A DNA stretch of 64,000 nucleotides, from the IMG/VR virus record IMGVR_UViG_3300035696_001556, positions 64,001-128,000 of that record; one strand, given 5' to 3'. The notes under the pieces were generated by a model. That model was not told the DNA's origin. It saw only the letters and a program-made list of their open reading frames with translations, and did no database searches. Below, piece by piece: positions 1 through 64,000 of this stretch (its first letter is position 1; every line of letters begins with the position of its first letter). A program made the position numbers and the translations under genes. This DNA comes from a virus.

Positions 1-810
1 TTCCAGGGAATTACCGGAGCAATTGGAATTCAAGGTATAACTGGACAAAATGGAGTAACAGGATCAGTAGGAGTTACAGGTTCAGTTGGAATAACTGGGT
101 CTAGTGGAATTACCGGATCCACTGCTCCTACTGGAATTCAAGGTATAACTGGATTTCAAGGGATAACTGGTGCTGTTGGAATTCAGGGAATTACAGGAAA
201 TAATGGAGTAACAGGATCAGTAGGAGTTACAGGCTCTATTGGAATTACTGGTTCTGTTGGTATAACGGGTTCAACCGCTCCTACAGGGATCCAAGGAATT
301 ACTGGTCCTACTGGAATACAAGGAACAACAGGAAACAACGGAGTTACAGGCTCTGTAGGTATAACAGGCTCTATAGGAATCACAGGGTCTGTAGGGGTAA
401 CTGGATCAGTTGGAGTTACTGGTTCTACCGCACCTACAGGAATCCAAGGAATTACTGGAAATCAAGGTATAACTGGAGCTTCAGGGCTGGCTGTACCAAG
501 AGTTACTACTATCTCTTCGGCTTCTACTATAACTCCAAACACTAATACAACCGATGAAATTATGATTACTGCACTAGGAGTGACCGGTTATTTTGCCACA
601 CCAACAGGTAACCCAAGTGAAGGACAAAGATTATTATTTAATATCTTAGACAACTCATCGGCGCAAGGATTACTGTTCTCTTCTTCCTATATCCCCATGG
701 GAACGACTTTACCGACAACCACAACCGCTGGTAAATATATGTATTTGGAATTTGTATATAATCGCACACTTACTGATTGGTGCCTGTTAGCTTCAGCGAC
801 ACAATCTTAA
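1..810 (+). CDS. Collagen-like (Gly-x-Thr-Gly-x-x) fibre/appendage protein, 5'-partial
   Basis: Frame 1 is open from base 1 ([27 protein letters not shown]...) and runs in frame into the listed 562..810 ORF. It ends in a globular C-terminal domain ([12 protein letters not shown]...[14 protein letters not shown]...WCLLA). Confidence 0.88.
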
Positions 811-822
811 AGGGAAGATAAT

Positions 823-1236
823 ATGGCAGAACTATTAATTAAAGCAATTTCAGCAAATCATTCAGATCCTATTAAGAATGAGCAAGGATGCTATAAGCGT
901 GGCGACATAGTTGATGTTCGTCCTGATGGATTTGGATGGGGTAATTCAGAAGGACTTCCAAATTTTGTCAGGATCGGGGTCACGGGAGTGGATGCTTCAT
1001 CCATTAAGAATTTCATGGTGTCTCATTATGGCATGACTGGGATCCAGGGAGTGACTGGACTTTTCGAGACCAGACAGGTGGTGCTTAAACGCAGGCTATG
1101 GAATGTTCTTCTTGATGATGCGTCCATGCCCCAGACAATAAAGGACTCCTTGAATAGCACTGGAAGAGTGACAGTCACAAAGGATCAGATACAGGGCTTT
1201 GTGCAGAATAAATCAACATCAGAGACATGGAAATAA
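823..1236 (+). CDS. Hypothetical virion-associated protein
   Basis: 137 aa ORF with RBS AGGGA, tightly packed between fibre genes. It carries GVTG and GMTGIQGVTG motifs. Confidence 0.75.
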   Translation: MAELLIKAISANHSDPIKNEQGCYKRGDIVDVRPDGFGWGNSEGLPNFVRIGVTGVDASSIKNFMVSHYGMTGIQGVTGLFETRQVVLKRRLWNVLLDDASMPQTIKDSLNSTGRVTVTKDQIQGFVQNKSTSETWK

Positions 1237-1245
1237 AAGGGAATT

Positions 1246-2208
1246 ATGGCTACCGTCATTACGAAAACCATAAAGCCTTCCGGTGGCGATTATACCAGCC
1301 TCTCTAACTGGGAAGCAGGGGAACAGGCTAATCTGGTAGCTTTAAATGAAATAGCGGTCGCTGAATGTTATTCGATGACTGATACTACAAAAGTTAATAT
1401 AAATGGATGGACTACGGGAGCAAATAATTATATAGAAATCTATACCCCCCTCAGTGAAAGACACAAAGGAGTCTGGGATGATAGTAAGTATATATTATCT
1501 ATTGCTAGTGCTTACAGTTATGGATTAATACTAAATGTTTCAAATATATATATAGAAGGTTTACAGATAAGTATAACGGGAGATTTCTCCTATGAAGGCG
1601 GAATAGGGTGTGAAGATAGTACAGGATTTTACAAAATATCTAAAAACATTATACGAGGAGTTTTGAGTAGTGGGGTAGAATCATGTTTTGCAATATCAAC
1701 AACCAGTGGTGCATACATATGGAACAATATTATATATGGATGGAAAGAAGTGACAGGAAATATTAATGGGGTATTTCTAACAAATGGCCCTGGATATGCT
1801 TATAATAACACAATCGTAAATTGTTTTGATGGTGCATATAATCCTTACGGTGGAGGGATAACACTGGTAAATAATATTTTTTCTTCTTGTACTAACGATG
1901 TAGATGATACTTCATATGCAAGTGTAACAGCTACTTACTGTTCGACTACTAATGACAACACAAAAGGACTAACTCCTTCTGGTACTGGCAACAGGTTTTC
2001 GCAGTCCTTTGCCTTCGTGAATCCAGGCTCTAATAACTATCAACTTGCCCAAAATGATACAGGAGCAAAGGGTTGGGGTGAGACCGATCCGGGATCTGGT
2101 CTCTTCTCCGACGACATCAATGGTCTGACCCGCACAGTTCCTTGGGATATCGGGGCTGAAAAATATGTAGCTCCAGCAGGTTCTCTATGGTTTTTTAATT
2201 GGGGTTAA
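1246..2208 (+). CDS. Right-handed parallel beta-helix virion protein (putative appendage/receptor-binding)
   Basis: Beta-helix repeats (IWNNIIYG, AYNNTIVN, LVNNIFSS) and a C-terminal FVN..NYQL...DI.G..R...WDIGA.KY motif. Confidence 0.75.
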   Translation: MATVITKTIKPSGGDYTSLSNWEAGEQANLVALNEIAVAECYSMTDTTKVNINGWTTGANNYIEIYTPLSERHKGVWDDSKYILSIASAYSYGLILNVSNIYIEGLQISITGDFSYEGGIGCEDSTGFYKISKNIIRGVLSSGVESCFAISTTSGAYIWNNIIYGWKEVTGNINGVFLTNGPGYAYNNTIVNCFDGAYNPYGGGITLVNNIFSSCTNDVDDTSYASVTATYCSTTNDNTKGLTPSGTGNRFSQSFAFVNPGSNNYQLAQNDTGAKGWGETDPGSGLFSDDINGLTRTVPWDIGAEKYVAPAGSLWFFNWG

Positions 2209-2218
2209 TCCTATTAAA

Positions 2219-2226
2219 CTATTAAT
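2219..2226 (+). promoter_or_regulatory. Putative late promoter motif CTATTAAT
   Basis: Same octamer recurs in several intergenic gaps. Here it starts 34 nt before ATG 2253. Confidence 0.5.
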
Positions 2227-2252
2227 ACTATCAGTTATATAGAGGTAATCGT

Positions 2253-3483
2253 ATGGCTTTTCCTTCAAGCCCATCAGACGGCCAAACATATATAAATGAA
2301 TGCTCTAGGGACTGTATTTATTTTTAATGCATCTAGAGGTGTATGGTTAGTAGACTCACAAGGTGCGACTGGAGCTGCTGGTGTAACCGGATCCGCTGGA
2401 GTTAATGGAGCAACTGGTCAAAATGGAATTACAGGTTCGGTTGGTATAACTGGATCTATTGGAGTCACCGGATCTCCAAGCTTTCAAGGTATAACTGGAT
2501 TAAATGGGGTAACCGGAGCTTTTGGGGTCACAGGATCTTCTGGGCCTACTGGTGCAAATGGAGTAACAGGATCAGTAGGAGTAACTGGATCTTTAGGAGT
2601 CACTGGATCTACTGGTCTTCAAGGTATAACTGGATTAAATGGAGTAACTGGGTCTCTAGGAGTAACAGGAGCATTAGGAGTAACTGGATCATTAGGAGTA
2701 ACTGGATCATTTGGGATAACTGGCACACAATATCTTTCTATATATACAGGGGCTAATGGAATAACAGGGGCTAATGGAATAACAGGATCTTTGGGAGTAA
2801 CCGGGTCATTAGGAGTAACAGGGTCCATAGGGATAACAGGTGTCTATGGATCTAATATACAAGTTCTAACATTTGGAACCGTATCTTATACACCAACATC
2901 AGGCACAACTAGAGCACATTTAGATTTGTGGGGAGGTGGAGGAGCTGGAGGAGGATCAACTGGAACGGGATCCGTGGGTGGTGGAGGAGGATCCGGTGGA
3001 TATGCAGCATACTTTTTCACTGGCATGGGATCTGGACCTTATACGGTTGCAGTAGGTGTAGGTGGAACAGGAATAGCTGGAATGCCAGGATGGACAGGTG
3101 GTAATACTACATTTAATACTGGCTCTGTTACAATTACGGCATATGGTGGATCAGGTGCTGGTTGTACTTCTGCTGCAACAAACGTTATAGCTGGAGGAGC
3201 AGGCGGTACAGTATCAACTAATGGAACAGTAAATGGAGCAGGACAACCCGGATTACCGGCTGTTGTAACCGCAACAGGAAATATATATTTGTCTGGTAGT
3301 GGCGGATCGACGTCATTAGGTGGTGGAGGAGTTGGCATAGTTAATTCAGTTGGTTCACCTGGAAATGATGCAGTCGCTAATACAGGGTCAGGTGGTGGCG
3401 GAGCTGGTTTGACTGGAATAGCAGCTCAGCGTGGTGGTAATGGAGCAGCTGGAAGAATAGTTATAACGGAATATAGAGGATGA
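2253..3483 (+). CDS. Collagen-like + glycine-rich fibre protein, frameshifted near its 5' end by an AATG duplication (intact downstream frame 2296..3483)
   Basis: RBS AGAGGT precedes ATG 2253 (MAFPSSPSDGQTYIN). AATGAATG lies at 2295-2302; removing one copy fuses this start to ALGTVFIFNASRGVW. GxTGxx collagen and a Gly-rich domain (LWGGGGAGG...GRIVITEY) follow. Confidence 0.75.
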
Positions 3484-3487
3484 TTTT

Positions 3488-4930
3488 ATGGCTTTCATGT
3501 GGTATATAAATCCTGAATCGCAAACAGAAGATGGCTTCACTCCAGCCACAGGATATCACAGTTATCTTAATTTGAGTATCAGCAGAACGCTGAGTGATGG
3601 TGATGTTGTAAACTTTGTGAATAACGGTATCATAGACGACAGCTCCAGTGCTCTTTTTGTCATATCCAACAGTATCACACTCCAATCCTGGCCTAGTAAT
3701 ACATCTAAACCTACCTGGAAAACGGCTCAGGAAGTCTCAATAATAGGAACTTCGTCTTTCAGTATGTCTAGCCTTGTCTTGGTTGGAACAACTAATTTTT
3801 TAATAAACGGATATTTAAACAGCCCAGCTGATCCTACCTGTAAGTATGTCTCTATAAATAAGTGCGACTTTTCTCTCAATGCCAGTGTAATAATCTATGG
3901 AATAACCAGCGGATCCATCGTTAATAATATTTTCAGGAACAATACTTCTACACCTTTGCACATAGATAATGTCTCTGGAAGCACAATACCAAATATTGAC
4001 GGTGTAGCAATAAATAACAATACTTTTTATGGCATAATGCCAGTCAGGACTTACTGTATATCTGTAGAAACAGATTTTGATGTAAATAATTTTAAGATTT
4101 TGAATAATATTTACAGTACGGCAAATGGAAGTTTATATTTTTATATTCAGCCAAATGCTTCCGCCACAAATATCCTTATAGACTACGATTTGGATTACAA
4201 TGCTGGAGATATCTATATATCGTATCCGGGCTTTACTAGTATACTTAGCCCGAATAGCATACACAATACTGATCCTCTTTTAACAGACCCAGCTAACGGG
4301 GATTTCACGTTACAGAGTGATAGCCCTTGTATAAATAGAGGTATCGATAACAGCACAGACCCATCCGTACCTACAGACGATTTCATAGGCACACACAGAC
4401 CCAACAGCGTTCATACAGATATCGGTGCGTATGAGTACATTTTCCCGATACCACCGGTACCGCCTCCGCCTTATCCTTCCGTTGCAAGCTTTTATCCTGG
4501 GTATCGTTTGCAGAATGAAGATTTAAATATGAGCTTCTATGCCCAAGGATTGGTGTATCCAGCTGGTTTAACATACTCTTATACGCCATACAGTGTCAGC
4601 TATGAGATAGATTACATAGATGCGTACGGAGATTTTGTACTAATAGGATCTACAAGCAGGATACCACAACTTGTGGTTAAAGGGACTTATAGGCCTAATT
4701 TAATCATAGAGGATAGCTGGACTCCAGGACAATACCAGATTACCTGGAAATATCAGATATCAGGAGATTCGGATTTTCAGTATTATTCGGAGATATTTGA
4801 TGTTGTGGATCTCGGTGTGCATTATGTTCCATTTGAAATAAATGTTTGTAACTTGAATCTACCAGCAATTTTTAATGTGATCCAAGAGACGTCCTACGAC
4901 CTCCCAGGATCGTTTATGATCACTCCTTAG
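3488..4930 (+). CDS. Beta-helix virion protein with a C-terminal domain resembling the N-terminus of the 6019 neck protein
   Basis: Beta-helix repeats (IVNNIF, INNNTF, ILNNIY), DPLLTDPANGDFTLQSDSPCINRG...DIGAYEY motif, Pro linker PIPPVPPPPYP, then a domain alignable by eye with the 6019 ORF. Confidence 0.75.
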   Translation: MAFMWYINPESQTEDGFTPATGYHSYLNLSISRTLSDGDVVNFVNNGIIDDSSSALFVISNSITLQSWPSNTSKPTWKTAQEVSIIGTSSFSMSSLVLVGTTNFLINGYLNSPADPTCKYVSINKCDFSLNASVIIYGITSGSIVNNIFRNNTSTPLHIDNVSGSTIPNIDGVAINNNTFYGIMPVRTYCISVETDFDVNNFKILNNIYSTANGSLYFYIQPNASATNILIDYDLDYNAGDIYISYPGFTSILSPNSIHNTDPLLTDPANGDFTLQSDSPCINRGIDNSTDPSVPTDDFIGTHRPNSVHTDIGAYEYIFPIPPVPPPPYPSVASFYPGYRLQNEDLNMSFYAQGLVYPAGLTYSYTPYSVSYEIDYIDAYGDFVLIGSTSRIPQLVVKGTYRPNLIIEDSWTPGQYQITWKYQISGDSDFQYYSEIFDVVDLGVHYVPFEINVCNLNLPAIFNVIQETSYDLPGSFMITP

Positions 4931-5258
4931 CCCAGCAAAGCCTCCAGACGGCTATAACATCGAAGGGGGTGTCTAGATACATAGGAAGCTCTTCTACAGG
5001 GGTCTCATAGAGAAGGAGATATACCATTTGGTATGGATGTATTTCGGAGGAGCCCCCGTTGGCGGTTTTTCCCACTTCTGCGAATTCGTGGATTTTGCTT
5101 CTGATCTTGTCGGGGCCGTCTTTTTTGTAGTTTCTTATAAGATTTATGGTATTTCGTATGGCTGATTCGGCGGTATTAGAGGAAAAAAAACCTGGGATTC
5201 CTAGAAGTTCTAGGTGCCTCAACAGGTCTTCCAGGTCCTCCATCGTATACTCAATCAT
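4920..5258 (-). CDS. Small hypothetical protein, the only convincing minus-strand gene
   Basis: Strong RBS GGGAGGT and its own TTGGAT-N17-TATATT promoter. It fills an otherwise empty gap and overlaps the 3488 gene convergently by 11 bp. Confidence 0.75.
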   Translation of the reverse strand: MIEYTMEDLEDLLRHLELLGIPGFFSSNTAESAIRNTINLIRNYKKDGPDKIRSKIHEFAEVGKTANGGSSEIHPYQMVYLLLYETPVEELPMYLDTPFDVIAVWRLCWAKE

Positions 5259-5274
5259 AGATACCTCCCACTAT

Positions 5275-5304
5275 AATATACTTTTTTGTAAGGCTCGATC
5301 CAAG
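5275..5304 (-). promoter_or_regulatory. sigma70-like promoter CTTGGAT-N17-TATATT
   Basis: On the minus strand, -35 TTGGAT (5303-5298), a 17-nt spacer and -10 TATATT (5280-5275). The same elements occur at 6936-6965. Confidence 0.6.
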
Positions 5305-5370
5305 AAAATAATAAGCTATTCATAAAAAATAATCTTAAGGTATATCAGCTCAATTTTATGAGGGGATAAT

Positions 5371-6003
5371 ATGTCGTTGGAAAATCCACTATTCAGACAG
5401 CTGGTCAGGATCATCATAGCAGGAATCCTTGAGACGGGGAAAGACGCTTATAAAATGCTATTTTGGAAGTTTGGCCAAAATATTAAAGAAGCTGCCCGTT
5501 TCATGTGGGAGAACAGAAACAGGGATCCTTTTAAACAAATAGGTGGCGAAGAAGTTCCTATGGCAACTGCTCAAAGTTTATATCAGCTTGTTAAGAGGAT
5601 CGCAACTAATGCATATGATAGCGAAATAGTGAACATGGCAAAAACTTTTGTACTACTGAATAGTAGAACCGCCCAGATGCCAACAGATTTAGGCAAAGAG
5701 CTATATACTTCTTTACAAAACTTACAGAGAACTTTTAGAAATGTCCCACCTATAGTTAGAAATGATTTGATGACACAAAGAGGTAATCTAACGGAGGAAC
5801 AGTTTTATAATACAATAAATATAGCTACCAAAGAAATACAATACGCGCAAGCTTTACATAATAGAGCTTTTCTTGAAAAAGAGGAAAGGCAACCTGGATC
5901 TGCGGCTCCGACTCCGGTATCACCAACTGGTATGCTTTATGGTAAGGAAGCCAGCGTATTCAGGAATTTAAATATAGTTTTGGCTTATATAGACTCCTTA
6001 TAA
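5371..6003 (+). CDS. Hypothetical protein, possible internal head protein
   Basis: 210 aa, RBS GAGGGG, several K/R-x-A motifs (KEAA, RIAT, RTAQ, KEAS). Confidence 0.7.
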   Translation: MSLENPLFRQLVRIIIAGILETGKDAYKMLFWKFGQNIKEAARFMWENRNRDPFKQIGGEEVPMATAQSLYQLVKRIATNAYDSEIVNMAKTFVLLNSRTAQMPTDLGKELYTSLQNLQRTFRNVPPIVRNDLMTQRGNLTEEQFYNTINIATKEIQYAQALHNRAFLEKEERQPGSAAPTPVSPTGMLYGKEASVFRNLNIVLAYIDSL

Positions 6004-6018
6004 GCAAAGGAAGATGCC

Positions 6019-6915
6019 ATGTCAGTAACTTTTTATCAGGGTCAATCTTTAACGTCCAGTGATTTGAAAATAATAATAAGAGATCCGACAGGAGTCCCTA
6101 TAGATCCTTATTATATCAGATATTCTTTGTTTGATAATACGACCGGTGTACTGGTTTTAATAGGAAATCCAGATCAAATACCAGCTACTACCGGAGTAGG
6201 GCAGTATTATTCCAATGCCGTAATACCTCTGGATGCTAATCTTGGAGATTGGGTCATACAGTGGCATTTTATGCTGACTCCAACTTCTCCTCTCATCGAA
6301 GTAGTTCAAGAATTTACTGTCGTAGATAAGACTATAAATTATGAAGTAGCAACGAGCACAGCCCAAAACACTTTGATGACAAGACTGAGAATAATGCTAA
6401 GGGACAACAATCCGGATAGGAACTACCGTTTTAGACCACCATCAACTGAAAAGTTCATGCAGACTCGGACTCAAGTTTTCGGATACATCTGGGAAGATGA
6501 AGAGCTCTACGAATGTCTTCTTATGGCAGTAGATGAATTGAACTCATCGCCGCCTGTTACCAGTGTAACGTTGGATAATATACCGGATCGCTGGAGAACT
6601 AATATTTTGTTGAGAGCTGCAGCTTTCGCTTGTGATTCTGTTACAGCTAATTGGATAGTAGATGAGTATGGATATACAATAAGCGGAGTGTCTTTGGATT
6701 TGGAAAAATCTTCAAAATATCAAGCCCTCGCAGAAAGTTTTTTAACACAGTGGGATAAATCAAGAGAACTTATCAAAGCTTCCATAAAAATTATCAAAGG
6801 ATTGAGTCAGCCTCGATACGGAATAGGTATATCGAGTGCACTTGGTCCTTACAGTAGACCTGGTACTCAGTCAAGAAGAAATTTTATTTCAGGATTTCGT
6901 GGAGGATGGTCTTAA
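6019..6915 (+). CDS. Putative neck / head-tail adaptor protein
   Basis: Beta-rich N-terminal domain followed by a helical adaptor-like region (RLRIMLRD...IWEDEELYECLLMAVDELN...ISGVSLDLEKSSKYQ). Located upstream of the tail genes. Confidence 0.6.
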   Translation: MSVTFYQGQSLTSSDLKIIIRDPTGVPIDPYYIRYSLFDNTTGVLVLIGNPDQIPATTGVGQYYSNAVIPLDANLGDWVIQWHFMLTPTSPLIEVVQEFTVVDKTINYEVATSTAQNTLMTRLRIMLRDNNPDRNYRFRPPSTEKFMQTRTQVFGYIWEDEELYECLLMAVDELNSSPPVTSVTLDNIPDRWRTNILLRAAAFACDSVTANWIVDEYGYTISGVSLDLEKSSKYQALAESFLTQWDKSRELIKASIKIIKGLSQPRYGIGISSALGPYSRPGTQSRRNFISGFRGGWS

Positions 6916-6935
6916 TGGTCCTAGTTAATTTTTCC

Positions 6936-6965
6936 CTTGGATAGTGGTATGCCAAATAGTATATT
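6936..6965 (+). promoter_or_regulatory. sigma70-like promoter CTTGGAT-N17-TATATT
   Basis: TTGGAT 6937-6942, 17-nt spacer, TATATT 6960-6965, then RBS AAGGGG and ATG 6986. Confidence 0.6.
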
Positions 6966-6985
6966 ACTATTAGAAGGGGATCACT

Positions 6986-9271
6986 ATGACGATGCCAAGA
7001 AAAGGTATTACTGCTGATAGGAAGTCTCAGGAGAAACTGGACTTCCTAGTTAATAACTTCAATAGCCATACTCGTCAAGAATTAGCTAATAGTCTCAATG
7101 AATCTCCCCGTTGGGTTAAGAGACAGATTAAACTGCTAAAAGAAAAAGGATTATTAAACAACAAAAGAGATGTTTCAGATGAAATTGTTTGGCCAGAAAA
7201 AATAACTCAAAGAGCCATAGATCTAAGAACAAACAAGTTATCATCTGCTGAGGATATTTCTAAAGTTCTCAAAGAAGAGTTTAATTTTGAAGTCCCCACC
7301 TATACTGTAGAACACCATCTGATAAATAAAATAGGTTGTAAATTTCCGTCCAAAGAAGAATGGCTACATAAACATCTCCCGTATGATTATGCCAAAAAGT
7401 TGATTGAAAAAGGTAATAGAATTTCTGATATTAGTTTTATTTTAAAGAGAGATTTAGGAGTATATGTCTCCGATGATATTATCCTGCTTTATATTAAAAA
7501 AATAGGACTCGTCAGCTTAAGAGAGTATGAGGTTAACAAAATAAATGAAAAAGTTAGTTCTGTAGACAAAAGTTGGATAGAAGATAAAATAAAAGGTAGA
7601 ATAAATATGGTTAATCTGTGCAAAGAAATGGGAGCATCTAAAACGGTAGTAATTAGAAGATTAAAAAAGGAGAATCTTAAAGTCATTGATGATAGAAAAA
7701 TATGGTCAAAAAATTTAGAATATCTGAGAGACTATTTAATTAATCTCCCAAAACCCGACTTTATTATGACCAAAGAAGACATACACCAATGCATACTGGG
7801 ATGGCTTGCAGGAGATGGACACTTAAATAAAGACGGTCGTTTCGTAATTAATCATAGTCTAGCCCAGTTATCTTACTTATATGTTAAAAGACAAGTTTTG
7901 TATAGCAACTATTCTACTGTAACTACAGTACCGGCGCAGCACTATTCAATGGCTAAGGATTCTATATATTTAGGAGGAAAGGAACAGATTGGTATTTCTT
8001 GTTTAGGATTGGTAGATTATTTAAAGTATCTTAATGAAGACGGGTCAAAAAATTTTGAAAAGATTATTTCAGAATTAACAGATCTTGGCTGGGCTTGTTA
8101 TTACATGGACGATGGATCTTTTTTTTCTGGAGGTCTGACTCTGAGTATGAGCGAAAAACGGGCATCTTATTTTGAGAATAAGTATAATTTTGGCGAAATA
8201 ATTAAAACAAGTAAATCCTCTCTTAAAATTAAGAGTATCAATGCAGATTATGTCATTCCATGTATGGATAGTAAGGTACCCTTGTACTCAAACTTAGGAT
8301 CTTTTTGGATGAAGTATTTTCCTGAGATTTTTAATGTAGAGATAAGAAATGATTTTGATTTATGTTTTGTAAATAAATATATAACAGAGAAATCAGAAGG
8401 GCTGCTTAACAGAATAACAGAGTATTATCAAAAAAGAGGGTTTCCTTATTTTAATATTAATGATGATTATCTTAAGAAAGAATATGATAAGTTGAAAAAC
8501 TTAGATACCAAGTATATTTGGAGAGATGAGCACACTGTTAAATATTTAGATGTAGGTAATAGAATATTTAAGAATTTTATGCCACACATGGCGGAAGCCA
8601 GCTACAGAGGTAACTCTCCTTATAGCACTTTTAATGGCTTTTCTTCTTTAAGATCAGCACTTGTATATACACTTAAATCAAATAAAACTATCTTGCCAGA
8701 TTTTTTATTTAATAGTCTTGTATATTTTAATGGGGGAGTAGCAGGTTTTCCTTGTGGTGTCGCCAAGGCGATAGTAGAAAAATATACAGCACCGGGAGAT
8801 TTGGTAGTAGATCCTTGTGCCGGTTGGGGTGGAAGGTTGCTAGGGGCTGCTTCATCATCTAGGTCATATTTTGGATTTGAGCTTTGGGATAAAACAATTA
8901 ATGGTTTAAATTCGATTATAGACTATTATGATTTACAAGACAGAGCACAAGTGATATGTTCAGACTTTGATAGTAGTAAAGCACCTAAATCTTGCAACTT
9001 AATCTTGACATCGCCACCTTATATTGATCTGGAGGTCTATGGTAAAAGCATGAATAAAGAAAAGTGGATGCTACTTATTAATAAGATGTTTTTATATGCA
9101 GAAATGGCTTTGGTTCCCGGTGGTTTTTTTGTACTTAATATCCCCAGATATCTAAAAGAATACCTTCCCAAAACTTCTCTTCTGGAAAAAGAAACCAAGT
9201 ATTGGTTTACTTCTTCAAGAAAAAGAGACCTCTCTAGTGCTGAACTTCTGTTAGTTTGGCAAAAGTTATAA
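6986..9271 (+). CDS. Fusion of HTH repeats, LAGLIDADG endonuclease and amino (N6A/N4C) DNA methyltransferase
   Basis: HTH-like segments (TRQELANSLNESPRWVKRQI; MVNLCKEMGASKTVVIRRL), LAGLIDADG motifs ILGWLAGDGHL and WACYYMDDGS, SAM-binding motif I VVDPCAGWGGRLLGA and catalytic motif IV LILTSPPY. Confidence 0.82.
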   Translation: MTMPRKGITADRKSQEKLDFLVNNFNSHTRQELANSLNESPRWVKRQIKLLKEKGLLNNKRDVSDEIVWPEKITQRAIDLRTNKLSSAEDISKVLKEEFNFEVPTYTVEHHLINKIGCKFPSKEEWLHKHLPYDYAKKLIEKGNRISDISFILKRDLGVYVSDDIILLYIKKIGLVSLREYEVNKINEKVSSVDKSWIEDKIKGRINMVNLCKEMGASKTVVIRRLKKENLKVIDDRKIWSKNLEYLRDYLINLPKPDFIMTKEDIHQCILGWLAGDGHLNKDGRFVINHSLAQLSYLYVKRQVLYSNYSTVTTVPAQHYSMAKDSIYLGGKEQIGISCLGLVDYLKYLNEDGSKNFEKIISELTDLGWACYYMDDGSFFSGGLTLSMSEKRASYFENKYNFGEIIKTSKSSLKIKSINADYVIPCMDSKVPLYSNLGSFWMKYFPEIFNVEIRNDFDLCFVNKYITEKSEGLLNRITEYYQKRGFPYFNINDDYLKKEYDKLKNLDTKYIWRDEHTVKYLDVGNRIFKNFMPHMAEASYRGNSPYSTFNGFSSLRSALVYTLKSNKTILPDFLFNSLVYFNGGVAGFPCGVAKAIVEKYTAPGDLVVDPCAGWGGRLLGAASSSRSYFGFELWDKTINGLNSIIDYYDLQDRAQVICSDFDSSKAPKSCNLILTSPPYIDLEVYGKSMNKEKWMLLINKMFLYAEMALVPGGFFVLNIPRYLKEYLPKTSLLEKETKYWFTSSRKRDLSSAELLLVWQKL

Positions 9272-9320
9272 CCTTCTAATAAAAATCCCTAATTGACAGA
9301 CCTTGTTTTAACGAGGCATT

Positions 9321-9826
9321 ATGGATATACCATGCTTCTATGCTGTTCCTATCGCTAAAGTCCAAGTGGAATTGCGTAGATTCAAATTTTCAATATATGA
9401 TGAATCTAAGAAACTCGTAATAGAGTGCCCTGGTCCAATGGGGTATCATGATGCTGAAATCACTTTAGGAATAAAAGATAAACTGATCCCTCCAAGTTAT
9501 GAGGACTTGATCCCTTGTATCGATCACAAAGATCCTCGTTGGCCTAAAAAATGCGTGTGTGGATATGAGTTTGAAGACAAAGACGAGTGGCAGACTAACG
9601 AACATAGGACATGTGGAACGCCTGGAGGATGGGTGGAGAGAGACCAGAGTATACCTCATTGATAGTTATGACTCCTGGTGGAGAGTGGGCAATTGATATG
9701 CCTTCTATTGACGGAGGTAAGTGGAGCAGGACAGGAACGGTGCCTAAGATAAGTGTGACGCCATCGATACTTATCCCTGACAAATATCATGGATTTCTTA
9801 CTGACGGAACATTGAGAGATTGCTAA
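9321..9826 (+). pseudogene. Split DUF6527-like Cys/His protein (ORFs 9321..9662 and 9611..9826)
   Basis: Two overlapping ORFs in different frames read like the N-half (CPGPMGYHDA...CVCGYEF) and C-half (WSRTGTVPKISVTPSI...YHGFLTDG) of one protein. The second ATG has no properly spaced RBS. Confidence 0.5.
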
Positions 9827-9827
9827 T

Positions 9828-11195
9828 ATGGAAAAAAACTTCAACAGACCCTTTTTCCCTCTGCCTTATAGAAGTGGAGACGATAGGCCTCCAACTCTTC
9901 CTCTGGCACCTCGTAACGTTAACATAACGAGTCCATTTCTAATTGGGATCGTCGATGTCAGGTGGGATGATCCATCTGTTTATGCTGAAAATAACAGATT
10001 CAATATCCTAGGTGTAAATGTATATAAATCTTATGACTCCTCTGAGGGACCGTTTACAAAAATAAATACTGATCCGATAGGAATATCTTTTTATAGAGAT
10101 CAGACCCAAGAAACCACGGTGACGGAAGATCCTACCCAAGGTGGAAGATTTATAGCTGGAACAACGGCAACAAGGGATTGGATAGCTAAGTCCTACAACA
10201 AACCGATAGTTATACCTGGCACCAATGGTCAGTTAGCGGATAACTGGACTCATGTGATGGTACAGATTAAGAGAACCTCAGCCGATCAGTTCGTAGTGGT
10301 ACCGGCTTTCAAAGTAAAAGGAGAGACTGGAGAAATCTATCTTATAAGTTCACAGGTTTATAATAATACAACGAATAGATTAGAAGAACCTGTTTTGCCT
10401 TATTTAGATCGAGGTGGAGAAATAAGAATAACGTATACTTACATACCTCCTAGCAGTTATATCCAAACAGATTTGCATAGAAGAATTTACTACAAAGTGA
10501 CCACGGTAGGTATAGATGCTAGTTGCGACAGTGGTATCATGGAAACGCCGTTAAACGAAGTAGAAGCTTTTAATCCATATGATATGGAAAAAATAGATTG
10601 GATTTGGGCTGAATCAATAAGAAGAAATAGATGGATACTCGAGCAAGGCGGAGAACGTGTAAAGCTATTTATAAGGAAGTGGTCTGGAGTCAGATGTCCT
10701 TGTTGGAATGAACAGTTTAGACAGTCTAAACAGGACGATCTGCAGTGTTACGGGGTCGGATATATTGGCGGATACCAAGGCCCATTAGATATAATCATCG
10801 CTCCTCCAGAAGGTGAAAAAATAGTAAATCTTTTTGATATTGGATTACGTGTAACCTATGATTGGCCAAGTTGGACCGGCCCCTATCCCTTACTCAGTGA
10901 TCGTGATTTTATTGTGCGTCAAAACAATGATAGATTCTCGCTAGCCCATATCAATCCTCAAGGATCGAGAGGAGCCATATATCAGCAACATTTCCAATTG
11001 CATCAGTTAGAACAAGGAGACATTAGATATCAGGTTCCTATCACTGGTGGAGCTGTAAGCGTGCCTCCAGCCTGGAACGCTTTCAGAGAGCCCAAACCTA
11101 CCGATGCAAGTCCTGTTATTAACGATAAGCCTACAGTCCCTGAACAATATCAATACAAAGGCAGAAGCGTGACTTTCGAAAATATTGTGATGTAA
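9828..11195 (+). CDS. Putative neck / head-completion protein with FN3-like N-terminus and Cys motif
   Basis: APRNVNI...VRWDDP...GVNVYKS (FN3-like). GGERVKLFIRKWSGVRCPCW...QCYGVGYIGGY resembles myovirus head-completion proteins. Gene position agrees. Confidence 0.6.
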   Translation: MEKNFNRPFFPLPYRSGDDRPPTLPLAPRNVNITSPFLIGIVDVRWDDPSVYAENNRFNILGVNVYKSYDSSEGPFTKINTDPIGISFYRDQTQETTVTEDPTQGGRFIAGTTATRDWIAKSYNKPIVIPGTNGQLADNWTHVMVQIKRTSADQFVVVPAFKVKGETGEIYLISSQVYNNTTNRLEEPVLPYLDRGGEIRITYTYIPPSSYIQTDLHRRIYYKVTTVGIDASCDSGIMETPLNEVEAFNPYDMEKIDWIWAESIRRNRWILEQGGERVKLFIRKWSGVRCPCWNEQFRQSKQDDLQCYGVGYIGGYQGPLDIIIAPPEGEKIVNLFDIGLRVTYDWPSWTGPYPLLSDRDFIVRQNNDRFSLAHINPQGSRGAIYQQHFQLHQLEQGDIRYQVPITGGAVSVPPAWNAFREPKPTDASPVINDKPTVPEQYQYKGRSVTFENIVM

Positions 11196-11222
11196 TATAT
11201 ACTTTTTTAAAAGACACATACT

Positions 11223-11230
11223 CTATTAAT
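11223..11230 (+). promoter_or_regulatory. Putative late promoter motif CTATTAAT
   Basis: Intergenic. The extended 13-mer ATACTCTATTAAT (11218-11230) is identical to 12772-12784. Confidence 0.5.
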
Positions 11231-11288
11231 AAAGGAATCTAAATAAATGATATCTCTCTTCTAATGAAGTCCATAAAGGAGTTCTAAA

Positions 11289-12107
11289 ATGGATCTACAA
11301 GAAACCGCCAAGAAAATTGTAAAAATAGCAGAACAGATAGAAAAAGAAGCGTCGGATAAGTCGATATTAATCTGCTCTGAGTGCACTCACACAGCCTCTT
11401 TGACTCAGATTAATGAGAGACGTGCTAAACTTGCCGGTGATAATTACAGTGTAAAACCAGTTACGATCAACGAAAAAGTTAATTGTCCTGTCTTGGGATG
11501 CCCCGGGATTATGTCTTACTTTCCTACTGATGCAAGTGAAAATTTTTATGTAGAAGAAAAAGTAGCTGCAGAAGGTGAAGGAGCTCCTGGTGGTGGAATA
11601 GAAGATCTCCTTGGCGAATCAACAGAAGTCAAACCGGAAGAAGAAGCTCCTAAAGCACCAAAAGCGCCTAAAATACCCAAAGAAGAAAAGCCAGAAGAGC
11701 CTAAGCCTGAAGATACAACAGGAGATATCGACGTAGATGATTTGTTTGAAGATGTAGAGACCCAAAACGACAACATGCAAGCAGAAAAGGCAGAGAAAGC
11801 GGATACTACTCAGAAGGCAAGAAAAGAAAGAACAGACGAACAGAATAGAATTGATCAAGAAAAAGACGATGAGGGATTAGGTATCCCACCACAGAAAGAG
11901 CCTCTAGCCACTCCTCCAATAAAGACTGAACCAAGCCCAGAAGCTGTTAAAGAACAGCCTAAAGAAAAATTGGATATATTTGAGGAAGAGAAACCTAAGA
12001 AGCCGAAAAAGAAACCGGAAGAAATCATAAAGAAAGACGTTCCTAAATTCAAATCAAAAGAAGCTTCAGATAGATACATAAAGTCTACTTCCCGTTACGC
12101 TGTGTAA
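11289..12107 (+). CDS. Hypothetical protein with Zn-binding Cys pairs and a disordered Glu/Lys/Pro tail
   Basis: CSEC...CPVLGC, low-complexity tail, RBS AAGGAG. Confidence 0.75.
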   Translation: MDLQETAKKIVKIAEQIEKEASDKSILICSECTHTASLTQINERRAKLAGDNYSVKPVTINEKVNCPVLGCPGIMSYFPTDASENFYVEEKVAAEGEGAPGGGIEDLLGESTEVKPEEEAPKAPKAPKIPKEEKPEEPKPEDTTGDIDVDDLFEDVETQNDNMQAEKAEKADTTQKARKERTDEQNRIDQEKDDEGLGIPPQKEPLATPPIKTEPSPEAVKEQPKEKLDIFEEEKPKKPKKKPEEIIKKDVPKFKSKEASDRYIKSTSRYAV

Positions 12108-12109
12108 AA

Positions 12110-12132
12110 AGAGGGGAATGATTTTCCCCTCT
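12110..12132. terminator. GC-rich hairpin / probable terminator (U-tract only on the minus strand)
   Basis: AGAGGGGAA (12110-12118) pairs with TTCCCCTCT (12124-12132), preceded by an A-run. Confidence 0.55.
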
Positions 12133-12157
12133 AAATCTATATAAAATAGAGATTGAT

Positions 12158-12772
12158 ATGATTAAAGTAAGATGTGAAGACCCCGAGACTATATCCCTGC
12201 CCGAACTCAACGATTTTATCTACTACAAACAGGTAAAAACATTCTCGGAACAAGATTATAATAAGTGCCTAAGCTTGCAAGCGGCTGTGAGCAAAGGGCG
12301 TGTTATTGTCCTTGAGAGACGTGAAGAGAAAAATTCTAATTATGGGATCCCAATTCCAAGTAATGTCGCTCCAGCAGACACATCTGTTCTGTTTGATTAT
12401 TTAAAAAGTCTTGAATCAAAAATAGATCAATTAAAGACATCCGATGGAAGCACTGCCTTGATAGATCAGCTTAATCAAAAAATAGATGCTTTGGAAAAAA
12501 AACTTCAAGGTCCTGTCCCTCAAGGAGATTCTGGTATAAAAGAAACGGCTAAAAAGCTCGAGGAGATTCTCGGCAAATTTTCTAATATAGCTGGTAAAAG
12601 CGATGTAGAGAAAAAGGAACTAGTATCCGAAATACCAGAAGAGATATACGTGCCCAATGTTAAAGTCGAAGACGGCAATTCTCATATAAGTCTCAAGATG
12701 CGTACGATAGAAAAATCAGATAGTATAAATGAGGCTTCAGAAGCGCTTAGAAAGCTCAAAGACAAAAAGTAA
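12158..12772 (+). CDS. Coiled-coil hypothetical protein upstream of the actin-like gene
   Basis: Heptad segments LKSLESKIDQLK and IDQLNQKIDALEKKL. Confidence 0.75.
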   Translation: MIKVRCEDPETISLPELNDFIYYKQVKTFSEQDYNKCLSLQAAVSKGRVIVLERREEKNSNYGIPIPSNVAPADTSVLFDYLKSLESKIDQLKTSDGSTALIDQLNQKIDALEKKLQGPVPQGDSGIKETAKKLEEILGKFSNIAGKSDVEKKELVSEIPEEIYVPNVKVEDGNSHISLKMRTIEKSDSINEASEALRKLKDKK

Positions 12773-12816
12773 TACTCTATTAATATATTTATATTAATAT
12801 GATATAGAGGTGACAT

Positions 12817-12963
12817 ATGGTGAAGAAACTAATATATTTCTCTGATAATCAGGTAAAAAGAGTCCAAAAAGATGCAGATGAAAAAGAGATATCATTTACT
12901 GAAATGATAAGAAGATTGTTGGACAGGCATTATGAAGAAGACGAGGATACTAAAAAGAAATAG
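12817..12963 (+). CDS. Ribbon-helix-helix (CopG/Arc-like) DNA-binding protein, 48 aa, absent from the ORF track
   Basis: RBS AGAGGTG. MVKKLIYFSDNQVKRVQKDADEKEISFTEMIRRLLDRHYEEDEDTKKK fits the strand-helix-helix RHH pattern (IS.TE.IRR.LD). Confidence 0.78.
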   Translation: MVKKLIYFSDNQVKRVQKDADEKEISFTEMIRRLLDRHYEEDEDTKKK

Positions 12964-13009
12964 GTAAATAGAGTATTTTTGTTATAAAATCTAAAACAGG
13001 AGTTTGAAT

Positions 13010-14026
13010 ATGGCTCGCGGTTTAGACATCGGAACTTGCAATATTGTTTGTGCTTCGAAGGACCCAAAAAATCCTCAAGCAGAAATTCAAATTAGTTCTA
13101 TAAGGGATGCATTTTTAGATATTGAGGCTGACTCATCCGTTCTAAATCTATTAAAAATGTCTAATGTCTCTTATATTCAAGGAGCAGAAAATATTGTCTA
13201 TGTGATCGGGGAGCCATCGTTAAACCTAGCTAACATGTTTAAACGAGAAGCTCGAAGACCCATGAGTAAGGGGATAATATCCCCCGGAGAGCTGGAGGCA
13301 GAGAAGGTTCTTTCTATTTTAGTCAAGAATATTCTAAAAGAACCAGCAGTTGAAAAAGAAATAGTTTATTTCTCTGTTCCAGCAGCTCCTATAGATCGAG
13401 AGGGCATAAGCGTAACATATCACGAAGCTGTTCTTAAGAAAATAATAGAGAATCTAGGTTATAAGGCTGTGTTTTTAAATGAAGCAGCCGCCATAGTTTA
13501 TTCCAACTGTGAGAAGAGCGGTTTTACCGCACTATCTAGCAGCCTTGGAAGTGGCATGGTAAATACGGCCCTACTTTATAAAACACTAATTGGCATGTCT
13601 TTTTCAACGTCTTCCGCCGGTGATTATATAGACTATAGCGCAGCAAAGGCTACAGGAAGCACAGCAACTAAAATTATGACAATAAAAGAACGAGGATTAG
13701 ATTTACTTGCCCCTGAAATAGGAGATCCCAAACAGATACGAGAACGAGAGGCAATTTGTATATATTATAAGAATCTGATAAAAAGTATAATTGACAGTAT
13801 AAAAAAAGAGTTTAAAAAGAACCAAAGCACAATAGAGCTGCCAGATCAGGTTCCTTGGATTATAGCAGGAGGTAGTTGTCTTGCTAAAAATTTCTTACTT
13901 TTATTTCAACAAGAATTTTCAAAAGTCAAAGACACATTTCCTATTAATATTTCTGAGATTAAGTTGGCGGATGACCCTTTACTGGACATTGCTAAGGGAT
14001 TACTTATCGCTGCTATGAATGACTAA
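13010..14026 (+). CDS. Actin-fold ATPase (MreB/FtsA/ParM superfamily)
   Basis: Phosphate-1 GLDIGT, connect-1 LNEAAAIV, phosphate-2 SLGSGMVN, adenosine IAGGS, connect-2 DPLLDIAKG. ATG 13010 has RBS AGGAG at 7 nt spacing, better than TTG 13004. Confidence 0.85.
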   Translation: MARGLDIGTCNIVCASKDPKNPQAEIQISSIRDAFLDIEADSSVLNLLKMSNVSYIQGAENIVYVIGEPSLNLANMFKREARRPMSKGIISPGELEAEKVLSILVKNILKEPAVEKEIVYFSVPAAPIDREGISVTYHEAVLKKIIENLGYKAVFLNEAAAIVYSNCEKSGFTALSSSLGSGMVNTALLYKTLIGMSFSTSSAGDYIDYSAAKATGSTATKIMTIKERGLDLLAPEIGDPKQIREREAICIYYKNLIKSIIDSIKKEFKKNQSTIELPDQVPWIIAGGSCLAKNFLLLFQQEFSKVKDTFPINISEIKLADDPLLDIAKGLLIAAMND

Positions 14027-15194
14027 ATTTTACTTTAACATGAATAAAATAGACAAAAAAGAGTTTATTGAGAGATCCGAAAAAAAGCACGGAAAGTTTT
14101 ATAGTTATGACTTAGTTAATATTAAAGGAACAAAAATAAAAGTAAAAATAATGTGCCCTAAACATGGATTATTTTATCAAACTCCACAGGAACATATGAA
14201 GGGATGTGGGTGTAAATGTTGTGGGTATGAAAAGATTGGTCTTTCTAATTGTTCATCTAAAGAAGATGTTATATCTCTGTCAAAAAAAGTACATGGGAAT
14301 GATACATTTGACTACAGTTTATTCGAATATAAAGGTATGTTTGTTAAATCTAAGTTTATTTGTAAAATTCATGGAGTTTTTGAACAAACACCTAATAACA
14401 ATATTCACAGCCAAAATGGGTGTGATAAGTGTGGCGGCAGTTTCAAAAATTCTTTGGATAGTTTTATTAGGAAAGCAGAAAAAATTCATGGAAAAAAGTA
14501 TAACTATTCTAAATTTAAATACACAAATATATTTACTCCTTCTATAATAACATGTTTTAAACATGGCGATTTTTCACAAGATCCCAACAACCACCTGTCT
14601 GGAAGAGGGTGCCCTCAATGTGGTATCATACTATCTAGTGATAAAAAAAGATATAGCAAAGAAGAGTTTGTAGAGAAAGCAGTAAAAGCGCATGGATTTA
14701 ATAGATATGATTATTCAACTGCTGTATATAAAAGTTCTAATAAAAAAGTGGCAATAAAGTGTAATAAGTGCTTTAAAGTTTTTATGCAAACTCCTAGTAG
14801 CCATCTCACGGGAACTGGATGTCCTGTCTGTAATGAATCAAGAGGAGAAAAAAGTGTAAGGAATTGGTTGTCGGATAATAATATTTGTTTTATGTCACAG
14901 TATGTTTTTTCTAATTTAGTTGGAAAAAATGGAAATAAATTTAAATTTGATTTCTACATTCCATCTAAGAATATACTAATAGAGTTTGACGGTAGACAGC
15001 ATTTTGAACCGGTTTGTTTCAAAGGAATTTCATTAGAAAAAGCAAAAACAAATTTTAAAAAGGTAACAGGTAATGATGCTCTCAAAAATAAGTACTGTTC
15101 GGATAATAACATACCTCTGTTACGAATAAGCTACAAAAATTTTAAGAAGATCCCGGAAATACTTTCTGAAAACGTTCTAAAAGCCGCAGCATAA
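14019..15194 (+). CDS. Free-standing endonuclease with four Zn-binding repeats and a C-terminal PD-(D/E)xK/Vsr-like domain (homing-endonuclease-like)
   Basis: Four repeats of Y.YS...Y....K..I.C..HG.F.Q.P..H..G.GC..C, then ESRGE and FKFDFYIPSKNILIEFDGRQH...KNKYC..NNIPLLRISY. Visibly AT-richer than its neighbours. Confidence 0.82.
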   Translation: MTKFYFNMNKIDKKEFIERSEKKHGKFYSYDLVNIKGTKIKVKIMCPKHGLFYQTPQEHMKGCGCKCCGYEKIGLSNCSSKEDVISLSKKVHGNDTFDYSLFEYKGMFVKSKFICKIHGVFEQTPNNNIHSQNGCDKCGGSFKNSLDSFIRKAEKIHGKKYNYSKFKYTNIFTPSIITCFKHGDFSQDPNNHLSGRGCPQCGIILSSDKKRYSKEEFVEKAVKAHGFNRYDYSTAVYKSSNKKVAIKCNKCFKVFMQTPSSHLTGTGCPVCNESRGEKSVRNWLSDNNICFMSQYVFSNLVGKNGNKFKFDFYIPSKNILIEFDGRQHFEPVCFKGISLEKAKTNFKKVTGNDALKNKYCSDNNIPLLRISYKNFKKIPEILSENVLKAAA

Positions 15195-15257
15195 CTCCCC
15201 TTAATATCCTTCTAATAATTTAAGCTCAACAGATACCTCTATCTTTAAGGAAATTCT

Positions 15258-16742
15258 ATGCCATTGGACTACATGGATAGTCGATTAGTTGCTCCAATAA
15301 AAAAGCGTCTCTTTGACGAAATCCAAAATTCAATAGAAAAACACGCTAATTATAGGGACAAAGTCAAGGTTTTTCATAAGTTCCCCTACAAGGAACGACC
15401 GATGATGGGCGTAGTTGTAAAGAATGCTTCCTCTGCTACGCGTATGAGATTAAGCGCTGACGATTATGCGGCTCAGATGAGTAGCCTTCTAGCTCTAGCA
15501 GGTGCAGAAGGTAAAGACAGCCGTGTTCTAAAATTCGTTTGGGAGGATCAGAACAATGTAACAAAATTTCAAAGGGATGAAGACTTATCTTCTCAAATTA
15601 CCGGAGACCCAGCATATCCAACTATAGGCACAAACAGAGTGTTTACAGTAAATCATAAACCTATAGTAGCTGGTCCTTTCAATACCAAGTTCGCTGATAA
15701 TTTTGCACAGGTTACTTTAAAGTTGAATGGAGAAACTACTTTTGCAGAATATGTAAACGGAGAAAAAGGTATTGTGGTTCTGCCTCTAGCTCCTCCAGTA
15801 GGCTCCAAGTTACATATTTCATATAATTACGGTAATATGACACCACCAGGAAGGTACTATATAGAGGTACTAACTCCGGATCCAGCTCATCCAGATCAAG
15901 GCACACAGTTCGTAATAGATCCTATATATATAGTGGAACACGAGGAACTAATAGCAAGAACTTCTGGGACTGAGACATCTGCTCAGACAGCCAATAAAAA
16001 CCTATTGGCACGCTTTGATGTTCTCTATACCTTGAAGAATAAATTTGCAACTAAGATTTATTTAGAGAGAGGCATTGATTATACCATAACAAGCGCTGGA
16101 GCAATAACTTTCTTGAAGCCTCTTATAACGAATACAAGCCTTTTTATAGATTACAGATGGGTTGGTCCCGAGTTGGGGCCTTTTAATCTCCCAGATGGAG
16201 ATTATGAGTACAATAATTTGGCCTTACCTGGTGTGATTCTAGCTTTTGGAAGTGAAAGGATTCTGGGAGATAAGAACGTCGTTATTGTGTATCCCCAAAG
16301 GGAGCCAGCGGCCAAGGTTTACAGCGGTCACTGGAACATGAACATAGAGATAGAAGTGATTTCAAGAGATACACAGCAGTTACCTGAGCTTGCAGATTAC
16401 ATCATAAATGACATGTGGAGTTACAAAAGACTTGCTCTAATCAATGAAGGTATAACTATGGAGTCGTTCGAGCCCACAGGAGAATCTGAAGACATCTTTG
16501 ATGAAAACACCCAAGACCAATACTACCGTACTACTCTTTCGATGGTACTTCTCAGCGAATGGAAACGGTTCGAGCCGTTCTTGACGTGGATCATGGACTT
16601 TGATGTTCATACATATAATTTCCCTCCAACTACTAAATACTACATAAACGACGAGGGAAAGATATTTGAAAAAGTTACAGCAATTAATAACGAACCCTTT
16701 GAAGTTACCTATCCGCAGATTGGAAGAGTTAGATACTACTAA
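15258..16742 (+). CDS. Putative tail terminator / tail completion protein
   Basis: Position upstream of the sheath gene. Terminator-like core (NIEIEVISRDTQQLPELADYI) split by inserted beta-domains. Confidence 0.55.
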   Translation: MPLDYMDSRLVAPIKKRLFDEIQNSIEKHANYRDKVKVFHKFPYKERPMMGVVVKNASSATRMRLSADDYAAQMSSLLALAGAEGKDSRVLKFVWEDQNNVTKFQRDEDLSSQITGDPAYPTIGTNRVFTVNHKPIVAGPFNTKFADNFAQVTLKLNGETTFAEYVNGEKGIVVLPLAPPVGSKLHISYNYGNMTPPGRYYIEVLTPDPAHPDQGTQFVIDPIYIVEHEELIARTSGTETSAQTANKNLLARFDVLYTLKNKFATKIYLERGIDYTITSAGAITFLKPLITNTSLFIDYRWVGPELGPFNLPDGDYEYNNLALPGVILAFGSERILGDKNVVIVYPQREPAAKVYSGHWNMNIEIEVISRDTQQLPELADYIINDMWSYKRLALINEGITMESFEPTGESEDIFDENTQDQYYRTTLSMVLLSEWKRFEPFLTWIMDFDVHTYNFPPTTKYYINDEGKIFEKVTAINNEPFEVTYPQIGRVRYY

Positions 16743-16758
16743 GGGGGCGTTTGTTAAT

Positions 16759-16766
16759 CTATTAAT
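16759..16766 (+). promoter_or_regulatory. Putative late promoter motif CTATTAAT
   Basis: Intergenic copy of the recurring octamer upstream of ATG 16816. Confidence 0.5.
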
Positions 16767-16815
16767 AATATTAACTTTTAGACTATCCATATCCATATAA
16801 AAAGAGGAGGATAAC

Positions 16816-17274
16816 ATGCCACTTTATGAATATCGATGCACTTTGTGCAAAAGAGAGTTTGAAGATTTGAGTCCTTCTGACAAGAAAGATGATCCTAGGC
16901 CATGTCCGTCTTGTGGCAAGATTGATGGCATACAGAGAAAAATATCTAATTTTGGTGTCAATACCACCATTACTCCTGGAAAAGACACCATATATAGTCC
17001 TAAAGAGATCGACAAGGCAGTAGGAGATGTTTCTGCCAAAAGATGGGAAGCTTGGGATAAGTACTACGAAGACCGCAGAAAAAAGAGACGTGAAGGCAAG
17101 GATCTCAAAGAAATAATTGTAGACAAAGGTAAGGACGGCAAAGTTGCACCTTTTGAGCATCTTGGGTCACCAAAAGAGCAAGAATTTAGAAGGAATTACT
17201 CTAAAGAGTATAAAGAACAGATTATAGACAAGGGCAAAGATGGCGATGAGACCCCTGTTATAATGAAAGTGTAA
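16816..17274 (+). CDS. FmdB-family zinc-ribbon protein
   Basis: MPLYEYRCTLCKREFE...CPSCG, with strong RBS GAGGAGG. Confidence 0.82.
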   Translation: MPLYEYRCTLCKREFEDLSPSDKKDDPRPCPSCGKIDGIQRKISNFGVNTTITPGKDTIYSPKEIDKAVGDVSAKRWEAWDKYYEDRRKKRREGKDLKEIIVDKGKDGKVAPFEHLGSPKEQEFRRNYSKEYKEQIIDKGKDGDETPVIMKV

Positions 17275-17483
17275 GAAACACAGAACCAGGAAGAAGTTAA
17301 TAAAGTATTAATATTTAAACACATATAAAACATCATAGCCATATAAGATCCTTAGCAAGCACAGGCTGCAATTAATAAACTCTCCAAATAAATGGGGATG
17401 AACCGATCCTTGGCCTGTATTAGATACAAGATAAAATAAACTGATAGAACATTTTTTAAGTTTCGAAATAAAGGAGAGACATA

Positions 17484-20384
17484 ATGGCTATAGGACCTTT
17501 AGAATCATTTGTATTTCCTGGCGTATTCACTCAGACCTTCTCTCAGACTGCCGGTGCATCAGCCGCAGGTAACCCTCGCTTTCCTGCCATTATAGGCGTA
17601 GGCCTAGAACAAATGAGAGTTTCAGCTTTTGAAATGATTCGCGGTTCTTCCGCAGTTGCCGATAATCTTATATTAGATGAGCCGGTTACTGACTGGATAG
17701 GTGGAACACAAGGCACTACGAATAAGTTTACTGTTCAAAATTTCCCTATAGTAACAGGTGATGGTACCGGTACGGTGGCTACGCTTCCTACCGCTGTTAT
17801 CGTTACAGTAAATGGCGATAATGTGGCTGTGAACTCTATAAACGGGCTCACAGGAGAAGTTGATCTCGTAAATGTCCCTCTCATTACAGGTATTGTCAGT
17901 GCAAACTATTACTTTAAGAGAAGGGACACATACGTTCAGAACGAAGTTCTTACTTTTCAGGCCGATGGGACTAGAACAGTTTTCAAAGTAAAAAATGCTC
18001 GTATAGTAAATGGAAATAACGGAGGGCAGTCCGCTACAGATTCAGATATCGGAACACAAGTAAAAATTCTTTATGGTCCAGCAGGTCATCAACAAGTAAT
18101 CACAGTACCAGTTATATTAGTAAAAGTAAATAATGTCGTAGCGACCGTGACATCAATTGACGGTGCCCATGGTACTTTTACTTTAAGTGCAGCTCCAGTG
18201 AATGGCGCTACGGTAATTGTTACCTATTTTACAAGTTTGTGGCAGGATACTTACGATATTCTTCCTGCAGCTGTCGTTGCAGATCTTGTACAAGTTGGTC
18301 TTAGTGCGGATACTTCCGATTATTCCATTGGAAAAGATTGTGTGCTTGCTGGCAATAACCAGATCCACTGGGGTATCTCACAAGTCCTTAGTACAGGTAT
18401 TTATACAGCCGGATCAACTCCATTGATCGATAACGTTACGACTTCTCTCACAGACACTCTTGTTTGTGGTAGGTTGTCTGCTCCAGCTCAAATACTTGTA
18501 GATACCAACGGTAATCCAATTTTAGATACTAACGGTAATGAGATAAATGCTGTTGGAAATACTAGTTTTACTCTAGCTTCACAGCCTGTAGACGGTGGCG
18601 GAACTGGTACAAAAACATCTGATCCAGACAAAATTACAGCATATGTAGGTCCAACATGGCTGGCAGCGCAGTTAGCAGGTCCAGTTACAGTAGTTGGTAT
18701 AGAAGGTCTGACGGTAACTTTAGAGACTGCCCCGACTGGTTCTACTACACCTTCTCTTAACAATTTTGTTTACATTACCTACTATGAAAACTTGATAGTG
18801 GACGATACTTGGACAATTACGAATCAAGTTCCTGGAGCCGCTGGTGTAGGTAGGTATTCCGTAGTTTCACAATTAAATGGAACAGCTTTGGATTTAAACC
18901 AAGCTCCTGGTGGAACAATAGATCCCGTGTATGTGACAGGAACCGTGCAACAAGTTAATCCACTTACAGCCATCGTAGAAACAATAACGGTTACTTTTGA
19001 TGGGGTAGAGGGATTTAATGTAACTGGCACTAAAACAGGAACTGGTCCAACAAATAAAGGATATCTGGGCCAGACTTACATAGATTCCGTAACCGGTTTC
19101 AGAGTAACTTTTAGCAACACTGGATTTACTCCTGCTTCTGGTAAGACAGTTCTTTATTGGGCAGGTTATCCAACTGATCCGACAATAAGTCAGACATGGT
19201 TCAAAGCCGCAACCACTACCACCGAAGCTATACCGGGCATTGCTCTTACAGTCTCAACCACATATGGTGGAGGTACGGATAATACAGGAGATACAGTTAT
19301 CCTTCTTACTATCAATAGAAGCGGTAACGAGCCTGCAAACGGAGATTCCTATTACGTTACTTTTGACAAAGAGAAAACTGATTTTACAACTATAGGCTAT
19401 TACACGGACATGCGCGGTGTTATTACAGATTACGGTCCTCTATCTATCACAAACAAAATTGTAGTCGGTGCAAATCTAGCTTTCATTAACGGAGCTAGAT
19501 CAGTAGCTCTCCTTCAAATTCAGAAGACTACTGGTGGAACAGATGCCCCGGCGCAGTCCTACATGGATGCTATCGACGAATTCAATAATCCTCTTCCTAA
19601 TGGTTTGAGACCTAGTTTCATTCAACCTATGACTACGGATCCTACTGTTCAGGCTTATTTGGCTACTTCTAATGCTACTCAGTCTAGCATCAAGTATCGT
19701 AACGAGAGAACCAGCGTTGTGGGATTCCCGTTCGGAACGACTCCGCAATTGGCTATACAGCAATGTCAGTCCCTTGCTACAGAGAAAATTACGGCTGTTT
19801 ACCCTGAAGCGGCAGTAATAACAATTACTGATGCTTTTGGTAACTCAGTTCAGTATCTCGTTGATGGATCTTTCCTTGCTGTTGCAGTTGCAGGCTTAGA
19901 CTGTTCACCTGCTACAGACATAGCCACACCATTAACTAACAGCAATGTTGTTGGTTTCGACAGGCTATATCGTACGCTGGACGAAGTTACTGCAGCACTT
20001 GTAGCTAACTCGGGTTGCACAGTACTGGAATATGACATACCTAATATCGTCATAAAGATGTATTTGACGACAGATTTGAGTACAGTTCTTACGAGAGATC
20101 CTCGTATCGTTGAAGTGAAGCATTATGTTCAGCAAGGTTTGAGAACTAATCTGAAGCAGTACATTGGCGTAAAGAACTTGCCGACTTATATACCTCAGAT
20201 CACAAGAACAGTGAACGCATACTTCAGCATTCTCCAGAACTCGCAATTGATAACGGCCTTCAAGGGAATCAATGTCGTACAGGATGCTAATGATCCTTCT
20301 ACGGTTGATGTAACGGCTTTCTACAGTCCAGTCTTCCCGTTGAACTGGATCATAGTGACACTTAACTTGAATCAGAGTTTATAA
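17484..20384 (+). CDS. Contractile tail sheath protein
   Basis: N-terminal FVFPGVFTQ, C-terminal sheath domain (VDGSFLAVAVAG...PLTN...VDVTAFYSPVFPLNWIIVT), 966 aa with inserted domains, RBS AAGGAG. Confidence 0.92.
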   Translation: MAIGPLESFVFPGVFTQTFSQTAGASAAGNPRFPAIIGVGLEQMRVSAFEMIRGSSAVADNLILDEPVTDWIGGTQGTTNKFTVQNFPIVTGDGTGTVATLPTAVIVTVNGDNVAVNSINGLTGEVDLVNVPLITGIVSANYYFKRRDTYVQNEVLTFQADGTRTVFKVKNARIVNGNNGGQSATDSDIGTQVKILYGPAGHQQVITVPVILVKVNNVVATVTSIDGAHGTFTLSAAPVNGATVIVTYFTSLWQDTYDILPAAVVADLVQVGLSADTSDYSIGKDCVLAGNNQIHWGISQVLSTGIYTAGSTPLIDNVTTSLTDTLVCGRLSAPAQILVDTNGNPILDTNGNEINAVGNTSFTLASQPVDGGGTGTKTSDPDKITAYVGPTWLAAQLAGPVTVVGIEGLTVTLETAPTGSTTPSLNNFVYITYYENLIVDDTWTITNQVPGAAGVGRYSVVSQLNGTALDLNQAPGGTIDPVYVTGTVQQVNPLTAIVETITVTFDGVEGFNVTGTKTGTGPTNKGYLGQTYIDSVTGFRVTFSNTGFTPASGKTVLYWAGYPTDPTISQTWFKAATTTTEAIPGIALTVSTTYGGGTDNTGDTVILLTINRSGNEPANGDSYYVTFDKEKTDFTTIGYYTDMRGVITDYGPLSITNKIVVGANLAFINGARSVALLQIQKTTGGTDAPAQSYMDAIDEFNNPLPNGLRPSFIQPMTTDPTVQAYLATSNATQSSIKYRNERTSVVGFPFGTTPQLAIQQCQSLATEKITAVYPEAAVITITDAFGNSVQYLVDGSFLAVAVAGLDCSPATDIATPLTNSNVVGFDRLYRTLDEVTAALVANSGCTVLEYDIPNIVIKMYLTTDLSTVLTRDPRIVEVKHYVQQGLRTNLKQYIGVKNLPTYIPQITRTVNAYFSILQNSQLITAFKGINVVQDANDPSTVDVTAFYSPVFPLNWIIVTLNLNQSL

Positions 20385-20390
20385 AATAAA

Positions 20391-20414
20391 TCCCATGTCA
20401 TTTCAGGCGTGGGA
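20391..20414. terminator. Hairpin after the sheath gene (terminator or mRNA-stabilising stem)
   Basis: TCCCATGTC pairs with GGCGTGGGA, 9 bp including two G-U pairs. No + strand U-tract. Confidence 0.4.
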
Positions 20415-20482
20415 CTATGAAATCGGAATCAATAACTTAATATGATCTCCTTAATTAGGGGAGACGAACCTAGGAGCTGATA

Positions 20483-21553
20483 ATGGATAAGATGGCATTA
20501 GCAGACAGATTTGAAGGCTACTCGAGCATTTTTGCTAACGATCACCCAATAGGCGTAGATCTTAAGGCCATGGCTGACACGCTTAGGAAAATGCCTGAAG
20601 AGAAATTCACTAGTATTGTAAACGCTAGCTATAAAGAAGAGAAGAAGGACAAGGACGAGAAAGACAAAGAAGCCTTTGTTATGACTCCTCCGGTTGCTCC
20701 TGGAGCTGGTGCACAGTTAGGTACAAGGCAACCAGTACTTCCTGTTCCGGGTGGGATACATTCTGCATATCCTGGCATGAAGCCGGAAAAAGGAATGATC
20801 ACGCCTCAGCTTATGGAAAGGATCAAGAATGAAGTCAAGCTCTCTCCTGAGCAGGTGAAGAAATTTGAAGCGTTGGCTCTAGGTGAAGCAGCAGAGGTAG
20901 AGGCTGGAGCTGGAATGAAGCCAACGGTAGATCCTTGGACGAAACAAGCAGCAAATCATGTCGCCCAGAATCTTCTGAGAGATGTTCTTGGTATGAATAA
21001 GACTCAGATTGAGGACACTCATCGTCATCAGACTAAGGTTCAGGACCCTGATGGTGACAAGACCCCAGAGCTCAAGCATACAAGGGAACAGGCCGCAGAC
21101 ACAGGAAGAGCTTTGACCCCAGAGCAAGTGCCGAGTGTTAAAGAAAAACTTGATTCACACATATACCCAAAATCGAAAGGTGCCATTGAAGGAGTCACAA
21201 AGAAACTAGCTACTTCGACAGAAGAGACTCCTGAGTCAACTTCTGCAGAGCCTCAGGATATTAAGAAGAAAGAAAAAGAAGAGAAGGATGCTGCAAAAAT
21301 GACACCTGAAGATACTGCAAAGAAGGTAAAGAAAATGGAAGACGAGAAGAAAAAAGAAGAGGCCAAGGCCAAGTCAAGACCAGAGGCTGAAGCAGCTCCA
21401 GCAGAGAAAGAAAAAGAGAAAGCAGGAGCAGAAGCAGAAGCCAATGTCCTTACAGCCGAAGGCATCGAATTCGAAAATGTTATGCAGGACGGTATTGATC
21501 CAAATAGTCCTGAGATTCAGAAGTTGAGTTCTTTGTTTGAAATGAAGAAATAA
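20483..21553 (+). CDS. Hypothetical charged, low-complexity protein
   Basis: 356 aa, RBS AGGAG, Lys/Glu/Ala-rich. Confidence 0.75.
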   Translation: MDKMALADRFEGYSSIFANDHPIGVDLKAMADTLRKMPEEKFTSIVNASYKEEKKDKDEKDKEAFVMTPPVAPGAGAQLGTRQPVLPVPGGIHSAYPGMKPEKGMITPQLMERIKNEVKLSPEQVKKFEALALGEAAEVEAGAGMKPTVDPWTKQAANHVAQNLLRDVLGMNKTQIEDTHRHQTKVQDPDGDKTPELKHTREQAADTGRALTPEQVPSVKEKLDSHIYPKSKGAIEGVTKKLATSTEETPESTSAEPQDIKKKEKEEKDAAKMTPEDTAKKVKKMEDEKKKEEAKAKSRPEAEAAPAEKEKEKAGAEAEANVLTAEGIEFENVMQDGIDPNSPEIQKLSSLFEMKK

Positions 21554-21572
21554 TTTTTAGAGGAGAATACAA

Positions 21573-22274
21573 ATGCCAGTATCAGCACAGAATACTTACA
21601 CGAATTTGCGCTATGGTGTTTCTCCTGAGACCTTATCGGTAATCAGTGCCAGGAACAGGATGTATGCCGTTCCAGCATGGGCAGGAACTACTAGCACGCC
21701 TGTACAAGTAGGCGTTGTTGCCAGTTTTAACCCATCTGAAGGGCGTACAATCGAGCCTGTAAGAGGTATAGGTTACGGTGATAGGGTAATGGAGTTAGTA
21801 CCTGGTATGACGGATCCTATGACTATGACTGTTACAAGAACAGCGCAATACCTATCTTTGATCATGCAAGTTTTTGGTTATAAAGGTGGCGTAGACGGTA
21901 TTTGCCGTTCTTTGAGACATCACAAGTATCCGTTTGATATCAGGCAGGAACTCATTATAGGAGCTCTGGCCATAGACGCAGATAACGGTAGTGTTACAGC
22001 TCCTAATTCTTCGGCTTGGGTCGTAGCTCCAACAGGCGGTGATCAATCTGTATTTCCTGATGGAAGCACACAAGCGTTGAGTGCCCTTCTTACACTTTTC
22101 GAAGCATGCTGGATGGCCGACTGGTCGGTGACATATGCTTCGGATACGGCACTTGTCCAAGAAGACGCGACCATTAACGTTACAGATATCATTGCAGCCG
22201 AGAATCTGTTTCCGAATGATACGTCTGACTTGTTCGCAGCTGGAGCTATTTCTAGTTTGGTTAAGACGGGTTAA
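21573..22274 (+). CDS. Tail tube protein
   Basis: Follows the sheath gene. VGVVASFNPSEGRTIEPVRGIG...ELVPG...PFDIRQE...FEACWMADWSVTY...VQEDATINVTDI is typical of myovirus tube proteins. Confidence 0.82.
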   Translation: MPVSAQNTYTNLRYGVSPETLSVISARNRMYAVPAWAGTTSTPVQVGVVASFNPSEGRTIEPVRGIGYGDRVMELVPGMTDPMTMTVTRTAQYLSLIMQVFGYKGGVDGICRSLRHHKYPFDIRQELIIGALAIDADNGSVTAPNSSAWVVAPTGGDQSVFPDGSTQALSALLTLFEACWMADWSVTYASDTALVQEDATINVTDIIAAENLFPNDTSDLFAAGAISSLVKTG

Positions 22275-22417
22275 CGGTTCCGGGAATATTCGAGAGCATC
22301 CATCCTCATTCACAATGAGGATTACATATTCATATAAGATTTTATATCTATATCTCAGTAAGATAATAACAGATAATATCCTCAATTTCCTCCTCGGAAT
22401 ATTCCTACATGTCCGTT
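22273..22417. ncRNA. Putative structured intergenic RNA (multi-stem)
   Basis: Closing stem 22283-22294 / 22393-22405 encloses three hairpins; details in findings. Confidence 0.4.
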
Positions 22418-22457
22418 TACCAATTTTTCATGCATATAACATCAAAAAGGGGTTCTT

Positions 22458-23069
22458 ATGTCTATCAAAGACGTCCTAGCTTCTGTTAAGAGTTCTTTTA
22501 CGTTCAAGAAGGAAGTTAAGATAGCTGGAAACAGTTATGAGCTTTCTGTCCTCAGCATGGAACAGGAAAAGAAAGTCAACGGTTATCTTGACGGCCTGAA
22601 CCAGGAAGACAGTGTCAATTATCTCAATGAACTTAGAAAGTCTTTGCTCTCTGAATCAATAACAGCCATAAACGGAACGACCGTTGATAAGGTTGTTAGT
22701 GATGTCGATATAGAAGGCAAAGAAATAAAAAAAGACAAGGCCATCTTTCTTAAGGAGTTCTTAAGTGATCTTCCTTCCATAGTGATAGCGCAGCTTTTTG
22801 ACGCCTATGTAGATGTCAAAGAGCAGCAAGAGGATATGCTTAAAAAGGAAATGAAGTACGACTGGTTTAAGACTCCGGCTCAGAGGGAAAAGGAACTCGA
22901 GGAAGAAACTAAGAAACAAGAGGAAGAGGCAAAAAAATCAGAAACGGAGACGAAAAAACCAGAGACGGAAGCAGGCAAAGAGCCAGAAGATGTAAAGCTT
23001 ACAAAAGTCACCGAAGTTAAAGAAGAAGAAGCTCCAGAAGTTCCAAAAGTTTCAAAAGCCACAAGATAA
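22458..23069 (+). CDS. Putative tail assembly chaperone 1
   Basis: Between tube and tape measure. LSESITAING...FLSDLPSIVIAQLFDAY helical motif and an acidic tail. Confidence 0.65.
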   Translation: MSIKDVLASVKSSFTFKKEVKIAGNSYELSVLSMEQEKKVNGYLDGLNQEDSVNYLNELRKSLLSESITAINGTTVDKVVSDVDIEGKEIKKDKAIFLKEFLSDLPSIVIAQLFDAYVDVKEQQEDMLKKEMKYDWFKTPAQREKELEEETKKQEEEAKKSETETKKPETEAGKEPEDVKLTKVTEVKEEEAPEVPKVSKATR

Positions 23070-23070
23070 A

Positions 23071-24165
23071 ATGAGAGTGGAAAAAGCTTATAGGAATATT
23101 GAAGCTATTATAACGTTCGGCTTTTTGCATAAAGGTCTGCGTTATAAGAACAATATTATTATCTTAAAAACCATAACGGACAAAGAATATCAATTAATAC
23201 CTTTTTATACTACTTATGAGAATCTGGATTCTGTCCTTTATAGGTTGGCTTTTTCTACCTTCATGATTAATGGATACAATTTCTTGGTTGATCGAAATGA
23301 GACTATACCGGAATTGTTTTCATTCTATAACGAACTGTCCACGGTTAGTTTAAACAAGATCATGGATGCCTCCAATAAAGTTTATAACGAGTATATAGAA
23401 TCGTTGGAGTTTTTGGAGGGATTTTGTTATACGGACAGATCTAGAGCTTTGTGGAAGATACTGAGTGGAAAAGATGTTACCACCAAGGGAAGTTATTACG
23501 GGATACAAGGGACGGAAAATCTAGGTTTAAACAGCGCTCAAGAAAGCTGGATAGTCATAAACAGGCAGCTAGATTCAGAAGAAGACTACAATACTCAGTT
23601 TCGTTTGTCATTAATGATAGCAAGCTCGTTCAGCGGCAAAGGGGCACAGAAGATAGAGAATAGCTATGAAGCTCATTTAAAAGAGCTCGAAGAATTAAGA
23701 GCTGATATAGCTAAGTACGGTCACGACAGGAATAGATGGATTAATCAACAGAAAGAAAGAAATGGATGGGGTTACATAGCCAAAACCAGAGAAGATCTGG
23801 TGCGTGAGCTTAACAGGGAAATGTCGGGAGACAAAGATAAGCACGATGCGTATATTGAAAGCTGGATACAGAAGCAAAAAAACCAGGCAGAATTAGCAGA
23901 AAAGGAAGCTGAGAGAAAACGTAAAGAGTTTAGAAACAAACTGAATAACGATATAAACTTCTCGAAGATCGAATACTCAAGAGCAGCTACAGCCGAAGAA
24001 ATAGCAAATTTAGATAAAAAAAGAGTAATTCCAGGTACAGCAAAAGCAACAGATCCTCTGGAAAGAGGCCGTAGATCAGAGGATGTTTTAAAAAAGTTTG
24101 GTAGTACAGTAATTGGCGGCATAACAATGAAACCTGGCGATCAGAGACTTGTGAGACAAGGATAA
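23071..24165 (+). CDS. Putative tail assembly chaperone 2
   Basis: Immediately before the tape measure gene, with a coiled-coil C-terminal half. Confidence 0.55.
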   Translation: MRVEKAYRNIEAIITFGFLHKGLRYKNNIIILKTITDKEYQLIPFYTTYENLDSVLYRLAFSTFMINGYNFLVDRNETIPELFSFYNELSTVSLNKIMDASNKVYNEYIESLEFLEGFCYTDRSRALWKILSGKDVTTKGSYYGIQGTENLGLNSAQESWIVINRQLDSEEDYNTQFRLSLMIASSFSGKGAQKIENSYEAHLKELEELRADIAKYGHDRNRWINQQKERNGWGYIAKTREDLVRELNREMSGDKDKHDAYIESWIQKQKNQAELAEKEAERKRKEFRNKLNNDINFSKIEYSRAATAEEIANLDKKRVIPGTAKATDPLERGRRSEDVLKKFGSTVIGGITMKPGDQRLVRQG

Positions 24166-24168
24166 ATT

Positions 24169-27100
24169 ATGCCTAGCATGGATCCAAGAGATCTTCACAA
24201 CATGGTCAACGAATTAGGTGACCTTAATTCGAACTTAAGAGAAATAGTATCCAACATGGGTAAAGTTGGTACTACTTCTAAATCCATGTCTATGTTTTTT
24301 GAGGCCACCAAAAAAGCCACTACTGATATTAATTCTAAGATCCAGAAAGAAACCAAGAATCTTGCCAGGATAACTCTCGCAGAGAAGCTTAGAAAAACCA
24401 CTATTTCAAAACGCGGACAGATGGTTGCGGGTTTGGCCAAGAAGGAGCAAAAGTGGGTTAATAAGCTTTTGAGTCAAAATTTGAGAAGCGAAAAAATACA
24501 GATTCAAGCAAGGATAAAGAATTTCAAGAAAGAAAAAAGAGAAGCGTCAATGGCCTCTAACTGGGCCATGAAGCAAGATCAAAAAGTTTTAAAAACAAGG
24601 ATAAAGGGCGGTAAAGGGATAGCTAAAGAAGAAGTAAAACTATCCAGATTTGCAAGACAGAAAATATCCAAATACGATTACGATCTGGAGCAAAAGAGTG
24701 AACAGGTAAAAAAGAAGACGCACAAAGGAGCTATAGCTGGAGATATAGCCGATATAGGCGGTATATTAGGCAGGCCTTTCAAAGAAAAATCTCTTAATCC
24801 TCTTAGGTGGGTCCAAACGGGATTCAAAACTGGTGGAGCTTTAAAAGAGGCTTCTGAAGGGATGCAGAAGTGGTCTACCGTATTGAAGGGCTCTAAAGGT
24901 GGTAAAAAGAGTACCAAAAAAATAGCAGAGAACATTGGAGATGTACTAGAAGATGCTACCAGTAATATAGGTAAAGTCAAAGCTGGAAAAATTTCTAAAA
25001 AACTGTCTAAAGTAGCTGGCGTAGGTAAGGGAGCTGGTAAAGGTGCTGGAGAATCTTTTGGTAAAGCAGCTCAGGGATTAGGGATGCTAGTTAAAATAGT
25101 TGACGCCCTGTCTATGGCTTTGGGAGTATTAAGTAAAATGAATTGGATTTTTGCGCTCATTTCAGCCATGTCCGCTATAATCTCTACCGGCATAGAGCTG
25201 GATAAGTTTTTCAAGGAGCTTAATAAGACATTTCTTGATATGGCTGGATCGACCTTGGGAACCGGGGATATGGTTAAAAATATGTCAAATTTCAATGATG
25301 CAGTATTCAGTCTAAACAGGAACTTGAAGCTGGGACTTAAACCAGAAGATATCCAGGGGATGTTTAAAGCCATGTCTGGTGCCGGTGTAGTTCCTACTAA
25401 TTTGGATAAACAAGCGGGTGGATATGGTAAAGTAATAGAAATGGTAAGAAAGACAAACATAGATCTTGGTATATCTTTTGAAGAGGCTGGCAAGACGATA
25501 GGCGAGCAGATGATGAATTTGAGAGATACTTTTGATAAATCTAGAAAATCTCTACAAGTTATGGGTTTTGAAGCTACGAAAGCAGGAGTCCAATCCAATA
25601 AGTTTTACGCAGCCATAGAAAATTCAGTGTCGGCACTATCCTTCCTTGGAAACTTCACCAAGCAGGCGTCAGCGTCTTTGACGGCTTTCATGAAACAGAG
25701 CGGATTAAGTTTCAAAGATGCATCAAAAGCTGCAGATGAATATATGCAAGTTTTCGAAAAAATGGATTGGAAACAGATGCAGGTAGCCTTTGCCATGGCG
25801 GGACCAGATCTTATAAAATCCATGGATCAGGCCAGCAAAGAACTTATTGAGGAACCGCTAAATGGTCTCAAGGATAGAATGAAGAGCCTACAAAAACAGC
25901 TTGCTGCAACAACAGAAGAAGGTGCAAGAAAAGATCTCACCAAACAAATGTCAGATCTCGGTGATCAAATAAATGCTTTGGCAATCAGATCAAAAGGATA
26001 TGCCGATGCGTTGAAAGATTACCAGAGAACCGGGGCAGTCGGAAGACTTCAACAATATAGAGATTTGCTTACAGGATCGTTGGCCACTACTATTACATCC
26101 ATAATGCAGAGACAAGGCCTTGGAACAAAAGATTTTGGTGGAGGCAATTATACAGCAATTTTAGAAATGCTCAAAAAAGGTTTAGGTGTTAGCGACACTT
26201 TAATGACGGCAATGACCCAAGAATTTGAAAATTTAGATGTAAATTTTGATACCTTAGGTCAGTCTTTAAATAATGAAAATGTGGTTAAAGCACTTAAAGA
26301 TAATGGAAAAGAGCAAGCTAATAAGTTGGAAACGTTGATTACAAATGCTAAAGCCCATAAGGATGATACAAGATTTTTGGATGAGCTCTATGACGAAACA
26401 AGAGACATGGGAAAAAATCAATTACATATGGGAGATGACGAGGCAACCGCTTTTGCAGGAAGCATAAAGCAACTAGTATCTACTGGTGGCGGAGCAGATG
26501 AAATAGTGTCTTGGTTAAAAGATATGTCCACAGACGAAAATAAAAAGACTAAAAAATTTGACAAGCCAGGACTTCTGCAACAGGGTAAAATAGTACAAAG
26601 CACACACAAAGCAGCACTGGCCTCAGAAGATGGTTTTGAAAAAATGAGTAAGCAGGATATAGACCTCATAGCCAATACGACGTCTATGCCAGACTATCTG
26701 GAAATAGCCAAGCAATCCTTAAAATATATAGCCGCTGAGAAAACTGAGGATATTTTAAAAGGCATAGGCAGAAGCGTTATCAACATAATGAGTGATGTCT
26801 CCATATTAGCTTCTGATAAAAGACAGCAACAACAAGATAAAATAGATAAAATTCTTAATCAAAAAACATTTTTAGGATCAAAATCCGTCAAAGAGCAAGA
26901 AGAGAATATTGCGCAAGAGAAATTTAATTTACAGAAATTAAAACAAACTCAAGCAGAACAAGGTGACAAAGTAGCTCCAGATGTAAAAGCGGGATTACAA
27001 AAAGAAATTGATGCCGCTCAAGCTAACATTAACAAGCTTGAAGCTAAGGCAAAAAAAGATGTTCTTGATGTAGCAAATCAACATATGCCTCTGTTTTTAG

Positions 27101-27594
27101 GAAAAACTGCTACTCAAGACTATCTTAATGCAGCTACAGCAGCAGCGGAAAACGTAGCAGCTACAAAAGAACAAGAGTTGTATCATCCTAAATCTGAAGC
27201 CGCGACCGCAGATGATGTTAAAAAAGCTCTTAATGTAGGTGTTAAGAATACTCCAGCTCCAACTAAAGCGAATGATTTAGATGTCTCTAAGGGTGGGTTA
27301 GCTTTATTGGCAAGAGGAGATAAAGTTTTTAATGAAGCCGCAGCGGGAGTGGCAGGGGCAAAAGGCTCTTTAATAGAGAGTATACTAAGTAAAATGGGTT
27401 TATTTAATACTCCTATGGCTAAAGGTAAAATGGGAAATCAAGCCGGTCAATACGAGATTAACTTGGGTGGTATACATATTAATGGAAATGTAGAAGATCC
27501 TATCGTAGTTAGGCAGGTTGGAGACAAGCTAGTAGATATGGTAAAACAGGTCGTTATAAATTATGACCGCGAAAAGCAGCTTAAGACAGGATAA
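24169..27594 (+). CDS. Tail tape measure protein
   Basis: 1141 aa, Ala/Lys/Gly/Met-rich and helical, with a hydrophobic stretch (LGMLVKIVDALSMALGVLSKMNWIFALISAMSAII). Canonical gene position. Confidence 0.82.
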   Translation: MPSMDPRDLHNMVNELGDLNSNLREIVSNMGKVGTTSKSMSMFFEATKKATTDINSKIQKETKNLARITLAEKLRKTTISKRGQMVAGLAKKEQKWVNKLLSQNLRSEKIQIQARIKNFKKEKREASMASNWAMKQDQKVLKTRIKGGKGIAKEEVKLSRFARQKISKYDYDLEQKSEQVKKKTHKGAIAGDIADIGGILGRPFKEKSLNPLRWVQTGFKTGGALKEASEGMQKWSTVLKGSKGGKKSTKKIAENIGDVLEDATSNIGKVKAGKISKKLSKVAGVGKGAGKGAGESFGKAAQGLGMLVKIVDALSMALGVLSKMNWIFALISAMSAIISTGIELDKFFKELNKTFLDMAGSTLGTGDMVKNMSNFNDAVFSLNRNLKLGLKPEDIQGMFKAMSGAGVVPTNLDKQAGGYGKVIEMVRKTNIDLGISFEEAGKTIGEQMMNLRDTFDKSRKSLQVMGFEATKAGVQSNKFYAAIENSVSALSFLGNFTKQASASLTAFMKQSGLSFKDASKAADEYMQVFEKMDWKQMQVAFAMAGPDLIKSMDQASKELIEEPLNGLKDRMKSLQKQLAATTEEGARKDLTKQMSDLGDQINALAIRSKGYADALKDYQRTGAVGRLQQYRDLLTGSLATTITSIMQRQGLGTKDFGGGNYTAILEMLKKGLGVSDTLMTAMTQEFENLDVNFDTLGQSLNNENVVKALKDNGKEQANKLETLITNAKAHKDDTRFLDELYDETRDMGKNQLHMGDDEATAFAGSIKQLVSTGGGADEIVSWLKDMSTDENKKTKKFDKPGLLQQGKIVQSTHKAALASEDGFEKMSKQDIDLIANTTSMPDYLEIAKQSLKYIAAEKTEDILKGIGRSVINIMSDVSILASDKRQQQQDKIDKILNQKTFLGSKSVKEQEENIAQEKFNLQKLKQTQAEQGDKVAPDVKAGLQKEIDAAQANINKLEAKAKKDVLDVANQHMPLFLGKTATQDYLNAATAAAENVAATKEQELYHPKSEAATADDVKKALNVGVKNTPAPTKANDLDVSKGGLALLARGDKVFNEAAAGVAGAKGSLIESILSKMGLFNTPMAKGKMGNQAGQYEINLGGIHINGNVEDPIVVRQVGDKLVDMVKQVVINYDREKQLKTG

Positions 27595-27596
27595 TT

Positions 27597-28709
27597 ATGC
27601 CAGTATTCACTCCATATCCAGCATCAATGCTCCAAGCATCTTATCCAGATATGTTTAATCCGGATTATTTACCTCCTGTTGAAGTTAAAGCTGATCCCGA
27701 TTCGGTAACTCCAGACCAAGCTCAGGAAGGCGCATATGAAGCATTGTCTTTGGAATCAAATCAAAGTTCGTATCTTTTGACTGTGAATGGTTTGACAGGA
27801 ACAGAAACAGATATACAAAGTATTAATGCAGGAACATTAAATAAATTTGGTTTAGGGCCGCAGACTGTATATACCATAGATCCCAATTCTATAAATGTTC
27901 CATCAGTAAGGGTTAATAATACTTCGGAACCTCCAAGAGAAATGACTAAGATAGAAGACATAACCTCTCCTCTGGATTTGTCAAACTATGAAGTACCTAA
28001 CACTTTGCACAAATATCCAGGTCTTCCTGTCTTTTTCGAAATGATAGACAGCAGCAACACTCCAAAAGGAATTTTTGTAAACAATAATTTTTATGTGGCA
28101 ACGTTAAAGCTGACCCCAAACCCAGAGAATATGATTATCAACTCTTCTAAAAAGATACAGCGTTTTAATACGTTATCAGGCTGGATAGAAGAGCATTGGG
28201 GAGACGAGATAGATACGGTAAGCTTTAGCGGTTCTACGTTTGCTTTGTTTGGATTAGACTATGGATTGACTAGCGAATTCAGGACTCAAACCGATGCATA
28301 TGCCTTTCTTAAGGAGCTGGTTCATCTTTATCAGCTTAATGGTTGCATATACCAGAACGCAGATGATTATGATGGTATTAATACAAATCCTGCAGTAGCG
28401 GAGTTTCTTAATAATAATCCGGATTTTGTGGGTAACCATCCACGAAAAGGTATGGTAAAAGAAAGGCTTTATTTGAGACTTAGCTATGATTATCTAACTC
28501 TTTTGGGAAGATTTGAAACTTTTGATATTATAGAAGACTCTAATAAGCCTTTTAGGTTCACTTATAACATCATCTTCAGGGCTGAAAGAACTTTTTATAC
28601 TTTAGACATGCTTCCAGGTCAAAGTGCGGGGAATCCGTCTGAAACTACATCTCTGCCTCCAAATTTAACCAATCAGCAACCGGGAACAACGGCAGTAATT
28701 CCACAATAG
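27597..28709 (+). CDS. Baseplate-tube junction / tube initiator-like protein 1
   Basis: PNPENMIINSSKKIQRFNTLSGWIEEHWGDEIDTVSFSGST...GRFETFDIIEDSNKPFRFTYNIIF. Follows the tape measure gene. Confidence 0.65.
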   Translation: MPVFTPYPASMLQASYPDMFNPDYLPPVEVKADPDSVTPDQAQEGAYEALSLESNQSSYLLTVNGLTGTETDIQSINAGTLNKFGLGPQTVYTIDPNSINVPSVRVNNTSEPPREMTKIEDITSPLDLSNYEVPNTLHKYPGLPVFFEMIDSSNTPKGIFVNNNFYVATLKLTPNPENMIINSSKKIQRFNTLSGWIEEHWGDEIDTVSFSGSTFALFGLDYGLTSEFRTQTDAYAFLKELVHLYQLNGCIYQNADDYDGINTNPAVAEFLNNNPDFVGNHPRKGMVKERLYLRLSYDYLTLLGRFETFDIIEDSNKPFRFTYNIIFRAERTFYTLDMLPGQSAGNPSETTSLPPNLTNQQPGTTAVIPQ

Positions 28710-28729
28710 GGACAAAATAGGGACAGGAT

Positions 28730-30370
28730 ATGGACGTCATAAAGGCACAAAATACAAGTGGTGTATATACCACTTTGACAGAGACTCGCAACGGTGGGGG
28801 TTTTGTTGTTCTGCCTTCAGCCGTCCCTGTTCCTTCCAATACGGACCAGACAGCGGTAAGACGTGTAACAGAAGTAAATAATTTTGAAATTTCTTTATAT
28901 AATCAACAATCAGATGATGAAGTAATAACTCTAGAATTTTTAATAAATCCCTCGGATGTAACGATAGGTCAGACTTTCGTAGCGCAGGACTCTTATACAA
29001 GAGAAGGGTGGTTATCGACACTATGGGGTAAAGGCCAGCCTACCATTTTGGCAAACGGTTCTACGGGAGCATTTTACTTGAATGGAGTAGGATTAACGGC
29101 GGTTAGTAGAGGACAGACAATGTCCTTCAGGAATTTTATCAGCATTATAGCCATTTTTAAAAATGGCGGTTATTACTATTTAAAAGGGGCTCAGAATAAA
29201 GATCTTTTTGGCGTAGATCGTGGACGGGTGATAAGTGTAATGGATTTGATAAAGATAAACTATGATGGTACAGAATACATAGGATCTTTTAACAACTTTA
29301 CCATAGAGGAGTCGGCAGAGAACCCTTTCAGATTTACGTTCAACTTTGAATTTGTTATTTCTGGTCTTAGAGGAGAAATGGTAGAAGGTCATTTGAAATT
29401 ATGCAAAAACGGTGTATGCAATAACATAGATGGAATACAAATTGAATCTTCGGGAGGTTTTGTATATACAGATATTATAAAAATAGATCCTAATTCTCAA
29501 GACATTAGACCACCTACTAATTTTAGTACAACAGGAGGTAGTGGGATATCATCTCCTGGTAAAACTAATGCTCCTGTGGTTCCAACTGCAGGAAGAATAA
29601 TTATACCAGCTGTTGCTAGAAGAGATGTTTCTGCTTTTACATCCGCTATAACCAACAACCCGGATGTAGAGATTCGTGGAGACCTTAATACAGAGAATGC
29701 TAGGTGTGCTAAAAAAAGTGTTGTTAGGTCATTTTCAGATAATATAGATCTTGATTCTATAGTTTCTAAGGCTGTAGCTACTCCGGGTTTAAATGTCGAT
29801 GCAGCGTCCATGACAACTTATTTACAAACTATTATGTCATTAGAGCAGAGCTCAACCAGCTTCAATAGTTATATGTCCACAGGTCAATCTTTTCCAACAA
29901 GTGGGGCAGGGGCATTAGGACCTACCCAGATAATGCCAAATACATATATCAGTATGCTTCAGAATAATCCTAAATTTATCAGTTATATGAAAAGTCAAGG
30001 ATATACTCCAGCACAGTGTGCAGGAGCTGTAGGGACTCATGCTGAGGGAGATGACTCGTCATATGGGGGTCAAACTTATCCTATTTACAGAGGAGGAATC
30101 CTGTCTACAGATCCTAAATTCAATGTGGCAGCATGCGCTTATTTAGTAGCTACCTATTATTCTAAACCCGTATCTGGTACAAATCCTATGGCAAACAATG
30201 TAGATATTGCAGGAAATACTGTAGTTGTAGCCGTAGCTCATAACGGTGGTCCTAAAACATTTTCAAATGGAAATAATGACTATTCATTGGCTGGTGAAGC
30301 AGCAACGTATGGTGCCACGGCTTATGCCTTGGTTACAACAACATGCTCTGGAAGCAATTTAAGTCCATAA
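28730..30370 (+). CDS. Tube initiator-like protein 2 fused to an SLT-type lytic transglycosylase
   Basis: N-half paralogous to 27597 (INPSDV...TREGWLSTLWG...GSFNNFTIEESAENPFRFTFNF). C-half carries SLEQS (catalytic Glu), GALGPTQIMPNT and AVAHNGGP. Confidence 0.72.
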   Translation: MDVIKAQNTSGVYTTLTETRNGGGFVVLPSAVPVPSNTDQTAVRRVTEVNNFEISLYNQQSDDEVITLEFLINPSDVTIGQTFVAQDSYTREGWLSTLWGKGQPTILANGSTGAFYLNGVGLTAVSRGQTMSFRNFISIIAIFKNGGYYYLKGAQNKDLFGVDRGRVISVMDLIKINYDGTEYIGSFNNFTIEESAENPFRFTFNFEFVISGLRGEMVEGHLKLCKNGVCNNIDGIQIESSGGFVYTDIIKIDPNSQDIRPPTNFSTTGGSGISSPGKTNAPVVPTAGRIIIPAVARRDVSAFTSAITNNPDVEIRGDLNTENARCAKKSVVRSFSDNIDLDSIVSKAVATPGLNVDAASMTTYLQTIMSLEQSSTSFNSYMSTGQSFPTSGAGALGPTQIMPNTYISMLQNNPKFISYMKSQGYTPAQCAGAVGTHAEGDDSSYGGQTYPIYRGGILSTDPKFNVAACAYLVATYYSKPVSGTNPMANNVDIAGNTVVVAVAHNGGPKTFSNGNNDYSLAGEAATYGATAYALVTTTCSGSNLSP

Positions 30371-30380
30371 ATGGAATACC

Positions 30381-32762
30381 ATGGCCATATTTGATTTAAA
30401 TGATTTTAATTATAGAAGGGTAATAAAACTAGCCCCAGATGCTTTTATTACTATTAACGGAGCTTTTGGAGGAAGAGTTATATCCCCAATAAACAAAGAT
30501 ACGGCACAAACTATAGATATTCAAGGAGGAGTAACTACCATAAACATAAATTCTTCTATAAACCCTCCGGCGTCTGGAAGAGCAACTATACAAATTATAG
30601 CTCCAGAATATACAGGGCTACATACAAGAAGTACAAGTAATAGTAGTGGTTATTGGATTACGTTGCCTAGTGGTGCCAAAGTCCCTTATTTTCTGCCCAT
30701 GCAAGAAGTACAAGTATTCATGAAAGGAAGATTTCTTTATACCGATAACAACCCAGTTTATTATAGAACTTTTTGGGGGTTTATCACCGATATTACAGAA
30801 GACTATAACTCTGGAATAACATCTTTAAGCTTACAGTGCGCTGATATGCTTACATGGTGGAAATATCAGAAACTGACTATCTCTCCGAACGAGTTTACAG
30901 CTGTATTTACTCAGGGTAATGTAGCGGACAATAACTTTCCGACATTGTTTAAATGGAGAAATCCTTGGCAGATAATTACTCAGCTTTTATACGAAACTCA
31001 AATGACTAGTTCGGATGGAAGTTCCACTTATAATTTTGTTTATCCTAAAATATCAAACACAGCAATGCCGCCTTATATGGATAATTTGCCTAATAAAGAT
31101 ATCGGAGTACTTGCATTAAGGATGTCAGAATATTGGCATAATCGTTTTAATTTCTTCGGTCAGAATATGCAAATTGAAATGTTTGGGTTGACCCATAAAA
31201 TAGATAATAAAGGTATAGATACGATACGAGCTACCATAGAGCAAGGTGTAGACATATTGAGTCCCAAATACAATCAGATGGTAGATCCGGACATAAGTTG
31301 GGATTATAATTTGTTGGCTAGGGTACAACCTTTTGGTGATTTTAATACATACGGAATGGGCGCGGAGTCCGTGGAATTGACAAAACTTGAAATAGCTCAA
31401 AAAGTTTGCGAACAGGCGCAGATGGAATTTTATGTCGATTTAAATGGTATAATAGTATTTAAACCTCCTTTCTACAATATGGACGTCACTAAAGGAGATA
31501 TTCCTTACTATGTCGTAGATTCAAAGGATGTTATCAACTACAGCTCATCGTTGAATACGGATAATATCTGTACCTATCTGGAGCTTACGGCTCCCCAACT
31601 TCAGCAAGCGCCTCAGGTAGTTGAACTTATAGGATTTCATATAGATTGGGAGATGATGCTTAGGTATGGGTTGAGATTCCAAAGAAATTACTGCCAATAC
31701 GGTAATGATTCAAAATCATTAAGTATGCTGGCTGCAGCGGAAATGACAAAAATAAATTCTGAAGCTACTAATGGACACGTATCAATACCTTTAAGACCGG
31801 AAATAAGGATGGGATATCCTGTCTACATAGTCCATAAAGATGTCTATTTTTACATATCTGGAATATCCCACAGTTTCAACTTTGGAGCCGCAGCTACGAC
31901 AGATCTTACTTTAACGGCAAAAAGAGATAGAATATATGATTATACAGGAGACTTGACTAAAAATTTATCAATGATTCCAGGAGTGCCGGGGAACATATCC
32001 GCACCTACCTCTCTGGGGACTGAAGCACTTCCAATGGGTTCTGGTGTAGGAAGAGTATTAAGAGGTTTCGTTCAAAAATTTGCTCCTCCAACTGGATCAG
32101 AAACAGATGTCATAAAAGCTTTAAATGCTGACGTAGACGCAATAGCTCTCGCAGATAAAAATTATGCAGATTTGGGTGCCATATCTGCGGAAAATTTCAA
32201 TGATCCAAATTTTGTTAAAAGTACAAATGCAAAAGAAAATTTCTTGAGGGTAACTCAAGCTAAAGCTGGGCCTCAGGTTGCCGGTCTCTATCAACTTGTT
32301 CCGGCAGAGGTGACCGCCCCGATAAGCGCTACAGTAATGAATAGCCCGATGTCTAACGCTTCCGGACCTCCATCTACAATCGTATCTAATCAACTTCTTA
32401 TGATAACTACGAATACCATACCCTATACGGATATTAAAGGTTACAGGCATATTGGAGCTTTTCCATATGGTGCTAATTTGGTTATGAGAAATCACGGATT
32501 CGATTCAACTGGAGGTAGTCCGAAAGAGGAGAGCCATGAAGTTGCTACCGTTATGACTACAGATCCTGAGCAAAGTAGTCCTACTCAGAATCCATCGGCA
32601 GTACCAGAATTGTCGGCATATACATATCCATTTTCTGCAATACCACCTGCTCTCCCAAATTGCACTTCTACACGTATAAATGTAGAAGCTATGACAGCCG
32701 ACCCAGGTGGGGCTCAAGCTCTTAGAAATGTATATTTAAAAAATCCGACTTTACCGCAATAG
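30381..32762 (+). CDS. Baseplate hub protein (gp27/gpD-like)
   Basis: FWGFITDITEDY...LQCAD; KLEIAQKVCEQAQMEFYVDLNGIIVFKPPFY; IPLRPEIRMGYPV...FYISGISHSF...TDLTL. Confidence 0.78.
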   Translation: MAIFDLNDFNYRRVIKLAPDAFITINGAFGGRVISPINKDTAQTIDIQGGVTTININSSINPPASGRATIQIIAPEYTGLHTRSTSNSSGYWITLPSGAKVPYFLPMQEVQVFMKGRFLYTDNNPVYYRTFWGFITDITEDYNSGITSLSLQCADMLTWWKYQKLTISPNEFTAVFTQGNVADNNFPTLFKWRNPWQIITQLLYETQMTSSDGSSTYNFVYPKISNTAMPPYMDNLPNKDIGVLALRMSEYWHNRFNFFGQNMQIEMFGLTHKIDNKGIDTIRATIEQGVDILSPKYNQMVDPDISWDYNLLARVQPFGDFNTYGMGAESVELTKLEIAQKVCEQAQMEFYVDLNGIIVFKPPFYNMDVTKGDIPYYVVDSKDVINYSSSLNTDNICTYLELTAPQLQQAPQVVELIGFHIDWEMMLRYGLRFQRNYCQYGNDSKSLSMLAAAEMTKINSEATNGHVSIPLRPEIRMGYPVYIVHKDVYFYISGISHSFNFGAAATTDLTLTAKRDRIYDYTGDLTKNLSMIPGVPGNISAPTSLGTEALPMGSGVGRVLRGFVQKFAPPTGSETDVIKALNADVDAIALADKNYADLGAISAENFNDPNFVKSTNAKENFLRVTQAKAGPQVAGLYQLVPAEVTAPISATVMNSPMSNASGPPSTIVSNQLLMITTNTIPYTDIKGYRHIGAFPYGANLVMRNHGFDSTGGSPKEESHEVATVMTTDPEQSSPTQNPSAVPELSAYTYPFSAIPPALPNCTSTRINVEAMTADPGGAQALRNVYLKNPTLPQ

Positions 32763-32769
32763 GTTAAAC

Positions 32770-34767
32770 ATGAATAACGGAATGTTAAATGCAGCAACTT
32801 ACAGGGGACCTAGAAGGCCAGAAGACCATTCAATTCCTATTGGTTTAAGGAAAAGGGATTCAACTCTTGTAAGAGCTAAAGTTAAATACGTGGATTTGGA
32901 ACGTTTGACTATGACTTGTGAAACCTTCTTCACCCACGAGATAATAATGGACATAGGTATTGCTATGCCATATGCGGGACCTATGAGCTTTATTTCTAGT
33001 GTGCCAGAAGAAAACTCAGTTGTAATTTTGGCGAAGGTTATGGAGACTTATTTCCCTATAGCATATCTGCCGACCTATTCTTTTGCTTTACAACAGGACT
33101 ATATAAAATCTTGGCCAGAATCTGTCCAAGCCAAAGACAATGACATTTTTTTCAAACATCGGAAGCTAAGACAAGGGGAATTAAATTTGGGATCTGCTCA
33201 AGGATCAGAGCTCTTTTTAAGCTATGATGCAATTCTGGAAAACGAGTACGGGGACAATATTATTATCCGTAATGCAGATCACTCTATTGTGTCTACATCT
33301 TTAATCAACAATATTTTCAGCAGTGGAGTGTGGATAAATGCTGGCGCTATACAGAGAAATATGTTGCCTGGACCTAATACTGACGATGGATATTTTGCCT
33401 ATCAGCATGTACTAAGAGACGGAAGAGTAGTATATCAACTTAAACCAGACAATAATACAGCTCTTAGTAAATACTATTCAGAATATCTTGTGGAGGTGGA
33501 AGATCAGGGCTCTGCAGAATTGCCCTCTAATAGTTCGAATGATGTATCTGATATAGATCCAAGAACTCCAGTGGCTGTATTCAGTCTTGGTAATTTTGTT
33601 GGGAACAACTCATCTTCAAAAAACTCTTATGGAAAATTATTGGGTTTGACTTTCTTTACCGCACACGATGCCCAAAATGGAGCTATGCAGTTTAAAAACC
33701 TTGTTAAAGATGAACCTGAAAAATACGGATTGGCTGCGACGATATATGCTCCTAATAAAAGCAACTATGAACAAGGAGCGATTTTTGCTATAGACAAAGA
33801 AGGACATTGTTATCAATATCTTCCTGCAGCTTCTGGTGGTGGAATAGGTAATGGTAGATCAATGTCCATTCTGGCTAGAGGTAATAAAAAAGAGATATGG
33901 GGAGCTGATTCGATACTTAATAATTCTTGGGATACCGTTCTGGAAGGTGGATTGAAGTGGAAGATAGGTAGTCATAACAGTAAGAACTATGATTTAAGAA
34001 ACACAAGCATGGATGTGGTGACCAATGGAAAAGTTTATTTCCAGTATGGTGACGCGACAACTCGATCTGTACGAGATTTTGATCAACCTGATAAGCTCGT
34101 CCAGAATATGGATAAATTCAGGAAGATAGAAAAAGTTGCTGGCAGTGAAAGAAAAGAAATAACCGGAACCAGGGAGACAATAGTCTCAGGTAATGATCAA
34201 TTTAGAATTAAGGGAATGAAAAGAGAGATCATATCCGGATTCTATAATTCCGTAGTCGGTGGAAACAGGAACGTAAGCGTAGGAGACACATACGCCCTTA
34301 AAGTAATTAATGAAGGCCAAGAAAGTTTCGGCAATAAAAAAATATCCTGTACGAAAGGCAATCACGAACTGACAATATTCAGTGTTGGAGATATAAAGGA
34401 GACCATAAACGTCTCTGGAGACAAAACTACAAATATAACGGCTGGGAATATTTCAGAAAACATAATTAGTCTCGGAGACAGAAGCTTTCAAACCTCGACC
34501 GGTAATTATAACGTCAACGTTCTGGCTGCAGGAAACATTACTCATAAGACGACAGCCGGAAATATAGTAGGACAGACGCAAGCAGGTCAAATGAATTTGA
34601 CAGCCAGTCTAGGTATGAACTTGGTTTCACAGACTTTTTCGAAAGTAGAAGGTTTGAAGATACAGCTTAAGACTCCAATACCTTTAGGTAAAATTGTGAC
34701 AAAGCTGACATCAACATGTTTTATAACCGGGGCAAATAGTCCTGGACATCCAATGCTGGACGGATAA
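32770..34767 (+). CDS. Baseplate central spike protein (gp5/gpV-like)
   Basis: N-terminal OB-fold-like region (AKVKYVD...SVPEENSVVIL) and C-terminal beta-helix octapeptide repeats (RKEITGTRETIVSGNDQFRIKGMKREIISG). Confidence 0.78.
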   Translation: MNNGMLNAATYRGPRRPEDHSIPIGLRKRDSTLVRAKVKYVDLERLTMTCETFFTHEIIMDIGIAMPYAGPMSFISSVPEENSVVILAKVMETYFPIAYLPTYSFALQQDYIKSWPESVQAKDNDIFFKHRKLRQGELNLGSAQGSELFLSYDAILENEYGDNIIIRNADHSIVSTSLINNIFSSGVWINAGAIQRNMLPGPNTDDGYFAYQHVLRDGRVVYQLKPDNNTALSKYYSEYLVEVEDQGSAELPSNSSNDVSDIDPRTPVAVFSLGNFVGNNSSSKNSYGKLLGLTFFTAHDAQNGAMQFKNLVKDEPEKYGLAATIYAPNKSNYEQGAIFAIDKEGHCYQYLPAASGGGIGNGRSMSILARGNKKEIWGADSILNNSWDTVLEGGLKWKIGSHNSKNYDLRNTSMDVVTNGKVYFQYGDATTRSVRDFDQPDKLVQNMDKFRKIEKVAGSERKEITGTRETIVSGNDQFRIKGMKREIISGFYNSVVGGNRNVSVGDTYALKVINEGQESFGNKKISCTKGNHELTIFSVGDIKETINVSGDKTTNITAGNISENIISLGDRSFQTSTGNYNVNVLAAGNITHKTTAGNIVGQTQAGQMNLTASLGMNLVSQTFSKVEGLKIQLKTPIPLGKIVTKLTSTCFITGANSPGHPMLDG

Positions 34768-34768
34768 C

Positions 34769-35380
34769 GTGCCTATATCTAATACATTGATAGCTAGTGC
34801 TATTAAAGGCTACATGGCTTTTGAAGGTTTCACCGGTAGAGATATGGGAAGCCTCGCAGATGCTATTGGTATCGGAGTCTTTAAGGATATTTGCACTCCA
34901 AGTATAACCTCTGGTTTAATGACTGGCACTGTAGGGCCTTTAGGAACAGCTACAAGCCTTTCCGTGGCTGGGATAGTACCTACGGCTATGAGCGGAATGA
35001 TGAAGGCTAAAGGGGCTCAGAATGGTTTTACAGGAAGGGATTTAAGTAAGCTTGCAGACGCAATATCTAATGGGGTGTGCGATGTTTTAATGACAATGGT
35101 ATTGACTGGAACAACAGTAGGTTTAGCAGTAGGAGGCGGTACAGCGAACTTCGTAGGATTAGATGAGAATGAGTTAAGCGCTGACATAAAATTGGCTTTG
35201 CCTGAATTCACGGGAAGGGATATACTTAATCTGACTGATATGATAGCCGCTGGGATAGTTATGCATTTAATGTCCTCCGCTGTTTTTACCGTAGTGGTGG
35301 TTGGAATTGTATCTCCAGTGCCCCCAGTAGGACCTATCGCTATAACAGGGATACCTATAGTTGTACCAGTTGTTAGCTAA
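34769..35380 (+). CDS. Three-repeat protein downstream of the spike (possible spike tip)
   Basis: GTG start 1 nt after the spike stop. Three FTGRD-x-x-x-L-x-D-x-I repeats. Confidence 0.7.
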   Translation: MPISNTLIASAIKGYMAFEGFTGRDMGSLADAIGIGVFKDICTPSITSGLMTGTVGPLGTATSLSVAGIVPTAMSGMMKAKGAQNGFTGRDLSKLADAISNGVCDVLMTMVLTGTTVGLAVGGGTANFVGLDENELSADIKLALPEFTGRDILNLTDMIAAGIVMHLMSSAVFTVVVVGIVSPVPPVGPIAITGIPIVVPVVS

Positions 35381-35391
35381 AAGGATATAAG

Positions 35392-38300
35392 ATGTCTTTC
35401 GAATTTTTTGAATTACAATCTATCGATTTAGAAAACACGGTAGTTAGAAATCCAAGGGTCGGTGCCAGAAACAGGCCTACATCCAGAACTATTGATATAG
35501 GCACTACTGGCCCAGGTGCAACCGGCGTTTATACTGGAGAGAGGGATGTCAATGTTGAATATCTTCTCCAGGGAGCAGTTAATGGAGATGTAATAAAAGC
35601 CAGTTCAGCTATTTTCGATAATCCTGCGGTAACGCCAGCATCATTAAGAGCTAGGGTCATAACAAATGTAACAGGCCTTAACGGATTACAGCCTGCTGAA
35701 ACTATAAATTATGGGGACATAATTCGTGCAGATGGTGATATGGCTTTCTATAGCATTACCGGGATGGGTTCCATTACGGGACAGGAAAGCTTTGGAACGG
35801 TAATATTTCTTAGCCAGGACAACACAACCGCTACAGGAGTCAACTCGCTTCAAGTACGAAAAATAAAACTGGATAGTACACATTTCGAGTATATCATAAA
35901 TCCTACAGGTCAAAATAATTTTTACTATGACGAGAAAAATAGAGACTGGGGTTACAGTGGCACGCAAGGATTTACAGGATGTGTTATAGCAGCTTCTACG
36001 GTACAAAGCTATTTCCAAGGTGACCCACTTACTTTTCAGTTCTATCCGTCTTATTGCAGTACTGCACCAGATGTCACTTCTGTGGACACAACAGCTATTG
36101 ACCCAAAGCAACCGTATGGCTTAAAAGTTCTTGACAACAAGCTGGCTATAGACACACCGTCCATTCATTTGAGCCCTGTGCCATATCCAGATGACGATGA
36201 GAATTTCAGAGTATATTGGGGTCCACAAAATAATTTGGAATTAAAGACCAAAGACATAGACTATACAGTTAATTACACTATAGATCCTGATTACACATCA
36301 GCAAAGCCCCCCTATAAAGACAGGAATGTAGCTTATGTAAAGTTTTTAAATCAGCTTAATGATACTACACAAGTAGATAGCATAGGCTTAGGTTTTCAGG
36401 GAGTATTTAATCTTCATCAGGATCCAAGCACTTCTGCTACCAAACAGCCGACAGCTATAACGAATATCTATCCTAATGCAAAAGGTTTGTCAATAGCTGG
36501 CTCTAATACAGAGTACATTGGAGAAATAGTCCGTGTTGGAGAAGAGGTTAAGCAAAAAAATTTTGACTATAACATAGAATATGACAACGGCATAATAAAC
36601 TTTATAAAGCATAACAGTCTTGAGCTTGATGTACCTAATGTCCTGTACAATCAAAAGCTGATCTGGGATGGTATAAGCGTTATAAAAGGAGTTGGCCTTA
36701 CTGGATTAGTTTCACCGGACAGAAGTGATTGTGTATTACCGTACGCTGTTTCAGGGCTCACCGGTATAGACGGTCCAGTTTTCTTTGAAGACATAGACGC
36801 GAACGATCTTATAGAAGGAACAGATTACATAATAGAATATACTAGCGGTGCCATCAAATTAACGAAACCGCTTAAAGGTAACGAATGCGTACTTGTCTCT
36901 TATTTTGTAGAAGGTGAAGCCGTTGTTAATGAGCCTCTGAATCTAAGCGTTTTGCGTACGGAAAAGTATCCAATCATTGAATCCTCTGTTACCATAAAGA
37001 AAACTTATTCTAATATAAGTACATTAACAAACGGGATCAATATCTTAGTTGAAGGTGTGGATTTCTCGGTATCTTATCTTACAGGCAAGATTACGCTTCT
37101 GAACCCTGCCATAGGCGAAAATATTAGTTCACTTCAAATAAGTTATACACCTTTCGCCCAAGTACAGTGTATCTTACAGCCGGTTCCGTCTGATGACACA
37201 AACTACAGAATTACTATCCTTGATGATGTAATGACCACAGTCGATCCTTTTAATCTGAAGTTTGAGATAGATAACCCAACAGTTTCTATCCCTGTAGTGG
37301 ATCCGTTTGGAGTTTCACCAACTACGTACAGCAGCTCTATCATCCCTGGCAGTGTCTTCTCTGTTAAAGCAATAGGCGAACCAGGATATGGATTTGATAA
37401 TCTTACTCCAGATCAAATGATAGCCATAGGAATGACCGGCTTAGAAATAATGGGATTGGCTACGCTTCTTGGAAAAACAGATGCTGAATTTTATGCATTA
37501 GGAATTACTGGCGTAATTAGTCTGGGTGTTACAGGAATACAGTATTACGATACTACAAATTATACTTATACTGATAGCACAAAATATCTGCAGCTTGATG
37601 GCACCGAAAACGCAAGTAAACCAAAGCCAGATATCAACGACATTATCACTGCCTCTTATACGTATGTGGCAGATGTGCTACCTTATACTCCAGTACAGAT
37701 TATTTATCCAGTGCTTGATCAGGATACCAACACTATCTTGATAGAAGGTTTCGATAAGACGGATATTATTTATTCTGGCATGACTTTCAGAATTGATAAC
37801 TCGGATCCCCAGAATACTTACTATTTCATTGTATCTTCCGTGACTTATGATGGTTTGAATACTTTAGTCACTCTGACAGGATCATTTTCAGAAGAGATTC
37901 GTAATCCGTCTTTTTATCTTTTTGATGACATTGTTGAATGGTATCCTTTACCAACAGGTTCTAGAGTGGACTCTACAGCAACTCTTGGATCAGATACAGT
38001 AACCATTAAAGGCAACGCCTTAGAATCTTTGAATTTGTTAAGACCTAAAACTTTGATGATGGTAGATAACACAAACATTTATGAAGTTATGACTACCACA
38101 GTAGTTGATAGTGAGACTTTGAACGTTAAGATATTCCCTAATCTCATGAATGAGTATCCAGGGAATATTCAGATATCCGAGCCTATATACCAAGTTGGGG
38201 ACACGACTGTTAATTCAGAGTATCCTATAATAACAGACCCACCTCATCCAGCTTTCACAATCAGATACATAGCCCCAGTTAATGCTATTTATGGATTTGC

Positions 38301-41300
38301 TACTATTTTCATAGACGCAGATCAAATAACTTTGGCGGAGATTGTCGATAACCAGGTGTTCTCGTATCCTCCTTTTGTGTACAGCTCTTTTGCCAGCATA
38401 TATGATTTAGCCCAGGCGATACAGAATACCGTGAATCAAACCTATCAAACGAATCCTTTCACGCTCACATCGTCAGACGGAGTGGTGCAGTACTATCTTG
38501 GTACTGGCTTCTGGGATGCAGACTTAGTAATACCGTTTGATCAGGACAGTCCTGTGGTGATACCTACGGAAGGATACACCATAACAATAAATCAGGAAGT
38601 TTTCAGATACATAGTAATTAGAACATATAAGGATGCCACGAACTTTCTTGTGGAGAGAAAAGATCTTACTGTGACGACCCCTCCATATTTCTCTGCAGGG
38701 CAGCTGTTGGCTTTTAAAAGTAAATCTTCAGGTAATACTAGCTTCTATCAAATCTCTGGAGCTACAAGTGTGTTTGAACAGCCTCCTTCCGGAATTACCG
38801 GTGTAGTAGATACTCAGGTATCTTTCAAGGATTCTTTCAGAGAGAACATGATAGATCCTTACATATATAAATATGATGGTGTCAACTGGATGCCATTATC
38901 ATTAGTTTATATAATAGATTATGTAAACTCTAATATAACTTTCAATGGGACTTCTGATTTCTTTAAAGTCGGAGCGCTACTAAACTTTAACGGCGGTTTT
39001 ATTTATAGGATAAACAGTGTATCTACTGTTGGTGCCACAGTCACATTAAATTTGACTCCAGCTATAAGCTCCAGTTTGAATAATATCCTGTCAGTAAGCA
39101 TATCTGACATGCCTATTTATTTGAACGAAATAACCAGTCAGCCATATTTTGTAATAGATTACACGCTCCCACCTGATCGCTCTGGAGAAGCCAGAGTAAC
39201 AATAAACGATAGCTATCTTACTATTACGGAGAGTCTCGATGGTTATCCAAACATGACAGCCATGGTTCCGCTGCCTTATAACAAGGCATCTAATCTGGAT
39301 AACCTATCACAATTTGGAGATTATTTGGCGCGTTTATCAGGTGTTGATATCAGAGGATCTATATTTGTTGATACGTCAGCATACGATTCAATATTCATAG
39401 CGGGAGGTAAGGCACTTAAGTTGGTTCCAACCCAACAGGGACCAGTATCGTTGTCTGCATCCATAGCTGTGTCTTATCCAATATTCCAGATTAATTACGT
39501 AGCTCCTACAGGCAATGTTGATGGAGATATTTATATCCCCAACGATGGATCAGCTGTTATTCAACTTAGTGAATGGAAAAAGACAGACAAATCAGGCACA
39601 TTAGTGACTTATAATGTCCCTTATGACGGGATACCGATAGTTAATATCATATCGATGATACGTTCAGTACCTTCCATAATTCCAGGATATAATCCTTGGT
39701 CTGTTTCAAACGAAAACTACGATAGCTATTATGCCACGAATAAGCCTTATTATTACAACATCATACCATTTGCAAGTCAGTCGCATGTAGCTTCAACCTC
39801 TATGCCCTATTCCGTCCAGGCTACTCAGAATCCAGTGTCCTGGTACAGCGTGCCGATACTGAATAGAAATGTCCTGACAGAGGGAACGGATTACAGCATA
39901 GATGGTACACAGGTTGTTTTGAAAAATCCTATACAAGTAGGAGAGAGATATGAAGTAAGCTACCTTGGTGTGAATGATCTGGCAGAATATGATGGGGAAA
40001 CCATCAGATGCTCGTGCAGATACTTTTCTACTGTTCCTGCTGGTTATCAAATAAGTGTTTATATGGACTATCTAAATCCCGATCAGTACTATATACAGAA
40101 ACTTACTGAAAGAACTTTCCTTGAAATAGTTACAGTACCACAGATACAAGATATCCTTCAGCAAGCTGGTAATAGCGCGGGCATGGGAAACAGCAGCGGC
40201 AGTGACGATACAACCCAGAATTACCAGGGTGGGCTTGTAGATCTCTACTATCAACTAAAAGACGAACAGATCAAACAACAAATATATCTTAAGGTTTTTC
40301 AATGGTATAAACAAAGACTTAGAAATTTTGCTGCAGAAGCTCAGGTTACTATGGGTATTGAATATGGTCACAGTAATCACATAGGTGTAAATGAAAACGG
40401 TGTGTTTAACATGCAGGACCAGTACGTTGAGGGAAATAACTATACACTAACTAAAGCATCTGATTTTGACCAGCTTAAAAACGGCTTTTCTAAATTTTTC
40501 CCAATCAATTATACGGATTCAGCGCCTCAGAAATATCCTCGTTTTACAAATAACTATGAGTCCTATAACGAGGTTTTTTGTTATAATGTGGAATACCATG
40601 ACAAGAATGATAGCTTCATAAGTAAAGAGGGCAGAGTTCTTTCTGCTAATCCTTACTGGGCGGATATTCCTCAGGCCTATGGTCCCGATACTGGTGGTGT
40701 CACCGGTTCAAGCTTAGATTTTGACATCTTACCATATACGCAGACTACTTCCGTTATTGCTGGCGGGACTATGTACTATGTTCCGTACAACGAGGATGAA
40801 AAACTTTTCAAGGTAACCGATGATAATTATAAGTTCTTAAGGAGGATATCCGTTGGGGACTCGGTACAACTATATGGCTTCCAGAATACATACAACATAG
40901 GAGCAATAGAAAACCAAAGCAGTGTGCCGAACGGAGCTGTGGCTATTAATTATGTGGTTCCGATACCAGGTTCTACCGGTGTTTATACAATTCCTATGAC
41001 TTACGATGGACCAGCTCCTACGAAAACTACTCCTAATCCTTCACCAGGCACTCAACAGATATACGGTACATATGCAAATACAACAGGGGATGCGGGAGTC
41101 ACTTCTACATACGCGGCTGTAGGGGAGGACTATCCATTAGGAACTCCGGTGGTAAAAAACACAGTTTCTGGAGCCATAATAGGACTTAGTTATAAAGTGG
41201 CCAAAACTTTGGTTCCTTTTGACAGGCTAATTCTAAGTAACGCATATTTCACAGAATCGGGTGTGCCGACATTCGTAGTTAAACCTGATTCCAATGGAGT

Positions 41301-44300
41301 TTATACATACTACTATTATACAAAAGATTTCCCTTGGGAGAATCCACAGCAACATAGCTGGAGCTTAAGCGATCTGGAGATACAGCTTCCTAAGGACGGG
41401 CAAAATCTAATAGTGACAAGGAACCAGAATAGTGATTATCCAGTTATTTTTCCTGCCTGGGATGATGAATACAATCTTGGAACAAAAGTAGTTGGATCCA
41501 AGATAGTTGATCAGAAAACTGGAACTGATACTATAAGAAAATCATTCTCTTTCGAAGATCTATTTAGTCTTGATGACGATGACAAGCTATTCACGGTGTA
41601 TGAAGGAACTTATAACGATATAACGGGCTTGTGGGAAGTTAGAAATACCATAACCGTCAATATGAAATATTTGAACTTCTTCGATGAAAGAAGTGTATCA
41701 AGAGTTGTTGATTCTATTAAATACAATGTAACAGGCTCTAAATATCTGATCCCGGTACCACCTTTCTTTGTCGAGATATCCAAAATATTTGAAAAGAAGG
41801 ATAATTTAGGGACAGATAGATTGTTCTATGTTTCCTTTGAGGATTATTACGATGCCAGCCTTTCTGGAGGATACGGACAAAGTATAGTTATGAGAACTAG
41901 AGATAGGAACAGCTGGGTCCAGTATGAAGTTACTTCAACCAGTACGCCTCCTGTAGCTCCGGAGTATGGTTTCTCATCCCCAGACATCTATACTAACTTC
42001 TATTATCCAAATAATTTGTTCTTAAAGCTTTTGGTAGAAAAACAAGTGTGGTTGACGGAACTCAATATCATCAAAGATCTTTTTGATACAAATAATAAAT
42101 TGAAAAGAGCTTTTGAGGTAAATGTTCAAAATGCTGTAACGACTACTCCTGGACCATCAGAATTTCAGGCATATTTGTCTCAGGTTTCTGAAAGTTCCGG
42201 TATCAATAATATCGAGGCTGCGATCAGCTCCTATAGCGAACATCTGAAATTCTTGTTGGATAGGTCTGATACTGTTCATCCATATCTCGTTGACAATACA
42301 TCTGGTCCACTGTATAGGACTATGATGGAAAGCCAGCCCATAACTATACCCATACAGAATTCGTACAACCAAGCTGAAGCTGCAAATATAGCCTATACTG
42401 CGTTCCAGGGGGAGTCAAATTATTATTTCAGTTTAAACGACTACTATTATCAGAAGTGGCAAAATGAGTATGAAAAATGGGCGTTAAGTCTTGAAGCTGG
42501 AAGTGTTTTTCAGAAAGATGCAAGAGACAACTATCAGAGCAACTATGATATAAATATAGGCTTCAACACATTCCCAGCTATTAAAATGTCCGTAATAGAT
42601 CAAGGATCTAAGGCAGCATTTACTATATCCGATGCTAAGTATTTGGTATATTATAACATACTCGAAACGGCAGATACCAGCGCAGATGAATACGATGATG
42701 CTACTCTGTTGATAACATATTTGGTGTCTGGAGATACCAACTATACTTTCATTTCTTTTGCTCTTCAAAACTACCCTACTTTACAGGCTCTGGTTGAGGA
42801 TATAAATGCACGCTGCAATGTAAACTCACAAGGTGTCAATTTAGGTGTGCAATTCATATCAGCATCTTGCGTTTTCAATTACTATCCGTATAGAAACTAT
42901 TCTCCACTGTATATACTTAGAACTTATAGAAATGTTGCAAATAATGATTCTAATGGCACTGATTTTTCATCTGGAGATGGATGGACTGTGCTCTCTACTG
43001 ATCCTTCGATTGATGATCGTATATATGTCTCCAATGTTTTGGATCATAGAGAATATGATGCAAGAGTTTTCTTTTTGAATAGGATAGGTTTCAAGTCTGA
43101 TTTTCTTTCTATTGATGGGACTAACTACAATGTCTTTCCTTACTATCTACCTGGGGACGCTAATTCTGGAAAAGATCTTTTGGGAGACAGCAAAGCAGGT
43201 CCTATATCTGTTTCAGGTAGATGGGCTACTGATGCCTATGGCTTAACTGGAGCACAGAGCGTAGATTATACGACTGAATTAAATGTAATGACAATCTCAC
43301 CAGCACTACCTACTGATACTTTCATAAGATATGAATTCCTTGATTATCTTAATGGTCCTGAACAGCTTCCTATACAGCAAACTCCTAGAAATCCTACTTA
43401 TGAAAAAAGTCAGGCAGATCTAACAAATATAGGGTATGACGAGACGACACAAAGTTTAGTAGAAGCTTATCCTTTGATTACAGGACCTTATACTAATTTC
43501 TCGCCCACGGGTCCAGATAATTCGAATTACGACACACTGATGCAGTGGACATCCTATGCCCAAGGATATACAGGAAGTCAGGCTCCTCAAACAGAAGTAA
43601 TAAGAGATCTTCAGATAGAGCTTATGTCTCAAGACCTAACTACGCCAAATAAGTTTAATAAGATATTCTTTACTTTCAGCTTGAGGCAATATTCCACTAT
43701 CAACGAGTTGGTGCATGCTTTAAATACAAACAGGTATACAACAGTTTTGAATCCTGATGGTATAACATATACCGCGCAATTAGCTACAGGAGCTTCAGGA
43801 AGCGTATATTTCTCAGCTGCTTTAGTTGGGTCACCAGACATACAGGGGAATATGAAGACCGTTGACTTAGTTACTAATTATGTTAGGCAGGAGATATATG
43901 TCTCTAATTATACGTCCTACACTTTAAACTATACATATACAGATATAAACGGTGCAATTGGAGTTCCTACTGTAATTCCTAACTCTGTATCAGTAAATAA
44001 GAGTTTCCCAATTGGATGGCAGCTCAGAGAACAAGATTCTTTGAGCACCAATACACAGCTTAACTTCAGGATAGATCCTAAAACATATAGTCCAAGCTAT
44101 TCTTATCGTTTTGTGCCAGACAAGCCTGATTTGGCACGTACGAATACATTCCTGTCTCAGAAGGAAGATATCTTAGCTTTTGATTTGTACAGCTGGGATA
44201 CTAATGCATATTATATGATTAAGAATAATGTACTCTATCTGAAAAGTGATACTGTAGCTCAAGTACAGATACCTCTTTATAAAACTCAAAGCTTGGATAC

Positions 44301-45981
44301 AACAATAGACCACCCAGAAGAGACTAACAAATTAATAGATGTTATCAGGTCTATTAATGATAATGGCTTGTGCAACAAAAAGTTTTTTGCTAATTTGAGA
44401 TTTGGAAGACTTTATAATTCTGATTTTGAATACACTTATTTCCCGGATACAGCTATATGGGCAGGCGGCGATGGCTGGGTACAGCTCTATCCTCCTGCGG
44501 GATTGGATTATTTATATCTCGACAAAGACAGTGTACTTTCGATTTACTCTGAAGGTCCAAATTTTAATTACGAAGTAGATACTCCAGGTATTACCGGTTC
44601 ATACGATACCAATACAGTTTATAACTCAGACAACTTAACATTAAGTGCAAACACTAGAGCTTTTAGCTTGAACTATAATCCAAGTTATGACGTTACTTCG
44701 GCTAGTTATAGTGTAAACCAAACAAGAATAGAACTTATAAGTAATTACGATGTCGGAGTAACAGGACATACCTTTGTGCTTGATGTAAACTTCTCGACGG
44801 CAACAACGCTTAATGCAGTAATAGCTTCTATAAATGGAAGTGGATTTTTTACTGCTAACCTGTCCTGGATCGATGGAAATGCGACATCGTCTACTTTACT
44901 ATCAGTAGGATTGACAAACATCCCATCTAGTGGTGCTTATGTCAGAATGCTAGGGCAGGTTAGCTATACATTGAGTAGTAGTATTACGATATCAGATCTA
45001 GCTAGCGAAATAAATAATGATAGTCTAGGTACTGGTTTCTCGGTGGATACTACGACAGCTAACTATGCGGGATATCTAGGTATGAGATCAGATCTGCTTA
45101 TACCTACCAGTGGACTTGTACCGCTAATGGCTAATAGTATATGGGCAGATTTTAGAAATATTCAAGCAGTGTCTGTTTTAAACATGAGTCATACAACCCA
45201 GACAAACGGTACAGCAATCGGACCAGCAGGAGAGGCTTGTACAGTGACTTTGTCTGGAAATCAAATAACATTTACTAAATCTACTCTGTCTTTGACGAAA
45301 ACAAGTTCTGATTATATAGGGGATTATTACGAATACGATAATCTAAGCGATAGGAATATACAAGACTTTTTCAATGCAGCAATGAGCATAGATGGTTACT
45401 ATCTCAATAACAGTTCAGCCAATGCTGGCTTTGCATACAAAAATGGATCACTTAACATGGACATAGCTTTGCTTCCTATGCCAGGAATAAGCTACGGTAA
45501 ACTGAGGTTAAGAGACAAAAATGAAGCAGATCCAATTAAAGCCTCAAGCGTAGGTACCATATCTCTAAATGTTAACGATCCTGAGATTTTAAATACACAC
45601 GTATATTTAGGATTTTTAGGAGATATCAATTTTTATCAGATATCCGATTATGATTTGTGGAAGCAGTATGTTCTTGTAAAAAGAAGGTTGGGTATGTCTT
45701 GGGACCAAAGCTCCCCAGATTATTATGTGCCAGATAATTTGTATAGCTTCGGGAGTTATGAGTACACTTTGAATCTGGTTAAAAACGGTAAATTCTTATA
45801 CTATCTCAAGTATACTAGATTCAATGAACTGGCAACTAGCTTGAGCGAAGAAGACTTATATAATAACAAATACCTCTGGATATTTTTAAAAGCACACAGG
45901 GAGATAGGATGCGACTCAAAAGTGATAGCTCTTCAAAAAAAGATCAAGAGCGACAACCAGAAAGCCCTTCTGCTTCAGTAA
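35392..45981 (+). CDS. Giant (3529 aa) virion structural protein, baseplate-associated
   Basis: One uninterrupted ORF, Thr/Ser/Tyr/Asn-rich, with repeated L.EG.DY.I.Y..G.I and T(I/L)..L...IN modules, located among baseplate genes. Confidence 0.85.
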   Translation: MSFEFFELQSIDLENTVVRNPRVGARNRPTSRTIDIGTTGPGATGVYTGERDVNVEYLLQGAVNGDVIKASSAIFDNPAVTPASLRARVITNVTGLNGLQPAETINYGDIIRADGDMAFYSITGMGSITGQESFGTVIFLSQDNTTATGVNSLQVRKIKLDSTHFEYIINPTGQNNFYYDEKNRDWGYSGTQGFTGCVIAASTVQSYFQGDPLTFQFYPSYCSTAPDVTSVDTTAIDPKQPYGLKVLDNKLAIDTPSIHLSPVPYPDDDENFRVYWGPQNNLELKTKDIDYTVNYTIDPDYTSAKPPYKDRNVAYVKFLNQLNDTTQVDSIGLGFQGVFNLHQDPSTSATKQPTAITNIYPNAKGLSIAGSNTEYIGEIVRVGEEVKQKNFDYNIEYDNGIINFIKHNSLELDVPNVLYNQKLIWDGISVIKGVGLTGLVSPDRSDCVLPYAVSGLTGIDGPVFFEDIDANDLIEGTDYIIEYTSGAIKLTKPLKGNECVLVSYFVEGEAVVNEPLNLSVLRTEKYPIIESSVTIKKTYSNISTLTNGINILVEGVDFSVSYLTGKITLLNPAIGENISSLQISYTPFAQVQCILQPVPSDDTNYRITILDDVMTTVDPFNLKFEIDNPTVSIPVVDPFGVSPTTYSSSIIPGSVFSVKAIGEPGYGFDNLTPDQMIAIGMTGLEIMGLATLLGKTDAEFYALGITGVISLGVTGIQYYDTTNYTYTDSTKYLQLDGTENASKPKPDINDIITASYTYVADVLPYTPVQIIYPVLDQDTNTILIEGFDKTDIIYSGMTFRIDNSDPQNTYYFIVSSVTYDGLNTLVTLTGSFSEEIRNPSFYLFDDIVEWYPLPTGSRVDSTATLGSDTVTIKGNALESLNLLRPKTLMMVDNTNIYEVMTTTVVDSETLNVKIFPNLMNEYPGNIQISEPIYQVGDTTVNSEYPIITDPPHPAFTIRYIAPVNAIYGFATIFIDADQITLAEIVDNQVFSYPPFVYSSFASIYDLAQAIQNTVNQTYQTNPFTLTSSDGVVQYYLGTGFWDADLVIPFDQDSPVVIPTEGYTITINQEVFRYIVIRTYKDATNFLVERKDLTVTTPPYFSAGQLLAFKSKSSGNTSFYQISGATSVFEQPPSGITGVVDTQVSFKDSFRENMIDPYIYKYDGVNWMPLSLVYIIDYVNSNITFNGTSDFFKVGALLNFNGGFIYRINSVSTVGATVTLNLTPAISSSLNNILSVSISDMPIYLNEITSQPYFVIDYTLPPDRSGEARVTINDSYLTITESLDGYPNMTAMVPLPYNKASNLDNLSQFGDYLARLSGVDIRGSIFVDTSAYDSIFIAGGKALKLVPTQQGPVSLSASIAVSYPIFQINYVAPTGNVDGDIYIPNDGSAVIQLSEWKKTDKSGTLVTYNVPYDGIPIVNIISMIRSVPSIIPGYNPWSVSNENYDSYYATNKPYYYNIIPFASQSHVASTSMPYSVQATQNPVSWYSVPILNRNVLTEGTDYSIDGTQVVLKNPIQVGERYEVSYLGVNDLAEYDGETIRCSCRYFSTVPAGYQISVYMDYLNPDQYYIQKLTERTFLEIVTVPQIQDILQQAGNSAGMGNSSGSDDTTQNYQGGLVDLYYQLKDEQIKQQIYLKVFQWYKQRLRNFAAEAQVTMGIEYGHSNHIGVNENGVFNMQDQYVEGNNYTLTKASDFDQLKNGFSKFFPINYTDSAPQKYPRFTNNYESYNEVFCYNVEYHDKNDSFISKEGRVLSANPYWADIPQAYGPDTGGVTGSSLDFDILPYTQTTSVIAGGTMYYVPYNEDEKLFKVTDDNYKFLRRISVGDSVQLYGFQNTYNIGAIENQSSVPNGAVAINYVVPIPGSTGVYTIPMTYDGPAPTKTTPNPSPGTQQIYGTYANTTGDAGVTSTYAAVGEDYPLGTPVVKNTVSGAIIGLSYKVAKTLVPFDRLILSNAYFTESGVPTFVVKPDSNGVYTYYYYTKDFPWENPQQHSWSLSDLEIQLPKDGQNLIVTRNQNSDYPVIFPAWDDEYNLGTKVVGSKIVDQKTGTDTIRKSFSFEDLFSLDDDDKLFTVYEGTYNDITGLWEVRNTITVNMKYLNFFDERSVSRVVDSIKYNVTGSKYLIPVPPFFVEISKIFEKKDNLGTDRLFYVSFEDYYDASLSGGYGQSIVMRTRDRNSWVQYEVTSTSTPPVAPEYGFSSPDIYTNFYYPNNLFLKLLVEKQVWLTELNIIKDLFDTNNKLKRAFEVNVQNAVTTTPGPSEFQAYLSQVSESSGINNIEAAISSYSEHLKFLLDRSDTVHPYLVDNTSGPLYRTMMESQPITIPIQNSYNQAEAANIAYTAFQGESNYYFSLNDYYYQKWQNEYEKWALSLEAGSVFQKDARDNYQSNYDINIGFNTFPAIKMSVIDQGSKAAFTISDAKYLVYYNILETADTSADEYDDATLLITYLVSGDTNYTFISFALQNYPTLQALVEDINARCNVNSQGVNLGVQFISASCVFNYYPYRNYSPLYILRTYRNVANNDSNGTDFSSGDGWTVLSTDPSIDDRIYVSNVLDHREYDARVFFLNRIGFKSDFLSIDGTNYNVFPYYLPGDANSGKDLLGDSKAGPISVSGRWATDAYGLTGAQSVDYTTELNVMTISPALPTDTFIRYEFLDYLNGPEQLPIQQTPRNPTYEKSQADLTNIGYDETTQSLVEAYPLITGPYTNFSPTGPDNSNYDTLMQWTSYAQGYTGSQAPQTEVIRDLQIELMSQDLTTPNKFNKIFFTFSLRQYSTINELVHALNTNRYTTVLNPDGITYTAQLATGASGSVYFSAALVGSPDIQGNMKTVDLVTNYVRQEIYVSNYTSYTLNYTYTDINGAIGVPTVIPNSVSVNKSFPIGWQLREQDSLSTNTQLNFRIDPKTYSPSYSYRFVPDKPDLARTNTFLSQKEDILAFDLYSWDTNAYYMIKNNVLYLKSDTVAQVQIPLYKTQSLDTTIDHPEETNKLIDVIRSINDNGLCNKKFFANLRFGRLYNSDFEYTYFPDTAIWAGGDGWVQLYPPAGLDYLYLDKDSVLSIYSEGPNFNYEVDTPGITGSYDTNTVYNSDNLTLSANTRAFSLNYNPSYDVTSASYSVNQTRIELISNYDVGVTGHTFVLDVNFSTATTLNAVIASINGSGFFTANLSWIDGNATSSTLLSVGLTNIPSSGAYVRMLGQVSYTLSSSITISDLASEINNDSLGTGFSVDTTTANYAGYLGMRSDLLIPTSGLVPLMANSIWADFRNIQAVSVLNMSHTTQTNGTAIGPAGEACTVTLSGNQITFTKSTLSLTKTSSDYIGDYYEYDNLSDRNIQDFFNAAMSIDGYYLNNSSANAGFAYKNGSLNMDIALLPMPGISYGKLRLRDKNEADPIKASSVGTISLNVNDPEILNTHVYLGFLGDINFYQISDYDLWKQYVLVKRRLGMSWDQSSPDYYVPDNLYSFGSYEYTLNLVKNGKFLYYLKYTRFNELATSLSEEDLYNNKYLWIFLKAHREIGCDSKVIALQKKIKSDNQKALLLQ

Positions 45982-46148
45982 AGCAGGGAGATTCCTGGGA
46001 ACTTATTGATATGTCTCAACAGAAAGACCAAGCAGGAAGGTTAATGCAGAACCTTTTTGGTGAAGCATTGGCAAAACTACAGTATATGATAATGAAAGAT
46101 AAAAAGAAATTTGACAAATTAGTTAAGGAAAAAAGACATGTCAATTAG
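45909..46148 (+). CDS. Small hypothetical protein
   Basis: RBS AGGGAG before ATG 45909. It bridges the gap to 46138 and overlaps the giant gene by 73 nt; an alternative start is ATG 46011. Confidence 0.55.
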   Translation: MRLKSDSSSKKDQERQPESPSASVKQGDSWELIDMSQQKDQAGRLMQNLFGEALAKLQYMIMKDKKKFDKLVKEKRHVN

Positions 46149-47970
46149 ACCTTCAATAATTTTTTCCACCATCAAGCCAAGCTTGAGCGGCGGCTATCAA
46201 AATATAGGACTAGTAGATCCTGTTGTGCCTCCGTCTAATGTTTCTAATCTAGGTTTACCTATAACACCGGCCCCTAGCCAAGGACCTGGAGGAGAGACTT
46301 GGAAGGAATTTTCTATAAATCTATCGTTGGGGGATGTTATATCTCCAGCTGATTTAAACAATTTCAACCAATTGCTGAAGAACATAAACTCTGTAGCTCA
46401 GGGTTTGGTAGCAATAATTAAAATAATCAGACTGTTAACTTCTGATCTTCTTTCTTTAAACAGAGCTTTTAAGTTTGTAATACAGCTGATAGTGACCCAG
46501 TTGAAATCTTTAATTCAGACTTTCTTGTCAACAGGTATATATGTGTCCGTGATACAACCAAGGCAAAGCCCACACGAGAAAGGATACTTCTTTCCTACAT
46601 GGGCGGATTTCAATGAATTTAAAACGGTTCTTGTTTCTGCTTGTACGAATCCTGGTAATATAGGATCTCCTGCACAACTGGGGCCTAATGCAACTGTAGG
46701 GGGTTTTATTATAGGAGCAACTGCAGGATCTAATGATCTTGGGGTGATAGATCAGGTAATTGAAAATTTCAAAATTATAGGCAATCTTTTTGGATTCAAA
46801 ACACCGTTTCCTGGTCCTCCAAAAAATGCTAAAGCTGTAGGAGGCCTTTTCGATACTAAACTAGGGATACAGCTGACTTGGGACAAGCCAGATTCTTTTA
46901 TTTTTGGTGGTTTTAGGGTGTATAGATGTATGAATAAAGAGGGAACGTTCCCTTCAAGTTCGGATATGGATTTGATTATAGCTAATACGCCTACAGCCAG
47001 TAATCCTAATCAATTAAGGGATTTTCAGACTATAAAAATGTTTGACAATGATGCAAGCGGCGGCACTCCATTTAACTCAGGGAAACCCTTATTTGTTCCG
47101 GTCTCATTGACGTCGGAAAGTTATTCGATAATAGATTATGATGTGGTGCAGGGAACAACCTATTACTATAGAATATTTACTGTAATAGAGAATTCTGGTC
47201 TTGCGAACGATCCTTACATGTTTCGTTTGGGTAGTCCTATGTCTTCAAACGAGGCATCTGCCACTGCTGCGGGATGTATACCTGTTTCTGAGATACCAAC
47301 TGGGATCCTTACGACAGGAGGATCGTGGGTTAATGAAAAGGATTTAATGCTTGAATGGACATATGTGAACCTTAATAGATTTTTTGGTTCGCAGGTCGAT
47401 CAACTTCTTAAAGTGATAGATAACTTTGCAGACAAGCTCATCGGATTTGTTAGTACCGGATCGGATGCTATCGACGAATTTTTGGATTTTTTCAGTGGGA
47501 AAATAAATGATTACATCAATATAGTCCAGACCATAACAAATGTCGTGAACATATTAATGAATTTCAGGATGCAGGGGTCATTATTATTCCTTGATTTGAC
47601 CAATACGCAACCGGGGGGTATCACAAACTTTGCAGATAGGATTGCACATGCTGGAGTTCAGTCCAGCACTTTCGGAACTATCCCGCCAAGTGCAAGTACA
47701 GTTTTAGCTAATAGCGGTATAACGAACACTAATGCAGGGCCTTTAACCAAACAAATGAGTGACAGTATAGGTCAGTCTCTGGATGCTTTAAAAGGGATTT
47801 ATGTTGGTGTCATGGTAGTCTTCGGAACTGTTGATCCAACAGACAAACAAACTCTAAATACTATAACAGCTCCGTATTTGGAAGAATATAATGATGTTCA
47901 GCAGCAACTTTCTGGAACCCAAGACTCCATAAATATGCTTGTAAAGATACTGTTAGGGAAGGGGACTTAA
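46138..47970 (+). CDS. Baseplate-region protein: helical segments flanking an FN3-like domain
   Basis: PGPPKN...IQLTWDKP...FRVYR...IDYDVVQGTTYYYRIF...SNEASAT. Confidence 0.72.
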   Translation: MSIRPSIIFSTIKPSLSGGYQNIGLVDPVVPPSNVSNLGLPITPAPSQGPGGETWKEFSINLSLGDVISPADLNNFNQLLKNINSVAQGLVAIIKIIRLLTSDLLSLNRAFKFVIQLIVTQLKSLIQTFLSTGIYVSVIQPRQSPHEKGYFFPTWADFNEFKTVLVSACTNPGNIGSPAQLGPNATVGGFIIGATAGSNDLGVIDQVIENFKIIGNLFGFKTPFPGPPKNAKAVGGLFDTKLGIQLTWDKPDSFIFGGFRVYRCMNKEGTFPSSSDMDLIIANTPTASNPNQLRDFQTIKMFDNDASGGTPFNSGKPLFVPVSLTSESYSIIDYDVVQGTTYYYRIFTVIENSGLANDPYMFRLGSPMSSNEASATAAGCIPVSEIPTGILTTGGSWVNEKDLMLEWTYVNLNRFFGSQVDQLLKVIDNFADKLIGFVSTGSDAIDEFLDFFSGKINDYINIVQTITNVVNILMNFRMQGSLLFLDLTNTQPGGITNFADRIAHAGVQSSTFGTIPPSASTVLANSGITNTNAGPLTKQMSDSIGQSLDALKGIYVGVMVVFGTVDPTDKQTLNTITAPYLEEYNDVQQQLSGTQDSINMLVKILLGKGT

Positions 47971-47971
47971 A

Positions 47972-48478
47972 ATGGGTGTTTTACGTGGAAACATATCTCA
48001 GTACTATAATAAGGATAATCCTTCTGAAATACAGGATTTATACTCCATTATAAAAAATACTGAGGATTACAGATCTAAAAAAGTCACAGACTTGAAAAAT
48101 GAGCACTCTCTTATAATGAGAAGAATAACCAGACTTACGCAACAGAAAGAAGCATACATAAGAATGTCAGGTGTGCTGTCTAGTGCTGACGTTCCGGATA
48201 ACATATCTGCCGTTTTCTATAATGATGATTTTGATACAGGAGATTCTGAGCTCAGCCAAAGCGAAGATATCAATAAAGTAATCTTATTGAGAAGGCCTGC
48301 GGATCCGGTTCTTACATATACCAGGGACACTATGCGTAAAAATATCCCTGAGATAGAGATAAAAATACGGGACTATGATTATCAGTTGATGAGATTGTCT
48401 TTATTGGAAGAGAAGATAACATACTGGATATCCAATATCCTTAAAAGTGAAACGACAGCTCAACAGGCGGCAATCTAA
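47972..48478 (+). CDS. Hypothetical coiled-coil protein
   Basis: 168 aa, tightly packed in the operon. Confidence 0.7.
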   Translation: MGVLRGNISQYYNKDNPSEIQDLYSIIKNTEDYRSKKVTDLKNEHSLIMRRITRLTQQKEAYIRMSGVLSSADVPDNISAVFYNDDFDTGDSELSQSEDINKVILLRRPADPVLTYTRDTMRKNIPEIEIKIRDYDYQLMRLSLLEEKITYWISNILKSETTAQQAAI

Positions 48479-48480
48479 AC

Positions 48481-49521
48481 ATGGCTACTTTTTTAGATCA
48501 ATACAATCTTTTAGTTGGCATGTATCACGGATGCCACAATATTATTAAAGATTTAGATAACTTTCTAAATTTCCTTAATAAGTTGGTGGATCCAAATACT
48601 GTTGTGCCAGATTATGAGAGTCCAACCATATTCATAAAAAATCTTGACGTGTATAGAACAAGGGAGACATTACGTACGGATATAGGAAATTATTTGATTA
48701 CCTATGGAGATAACCTGTCTTCTTCGTATTCCGACGCATTAGGATACTTGACTGAAATGAGAAATTATCTCGATGTTCTAGTTAAGGTTCCATACATACA
48801 AGATTTAATGCCTTTCAAAGCTATTTTTTCTCAAAAACAGTATGATGCAAAATTGATGACTAGTTTGAGAGATCCACTGATGCAAAGTATCCGAGTTCTT
48901 TCGCAATCTAATACTTCTACAAGTAAAAGTGGGGTGGCAGTTAAGCCTACTAATGTTGATACTACCAACGCCCCAGCTTCTGCTTTAATGGCAGTAGTTA
49001 ATAGTCATGTAAATAACCCTGCAGCAGCAGTCGCATTGGATCCTATAAAAAATACGGACATCCAGGCAGATGAAAAAGATATCATTGCTTCTAAAGCTCA
49101 GCAGGCGATTCAGCAAAAGAACGTTCAAGCAAATCTAGCTGATCCTACCTATGTAGGAAACTTGGTCAACACAGTTGATACAAAGAATCCTAGCTGGATT
49201 AAAACAGTCGCTGGAGCTCCAAATAGTATCAATAGTTTTGTTACTGATGCTATGGGAAGATATGTAACCAGGAATCTGGTTCTGTTCGACAGTCTGTTTG
49301 TAACGACTCCTACACAGACTCAAGATGACACCTCAGCAGCTCTAAGAGAGCAGACTAGAAAAAAATATGGAGGAGGTAATTTAGGCTTTTGTGATGAAGT
49401 ACCGGATGCCAAGAATCCAGGCCAATGGATTTTGAAAAAAAAGGCAGTTTCTCAGCAAGCTTTAGTAGCCAACCGTAACGCTTTGGCTTTAAAGATTTTA
49501 CAGTCTAATCCAAACACCTAA
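48481..49521 (+). CDS. Hypothetical protein
   Basis: 346 aa, tightly packed in the operon. Confidence 0.7.
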   Translation: MATFLDQYNLLVGMYHGCHNIIKDLDNFLNFLNKLVDPNTVVPDYESPTIFIKNLDVYRTRETLRTDIGNYLITYGDNLSSSYSDALGYLTEMRNYLDVLVKVPYIQDLMPFKAIFSQKQYDAKLMTSLRDPLMQSIRVLSQSNTSTSKSGVAVKPTNVDTTNAPASALMAVVNSHVNNPAAAVALDPIKNTDIQADEKDIIASKAQQAIQQKNVQANLADPTYVGNLVNTVDTKNPSWIKTVAGAPNSINSFVTDAMGRYVTRNLVLFDSLFVTTPTQTQDDTSAALREQTRKKYGGGNLGFCDEVPDAKNPGQWILKKKAVSQQALVANRNALALKILQSNPNT

Positions 49522-49528
49522 AAATAAG

Positions 49529-49536
49529 CTATTAAT
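49529..49536 (+). promoter_or_regulatory. Putative late promoter motif CTATTAAT
   Basis: Sits in a 29-nt gap before ATG 49551, which has no evident RBS. Confidence 0.5.
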
Positions 49537-49550
49537 ATTTTAATCTTTTT

Positions 49551-50285
49551 ATGTCTATAGATTTCAGAATACAAAATAAATGCGACCATGTTATCAACTG
49601 GGAGAGAATTTCTCTCCAAGCTGACAGACGCTCTTTGGCTCCGACGTTCCCTTTAGGATCCACAGTGTCTCTGTCTGTGAGAATAAATGACGTAGTAATA
49701 AGTCCGAGTAATTACAATATAGCTCTGAACAATGACCAAACTTTGTCTCCTACTTCGACCGTTATGCTTAAAAAGAAGTGTCCGCTCTACTATCCTATAG
49801 TGGAGTTACAGTATGTGACATTAAAAGCATTCTGTCCAAAGTGTTGGGGAACAACTGTACTGGATGATTTCGTTTATGGACCAAGTAAAGATGTGGTAAC
49901 CGTTCAAGATGAATTTCTGTTAATACAGACTTTTGAAAAACTCATAATTACAAGAATAAACAGCAATCCATATTACAGCTGGATAGGAACATCGATCCAT
50001 AAGCTGATAGGTAAAAAGATTACAGATATAGATTATTTCACAACAAAAATTTCTGAAGATGTTAAAAAGTGTGTAGATGATATTAAGAAAATAGAAGCAC
50101 AATATGTGAGCACCGGAAGATCCGTTAGTGCTGGAGAATTGTTTGGTAATCTCTTAGAAGTTGACGTAACTCAAAGTACGACAGATCCAACCATGCTGAA
50201 CGTTTTGGTTAAATATACTGCTCAAAGTGGAAAAGCAGTAGAATATCAGCAACTTGTACAACTTTCGAAATTGAGACAGAGATAA
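49551..50285 (+). CDS. Baseplate wedge / sheath initiator (gp25-like) with N-terminal extension
   Basis: LLIQTFEKLIITRINSNPYYSWIGTSIHKLIG...LLEVDVTQSTTDPTMLNVLV, with a CPKC motif. Immediately precedes the J-like gene. Confidence 0.72.
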   Translation: MSIDFRIQNKCDHVINWERISLQADRRSLAPTFPLGSTVSLSVRINDVVISPSNYNIALNNDQTLSPTSTVMLKKKCPLYYPIVELQYVTLKAFCPKCWGTTVLDDFVYGPSKDVVTVQDEFLLIQTFEKLIITRINSNPYYSWIGTSIHKLIGKKITDIDYFTTKISEDVKKCVDDIKKIEAQYVSTGRSVSAGELFGNLLEVDVTQSTTDPTMLNVLVKYTAQSGKAVEYQQLVQLSKLRQR

Positions 50286-50294
50286 GAGGTAGAC

Positions 50295-53200
50295 ATGTCA
50301 TACACAGGTCAACTAGGTCAGCTTCAATCGCCCACAATAGTATCTCCTATGACGAATTGGGTTCCTCAAGGAGAAACAGGTGCGAACTATGAATATTATT
50401 CTAGCAGCCTGACTCAACAGATATTAGGATCTCTTCCGGTACCACTGAGTGTACCAAACAACGTCTCGTTGGCGGTATTGTATAGCTATACTATCACCAG
50501 GAACGGTTCCATCTCCATTCCTACTCCTTATAGTCAAGTTGGTACTACCACTGGTGCCACCAATCCTGCATTGGAAGATGTACCTTGGTCTTTCAACACG
50601 GTAAGCTATGGAACTGTTCCTATTACCTATTACATTACACTATTAGAAGGAGATATACTTACAATATCTTTTATATCCAGAGATCTTTCTGGTCAGTATT
50701 TAGACAGTAATCCTTCTGAGGTTGTAGTTAATATAGTCAGTATAAATGAAATCAATACTTCTGCTAGTATCCCTTCAGGTATCCAATTGAAATTATTTAA
50801 AGACAATATGAAAATACTTATACCAAAAAGTAGTCTTTTAGTAAGTTCAAATAGTGATTTCCTTGGGTGTAACTTCTATATAAGCTTGAGCCCTGGTGGT
50901 GGTACAAACGGATACCAGTTAATGAATGACACTTATGTGAGTACCACGGATGACTCAGAACTTGTAGAAACTATCGTGACCCTCTCTGATGTGACCAGTG
51001 AAGCCGACAGTACCACCACTGAAACCAAACAGACTCAACAGGTGCCAACAGAGTATTACACTTTTTCCGTTAATAAAACAGTCCTGACAAATCTTGTTAA
51101 TGATGGTGTGATAAGCAACGTCTTTTTGTCGGATAATGTTTCTATAAATCAAGACATAGTTTTTTACTATGTCACAACTTCTGCAGCATACGATAGAACC
51201 TTAAATACCGCTGTAGAAAGTTCTTATTCTCTGGAATTGAATGGAAAGTTTTTACAATATAGCACAGATTTCACAGGTCTTCCTTCTCGTACAAGACAAG
51301 ACATTTTGTTAAGCGTGGTACAAAGATTGACAACAAACAATAACTTGGTTAATGTAGTTACAGGTCAAGTTATAAGAGATGTCATCGATCCTGTGACGGA
51401 TATGTTTTCAAAATTTTATGTTATAGAAGACTTTGTTTTCAGATGCAACTCTATTGACTGTCTGCTCTATTTTGATGATACAAATGGAGATGGTATCAGT
51501 GATCCGGTCGCTACCAGTCCACTGAAAACAGCCTTAGCAGATGCTTTGGGGATAACAGATTATACTGTTCTGCAATCTTTAATAGATCAGCAGTTTGATA
51601 AACAGGGTGCTAATTTTGAGATGGCAAGAAAAGCAGCCACGAATTCCCAGGGAAGCGTTGTGATTTTCACTACTAAAAAACCAGTTAGTGATTTGTCCAT
51701 ACCAGACGGTACTGTAGTTACCTATCCTGGAGACTTGAATTTAAACATACAGCCGCAAACTTATACGGTCATCGGTGATCATACCATGGAAGCAGCCACG
51801 ATAACTAATTATTATAATCCTAGTAAACAGAGATATGAGCTGCCAGCTTCTATTACGGCTGTTACTGCAGGGTCTATTGGAAATGTCCCTTCGGGATCAA
51901 TAACGATAATAACTGGTGTAGATTCCTCTCTTTCTGTGGAAAATGATGTACCTACTGATTACGGTACTGATTTGGAGATAAACAGTAGCTACGGTGCTCG
52001 TATAAAGATGGCACGTCCATCTTTCGACGCTGGAACAAAACCTGGATACACCGCTACGACATATGGAGTCCCAGGAGTACAGGAAGCAATAATCCAAGCA
52101 GCTGGCGATCCATTGATGATAAGAGACTATGATCCAACTACTGGACAGCATATCGGGGGAAAAGTTGATATTTATGTCAGGGGAACAAATGAGACTCAGA
52201 TTATAGATCAAGTAGCTTTTAAATTTGATTATCCTACTGATGTTCTCGGGAACAAAATAGGTGAAATATTCTATGTTACAGACGCATCGGAATTCAGGAT
52301 TAAGACGACGAATTCTAAAGTAACGGCTACCAGTCCAATCGTTATCGTAAGTAGAGTTCACAATACTACCAGAAATGCAGACTATGATTTGTCTGATCTG
52401 GTTATAGCAACCGATACTTTGCTTTTAAGCACTACAAGTCCTCGGAATGTAAGCATAGGCATGGCTACCTTGGATGTGATAGAGGTCGATTATGAATATA
52501 TGAGTTCCAATGTATTACCTTTGGAAAATCAACCTGTCATAGAGCTTATCTCTGTGTCAGACAGTGGTGGTAATACAATAGATCCTTCTCTATATCAGAT
52601 AGTGAAATCAGAAGATCCTTTGAAGACGGGTAATTCCTCAATATCCACCGATGGTATAGAGTTCCTGTTTAGTTCAGCCGATCAGCTCGCAGAAGCCATA
52701 ACACTTACAAATGAACAACACGTCATACGGGTAAACTTACCGGCACAGTTAAACTATAAAGGAGTTATACTCAACACAATAGTCGTGCAATCTCAGGATT
52801 TATCGACAACATACAAGAACAATATCGACTATACCATAACTTTGGGAAATCAAACAGAATTTACATATATAAATATCAAGCCAAACGGCATGATACGTTC
52901 TGGATTTACGGTTTCTGTGAGCTATGAAGCAAGTCAGAACTTCTTTGTAGCATACACCTATGATAGTCTCATAAACCAAGTACAGACGCAGATAAATAAT
53001 ATGAAGCATGCATGTGCTGATGTGATTGTTAAAGAAGCAGTAGAAAATATGGTTGATTTAAGTTTTACTGTGACCAGGGATTTAAGTGTGGCGACAACTA
53101 ACAACGGTACTCAGACAGATGATGAGATGGCTCTAATATCTCGTATACAAACTGCAGTCTTCAATGCAGTAGCTGGGCTACAAATGGGGCAGACTTTAAA

Positions 53201-53705
53201 ACAGAGTTTCCTTTTAAAAACGATAATGGAAGTATCTGGGGTAGATTCCGTGGAAACTCCCTTCTCTATTATGATGAAAAGAGCTGGATCATATATCCCA
53301 ATGGATAACTTGGGAACAGTATCTTTCGAAGTCTTCCAAAACTCAAGTAATAGTAATGGCGTAGTTTCTTATCAGAGTATCGATCCAGTGTTAACATACA
53401 GTACCACAGATGGTGGTGGTCCAAGTAATCTTTTCAGGGCTGTCTATGAAAACATGATAGAGTTGAACTTGGTATCTGATCCTACCTTAGTATCCGGAGG
53501 ACCAGGTAGAGCCGCTATCACGGCAGATGGAAGGATAACGGTCAGTACAACGGATGGCAGTCCTCCGCAAACAAAAAGTTATACAGCTGCTTATTATGTG
53601 GCTTATCCGACAGGAGTTACCTATACTGAGGATTTAACGACGGATGAAATAGAATATCTAAATGTGGACAGTCTGAGTTTTCAAGGAATAGACTTTACAA
53701 ATTAA
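50295..53705 (+). CDS. Baseplate wedge protein (J/gp6-like)
   Basis: GQVIRDVIDP...DKQGANFEMARKAAT.SQGSV...IPDGTVV...AVTAGSIGNVPSGSIT...GTDLEINSSYGARI...GKVDIYV. Confidence 0.85.
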   Translation: MSYTGQLGQLQSPTIVSPMTNWVPQGETGANYEYYSSSLTQQILGSLPVPLSVPNNVSLAVLYSYTITRNGSISIPTPYSQVGTTTGATNPALEDVPWSFNTVSYGTVPITYYITLLEGDILTISFISRDLSGQYLDSNPSEVVVNIVSINEINTSASIPSGIQLKLFKDNMKILIPKSSLLVSSNSDFLGCNFYISLSPGGGTNGYQLMNDTYVSTTDDSELVETIVTLSDVTSEADSTTTETKQTQQVPTEYYTFSVNKTVLTNLVNDGVISNVFLSDNVSINQDIVFYYVTTSAAYDRTLNTAVESSYSLELNGKFLQYSTDFTGLPSRTRQDILLSVVQRLTTNNNLVNVVTGQVIRDVIDPVTDMFSKFYVIEDFVFRCNSIDCLLYFDDTNGDGISDPVATSPLKTALADALGITDYTVLQSLIDQQFDKQGANFEMARKAATNSQGSVVIFTTKKPVSDLSIPDGTVVTYPGDLNLNIQPQTYTVIGDHTMEAATITNYYNPSKQRYELPASITAVTAGSIGNVPSGSITIITGVDSSLSVENDVPTDYGTDLEINSSYGARIKMARPSFDAGTKPGYTATTYGVPGVQEAIIQAAGDPLMIRDYDPTTGQHIGGKVDIYVRGTNETQIIDQVAFKFDYPTDVLGNKIGEIFYVTDASEFRIKTTNSKVTATSPIVIVSRVHNTTRNADYDLSDLVIATDTLLLSTTSPRNVSIGMATLDVIEVDYEYMSSNVLPLENQPVIELISVSDSGGNTIDPSLYQIVKSEDPLKTGNSSISTDGIEFLFSSADQLAEAITLTNEQHVIRVNLPAQLNYKGVILNTIVVQSQDLSTTYKNNIDYTITLGNQTEFTYINIKPNGMIRSGFTVSVSYEASQNFFVAYTYDSLINQVQTQINNMKHACADVIVKEAVENMVDLSFTVTRDLSVATTNNGTQTDDEMALISRIQTAVFNAVAGLQMGQTLKQSFLLKTIMEVSGVDSVETPFSIMMKRAGSYIPMDNLGTVSFEVFQNSSNSNGVVSYQSIDPVLTYSTTDGGGPSNLFRAVYENMIELNLVSDPTLVSGGPGRAAITADGRITVSTTDGSPPQTKSYTAAYYVAYPTGVTYTEDLTTDEIEYLNVDSLSFQGIDFTN

Positions 53706-53717
53706 GAGAGGTTTTAA

Positions 53718-56700
53718 ATGTCTCCAAGTGTAGAACCTAACAGCGCAAGCATTTACGAAAATCTGAATTACGCTTATGACAAGGTAGTTTTCAATCCAGG
53801 GAATCCTCCTCTTGGCAGTGAATTGAACACGCTTCAGGAGCAACTGGAGATACTCACACAGAAAACTGCCGGGAGCATGCCGTCAGGTTGGTTAAGCTAC
53901 AGGCCGTTTTATACTTCGGCTACTTTGTCTAATAGCTTCTATACGCAAGATCCTTCTCAGCCAATACCCGAAGTAGCTATGGTAAATGGTTGGCCTATTT
54001 TTGTTACCAATACTAATACTGATTTATCTCAAATTAATCAGATAAACCTCAATGACTTTGAACTGAAATCAGGATCAAGAGTTGATGGAGTCGTCTTGGA
54101 AGTGTGGAGATCGCTATTAACTCCACAGGATACTAACGTTGCTTCGAAGCCTACGAATGTGAGCCAAGTAAGTACTATCTACTCAATATACATGTATGAC
54201 GAAGATCTCGGATGGGCAGTTGGTGACAGAGGAACTATCCTTAAGACAGTCAATGGAGGACTTAACTGGAACTCAATACAGACACCTATTTCCGTTCTTT
54301 TTACCAGAGTTCAGTTTTTTGATCAGTCTTTGGGTTATGCCGTAGGTCAAAATGGATATGTAATCAAGACCACTAACGGAGGAGACTCCTGGTATCTTCT
54401 TACTTCCGTTGTAAACGATAATCTTAATGATCTGGCTGTTATAGACCAGAACACTATTATCGCGGTCGGAGATAACGGAACAGTAATAAAGTCAATAGAC
54501 GGTACCAATTTTAATCTCATTGAAAGTACTTCTGGTGTTACCGCCAATTTAAATGCAGTACATTTTTATGATGACAGAATAGGCTGGGCTGCGGGTGACA
54601 ACGGAACTTTCCTCATCACGATAAATGAAGGACAATCCTGGCAGTCACAAACTGTCATAGATGCCAGTACCAATACCGTTGTAACCACAAATCTGACTTC
54701 TATATCTTTCTTCAATTTGAATGATGGACTGGTAGTTGGAGAGAATGGCACTATCCTTAAGACGACAGATGGTGGATACCACTTTGTCAACATGTCAGGT
54801 AGAATCTACAACGGAACAGCATATCAAACTATAAACCAACTGCGTCCTGGTTTGGACAATGACATCAATCGTGTTTTTGTAAGAAGGGAATTCGCAAATA
54901 ATTTCAATATCAGTGTTTATCCAGCTTCCATAGGAACATTTACGAATATCATTTACAGCATATCTCCTTCTAACTATCCTGATTCATTGGTTCTTCAGTG
55001 GCAGGGGGCTTTGGATGGAAGAAATTATATAAAGACACTTGATCTGGACGATTACGATACTGCAGATGATTTAGCTACAGCTGTTAATCAGATACAGAGT
55101 CCATACTCTCCTACTGATGTAAGCTACCCAGATAATCTGAGAAAAACAACCAGAGTGTTTATAATGACAGTAGACTACGCAAATGCTGTTAAACCTTCTG
55201 ATTTTCGTCCAGCAAGCGGTTCGATCTCTTCTACCGGTACAACAGTAATAAGTTTCTCCGTGGAAGATAAAGCTTGGATCGTAGGTAATGATGGTCTTGT
55301 GGCCAGTACTAATAACAGTGGATCTAAGTGGTCACTAATCACAAATAATTATGGATTCGATCTATATGATGTTAACATGCAGGCCAACAATTACGGGTGG
55401 GTAGTTGGATCTGCTGGCAGTATCCTTTTATATGATCCGACAAATATCCCAACTAATTTTGCACTGCAAAATACCGATCTTCCTCTTAAATCAAAAGGAA
55501 GAATATTCCCTGAAGGAAACATCCTTTCACAGTCTGATAGTTTCCTTAACGATAATATGATCGATCCAAATGTCGGAGTGGAAACTACAGACAGAGTCCA
55601 GATACAATATGCTATAAGAGTACTCGAGGGAGTAGATCCTTTCACATATCCTGAAGGTGGGCTAGGGGCAGAATACGTTTACAGTCTGGGTCCAAATGCT
55701 ACGGGGCAGGACGCGGGTAGTTACACTTTTGAAAATATGGGAGATCAAAACGGAGATTACGGACTTTGGAGAGCTCGTTGCAGGAACACTTATGATGGAT
55801 GGTCTTGGGCTATCCCTATGTTTTTTGTTGCACGCAGAAATTCTTCACCGTTTGATCCAGATACGAATATCAACGGGTCGACTATCTATAACCTCAATGC
55901 TATAAGACCGGACGGACTGACGTACGAACAAATAACAGATGATGATATAACTGATTTGAGAAAGAAGATAAATATCCAATCTTATACGGCTCTGTTCGAA
56001 AAGAATTTTGATAAGCTTCTCGGCAACAGATTACAGACCAAACTGAGTGAGCAAGATACAAAAGGTACTCAGTATGGGACTAACATCCTTTCTGCAGATA
56101 CATATGTAGGTACAGCCGCTTTAGGGAACCTAATAGCCGGAGATGTAACTTCCGAGGCCGTCTTGGAATCTTTTGTAAAAATACTTAATCCAAATGGCGC
56201 AACCCCTTTAACGGATGCTGATTGGACTGTAGGGCCTACTATAAACTGCATCTACATGACTGATCCTGCTTATCATTCAGTCATAAGTTACATAAACGGT
56301 GCAGCAACTTCCCAGGTCATACCAGGATATTTTGAGGGATTAGGAACCAACACCATAAAATTCGATATTGGAAATTATACTCCTGCTCCAGGTGAACAGT
56401 ACTTGATGACAGTTTGGAGAATAAACTATTCGAATAACGGTTTGACAAATATCCCGAATGAACCTCTAGGTATTTCGTATGTTCCTTCAACTGAGGATAC
56501 GAGCATATTTTACCGTGGTATAAATGCTAATACAGTGAGTCAGATCATAGAATACCTCACAGCAAATGTTCCAGGTTATAACGACTATGCTATTTTCTAT
56601 TCTGCTAAAACTGTTGGAACAACTGCGGCTGATATAAACCTTTACCAAAGTTCGGACATCTATGATCAGACTACTGATGGGTATAGTCAATCTTTGCAGC

Positions 56701-58109
56701 AATTCTCTGGGCAGCAATATAGAGGATCACTCGTGGAGTATCATTATTTCTTTCAGACAACGGCATTTGTTAAGAAATTTTCGGTGCCTAAGAGCATTAA
56801 CAATTATGGAGTTCTTAATGTAAAAAGCGTGGCAAATGCCGTGAATGGTACGCAGTATCTGATAAATTCTGATTATAGCACCTGGATGAATGTGTGGAGT
56901 GAGAACCAGTTATCAGACCTTACTTACGACAACGGAAGCATAGAAGTTTTCTTGGATCCTTCTTTTTCGATACCTAGTGGTGTTATAGTAGAAGTGATTT
57001 TAGAAGTTGTTCCTTCTAATATAGATCTCAATATAACAACCACCAACACCGGCCCCAATATCCAAGCGTATCGTGCTCCTTTCACCAGCAATTTCAATGT
57101 AGGTTCAAAAGGAGTGAGCGGGTTTTATAAATCCGTTCTATATGAAGCTAATCCAGCTCTCATTACAAATAATAACATAACTGTAGATTTGACTCAGACA
57201 CAAGCAGATCTGGATCTCAAGAATGCTATTATTCTTGGAATAAGCTCATACAGTACCAGAAACTTGACATATCAATCTTATGTGTGGTTCCAGTCGAGTC
57301 TACCGAATGCAGGACCTTACTACTACACTGTGCCAGTAACTCTTACGACAGGTTTAGGAACAAGTACGGTTGTCATAACAATACCTCAAGGTACTTGGGT
57401 GGGTAGCTTTTATGTTCCTATGTTGGTGCAACAGACAGCTTTTGGAACTGTTTCGGACAATTCTGAAGCATATGTCTTCTACAAATATCGTCCGTATCAG
57501 ACAGTAGGAAACCTTCCACCACAGCTGACTGTGGAGGTTTTAGTAAGTTCGGATTTCCTATATATCTCTAATTTGGGTACAGGTGGAAGTAATGCTATCC
57601 CAAAGGATCCTTACGAGAATCCTATAGAGCATATCCCAGTAAATGATACAACTTTTGTTAACGACAATATGTTTACGAATATTGACGATTTGGATTTCAC
57701 AAATTTCAGTATTCCAAACGGTTTAGCAAAGATGCCTGCTATTGTATCAAGAAAACTTGGAGAAGACATCATATTCAGTGTCCCAAATAATGTAGGGGAT
57801 AATCTTGGAAGGACATTCTATACGGTTTGCTCTGATAATTTCAGGTTCCAAGCTGAGGCTTTAAAGCAGGCTGTTCCTAGAAAAGTATTTCTTCCTATGG
57901 TTGGAAGAATAAGAAATGATGTAACAAGCCCGTTCGTAAGGGGAGAGATAGTTCTTATTATCTTCTCCAAAGTATTCAAGGCACGTGTCGAGAATGAAAC
58001 CGGGTATTTTGTAGATACTAATGTCGAATATTCTCCTGGATACTTTGAGGAAGCAGACACAGCCATTGCGATATATAGACTTAGTAATTTCCCAACTGTG
58101 CGGATGTAA
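53718..58109 (+). CDS. Baseplate / fibre-attachment protein with YCF48/BNR-like beta-propeller
   Basis: N-terminal YDKVVFNPGNPPLGSELNTLQ motif and repeated GWAVGD.GTILKT..GG..W blades. Confidence 0.78.
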   Translation: MSPSVEPNSASIYENLNYAYDKVVFNPGNPPLGSELNTLQEQLEILTQKTAGSMPSGWLSYRPFYTSATLSNSFYTQDPSQPIPEVAMVNGWPIFVTNTNTDLSQINQINLNDFELKSGSRVDGVVLEVWRSLLTPQDTNVASKPTNVSQVSTIYSIYMYDEDLGWAVGDRGTILKTVNGGLNWNSIQTPISVLFTRVQFFDQSLGYAVGQNGYVIKTTNGGDSWYLLTSVVNDNLNDLAVIDQNTIIAVGDNGTVIKSIDGTNFNLIESTSGVTANLNAVHFYDDRIGWAAGDNGTFLITINEGQSWQSQTVIDASTNTVVTTNLTSISFFNLNDGLVVGENGTILKTTDGGYHFVNMSGRIYNGTAYQTINQLRPGLDNDINRVFVRREFANNFNISVYPASIGTFTNIIYSISPSNYPDSLVLQWQGALDGRNYIKTLDLDDYDTADDLATAVNQIQSPYSPTDVSYPDNLRKTTRVFIMTVDYANAVKPSDFRPASGSISSTGTTVISFSVEDKAWIVGNDGLVASTNNSGSKWSLITNNYGFDLYDVNMQANNYGWVVGSAGSILLYDPTNIPTNFALQNTDLPLKSKGRIFPEGNILSQSDSFLNDNMIDPNVGVETTDRVQIQYAIRVLEGVDPFTYPEGGLGAEYVYSLGPNATGQDAGSYTFENMGDQNGDYGLWRARCRNTYDGWSWAIPMFFVARRNSSPFDPDTNINGSTIYNLNAIRPDGLTYEQITDDDITDLRKKINIQSYTALFEKNFDKLLGNRLQTKLSEQDTKGTQYGTNILSADTYVGTAALGNLIAGDVTSEAVLESFVKILNPNGATPLTDADWTVGPTINCIYMTDPAYHSVISYINGAATSQVIPGYFEGLGTNTIKFDIGNYTPAPGEQYLMTVWRINYSNNGLTNIPNEPLGISYVPSTEDTSIFYRGINANTVSQIIEYLTANVPGYNDYAIFYSAKTVGTTAADINLYQSSDIYDQTTDGYSQSLQQFSGQQYRGSLVEYHYFFQTTAFVKKFSVPKSINNYGVLNVKSVANAVNGTQYLINSDYSTWMNVWSENQLSDLTYDNGSIEVFLDPSFSIPSGVIVEVILEVVPSNIDLNITTTNTGPNIQAYRAPFTSNFNVGSKGVSGFYKSVLYEANPALITNNNITVDLTQTQADLDLKNAIILGISSYSTRNLTYQSYVWFQSSLPNAGPYYYTVPVTLTTGLGTSTVVITIPQGTWVGSFYVPMLVQQTAFGTVSDNSEAYVFYKYRPYQTVGNLPPQLTVEVLVSSDFLYISNLGTGGSNAIPKDPYENPIEHIPVNDTTFVNDNMFTNIDDLDFTNFSIPNGLAKMPAIVSRKLGEDIIFSVPNNVGDNLGRTFYTVCSDNFRFQAEALKQAVPRKVFLPMVGRIRNDVTSPFVRGEIVLIIFSKVFKARVENETGYFVDTNVEYSPGYFEEADTAIAIYRLSNFPTVRM

Positions 58110-58113
58110 TTAG

Positions 58114-59274
58114 ATGCTTTCTCAGAACTCTAAAAGCAACAATATAAGAACTTCGTTTGTTGGGAGCGGACTGACAGGAGTTCAGACTTATGCTCAGGCA
58201 CAACAGTACTCTGTTGACCTGGGAACAATACTGTACAATAACTCCTTCAAGAGTTTGAACAGCCTTGTCATTCCTTTAAAAGATCAAACCTTTTTTGATC
58301 TGCCCCAGGACAAGGGAAAGTATGCTGTCATAAATGTTTATTATGATGCCGAGAATGGTAATTTTGTATTCGATGAAATTTATTTGGGATATAAATATGT
58401 AGAAAAGCTATCTGCTCCAGCGTTATACAATGTAATACCTCTAGCTCAGTTTACGCTTCAGGAGAGCCAAGGAAGTTATATAGTAGTAAGTTACAATGAA
58501 TATTCCCAGATGGCGACTTTCTCCATAACGGATACTTTTATTCAGGGAGATACTGGGATAAAAGCTGCCCCTGGGGAGACTGGTCCAGAAGGAATAACGG
58601 GTTTATTTGGCTCGTGGGGTTGGACTGGTGTCAACGGAGTGACAGGAGATCAGGGTTTAACTGGATTATCAGCAACGGGTATAAACGGATTACAGGGAGA
58701 AACAGGGGTATATGTAGATAAAACTGTTTTACTGTATCACAAATTTAAAACAGCAGATGCTAAACAAACGGATTATTCTTTCTATGAAAGAGACTGCATC
58801 TATCAATACACTGGTCCTAATGCTAATCCTAATTATACAGGAACTTATGGAGTTTCTGGAAGTCCATTGTCCTATTATTATCTAGAATCTGGTGTTGTGG
58901 ACTATTGTCACGAGGTTGTCTATGGAGGAGGTTTATCGCAGTACATAAGAAATGAGTTTGTAGAATTTGGAGTGTCTGGGTCTCAGTTTGGAGTAACAGG
59001 AACACTAAGTGCCTGGATAAAATTAACTGAAAAGCCTATTGCAGGCTTTACTGGCACTCTAGATTCCATTAATCCTATGATAGTTCATTTTCATGACACC
59101 TCAACTCAGCAGCCTACCTCATGGACTTGGTGGATGGATTATCTCGGACAGTCGGTTGTTCTTAATATGCAAAATCCAATATATGCCTTTCCAGTTACAG
59201 GGATGCACATAGTTAAACTGAGAGCGACTAATCTTAATGGTTATTCTGAAATATGCCATTTTGTTAATTTGTAA
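58114..59274 (+). CDS. Fibre protein A: shared N-domain + short collagen + PKD domain
   Basis: Collagen from residue 145 (54 aa), C-terminal PKD (PIAGF...VHFHDTST..PTSWTW...QNPIYAF...VKLRATN). Confidence 0.78.
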   Translation: MLSQNSKSNNIRTSFVGSGLTGVQTYAQAQQYSVDLGTILYNNSFKSLNSLVIPLKDQTFFDLPQDKGKYAVINVYYDAENGNFVFDEIYLGYKYVEKLSAPALYNVIPLAQFTLQESQGSYIVVSYNEYSQMATFSITDTFIQGDTGIKAAPGETGPEGITGLFGSWGWTGVNGVTGDQGLTGLSATGINGLQGETGVYVDKTVLLYHKFKTADAKQTDYSFYERDCIYQYTGPNANPNYTGTYGVSGSPLSYYYLESGVVDYCHEVVYGGGLSQYIRNEFVEFGVSGSQFGVTGTLSAWIKLTEKPIAGFTGTLDSINPMIVHFHDTSTQQPTSWTWWMDYLGQSVVLNMQNPIYAFPVTGMHIVKLRATNLNGYSEICHFVNL

Positions 59275-59282
59275 TAAAAAAT

Positions 59283-61907
59283 ATGACAACGCAAAAAATA
59301 TTTCTAACTGATACTTCCTTGACGTCATGGTCTGGTGTTGCCACGGATGGCTCTGATATCACAGTTGAGTGTATTGGTGGTGGTGCTGGTGCTGGAAAAG
59401 GAACCGGTAGCGTTGCTACGTGGTGTGCAGGAGGTGGCGGAGAATATGCTAAGAAAATACTTTCATATGTATCTGGCACTCCCGTACCTGTACATGTTGG
59501 TAAAGGTGGACTAGGTGTTCCCATCACAACAGAAGAACAAGATGTTGGCCTTGATGGTGAAGCAACTACATTTAACACTACTGCCGTCGTTGCAAATGGT
59601 GGTCAAGCAATAGGTCCTGGTGGTACCGGAGGCTCTGGAGATTTGCTTTATAATGGAGGTGCTGGTGGCACTACCACGACAACGCATTTAGCAGGTGGAG
59701 CAGGAGGAGGTGGGGCAGCAGGTCCATTAGGTCCAGGAGCAAATGGTGGTATCTCTTACAACGGTGATTATAGTGGAGGTAGCGGAGGTGGAGGTAATGG
59801 AGGAGGTACTGCCGGTGCTGATGGTTCATCTGGTGGAGGACTTGGTTATGGTGGTTATAATGCTGAAACAACAGGTAGGGGAATGCCAAATGACTCTGGA
59901 TCCGACACTCTACTGATTAATGGGACACTGGGTGGCGGAGGTGGTGGCGGAGCAGGCTATGCTAGTGATGGAGGAAATGGTGGTCCAGGAACAGAATGGG
60001 ATAACTCTCACGGTAGTGGTGGAGGCGGTGCTGGAACAATATATATCCCAACATTAGATGATCCTCACGGAAATCAAATAGCAGGTAATGGTGGACTTTA
60101 TGGGGGCGGTGGTGGCCAATGTGCATGGAATGTTTCGGGACGTGGACAGGGTGGAAACGGTTCACAAGGGATAATTGTAATCACCTATAATCTCCCTGTA
60201 CCTCCTTCCATAACCACACAACCAATAAATCAAACAGTGATAGCTCCTACAACCGCGACATTTATGGTTGTAGCAGCTGGTACTGGGACATTATCTTACC
60301 AATGGTATAAAAACTCGTCACTAATCCCTAGTGCTAATTTGAGTTCCTACACGACACCACCTACAAGTTCAGGAGATAGTGGAGCTGTATTCTATTGCGT
60401 AGTAAATAGTACTTATGGGACTGCCACATCAACCAATGCAACACTTACTGTACTACCTCCTCTAACAGCAGTCGATTTTACATTGTCCCCACAAGAAGGA
60501 TTCAGTCCTTTAACTATAATTTTTACTGCAAGCTGTACAGGCACCCCCACATATCTTAAATGGATATTTGGAGATGGTACTTCTGTAGATACTCCTCTTC
60601 AGTCTATTATTTCACACACGTACGATACACCAGGTATATATTCTCCAACTCTCATAGGTTCAGATGGTACAAATACGTTTACAGAAACTAAAGATAATTA
60701 TATTATAGTCAATCAGTCCTACATCGAATCAGAAAATAGCATTGTACAATCATACTGTTCTCTTCCTTATAAAAATTGGGAATTTTATGTAGATCCACAA
60801 ATGCATTTAGTATTTGTTTTAGGACAATACAGTTATAGATCAAATTTGCCTGTTATTAATGTCGGAGAATGGACACTAGCTGAGTTTCATGCTGGTCAGA
60901 ATAATATGTATGTGTCTACCGTTGCAACCGGAAGACAGCTTATACCTAGTTATCAGGTTTTTACGGGGTATGAGATTTATAGCGAAAATGAACTAATAAT
61001 AGCAAAAAACACGTCCATGAAAATAGATGAATTGAGAGTGGTAGCAGTAGAAGAGGATCTAACAGATTATTTTAATTCCCTGATAGGACGCGTTTATTAT
61101 CTTCGGGAGACCCCTTTATCGGTAATACAACCAGAGATTAAATTGTCTGGAATGTTTAGCTGTATAGGGTGGGTTAGAAGTCTTGTTGTACCAGATGGTG
61201 ATGTCCTAATACCGTTGACTATATCGGATCCTTATGGAAATGTTATAGGAGTCGATTCGGCAATAAGAATAGAGATCTTGAAAGACGGCTCTGACTACAG
61301 GTTGCAGTATTTAGGGTCTCAATCTCAGTCTATTAATAAAACTTTAAAAATAAATGTCAATGATGGCAACTGGCATTTTCTTGGCTATGAGTGTGACGAC
61401 AATGGTAACATGACTTTTTATGTCGATGCTATGATCGTGCCAGCACAAGATGGGTTAGATTCGTATGGCTTACCTTACTCTGTAGCCAAATCTACCACTC
61501 CGCGTGTCGGAGGGGGAGATGTGTGGCTACCGTATCTTTATGAGTCTGGACAAGTAATATACCAGTATAATTGGAGGTTTGGAAAAAATTTCAATCTTGG
61601 TCAATCTTGGATACAACAGTTAATGATAAAAGACCAACAAGCTCTACAAACAGCTTTTTCGAGCAATGCGATCAGTGTTGACCCAGCAATTCAAGCTATT
61701 TATTCTGAGATGTTGGCCTCGAAAGTACTGTCAACTTTGGATACAGCTTTAGATCCGTCTAATCCAGAAAGTATAATGGGTTTGACTGGTACTGTTGGCG
61801 TAGCATATGCTTCGCCTGGCTTAAGTACAAGTTCAATGGCTTATGTATCATCTTTTCAAAATGGTGGTTTCACTCACTCAAATGGACCTGATATTATTTT
61901 CAGTTAA
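59283..61907 (+). CDS. Multidomain fibre/adhesin: Gly-rich + Ig-like + PKD + LamG-like
   Basis: VECIGGGAG...GIIVITY; PSITTQP...LSYQWYKN...FYCVV; PLTIIF...WIFGDG...HTYDTPGIY; NDGNWHFL...FYVD. Confidence 0.78.
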   Translation: MTTQKIFLTDTSLTSWSGVATDGSDITVECIGGGAGAGKGTGSVATWCAGGGGEYAKKILSYVSGTPVPVHVGKGGLGVPITTEEQDVGLDGEATTFNTTAVVANGGQAIGPGGTGGSGDLLYNGGAGGTTTTTHLAGGAGGGGAAGPLGPGANGGISYNGDYSGGSGGGGNGGGTAGADGSSGGGLGYGGYNAETTGRGMPNDSGSDTLLINGTLGGGGGGGAGYASDGGNGGPGTEWDNSHGSGGGGAGTIYIPTLDDPHGNQIAGNGGLYGGGGGQCAWNVSGRGQGGNGSQGIIVITYNLPVPPSITTQPINQTVIAPTTATFMVVAAGTGTLSYQWYKNSSLIPSANLSSYTTPPTSSGDSGAVFYCVVNSTYGTATSTNATLTVLPPLTAVDFTLSPQEGFSPLTIIFTASCTGTPTYLKWIFGDGTSVDTPLQSIISHTYDTPGIYSPTLIGSDGTNTFTETKDNYIIVNQSYIESENSIVQSYCSLPYKNWEFYVDPQMHLVFVLGQYSYRSNLPVINVGEWTLAEFHAGQNNMYVSTVATGRQLIPSYQVFTGYEIYSENELIIAKNTSMKIDELRVVAVEEDLTDYFNSLIGRVYYLRETPLSVIQPEIKLSGMFSCIGWVRSLVVPDGDVLIPLTISDPYGNVIGVDSAIRIEILKDGSDYRLQYLGSQSQSINKTLKINVNDGNWHFLGYECDDNGNMTFYVDAMIVPAQDGLDSYGLPYSVAKSTTPRVGGGDVWLPYLYESGQVIYQYNWRFGKNFNLGQSWIQQLMIKDQQALQTAFSSNAISVDPAIQAIYSEMLASKVLSTLDTALDPSNPESIMGLTGTVGVAYASPGLSTSSMAYVSSFQNGGFTHSNGPDIIFS

Positions 61908-61915
61908 GGCAATGT

Positions 61916-62563
61916 ATGCTGAACACAAAAAATAATACGTTTAATGTCAGAATCCAAAGCAACATCGCGGATTATACCGTTGTTATAGATTCCGGATCGT
62001 TGGTTATTGACAACAAGTGGATCGATTTTAAAGGTGTGCTTTTTAATATAAAACAATATTTAAGAAACGCAGTCACGGGAAGCAGAGTAAGGTTTTTTAC
62101 CAACGTTAATTATGCGGGATATCTAGTACTTGGTATCGATGTAACTGGAGCTCTGATAGTTTTGGAAGGGGCACAAGTTTCATACACTACTCTGGCTTCA
62201 GTCCCTATTCCACCTGTTTTTAGTATGGTCCCGATAGCGGGGATAGTGGTAATTCAGGATGGTTCAAATAATCTGATCGATGGAATAAATCCCATAACCG
62301 ATAGTAATGTCATTTTCTATTCGGGTATGGGAAACACACTTGACAAAAATCAAAAAGGGATAATGGGTTTTGATAGTAATATACTTGGCGACACAGGTCT
62401 CTGTGGACAGACTGGATATCCTGGATTAGACGGAGACACAGGCCTGCAAGGTTTGCCAGGGATTGTTGGACCTGTAGGTTTTGGTTTTACAGGTCTGCAG
62501 GGATCCCAAGGACTTACAGGAATAAATTGGGACATAGCCGTTGGCTTTAATATTCTGTTATAA
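61916..62563 (+). CDS. Fibre protein B: shared N-domain + short collagen
   Basis: Collagen from residue 148 (55 aa). N-domain paralogous to 58114 and 62606. Confidence 0.78.
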   Translation: MLNTKNNTFNVRIQSNIADYTVVIDSGSLVIDNKWIDFKGVLFNIKQYLRNAVTGSRVRFFTNVNYAGYLVLGIDVTGALIVLEGAQVSYTTLASVPIPPVFSMVPIAGIVVIQDGSNNLIDGINPITDSNVIFYSGMGNTLDKNQKGIMGFDSNILGDTGLCGQTGYPGLDGDTGLQGLPGIVGPVGFGFTGLQGSQGLTGINWDIAVGFNILL

Positions 62564-62573
62564 AACCGATATT

Positions 62574-62581
62574 CTATTAAT
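62574..62581 (+). promoter_or_regulatory. Putative late promoter motif CTATTAAT
   Basis: Intergenic copy starting 32 nt before ATG 62606. Confidence 0.5.
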
Positions 62582-62605
62582 TTTTTATCTCATTTAAAGG
62601 CTAGC

Positions 62606-63604
62606 ATGTCTCTCATCACTAGAATAAATCAGCCTTTTGCATCGTTAACCAAAGATAGTGCTATCCAAGGAAATAGTATTGTCTTTATCAAAGGTGGCTC
62701 TACCATAATAAATGGTAATTGGTTGCAGTTTAATGACCTTAGGATAGACGTACAGGCGCTGGTAGAAAGTTACATAAGTCAGCAAGCAACTAGGATTTTT
62801 AATACAGTAAACGGGATTTTGTATGTAGTTATAACTCTCAATCAAAGTAGTAAGTTAGAGGTGATACCAAGTATCTCTTTAAACCAGACAACGACAGGGA
62901 GTGTAAAAGTTTTCAGTTCCTTGTCTGGAAGATTGCCACTGATGCTGGTTACCCTGCAACAGGACGGATCAAATGATTTATCCAGTATCATACCTATTAC
63001 AGCTGATGCTATAGAAGTCTACAAAGGTTATGGAAATTTTACATTAATAGGGCAACAAGGAGAGACTGGTCCTCAAGGAGATACAGGGATACAGAACGGA
63101 ATAGGACTAACTGGATTAAATGGACTAATAGGTGAACAAGGAATAACAGGTTGTATAGGATCAATAGGAGAAAACGGAGTACTAGGAGCGACAGGATTGG
63201 AAGGACAGGTTGGTGTTTCCATACCCAGAGAGGTATTCATAATACCCGTTAATCCTATAGCTAATTTCGTTGGAGTTCCCTTATCTGTAGATCAAAGTGT
63301 AGGGGTTGCTTTTACTAATCTGTCATTGGGTGATTGGAATAGCCTACTATGGGATTTTGGGGATGGATCAACTTCTACAGATAGTTCCAATCCTATAATT
63401 CACGCATATGATAATGTTGGTGTTTATACAGTTACCCTTTATTTATACGGTGTAGGTAACAATAGCAGTTCGACTGGAAATTCACCTTTTACTGTTATTG
63501 AACCTTATGACGTTCAGGATACGATAGATCCAAATAATCCATATGGCACTTGGACAACTGTAATAGGAAATGTTAATGTCACACAGAATTCAGTAGTTCC
63601 TTAA
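62606..63604 (+). CDS. Fibre protein C: shared N-domain + short collagen + PKD domain
   Basis: Collagen from residue 149 (55 aa), PKD domain (PIANF...VAFTNLS...WDFGDG...HAYDNVGVYTVTL). Confidence 0.78.
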   Translation: MSLITRINQPFASLTKDSAIQGNSIVFIKGGSTIINGNWLQFNDLRIDVQALVESYISQQATRIFNTVNGILYVVITLNQSSKLEVIPSISLNQTTTGSVKVFSSLSGRLPLMLVTLQQDGSNDLSSIIPITADAIEVYKGYGNFTLIGQQGETGPQGDTGIQNGIGLTGLNGLIGEQGITGCIGSIGENGVLGATGLEGQVGVSIPREVFIIPVNPIANFVGVPLSVDQSVGVAFTNLSLGDWNSLLWDFGDGSTSTDSSNPIIHAYDNVGVYTVTLYLYGVGNNSSSTGNSPFTVIEPYDVQDTIDPNNPYGTWTTVIGNVNVTQNSVVP

Positions 63605-63619
63605 TAAAGGAGATTTTTG

Positions 63620-64000
63620 ATGTCAGAAACTGGAGCATTAAAGCACATCATTCAAATAAACGACCTGAGAAGTAATTTAGAGCAAGGCTTAACTGGAGCT
63701 GGTCTTACTGAACTAAAAGCTAATCAGATAGCAATAGCTTTAGGAACAACAGGCCCTTCTCCCGTTTATCGACTTTTGTTCAGAGACAGTGTTGGAGGTC
63801 CTCATGATGTCGCTAATTTAACTGATATTGGAGCTGGTCCTGCTGGAGCAACTGGAGTTCTTGGATCTACGGGTCTTAAGGGAGCAACTGGAGCACAAGG
63901 AGTAACAGGACTTTCCGGTGTTGGTGGCGGTGGAGGTGTTACTGGAAGTGGAGTCAGCACTCAAGTAGCTGTTTGGACTGCTAATGGGTCTATTGGTGGA
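63620..64000 (+). CDS. Collagen-like fibre protein, 3'-partial
   Basis: RBS AAGGAG, then MSETGALKHII...GATGVLGSTGLKGATGAQGVTG..., open to the window end. Confidence 0.8.
   Translation, partial: MSETGALKHIIQINDLRSNLEQGLTGAGLTELKANQIAIALGTTGPSPVYRLLFRDSVGGPHDVANLTDIGAGPAGATGVLGSTGLKGATGAQGVTGLSGVGGGGGVTGSGVSTQVAVWTANGSIGG

What the first reader, a model, noticed from the sequence alone, without database searches (positions are those of the whole stretch)
6986..9271. LAGLIDADG endonuclease fused to a DNA methyltransferase, inserted among neck genes
Seen in sequence: one 761-aa ORF carries HTH-like repeats, two LAGLIDADG motifs retaining acidic residues (GWLAGDG, YYMDDG) and a complete amino-MTase (DPCAGWGG, TSPPY). 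I see no intein splice motifs or flanking intron-split gene. It has its own sigma70-like promoter and is AT-rich. Established: LAGLIDADG domains recognise long targets and usually occur in introns, inteins or alone; RM fusion enzymes normally use other nuclease folds. Inference: this may be a selfish element that cuts unmethylated competitor alleles while protecting its own copy (a single-chain homing/RM hybrid), or an MTase that uses a LAGLIDADG scaffold for long-site targeting.
Basis: partly seen in the sequence, partly recalled or inferred. Interest (0 to 1): 0.72.

Follow-up and report, generated by a model that had tools for sequence, protein, structure and literature searches.

The report
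Homing nuclease fused to DNA methyltransferase
A huge uncultured phage carries, right after its head-tail connector gene, a come-and-go selfish gene that joins a rare-cutting LAGLIDADG homing nuclease to a DNA methyltransferase; I found no paper describing this pairing, which may let the element mark its own DNA while cutting rivals.

Summary
Window 6986-9271 is one intact 761-aa ORF with four parts: an HTH array, an I-SceI/I-WcaI-type double-motif LAGLIDADG domain, a helical subdomain, and a permuted SPPY-type amino-methyltransferase. It is not an assembly chimera. About 40 full-length homologues (33-74% identity) keep this order, and both LAGLIDADG aspartates are invariant in the 33 aligned. 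The methyltransferase motifs are intact in 30 of 33.

The gene behaves like a free-standing homing-endonuclease cassette:
- It always sits directly after the head-tail connector homologue (g298), behind its own conserved TTGACA-17-TATATT promoter.
- It is present in only 16 of 59 related loci, which needs at least 6-9 gains or losses.
- In relatives it is swapped for other cargo, including a homing-nuclease-like + Mom fusion.
- One relative keeps only the promoter remnant.

The methyltransferase is accessory. It is decayed or absent in a few lineages that keep the nuclease. Yet in six related genomes it occurs only fused to LAGLIDADG.

Whether methylation shields the carrier from its own nuclease is untested; I put that at about 0.4.

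This scan met the sister family before, including a paralogue 21 kb upstream in this same genome. I found no paper on it. Verdict: a new variant of a known kind.

The parts
6019..6915 (+). g298, a conserved head-tail connector-like gene. It is the left anchor of the insertion site; the cassette always follows its stop codon.
   Evidence: 32% identity to the annotated head-tail connector of phage Tunturi_5. Every carrier locus examined has the fusion 43-215 nt after this gene. Homologues carry inteins at two positions.
6917..6928 (+). Junction motif GGTCCTAGTTAA (family consensus GGNCCYAG, often joined to the -35 box). Role unknown.
   Evidence: Present just after the g298 stop in 13 of 16 distinct carrier loci, with a remnant in the deletion derivative L010. 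It has a single exact match in the 64-kb window.
6937..6965 (+). The cassette's own sigma-70-type promoter, TTGGAT-17-TATATT. A Shine-Dalgarno-like AAGGGG follows at 6974-6979.
   Evidence: TTGACA-like/17/TATAYT lies at the same place in nearly all carrier loci and before the paralogue. The single-sequence scan alone is not above chance.
6986..7750 (+). N-terminal array of about four helix-turn-helix units (residues 1-255).
   Evidence: Weak Pfam HTH_11, HTH_Crp_2 and HTH_24 hits. The model is all three-helix units. The module also occurs attached to DUF7487, DUF559 and Mom domains.
7751..8275 (+). Monomeric double-motif LAGLIDADG nuclease domain (residues 256-430). The catalytic Asp codons are D277 (7814-7816) and D376 (8111-8113).
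   Evidence: PF03161 above its cut-off. Model pLDDT 91.7; matches I-SceI and I-WcaI. Both Asp are invariant in 33 homologues.
8276..8725 (+). Helical subdomain (residues 431-580) that travels with the methyltransferase core.
   Evidence: Stand-alone phage methyltransferases of about 330 aa align from residue ~465-477 onward. The paralogue shares it.
8726..9271 (+). SAM-dependent amino-methyltransferase core (residues 581-761). Motif I DPCAGWGG is at 8810-8833 and motif IV TSPPY at 9008-9022.
   Evidence: PF01555 at 39.8 bits. The two Pfam stretches lie in reversed order (profile 32-212, whose C-terminal motif I part lies on residues 586-634, then profile 2-61), so the domain is permuted relative to the beta-class model. 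Rossmann fold matches. Motifs nearly invariant.
9272..9282 (+). CCTTCTAATAA, a motif shared by intergenic regions upstream of structural genes. It probably belongs to the downstream gene's promoter and is not specific to the cassette.
   Evidence: Also found at 15208-15218 and, as TCTTCTAATGA, at 11257-11267, each 30-50 nt before a gene start. Similar motifs follow the fusion in relatives.
9321..9662 (+). g113, a small gene of no known family that fills the rest of the variable interval. It is unrelated to the ~100-aa gene found here in relatives.
   Evidence: No Pfam or PHROG hit. No similarity to the L005 97-aa protein, whereas the L049 and L005 proteins match each other at E 1e-19.
9828..11195 (+). 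g455, a conserved gene and the right anchor of the variable interval.
   Evidence: Homology with the closest non-carrier relative, L049, stops at the g298 stop codon (6916) and resumes at the g455 start codon (9828).

Best explanation
Window 6917-9282 is a free-standing homing-endonuclease cassette lodged between the head-tail connector gene and the next structural gene of a huge phage.

Shown:
- One promoter-equipped ORF encodes an HTH array, an I-SceI-type LAGLIDADG domain with both catalytic aspartates, and a permuted SPPY (N4-cytosine-type signature) DNA methyltransferase.
- The cassette occupies the same junction in every carrier.
- It is absent from most relatives, exchanged for other cargo, and in one case deleted leaving only its promoter.

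Inferred, about 0.75:
- The nuclease is active.
- It cuts cassette-free alleles at or near the connector-gene junction during mixed infection, so that repair copies the cassette in (intron-less homing).
- The HTH array extends or anchors site recognition.

Inferred, about 0.4: the tethered methyltransferase modifies cytosine in or beside the nuclease's target on the carrier genome. That target stays intact, because the cassette sits beside conserved coding sequence rather than inside it. Methylation would then give built-in self-immunity, and the immunity would follow automatically whenever the nuclease changes target. The methyltransferase becomes dispensable once the carrier's target has drifted, which would explain the few lineages where it has decayed.
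For: Domains and motifs.

Conserved fusion:
- About 40 full-length homologues at 33-74% identity.
- 1942 representative proteins at E<=1e-3.
- A paralogue in the same genome shares the whole LAGLIDADG-helical-methyltransferase unit at 23% identity.

Fixed site and own promoter.

Patchy presence:
- 16 carrier and 43 non-carrier loci. Inside a 32-row clade the split is 16/16, needing at least 9 changes, of which 6 are forced by well-supported branches.
- The closest relative, L049 (76% g298 identity), lacks the cassette, with homology breaking exactly at the flanking gene ends.
- L005 (carrier) and L007 (non-carrier) are collinear at 72-79% nt identity, with the cassette swapped for a UDG-like gene.
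- L010 keeps the promoter remnant only.

Coupling of nuclease and modification:
- In the window's genome and five relatives, all six methyltransferase modules of this family lie in LAGLIDADG fusion ORFs, and a 98%-complete relative has none.
- The methyltransferase core is as conserved as the nuclease, with mean pairwise identity 0.51 against 0.49.
- The same hotspot in relatives holds an unrelated fusion, DUF7487 (PHROG 'homing endonuclease') + Mom + HTH. Its HTH is 44% identical to this protein's first HTH.
- Cytosine methylation of the target is known to inhibit LAGLIDADG meganucleases (PMC3827243).
Against: - No cleavage, methylation or homing has been observed, and the target site is unknown.
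- The fusion tree shows no well-supported conflict with the g298 tree. Vertical descent with repeated loss therefore fits as well as homing. Co-conversion of the adjacent g298 would also produce congruence.
- The methyltransferase motifs are decayed in P0007 and P0040 and altered in P0031. P0083 is a complete 489-aa HTH-LAGLIDADG gene without a methyltransferase, also directly downstream of g298. All of these keep the LAGLIDADG aspartates, so self-immunity cannot be obligatory.
- Stand-alone relatives of the methyltransferase module exist in other phages, so it may recognise DNA by itself.
- Known free-standing homing endonucleases manage with target polymorphism alone (my own knowledge of T4 Seg and Mob enzymes).
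Confidence: 0.55

Rival explanations
1. A homing endonuclease that merely carries an orphan anti-restriction methyltransferase as linked cargo. The methyltransferase modifies a short motif across the phage genome to evade host restriction, and the fusion only guarantees that it is transferred together with the nuclease.
For: - Stand-alone ~330-aa homologues in Vibrio and Staphylococcus phages are annotated as DNA methyltransferases.
- The methyltransferase is lost in some lineages without loss of the nuclease.
- The hotspot also holds counter-defence-type cargo, namely an Acb2/Tad1 hairpin protein and a UDG-like protein.
Against: - In six related genomes the module is never found unfused, and a 98%-complete relative has none.
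- The fused order has been kept for a very long time (23% identity between paralogues).
- A second nuclease-plus-modifier fusion, DUF7487-Mom, arose independently at the same site. Linkage alone does not require a fusion.
Confidence: 0.25
2. A non-mobile accessory weapon. The protein acts like a single-chain restriction-modification enzyme against co-infecting phages or host DNA. It was acquired once in the clade's ancestor and has since been lost repeatedly, without ever homing.
For: - The fusion tree and the g298 tree agree wherever branches are supported.
- All carriers fall in one 32-row clade, and the 27-row sister clade has none.
- A deletion derivative, L010, documents loss.
Against: - A strictly fixed position next to a highly conserved, intein-prone gene, together with an own promoter, is the signature of free-standing homing genes.
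- Other homing-endonuclease-type genes occupy the same junction in relatives.
- LAGLIDADG enzymes recognise long, rare sites (established knowledge, PMC3384342), which is poor for bulk DNA degradation.
Confidence: 0.12
3. A domesticated DNA-targeting scaffold. The LAGLIDADG and HTH domains only bind a long site and deliver the methyltransferase to it, as an epigenetic or regulatory mark. No cleavage occurs.
For: - WhiA shows that LAGLIDADG plus HTH can serve as a pure DNA-binding or regulatory protein (PMC3384342; WhiA appears among the fold matches).
- The methyltransferase has no obvious separate target-recognition domain.
Against: - Both metal-binding aspartates are invariant in 33 sequences down to 33% identity, including those with a dead methyltransferase.
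- WhiA-type proteins have lost these residues (PMC3384342).
- The gene is dispensable and patchy.
- A methyltransferase-less form exists.
Confidence: 0.08

Closest known systems
I-SceI / I-WcaI (monomeric double-motif LAGLIDADG homing endonucleases, Pfam PF03161)
   Same: Same fold and topology (Foldseek E 8e-6 to 5a0m; Z 14.4, rmsd 3.7, 167 aligned to 6x1j). Two LAGLIDADG helices, each ending in a conserved acidic residue. PF03161 scores above its cut-off.
   Different: Those enzymes are intron-encoded, about 230 aa, with no other domain. This one is free-standing, carries a 255-aa HTH array in front and a 330-aa methyltransferase module behind, and has no detectable sequence similarity to any solved LAGLIDADG chain.
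Free-standing homing endonucleases of T4-like phages (Seg GIY-YIG and Mob HNH families)
   Same: An intergenic, promoter-equipped, dispensable gene at a fixed spot beside a conserved gene, patchily present among relatives. Extra DNA-binding modules are attached to the nuclease. This comparison rests on my knowledge of those systems.
   Different: The nuclease fold is different (LAGLIDADG). None of those enzymes is described as carrying a DNA-modification domain, and their self-immunity rests on target-sequence differences.
Single-chain restriction-modification enzymes (Type IIC/IIG, e.g. MmeI, BcgI-like)
   Same: Nuclease and amino-methyltransferase in one polypeptide. The same logic could apply: cut unmodified DNA, spare modified DNA.
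   Different: Those enzymes use PD-(D/E)XK nucleases, recognise short sites through a dedicated specificity domain, and are cellular defence genes (my own knowledge). Here the nuclease is a long-site homing enzyme in a phage structural-gene cluster.
Sister family of ~650-710-aa HTH-LAGLIDADG-methyltransferase fusions behind the capsid gene, including the copy at G000:41010-43133 in this genome
   Same: The same LAGLIDADG-helical-methyltransferase unit in the same order (23% identity over residues 257-732). Its own TTGCAA-17-TATATT promoter. Earlier reports of this scan describe the same come-and-go behaviour.
   Different: A different insertion site (after the capsid gene), a shorter and different N-terminal HTH part, and SSPPF instead of TSPPY.
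WhiA (DUF199), a domesticated LAGLIDADG + HTH transcription factor
   Same: A LAGLIDADG fold tethered to HTH DNA-binding domains (fold matches 3hyi, 3hyj and 8dy9).
   Different: [quoted passage not shown] Here the acidic residues are invariant.

Membership tests
LAGLIDADG homing endonuclease, monomeric double-motif type (PF03161) | Two LAGLIDADG helices, each ending in a metal-binding acidic residue | tested here: met
   LGWLAGDG (D277) and YYMDDG (D376), invariant in 33 homologues.
LAGLIDADG homing endonuclease, monomeric double-motif type (PF03161) | [quoted passage not shown] | tested here: met
   Domain model pLDDT 91.7 with that order of elements. The top 15 structural matches are all LAGLIDADG proteins, led by I-WcaI at Z 14.4, rmsd 3.7, 167 aligned.
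LAGLIDADG homing endonuclease, monomeric double-motif type (PF03161) | Profile score above the curated threshold | tested here: met
   29.2 bits against a cut-off of 25; 33.3 bits in the genome scan.
LAGLIDADG homing endonuclease, monomeric double-motif type (PF03161) | Conserved basic residues in the beta1-beta2 loops that assist catalysis (K43/K130 in I-DmoI; PMC3384342) | tested here: inconclusive
   R285 in the first hairpin is nearly invariant. No residue-level superposition could be made, and no clear partner was found in the second half.
LAGLIDADG homing endonuclease, monomeric double-motif type (PF03161) | Site-specific cleavage and gene conversion (homing) | not testable with these tools
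   Only indirect evidence: a fixed site and 16 of 59 loci with the gene.
Intein- or intron-encoded homing endonuclease | Hint splicing blocks, or a host gene split around the element | tested here: not met
   No Hint or intein Pfam hit in the protein. The flanking genes are complete, and homology with non-carrier relatives breaks at their stop and start codons.
N6/N4 amino-DNA methyltransferase (PF01555) | SAM-binding motif I and catalytic motif IV (D/N/S)PP(Y/F) | tested here: met
   DPCAGWGG at 609-616 and TSPPY at 675-679, nearly invariant. LTSPPY fits the PROSITE N-4 cytosine methylase signature as I recall it (from memory).
N6/N4 amino-DNA methyltransferase (PF01555) | Profile score above the curated threshold and a Rossmann fold | tested here: met
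   39.8 bits against 26.7. The stretches lie in permuted order. TrmN gives Z 18.2, rmsd 2.4, 172 aligned. The best sequence hits among solved structures are N4-cytosine methyltransferases at E 2.6e-5, over motif I only.
N6/N4 amino-DNA methyltransferase (PF01555) | DNA (rather than RNA) substrate, and which base is modified | not testable with these tools
   The closest folds are tRNA m2G methyltransferases, while the closest sequences are phage DNA methyltransferases. The substrate is inferred, not shown.
Single-chain restriction-modification enzyme (Type IIC/IIG) | Nuclease and methyltransferase in one polypeptide | tested here: met
   One uninterrupted ORF, conserved in about 40 homologues.
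Single-chain restriction-modification enzyme (Type IIC/IIG) | Own methylation blocks own cleavage at the same recognition site | not testable with these tools
   Needs enzyme assays.
WhiA-like domesticated LAGLIDADG | Loss of the catalytic acidic residues | tested here: not met
   Both aspartates are invariant. Criterion taken from PMC3384342.

The most novel reading that the evidence does not exclude
A natural single-chain 'homing plus immunity' enzyme. The LAGLIDADG and HTH parts pick a long site beside an essential virion gene. The nuclease cuts that site in rival phages. The tethered methyltransferase marks the same site in the carrier so that it is spared. This would be a restriction-modification logic built on a homing-endonuclease fold. 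It would retarget as a unit, and it would have arisen more than once, since the DUF7487-Mom fusion occupies the same hotspot.
Probability: 0.3. Interest if true: 0.85.

Novelty: new variant of a known kind. Interest (0 to 1): 0.62.

Why it matters
- Homing endonucleases and restriction-modification systems are the two classic kinds of selfish nuclease, and they have been treated as separate solutions. One protects itself by disrupting or mutating its target; the other does so by methylation. A widespread natural fusion of a LAGLIDADG nuclease with a DNA methyltransferase would link the two. The search found 1942 matching representative proteins at E<=1e-3, of which the fusions are an uncounted subset; all 40 proteins of 633-812 aa (P0003-P0062) that carry precomputed Pfam domains include LAGLIDADG_2 and/or N6_N4_Mtase.
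- If the methyltransferase is delivered by the nuclease's own long-site recognition, these proteins are ready-made site-directed methyltransferases, or methylation-gated meganucleases.
- The locus also gives a compact picture of how huge phages trade cargo at one junction next to a virion gene.

Tried and rejected
- Nucleotide search of the locus against deposited phages: no match.
- Profile of the LAGLIDADG region against solved-structure sequences: nothing relevant. Only the fold comparison identified it.
- Fold searches with the full-length model were filled by methyltransferases, so the nuclease domain had to be folded alone.
- Single-sequence promoter scan: not above chance, and no terminator-like site.
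- I first took GGNCCYAG plus the -35 box for a general promoter of this phage. It has one exact copy in the window, and the combined pattern has none in the 173-kb record.
- I considered that the motif is a duplicated g298 3' end, or half of a hairpin with it. The matches are too weak and inconsistent across loci.
- I expected the fusion tree to conflict with the g298 tree, which would have been direct evidence of horizontal spread. No well-supported conflict appeared.
- A carrier-versus-non-carrier difference in the last 30 codons of g298 is not visible by eye. At this divergence the test has little power.
- DUF7487 has no relative among solved structures by sequence and appears in no paper.
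- Literature searches for a LAGLIDADG-methyltransferase fusion found none. The library lacks most subscription journals.
Full report
**What is there**

Window 6986-9271 (+) is one uninterrupted ORF of 761 aa. The window is part of a 173-kb virus record judged 37% complete, so it comes from a huge phage.

Pfam gives N6_N4_Mtase (39.8 bits, cut-off 26.7) and LAGLIDADG_2 (29.2 bits, cut-off 25). It also gives weak HTH hits near the N-terminus and no intein domain. PHROGs agrees, with DNA methyltransferase families and 'homing endonuclease with LAGLIDADG motif'.

An AlphaFold model built on 33 homologues has mean pLDDT 87.9. It shows four parts:
- an all-helical array of about four HTH units (residues 1-255);
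- a LAGLIDADG domain (256-430);
- a helical subdomain (431-580);
- a Rossmann methyltransferase core (581-761).

Folded alone, the LAGLIDADG domain reaches pLDDT 91.7. Its matches are I-SceI (Foldseek E 8e-6) and I-WcaI (Z 14.4, rmsd 3.7, 167 of 181 residues), followed only by other LAGLIDADG proteins.

The C-terminal part matches amino-methyltransferases of the same motif order, best TrmN (Z 18.2, rmsd 2.4, 172 aligned). At sequence level its nearest solved relatives are N4-cytosine DNA methyltransferases. A 330-aa Vibrio phage protein annotated as an N4-cytosine methylase aligns to residues 477-719.

The Pfam model matches in two pieces in reversed order: profile 32-212 on genome 72054-72887 (its C-terminal motif I part lies on residues 586-634), then profile 2-61 downstream over motif IV. 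The domain is therefore circularly permuted relative to the beta-class enzymes on which the model is built. LTSPPY fits the N4-cytosine signature as I remember it from PROSITE. The modified base is inferred, not shown.

**It is a family, not a chimera**

A protein search found about 40 full-length homologues of 744-812 aa at 33-74% identity. It also found a more distant group of about 650 aa with the same domains.

In an alignment of 33 sequences, LGW..GDG (D277) and MDDG (D375, D376) are invariant. DPCAGWGG and TSPPY are nearly so.

An exhaustive search of 1.84 billion representative proteins gave 1942 matches at E<=1e-3. They include:
- stand-alone methyltransferase modules of about 330 aa;
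- LAGLIDADG-methyltransferase units inside proteins of 1000-1560 aa;
- the HTH array attached to other homing-nuclease-type or DNA-modification domains, namely DUF7487, DUF559 and Mom.

The same genome holds a paralogue 21 kb upstream of the window (G000:41010-43133, 707 aa). It shares the whole LAGLIDADG-helical-methyltransferase unit at 23% identity. Earlier reports of this scan (e1-5653445, e1-5664893, e1-4119336, e1-5645388) describe that sister family behind the capsid gene of several phages. The kind of element has therefore been met before on other DNA. This copy is a different subfamily at a different site.

**Where it sits**

The upstream gene (6019-6915, 'g298') is 32% identical over 89% of its length to the annotated head-tail connector protein of Tunturiibacter phage Tunturi_5.

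I collected 33 viral and 67 metagenomic loci that encode a g298 homologue. In every locus that has the fusion, it starts 43-215 nt after the g298 stop codon.

After removing duplicates, and loci with too little downstream sequence, 59 loci remain. Of these, 16 carry the fusion and 43 do not. On a g298 tree, a deep clade of 27 rows has none, while its sister clade of 32 rows is split 16/16. This needs at least 9 changes of state, 6 of them forced by well-supported branches.

Several sister pairs differ in whether they carry the gene:
- L049, the closest relative of the window (76% identity in both g298 and g455), lacks the gene. Its DNA homology with the window stops exactly at the g298 stop codon and resumes exactly at the g455 start codon.
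- L005 (carrier) and L007 (non-carrier) are collinear at 72-79% nucleotide identity, with the 2.4-kb cassette replaced by a UDG-like gene.
- L010 lies inside a clade of carriers. It retains a 70-nt remnant of the cassette's promoter region, joined directly to the next gene, which is a clean deletion of the ORF.

In non-carrier loci the g298 stop is followed within 0-25 nt by a conserved ~100-aa gene beginning MAIEVEFF..LTG. In carriers such as L005, L015, L065 and L086 this same gene follows the cassette. The empty site is therefore a tight junction between two conserved coding sequences.

The window itself has an unrelated 113-aa gene downstream of the cassette.

**Cassette signals**

Nearly every carrier locus has a sigma-70-type promoter, TTGACA-like/17 nt/TATAYT, immediately before the ORF. 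In several relatives it lies so close to the start codon that the mRNA would be almost leaderless. The paralogue has one too.

In the window the promoter is TTGGAT-17-TATATT at 6937-6965. A scan of this sequence alone would not have been convincing.

Thirteen of the 16 distinct carrier loci also share GGNCCYAG right after the g298 stop (window 6917-6928). This motif is unique in the window, and I cannot assign it a role.

The motif after the ORF, CCTTCTAATAA, recurs before other structural genes at 11257 and 15208. It is probably a general promoter element of this phage.

GC content inside the gene is 0.29-0.36, against 0.37-0.45 around it.

**The hotspot**

The same junction in relatives holds other cargo:
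- proteins with DUF7487, which PHROGs labels as homing endonuclease;
- a ROS_MUCR + DUF559 protein;
- an Acb2/Tad1-hairpin protein;
- a UDG-like protein;
- PKD and beta-helix fibre proteins.

In L008 and L038 there is an 809-827-aa protein on the opposite strand that combines HTH, DUF7487 and a Mom-like DNA-modification domain. Its last 55 residues are 44% identical to the first HTH of the fusion (E 2e-10). A nuclease-type domain joined to a DNA-modifying domain has therefore arisen at this site twice, from unrelated parts.

**Is the methyltransferase needed?**

The methyltransferase core and the nuclease domain are the two best-conserved parts, with mean pairwise identity 0.51 and 0.49. The HTH array is at 0.40.

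In the window's genome and five related genomes, all six detectable methyltransferase modules of this family lie in LAGLIDADG fusion ORFs. A 98%-complete relative (the genome of L010) has none.

Against an obligatory role:
- P0007 (DPNAEWGG, TSTPL) and P0040 (EPFSWTNS, LTIPG) have lost the motifs, and P0031 has TSPPS. All three keep both LAGLIDADG aspartates.
- In P0040 the whole C-terminal half has relaxed (0.22-0.24 identity to the window protein, against 0.41-0.45 for its neighbour P0039), while the nuclease domain has not.
- P0083 is a complete 489-aa HTH-LAGLIDADG gene with no methyltransferase, also directly downstream of g298.

**Reading**

The anatomy is that of a free-standing homing endonuclease gene. 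It has its own promoter, sits at a fixed intergenic position beside a highly conserved gene, is patchily distributed, shows deletion derivatives, and is replaced by other homing-type genes. The conserved neighbour, g298, is itself hit by inteins at two positions.

The invariant aspartates argue for an active nuclease. WhiA-type domesticated proteins have lost these residues (PMC3384342).

The fusion tree does not conflict with the g298 tree. I therefore cannot distinguish an ancient acquisition followed by many losses from repeated homing. The comparison is also weak, because homing would co-convert the adjacent g298.

For the methyltransferase I favour self-immunity, at about 0.4:
- The cassette lies beside conserved coding sequence rather than inside it, so a target within g298 or the ~100-aa gene would survive in the carrier.
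- Cytosine methylation is known to block LAGLIDADG meganucleases (PMC3827243, which cites Valton et al. 2012).
- The module is only ever found fused in this clade.
- An analogous nuclease-Mom fusion exists at the same site.

The main rival, at about 0.25, is that the methyltransferase is ordinary anti-restriction cargo. None of this has been tested at the bench.

**Novelty**

Searches of the held literature found no description of a LAGLIDADG-methyltransferase fusion. The library is incomplete. I class the finding as a new variant of a known kind: a free-standing homing endonuclease with a fused DNA methyltransferase.

Noticed in passing
L008:7893-10376 (-) and L038:8530-10959 (-): In relatives, the same junction after g298 holds an 809-827-aa protein that combines HTH units, DUF7487 (PHROG 'homing endonuclease') and a Mom-like DNA-modification domain. 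This is a second, unrelated nuclease-type plus DNA-modifier fusion. Its C-terminal HTH is 44% identical to the first HTH of the window's protein.
   Followed up: partly
window 14019-15194 (+): A 391-aa HNH-type homing endonuclease gene (phrog_559 at 4e-89; DUF4379 + DUF723) sits directly after the Volactin-family gene at 13004-14026. It is followed by the same CCTTCTAATAA motif that follows the fusion gene.
   Followed up: partly
window 13004-14026 (+): A 340-aa protein matches the Pfam Volactin family (an actin-like family) at E 1.5e-57. It is conserved in synteny across the phage clade.
   Followed up: no
L003:3069-5451; L046:1118-2509; L047, L048, L065, L086, L092, L097 and others: Homologues of the connector-like gene g298 are interrupted at two different positions (after about residue 136 and after about residue 217) by inserts of 0.4-1.5 kb with intein-splicing hits. 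In L047 and L048 the insert includes a DUF559 (Vsr-like) endonuclease ORF.
   Followed up: partly
L005:13666-16443 and L042:4358-6988: The g455 homologue is interrupted after about residue 310-334 by a ~1.2-kb insert, with Hint_2/Intein_splicing hits on record for the L005 gene only. This is probably another intein in the gene that flanks the hotspot on the right.
   Followed up: no
L029:7917-8825 (+); L007:7943-8647 (+); L046:5678-6352 (+): The variable interval also carries a protein with an Acb2/Tad1 hairpin domain (a family of anti-CBASS/Thoeris sponges) and UDG-superfamily proteins. The junction therefore doubles as a site for counter-defence-type cargo.
   Followed up: no
window 9272-9282, 11257-11267, 15208-15218: The motif (C/T)CTTCTAAT(A/G)A recurs 30-50 nt upstream of structural genes, and similar motifs occur in relatives. 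It is a candidate promoter element of this phage clade.
   Followed up: partly
G000:C1:55687-55869 (outside the window): There is a weak third LAGLIDADG_2 match (E 0.006) inside an open frame of 1810 aa. Relatives have a ~1780-aa multi-glycosyltransferase with faint intein hits, so this may be an intein-borne endonuclease.
   Followed up: no
L015, L053, L058, L059, L092, L097 (upstream of the fusion ORF): In several relatives the -10 box ends only 6-10 nt before the start codon, with no Shine-Dalgarno sequence. This suggests leaderless or near-leaderless transcripts for this gene.
   Followed up: no
L122:20-2128 (P0084): A 702-aa protein joins DUF7487 to the HTH array and the LAGLIDADG domain, so it has two nuclease-type modules and no methyltransferase. 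The contig is only 2.2 kb, so its context is unknown.
   Followed up: no
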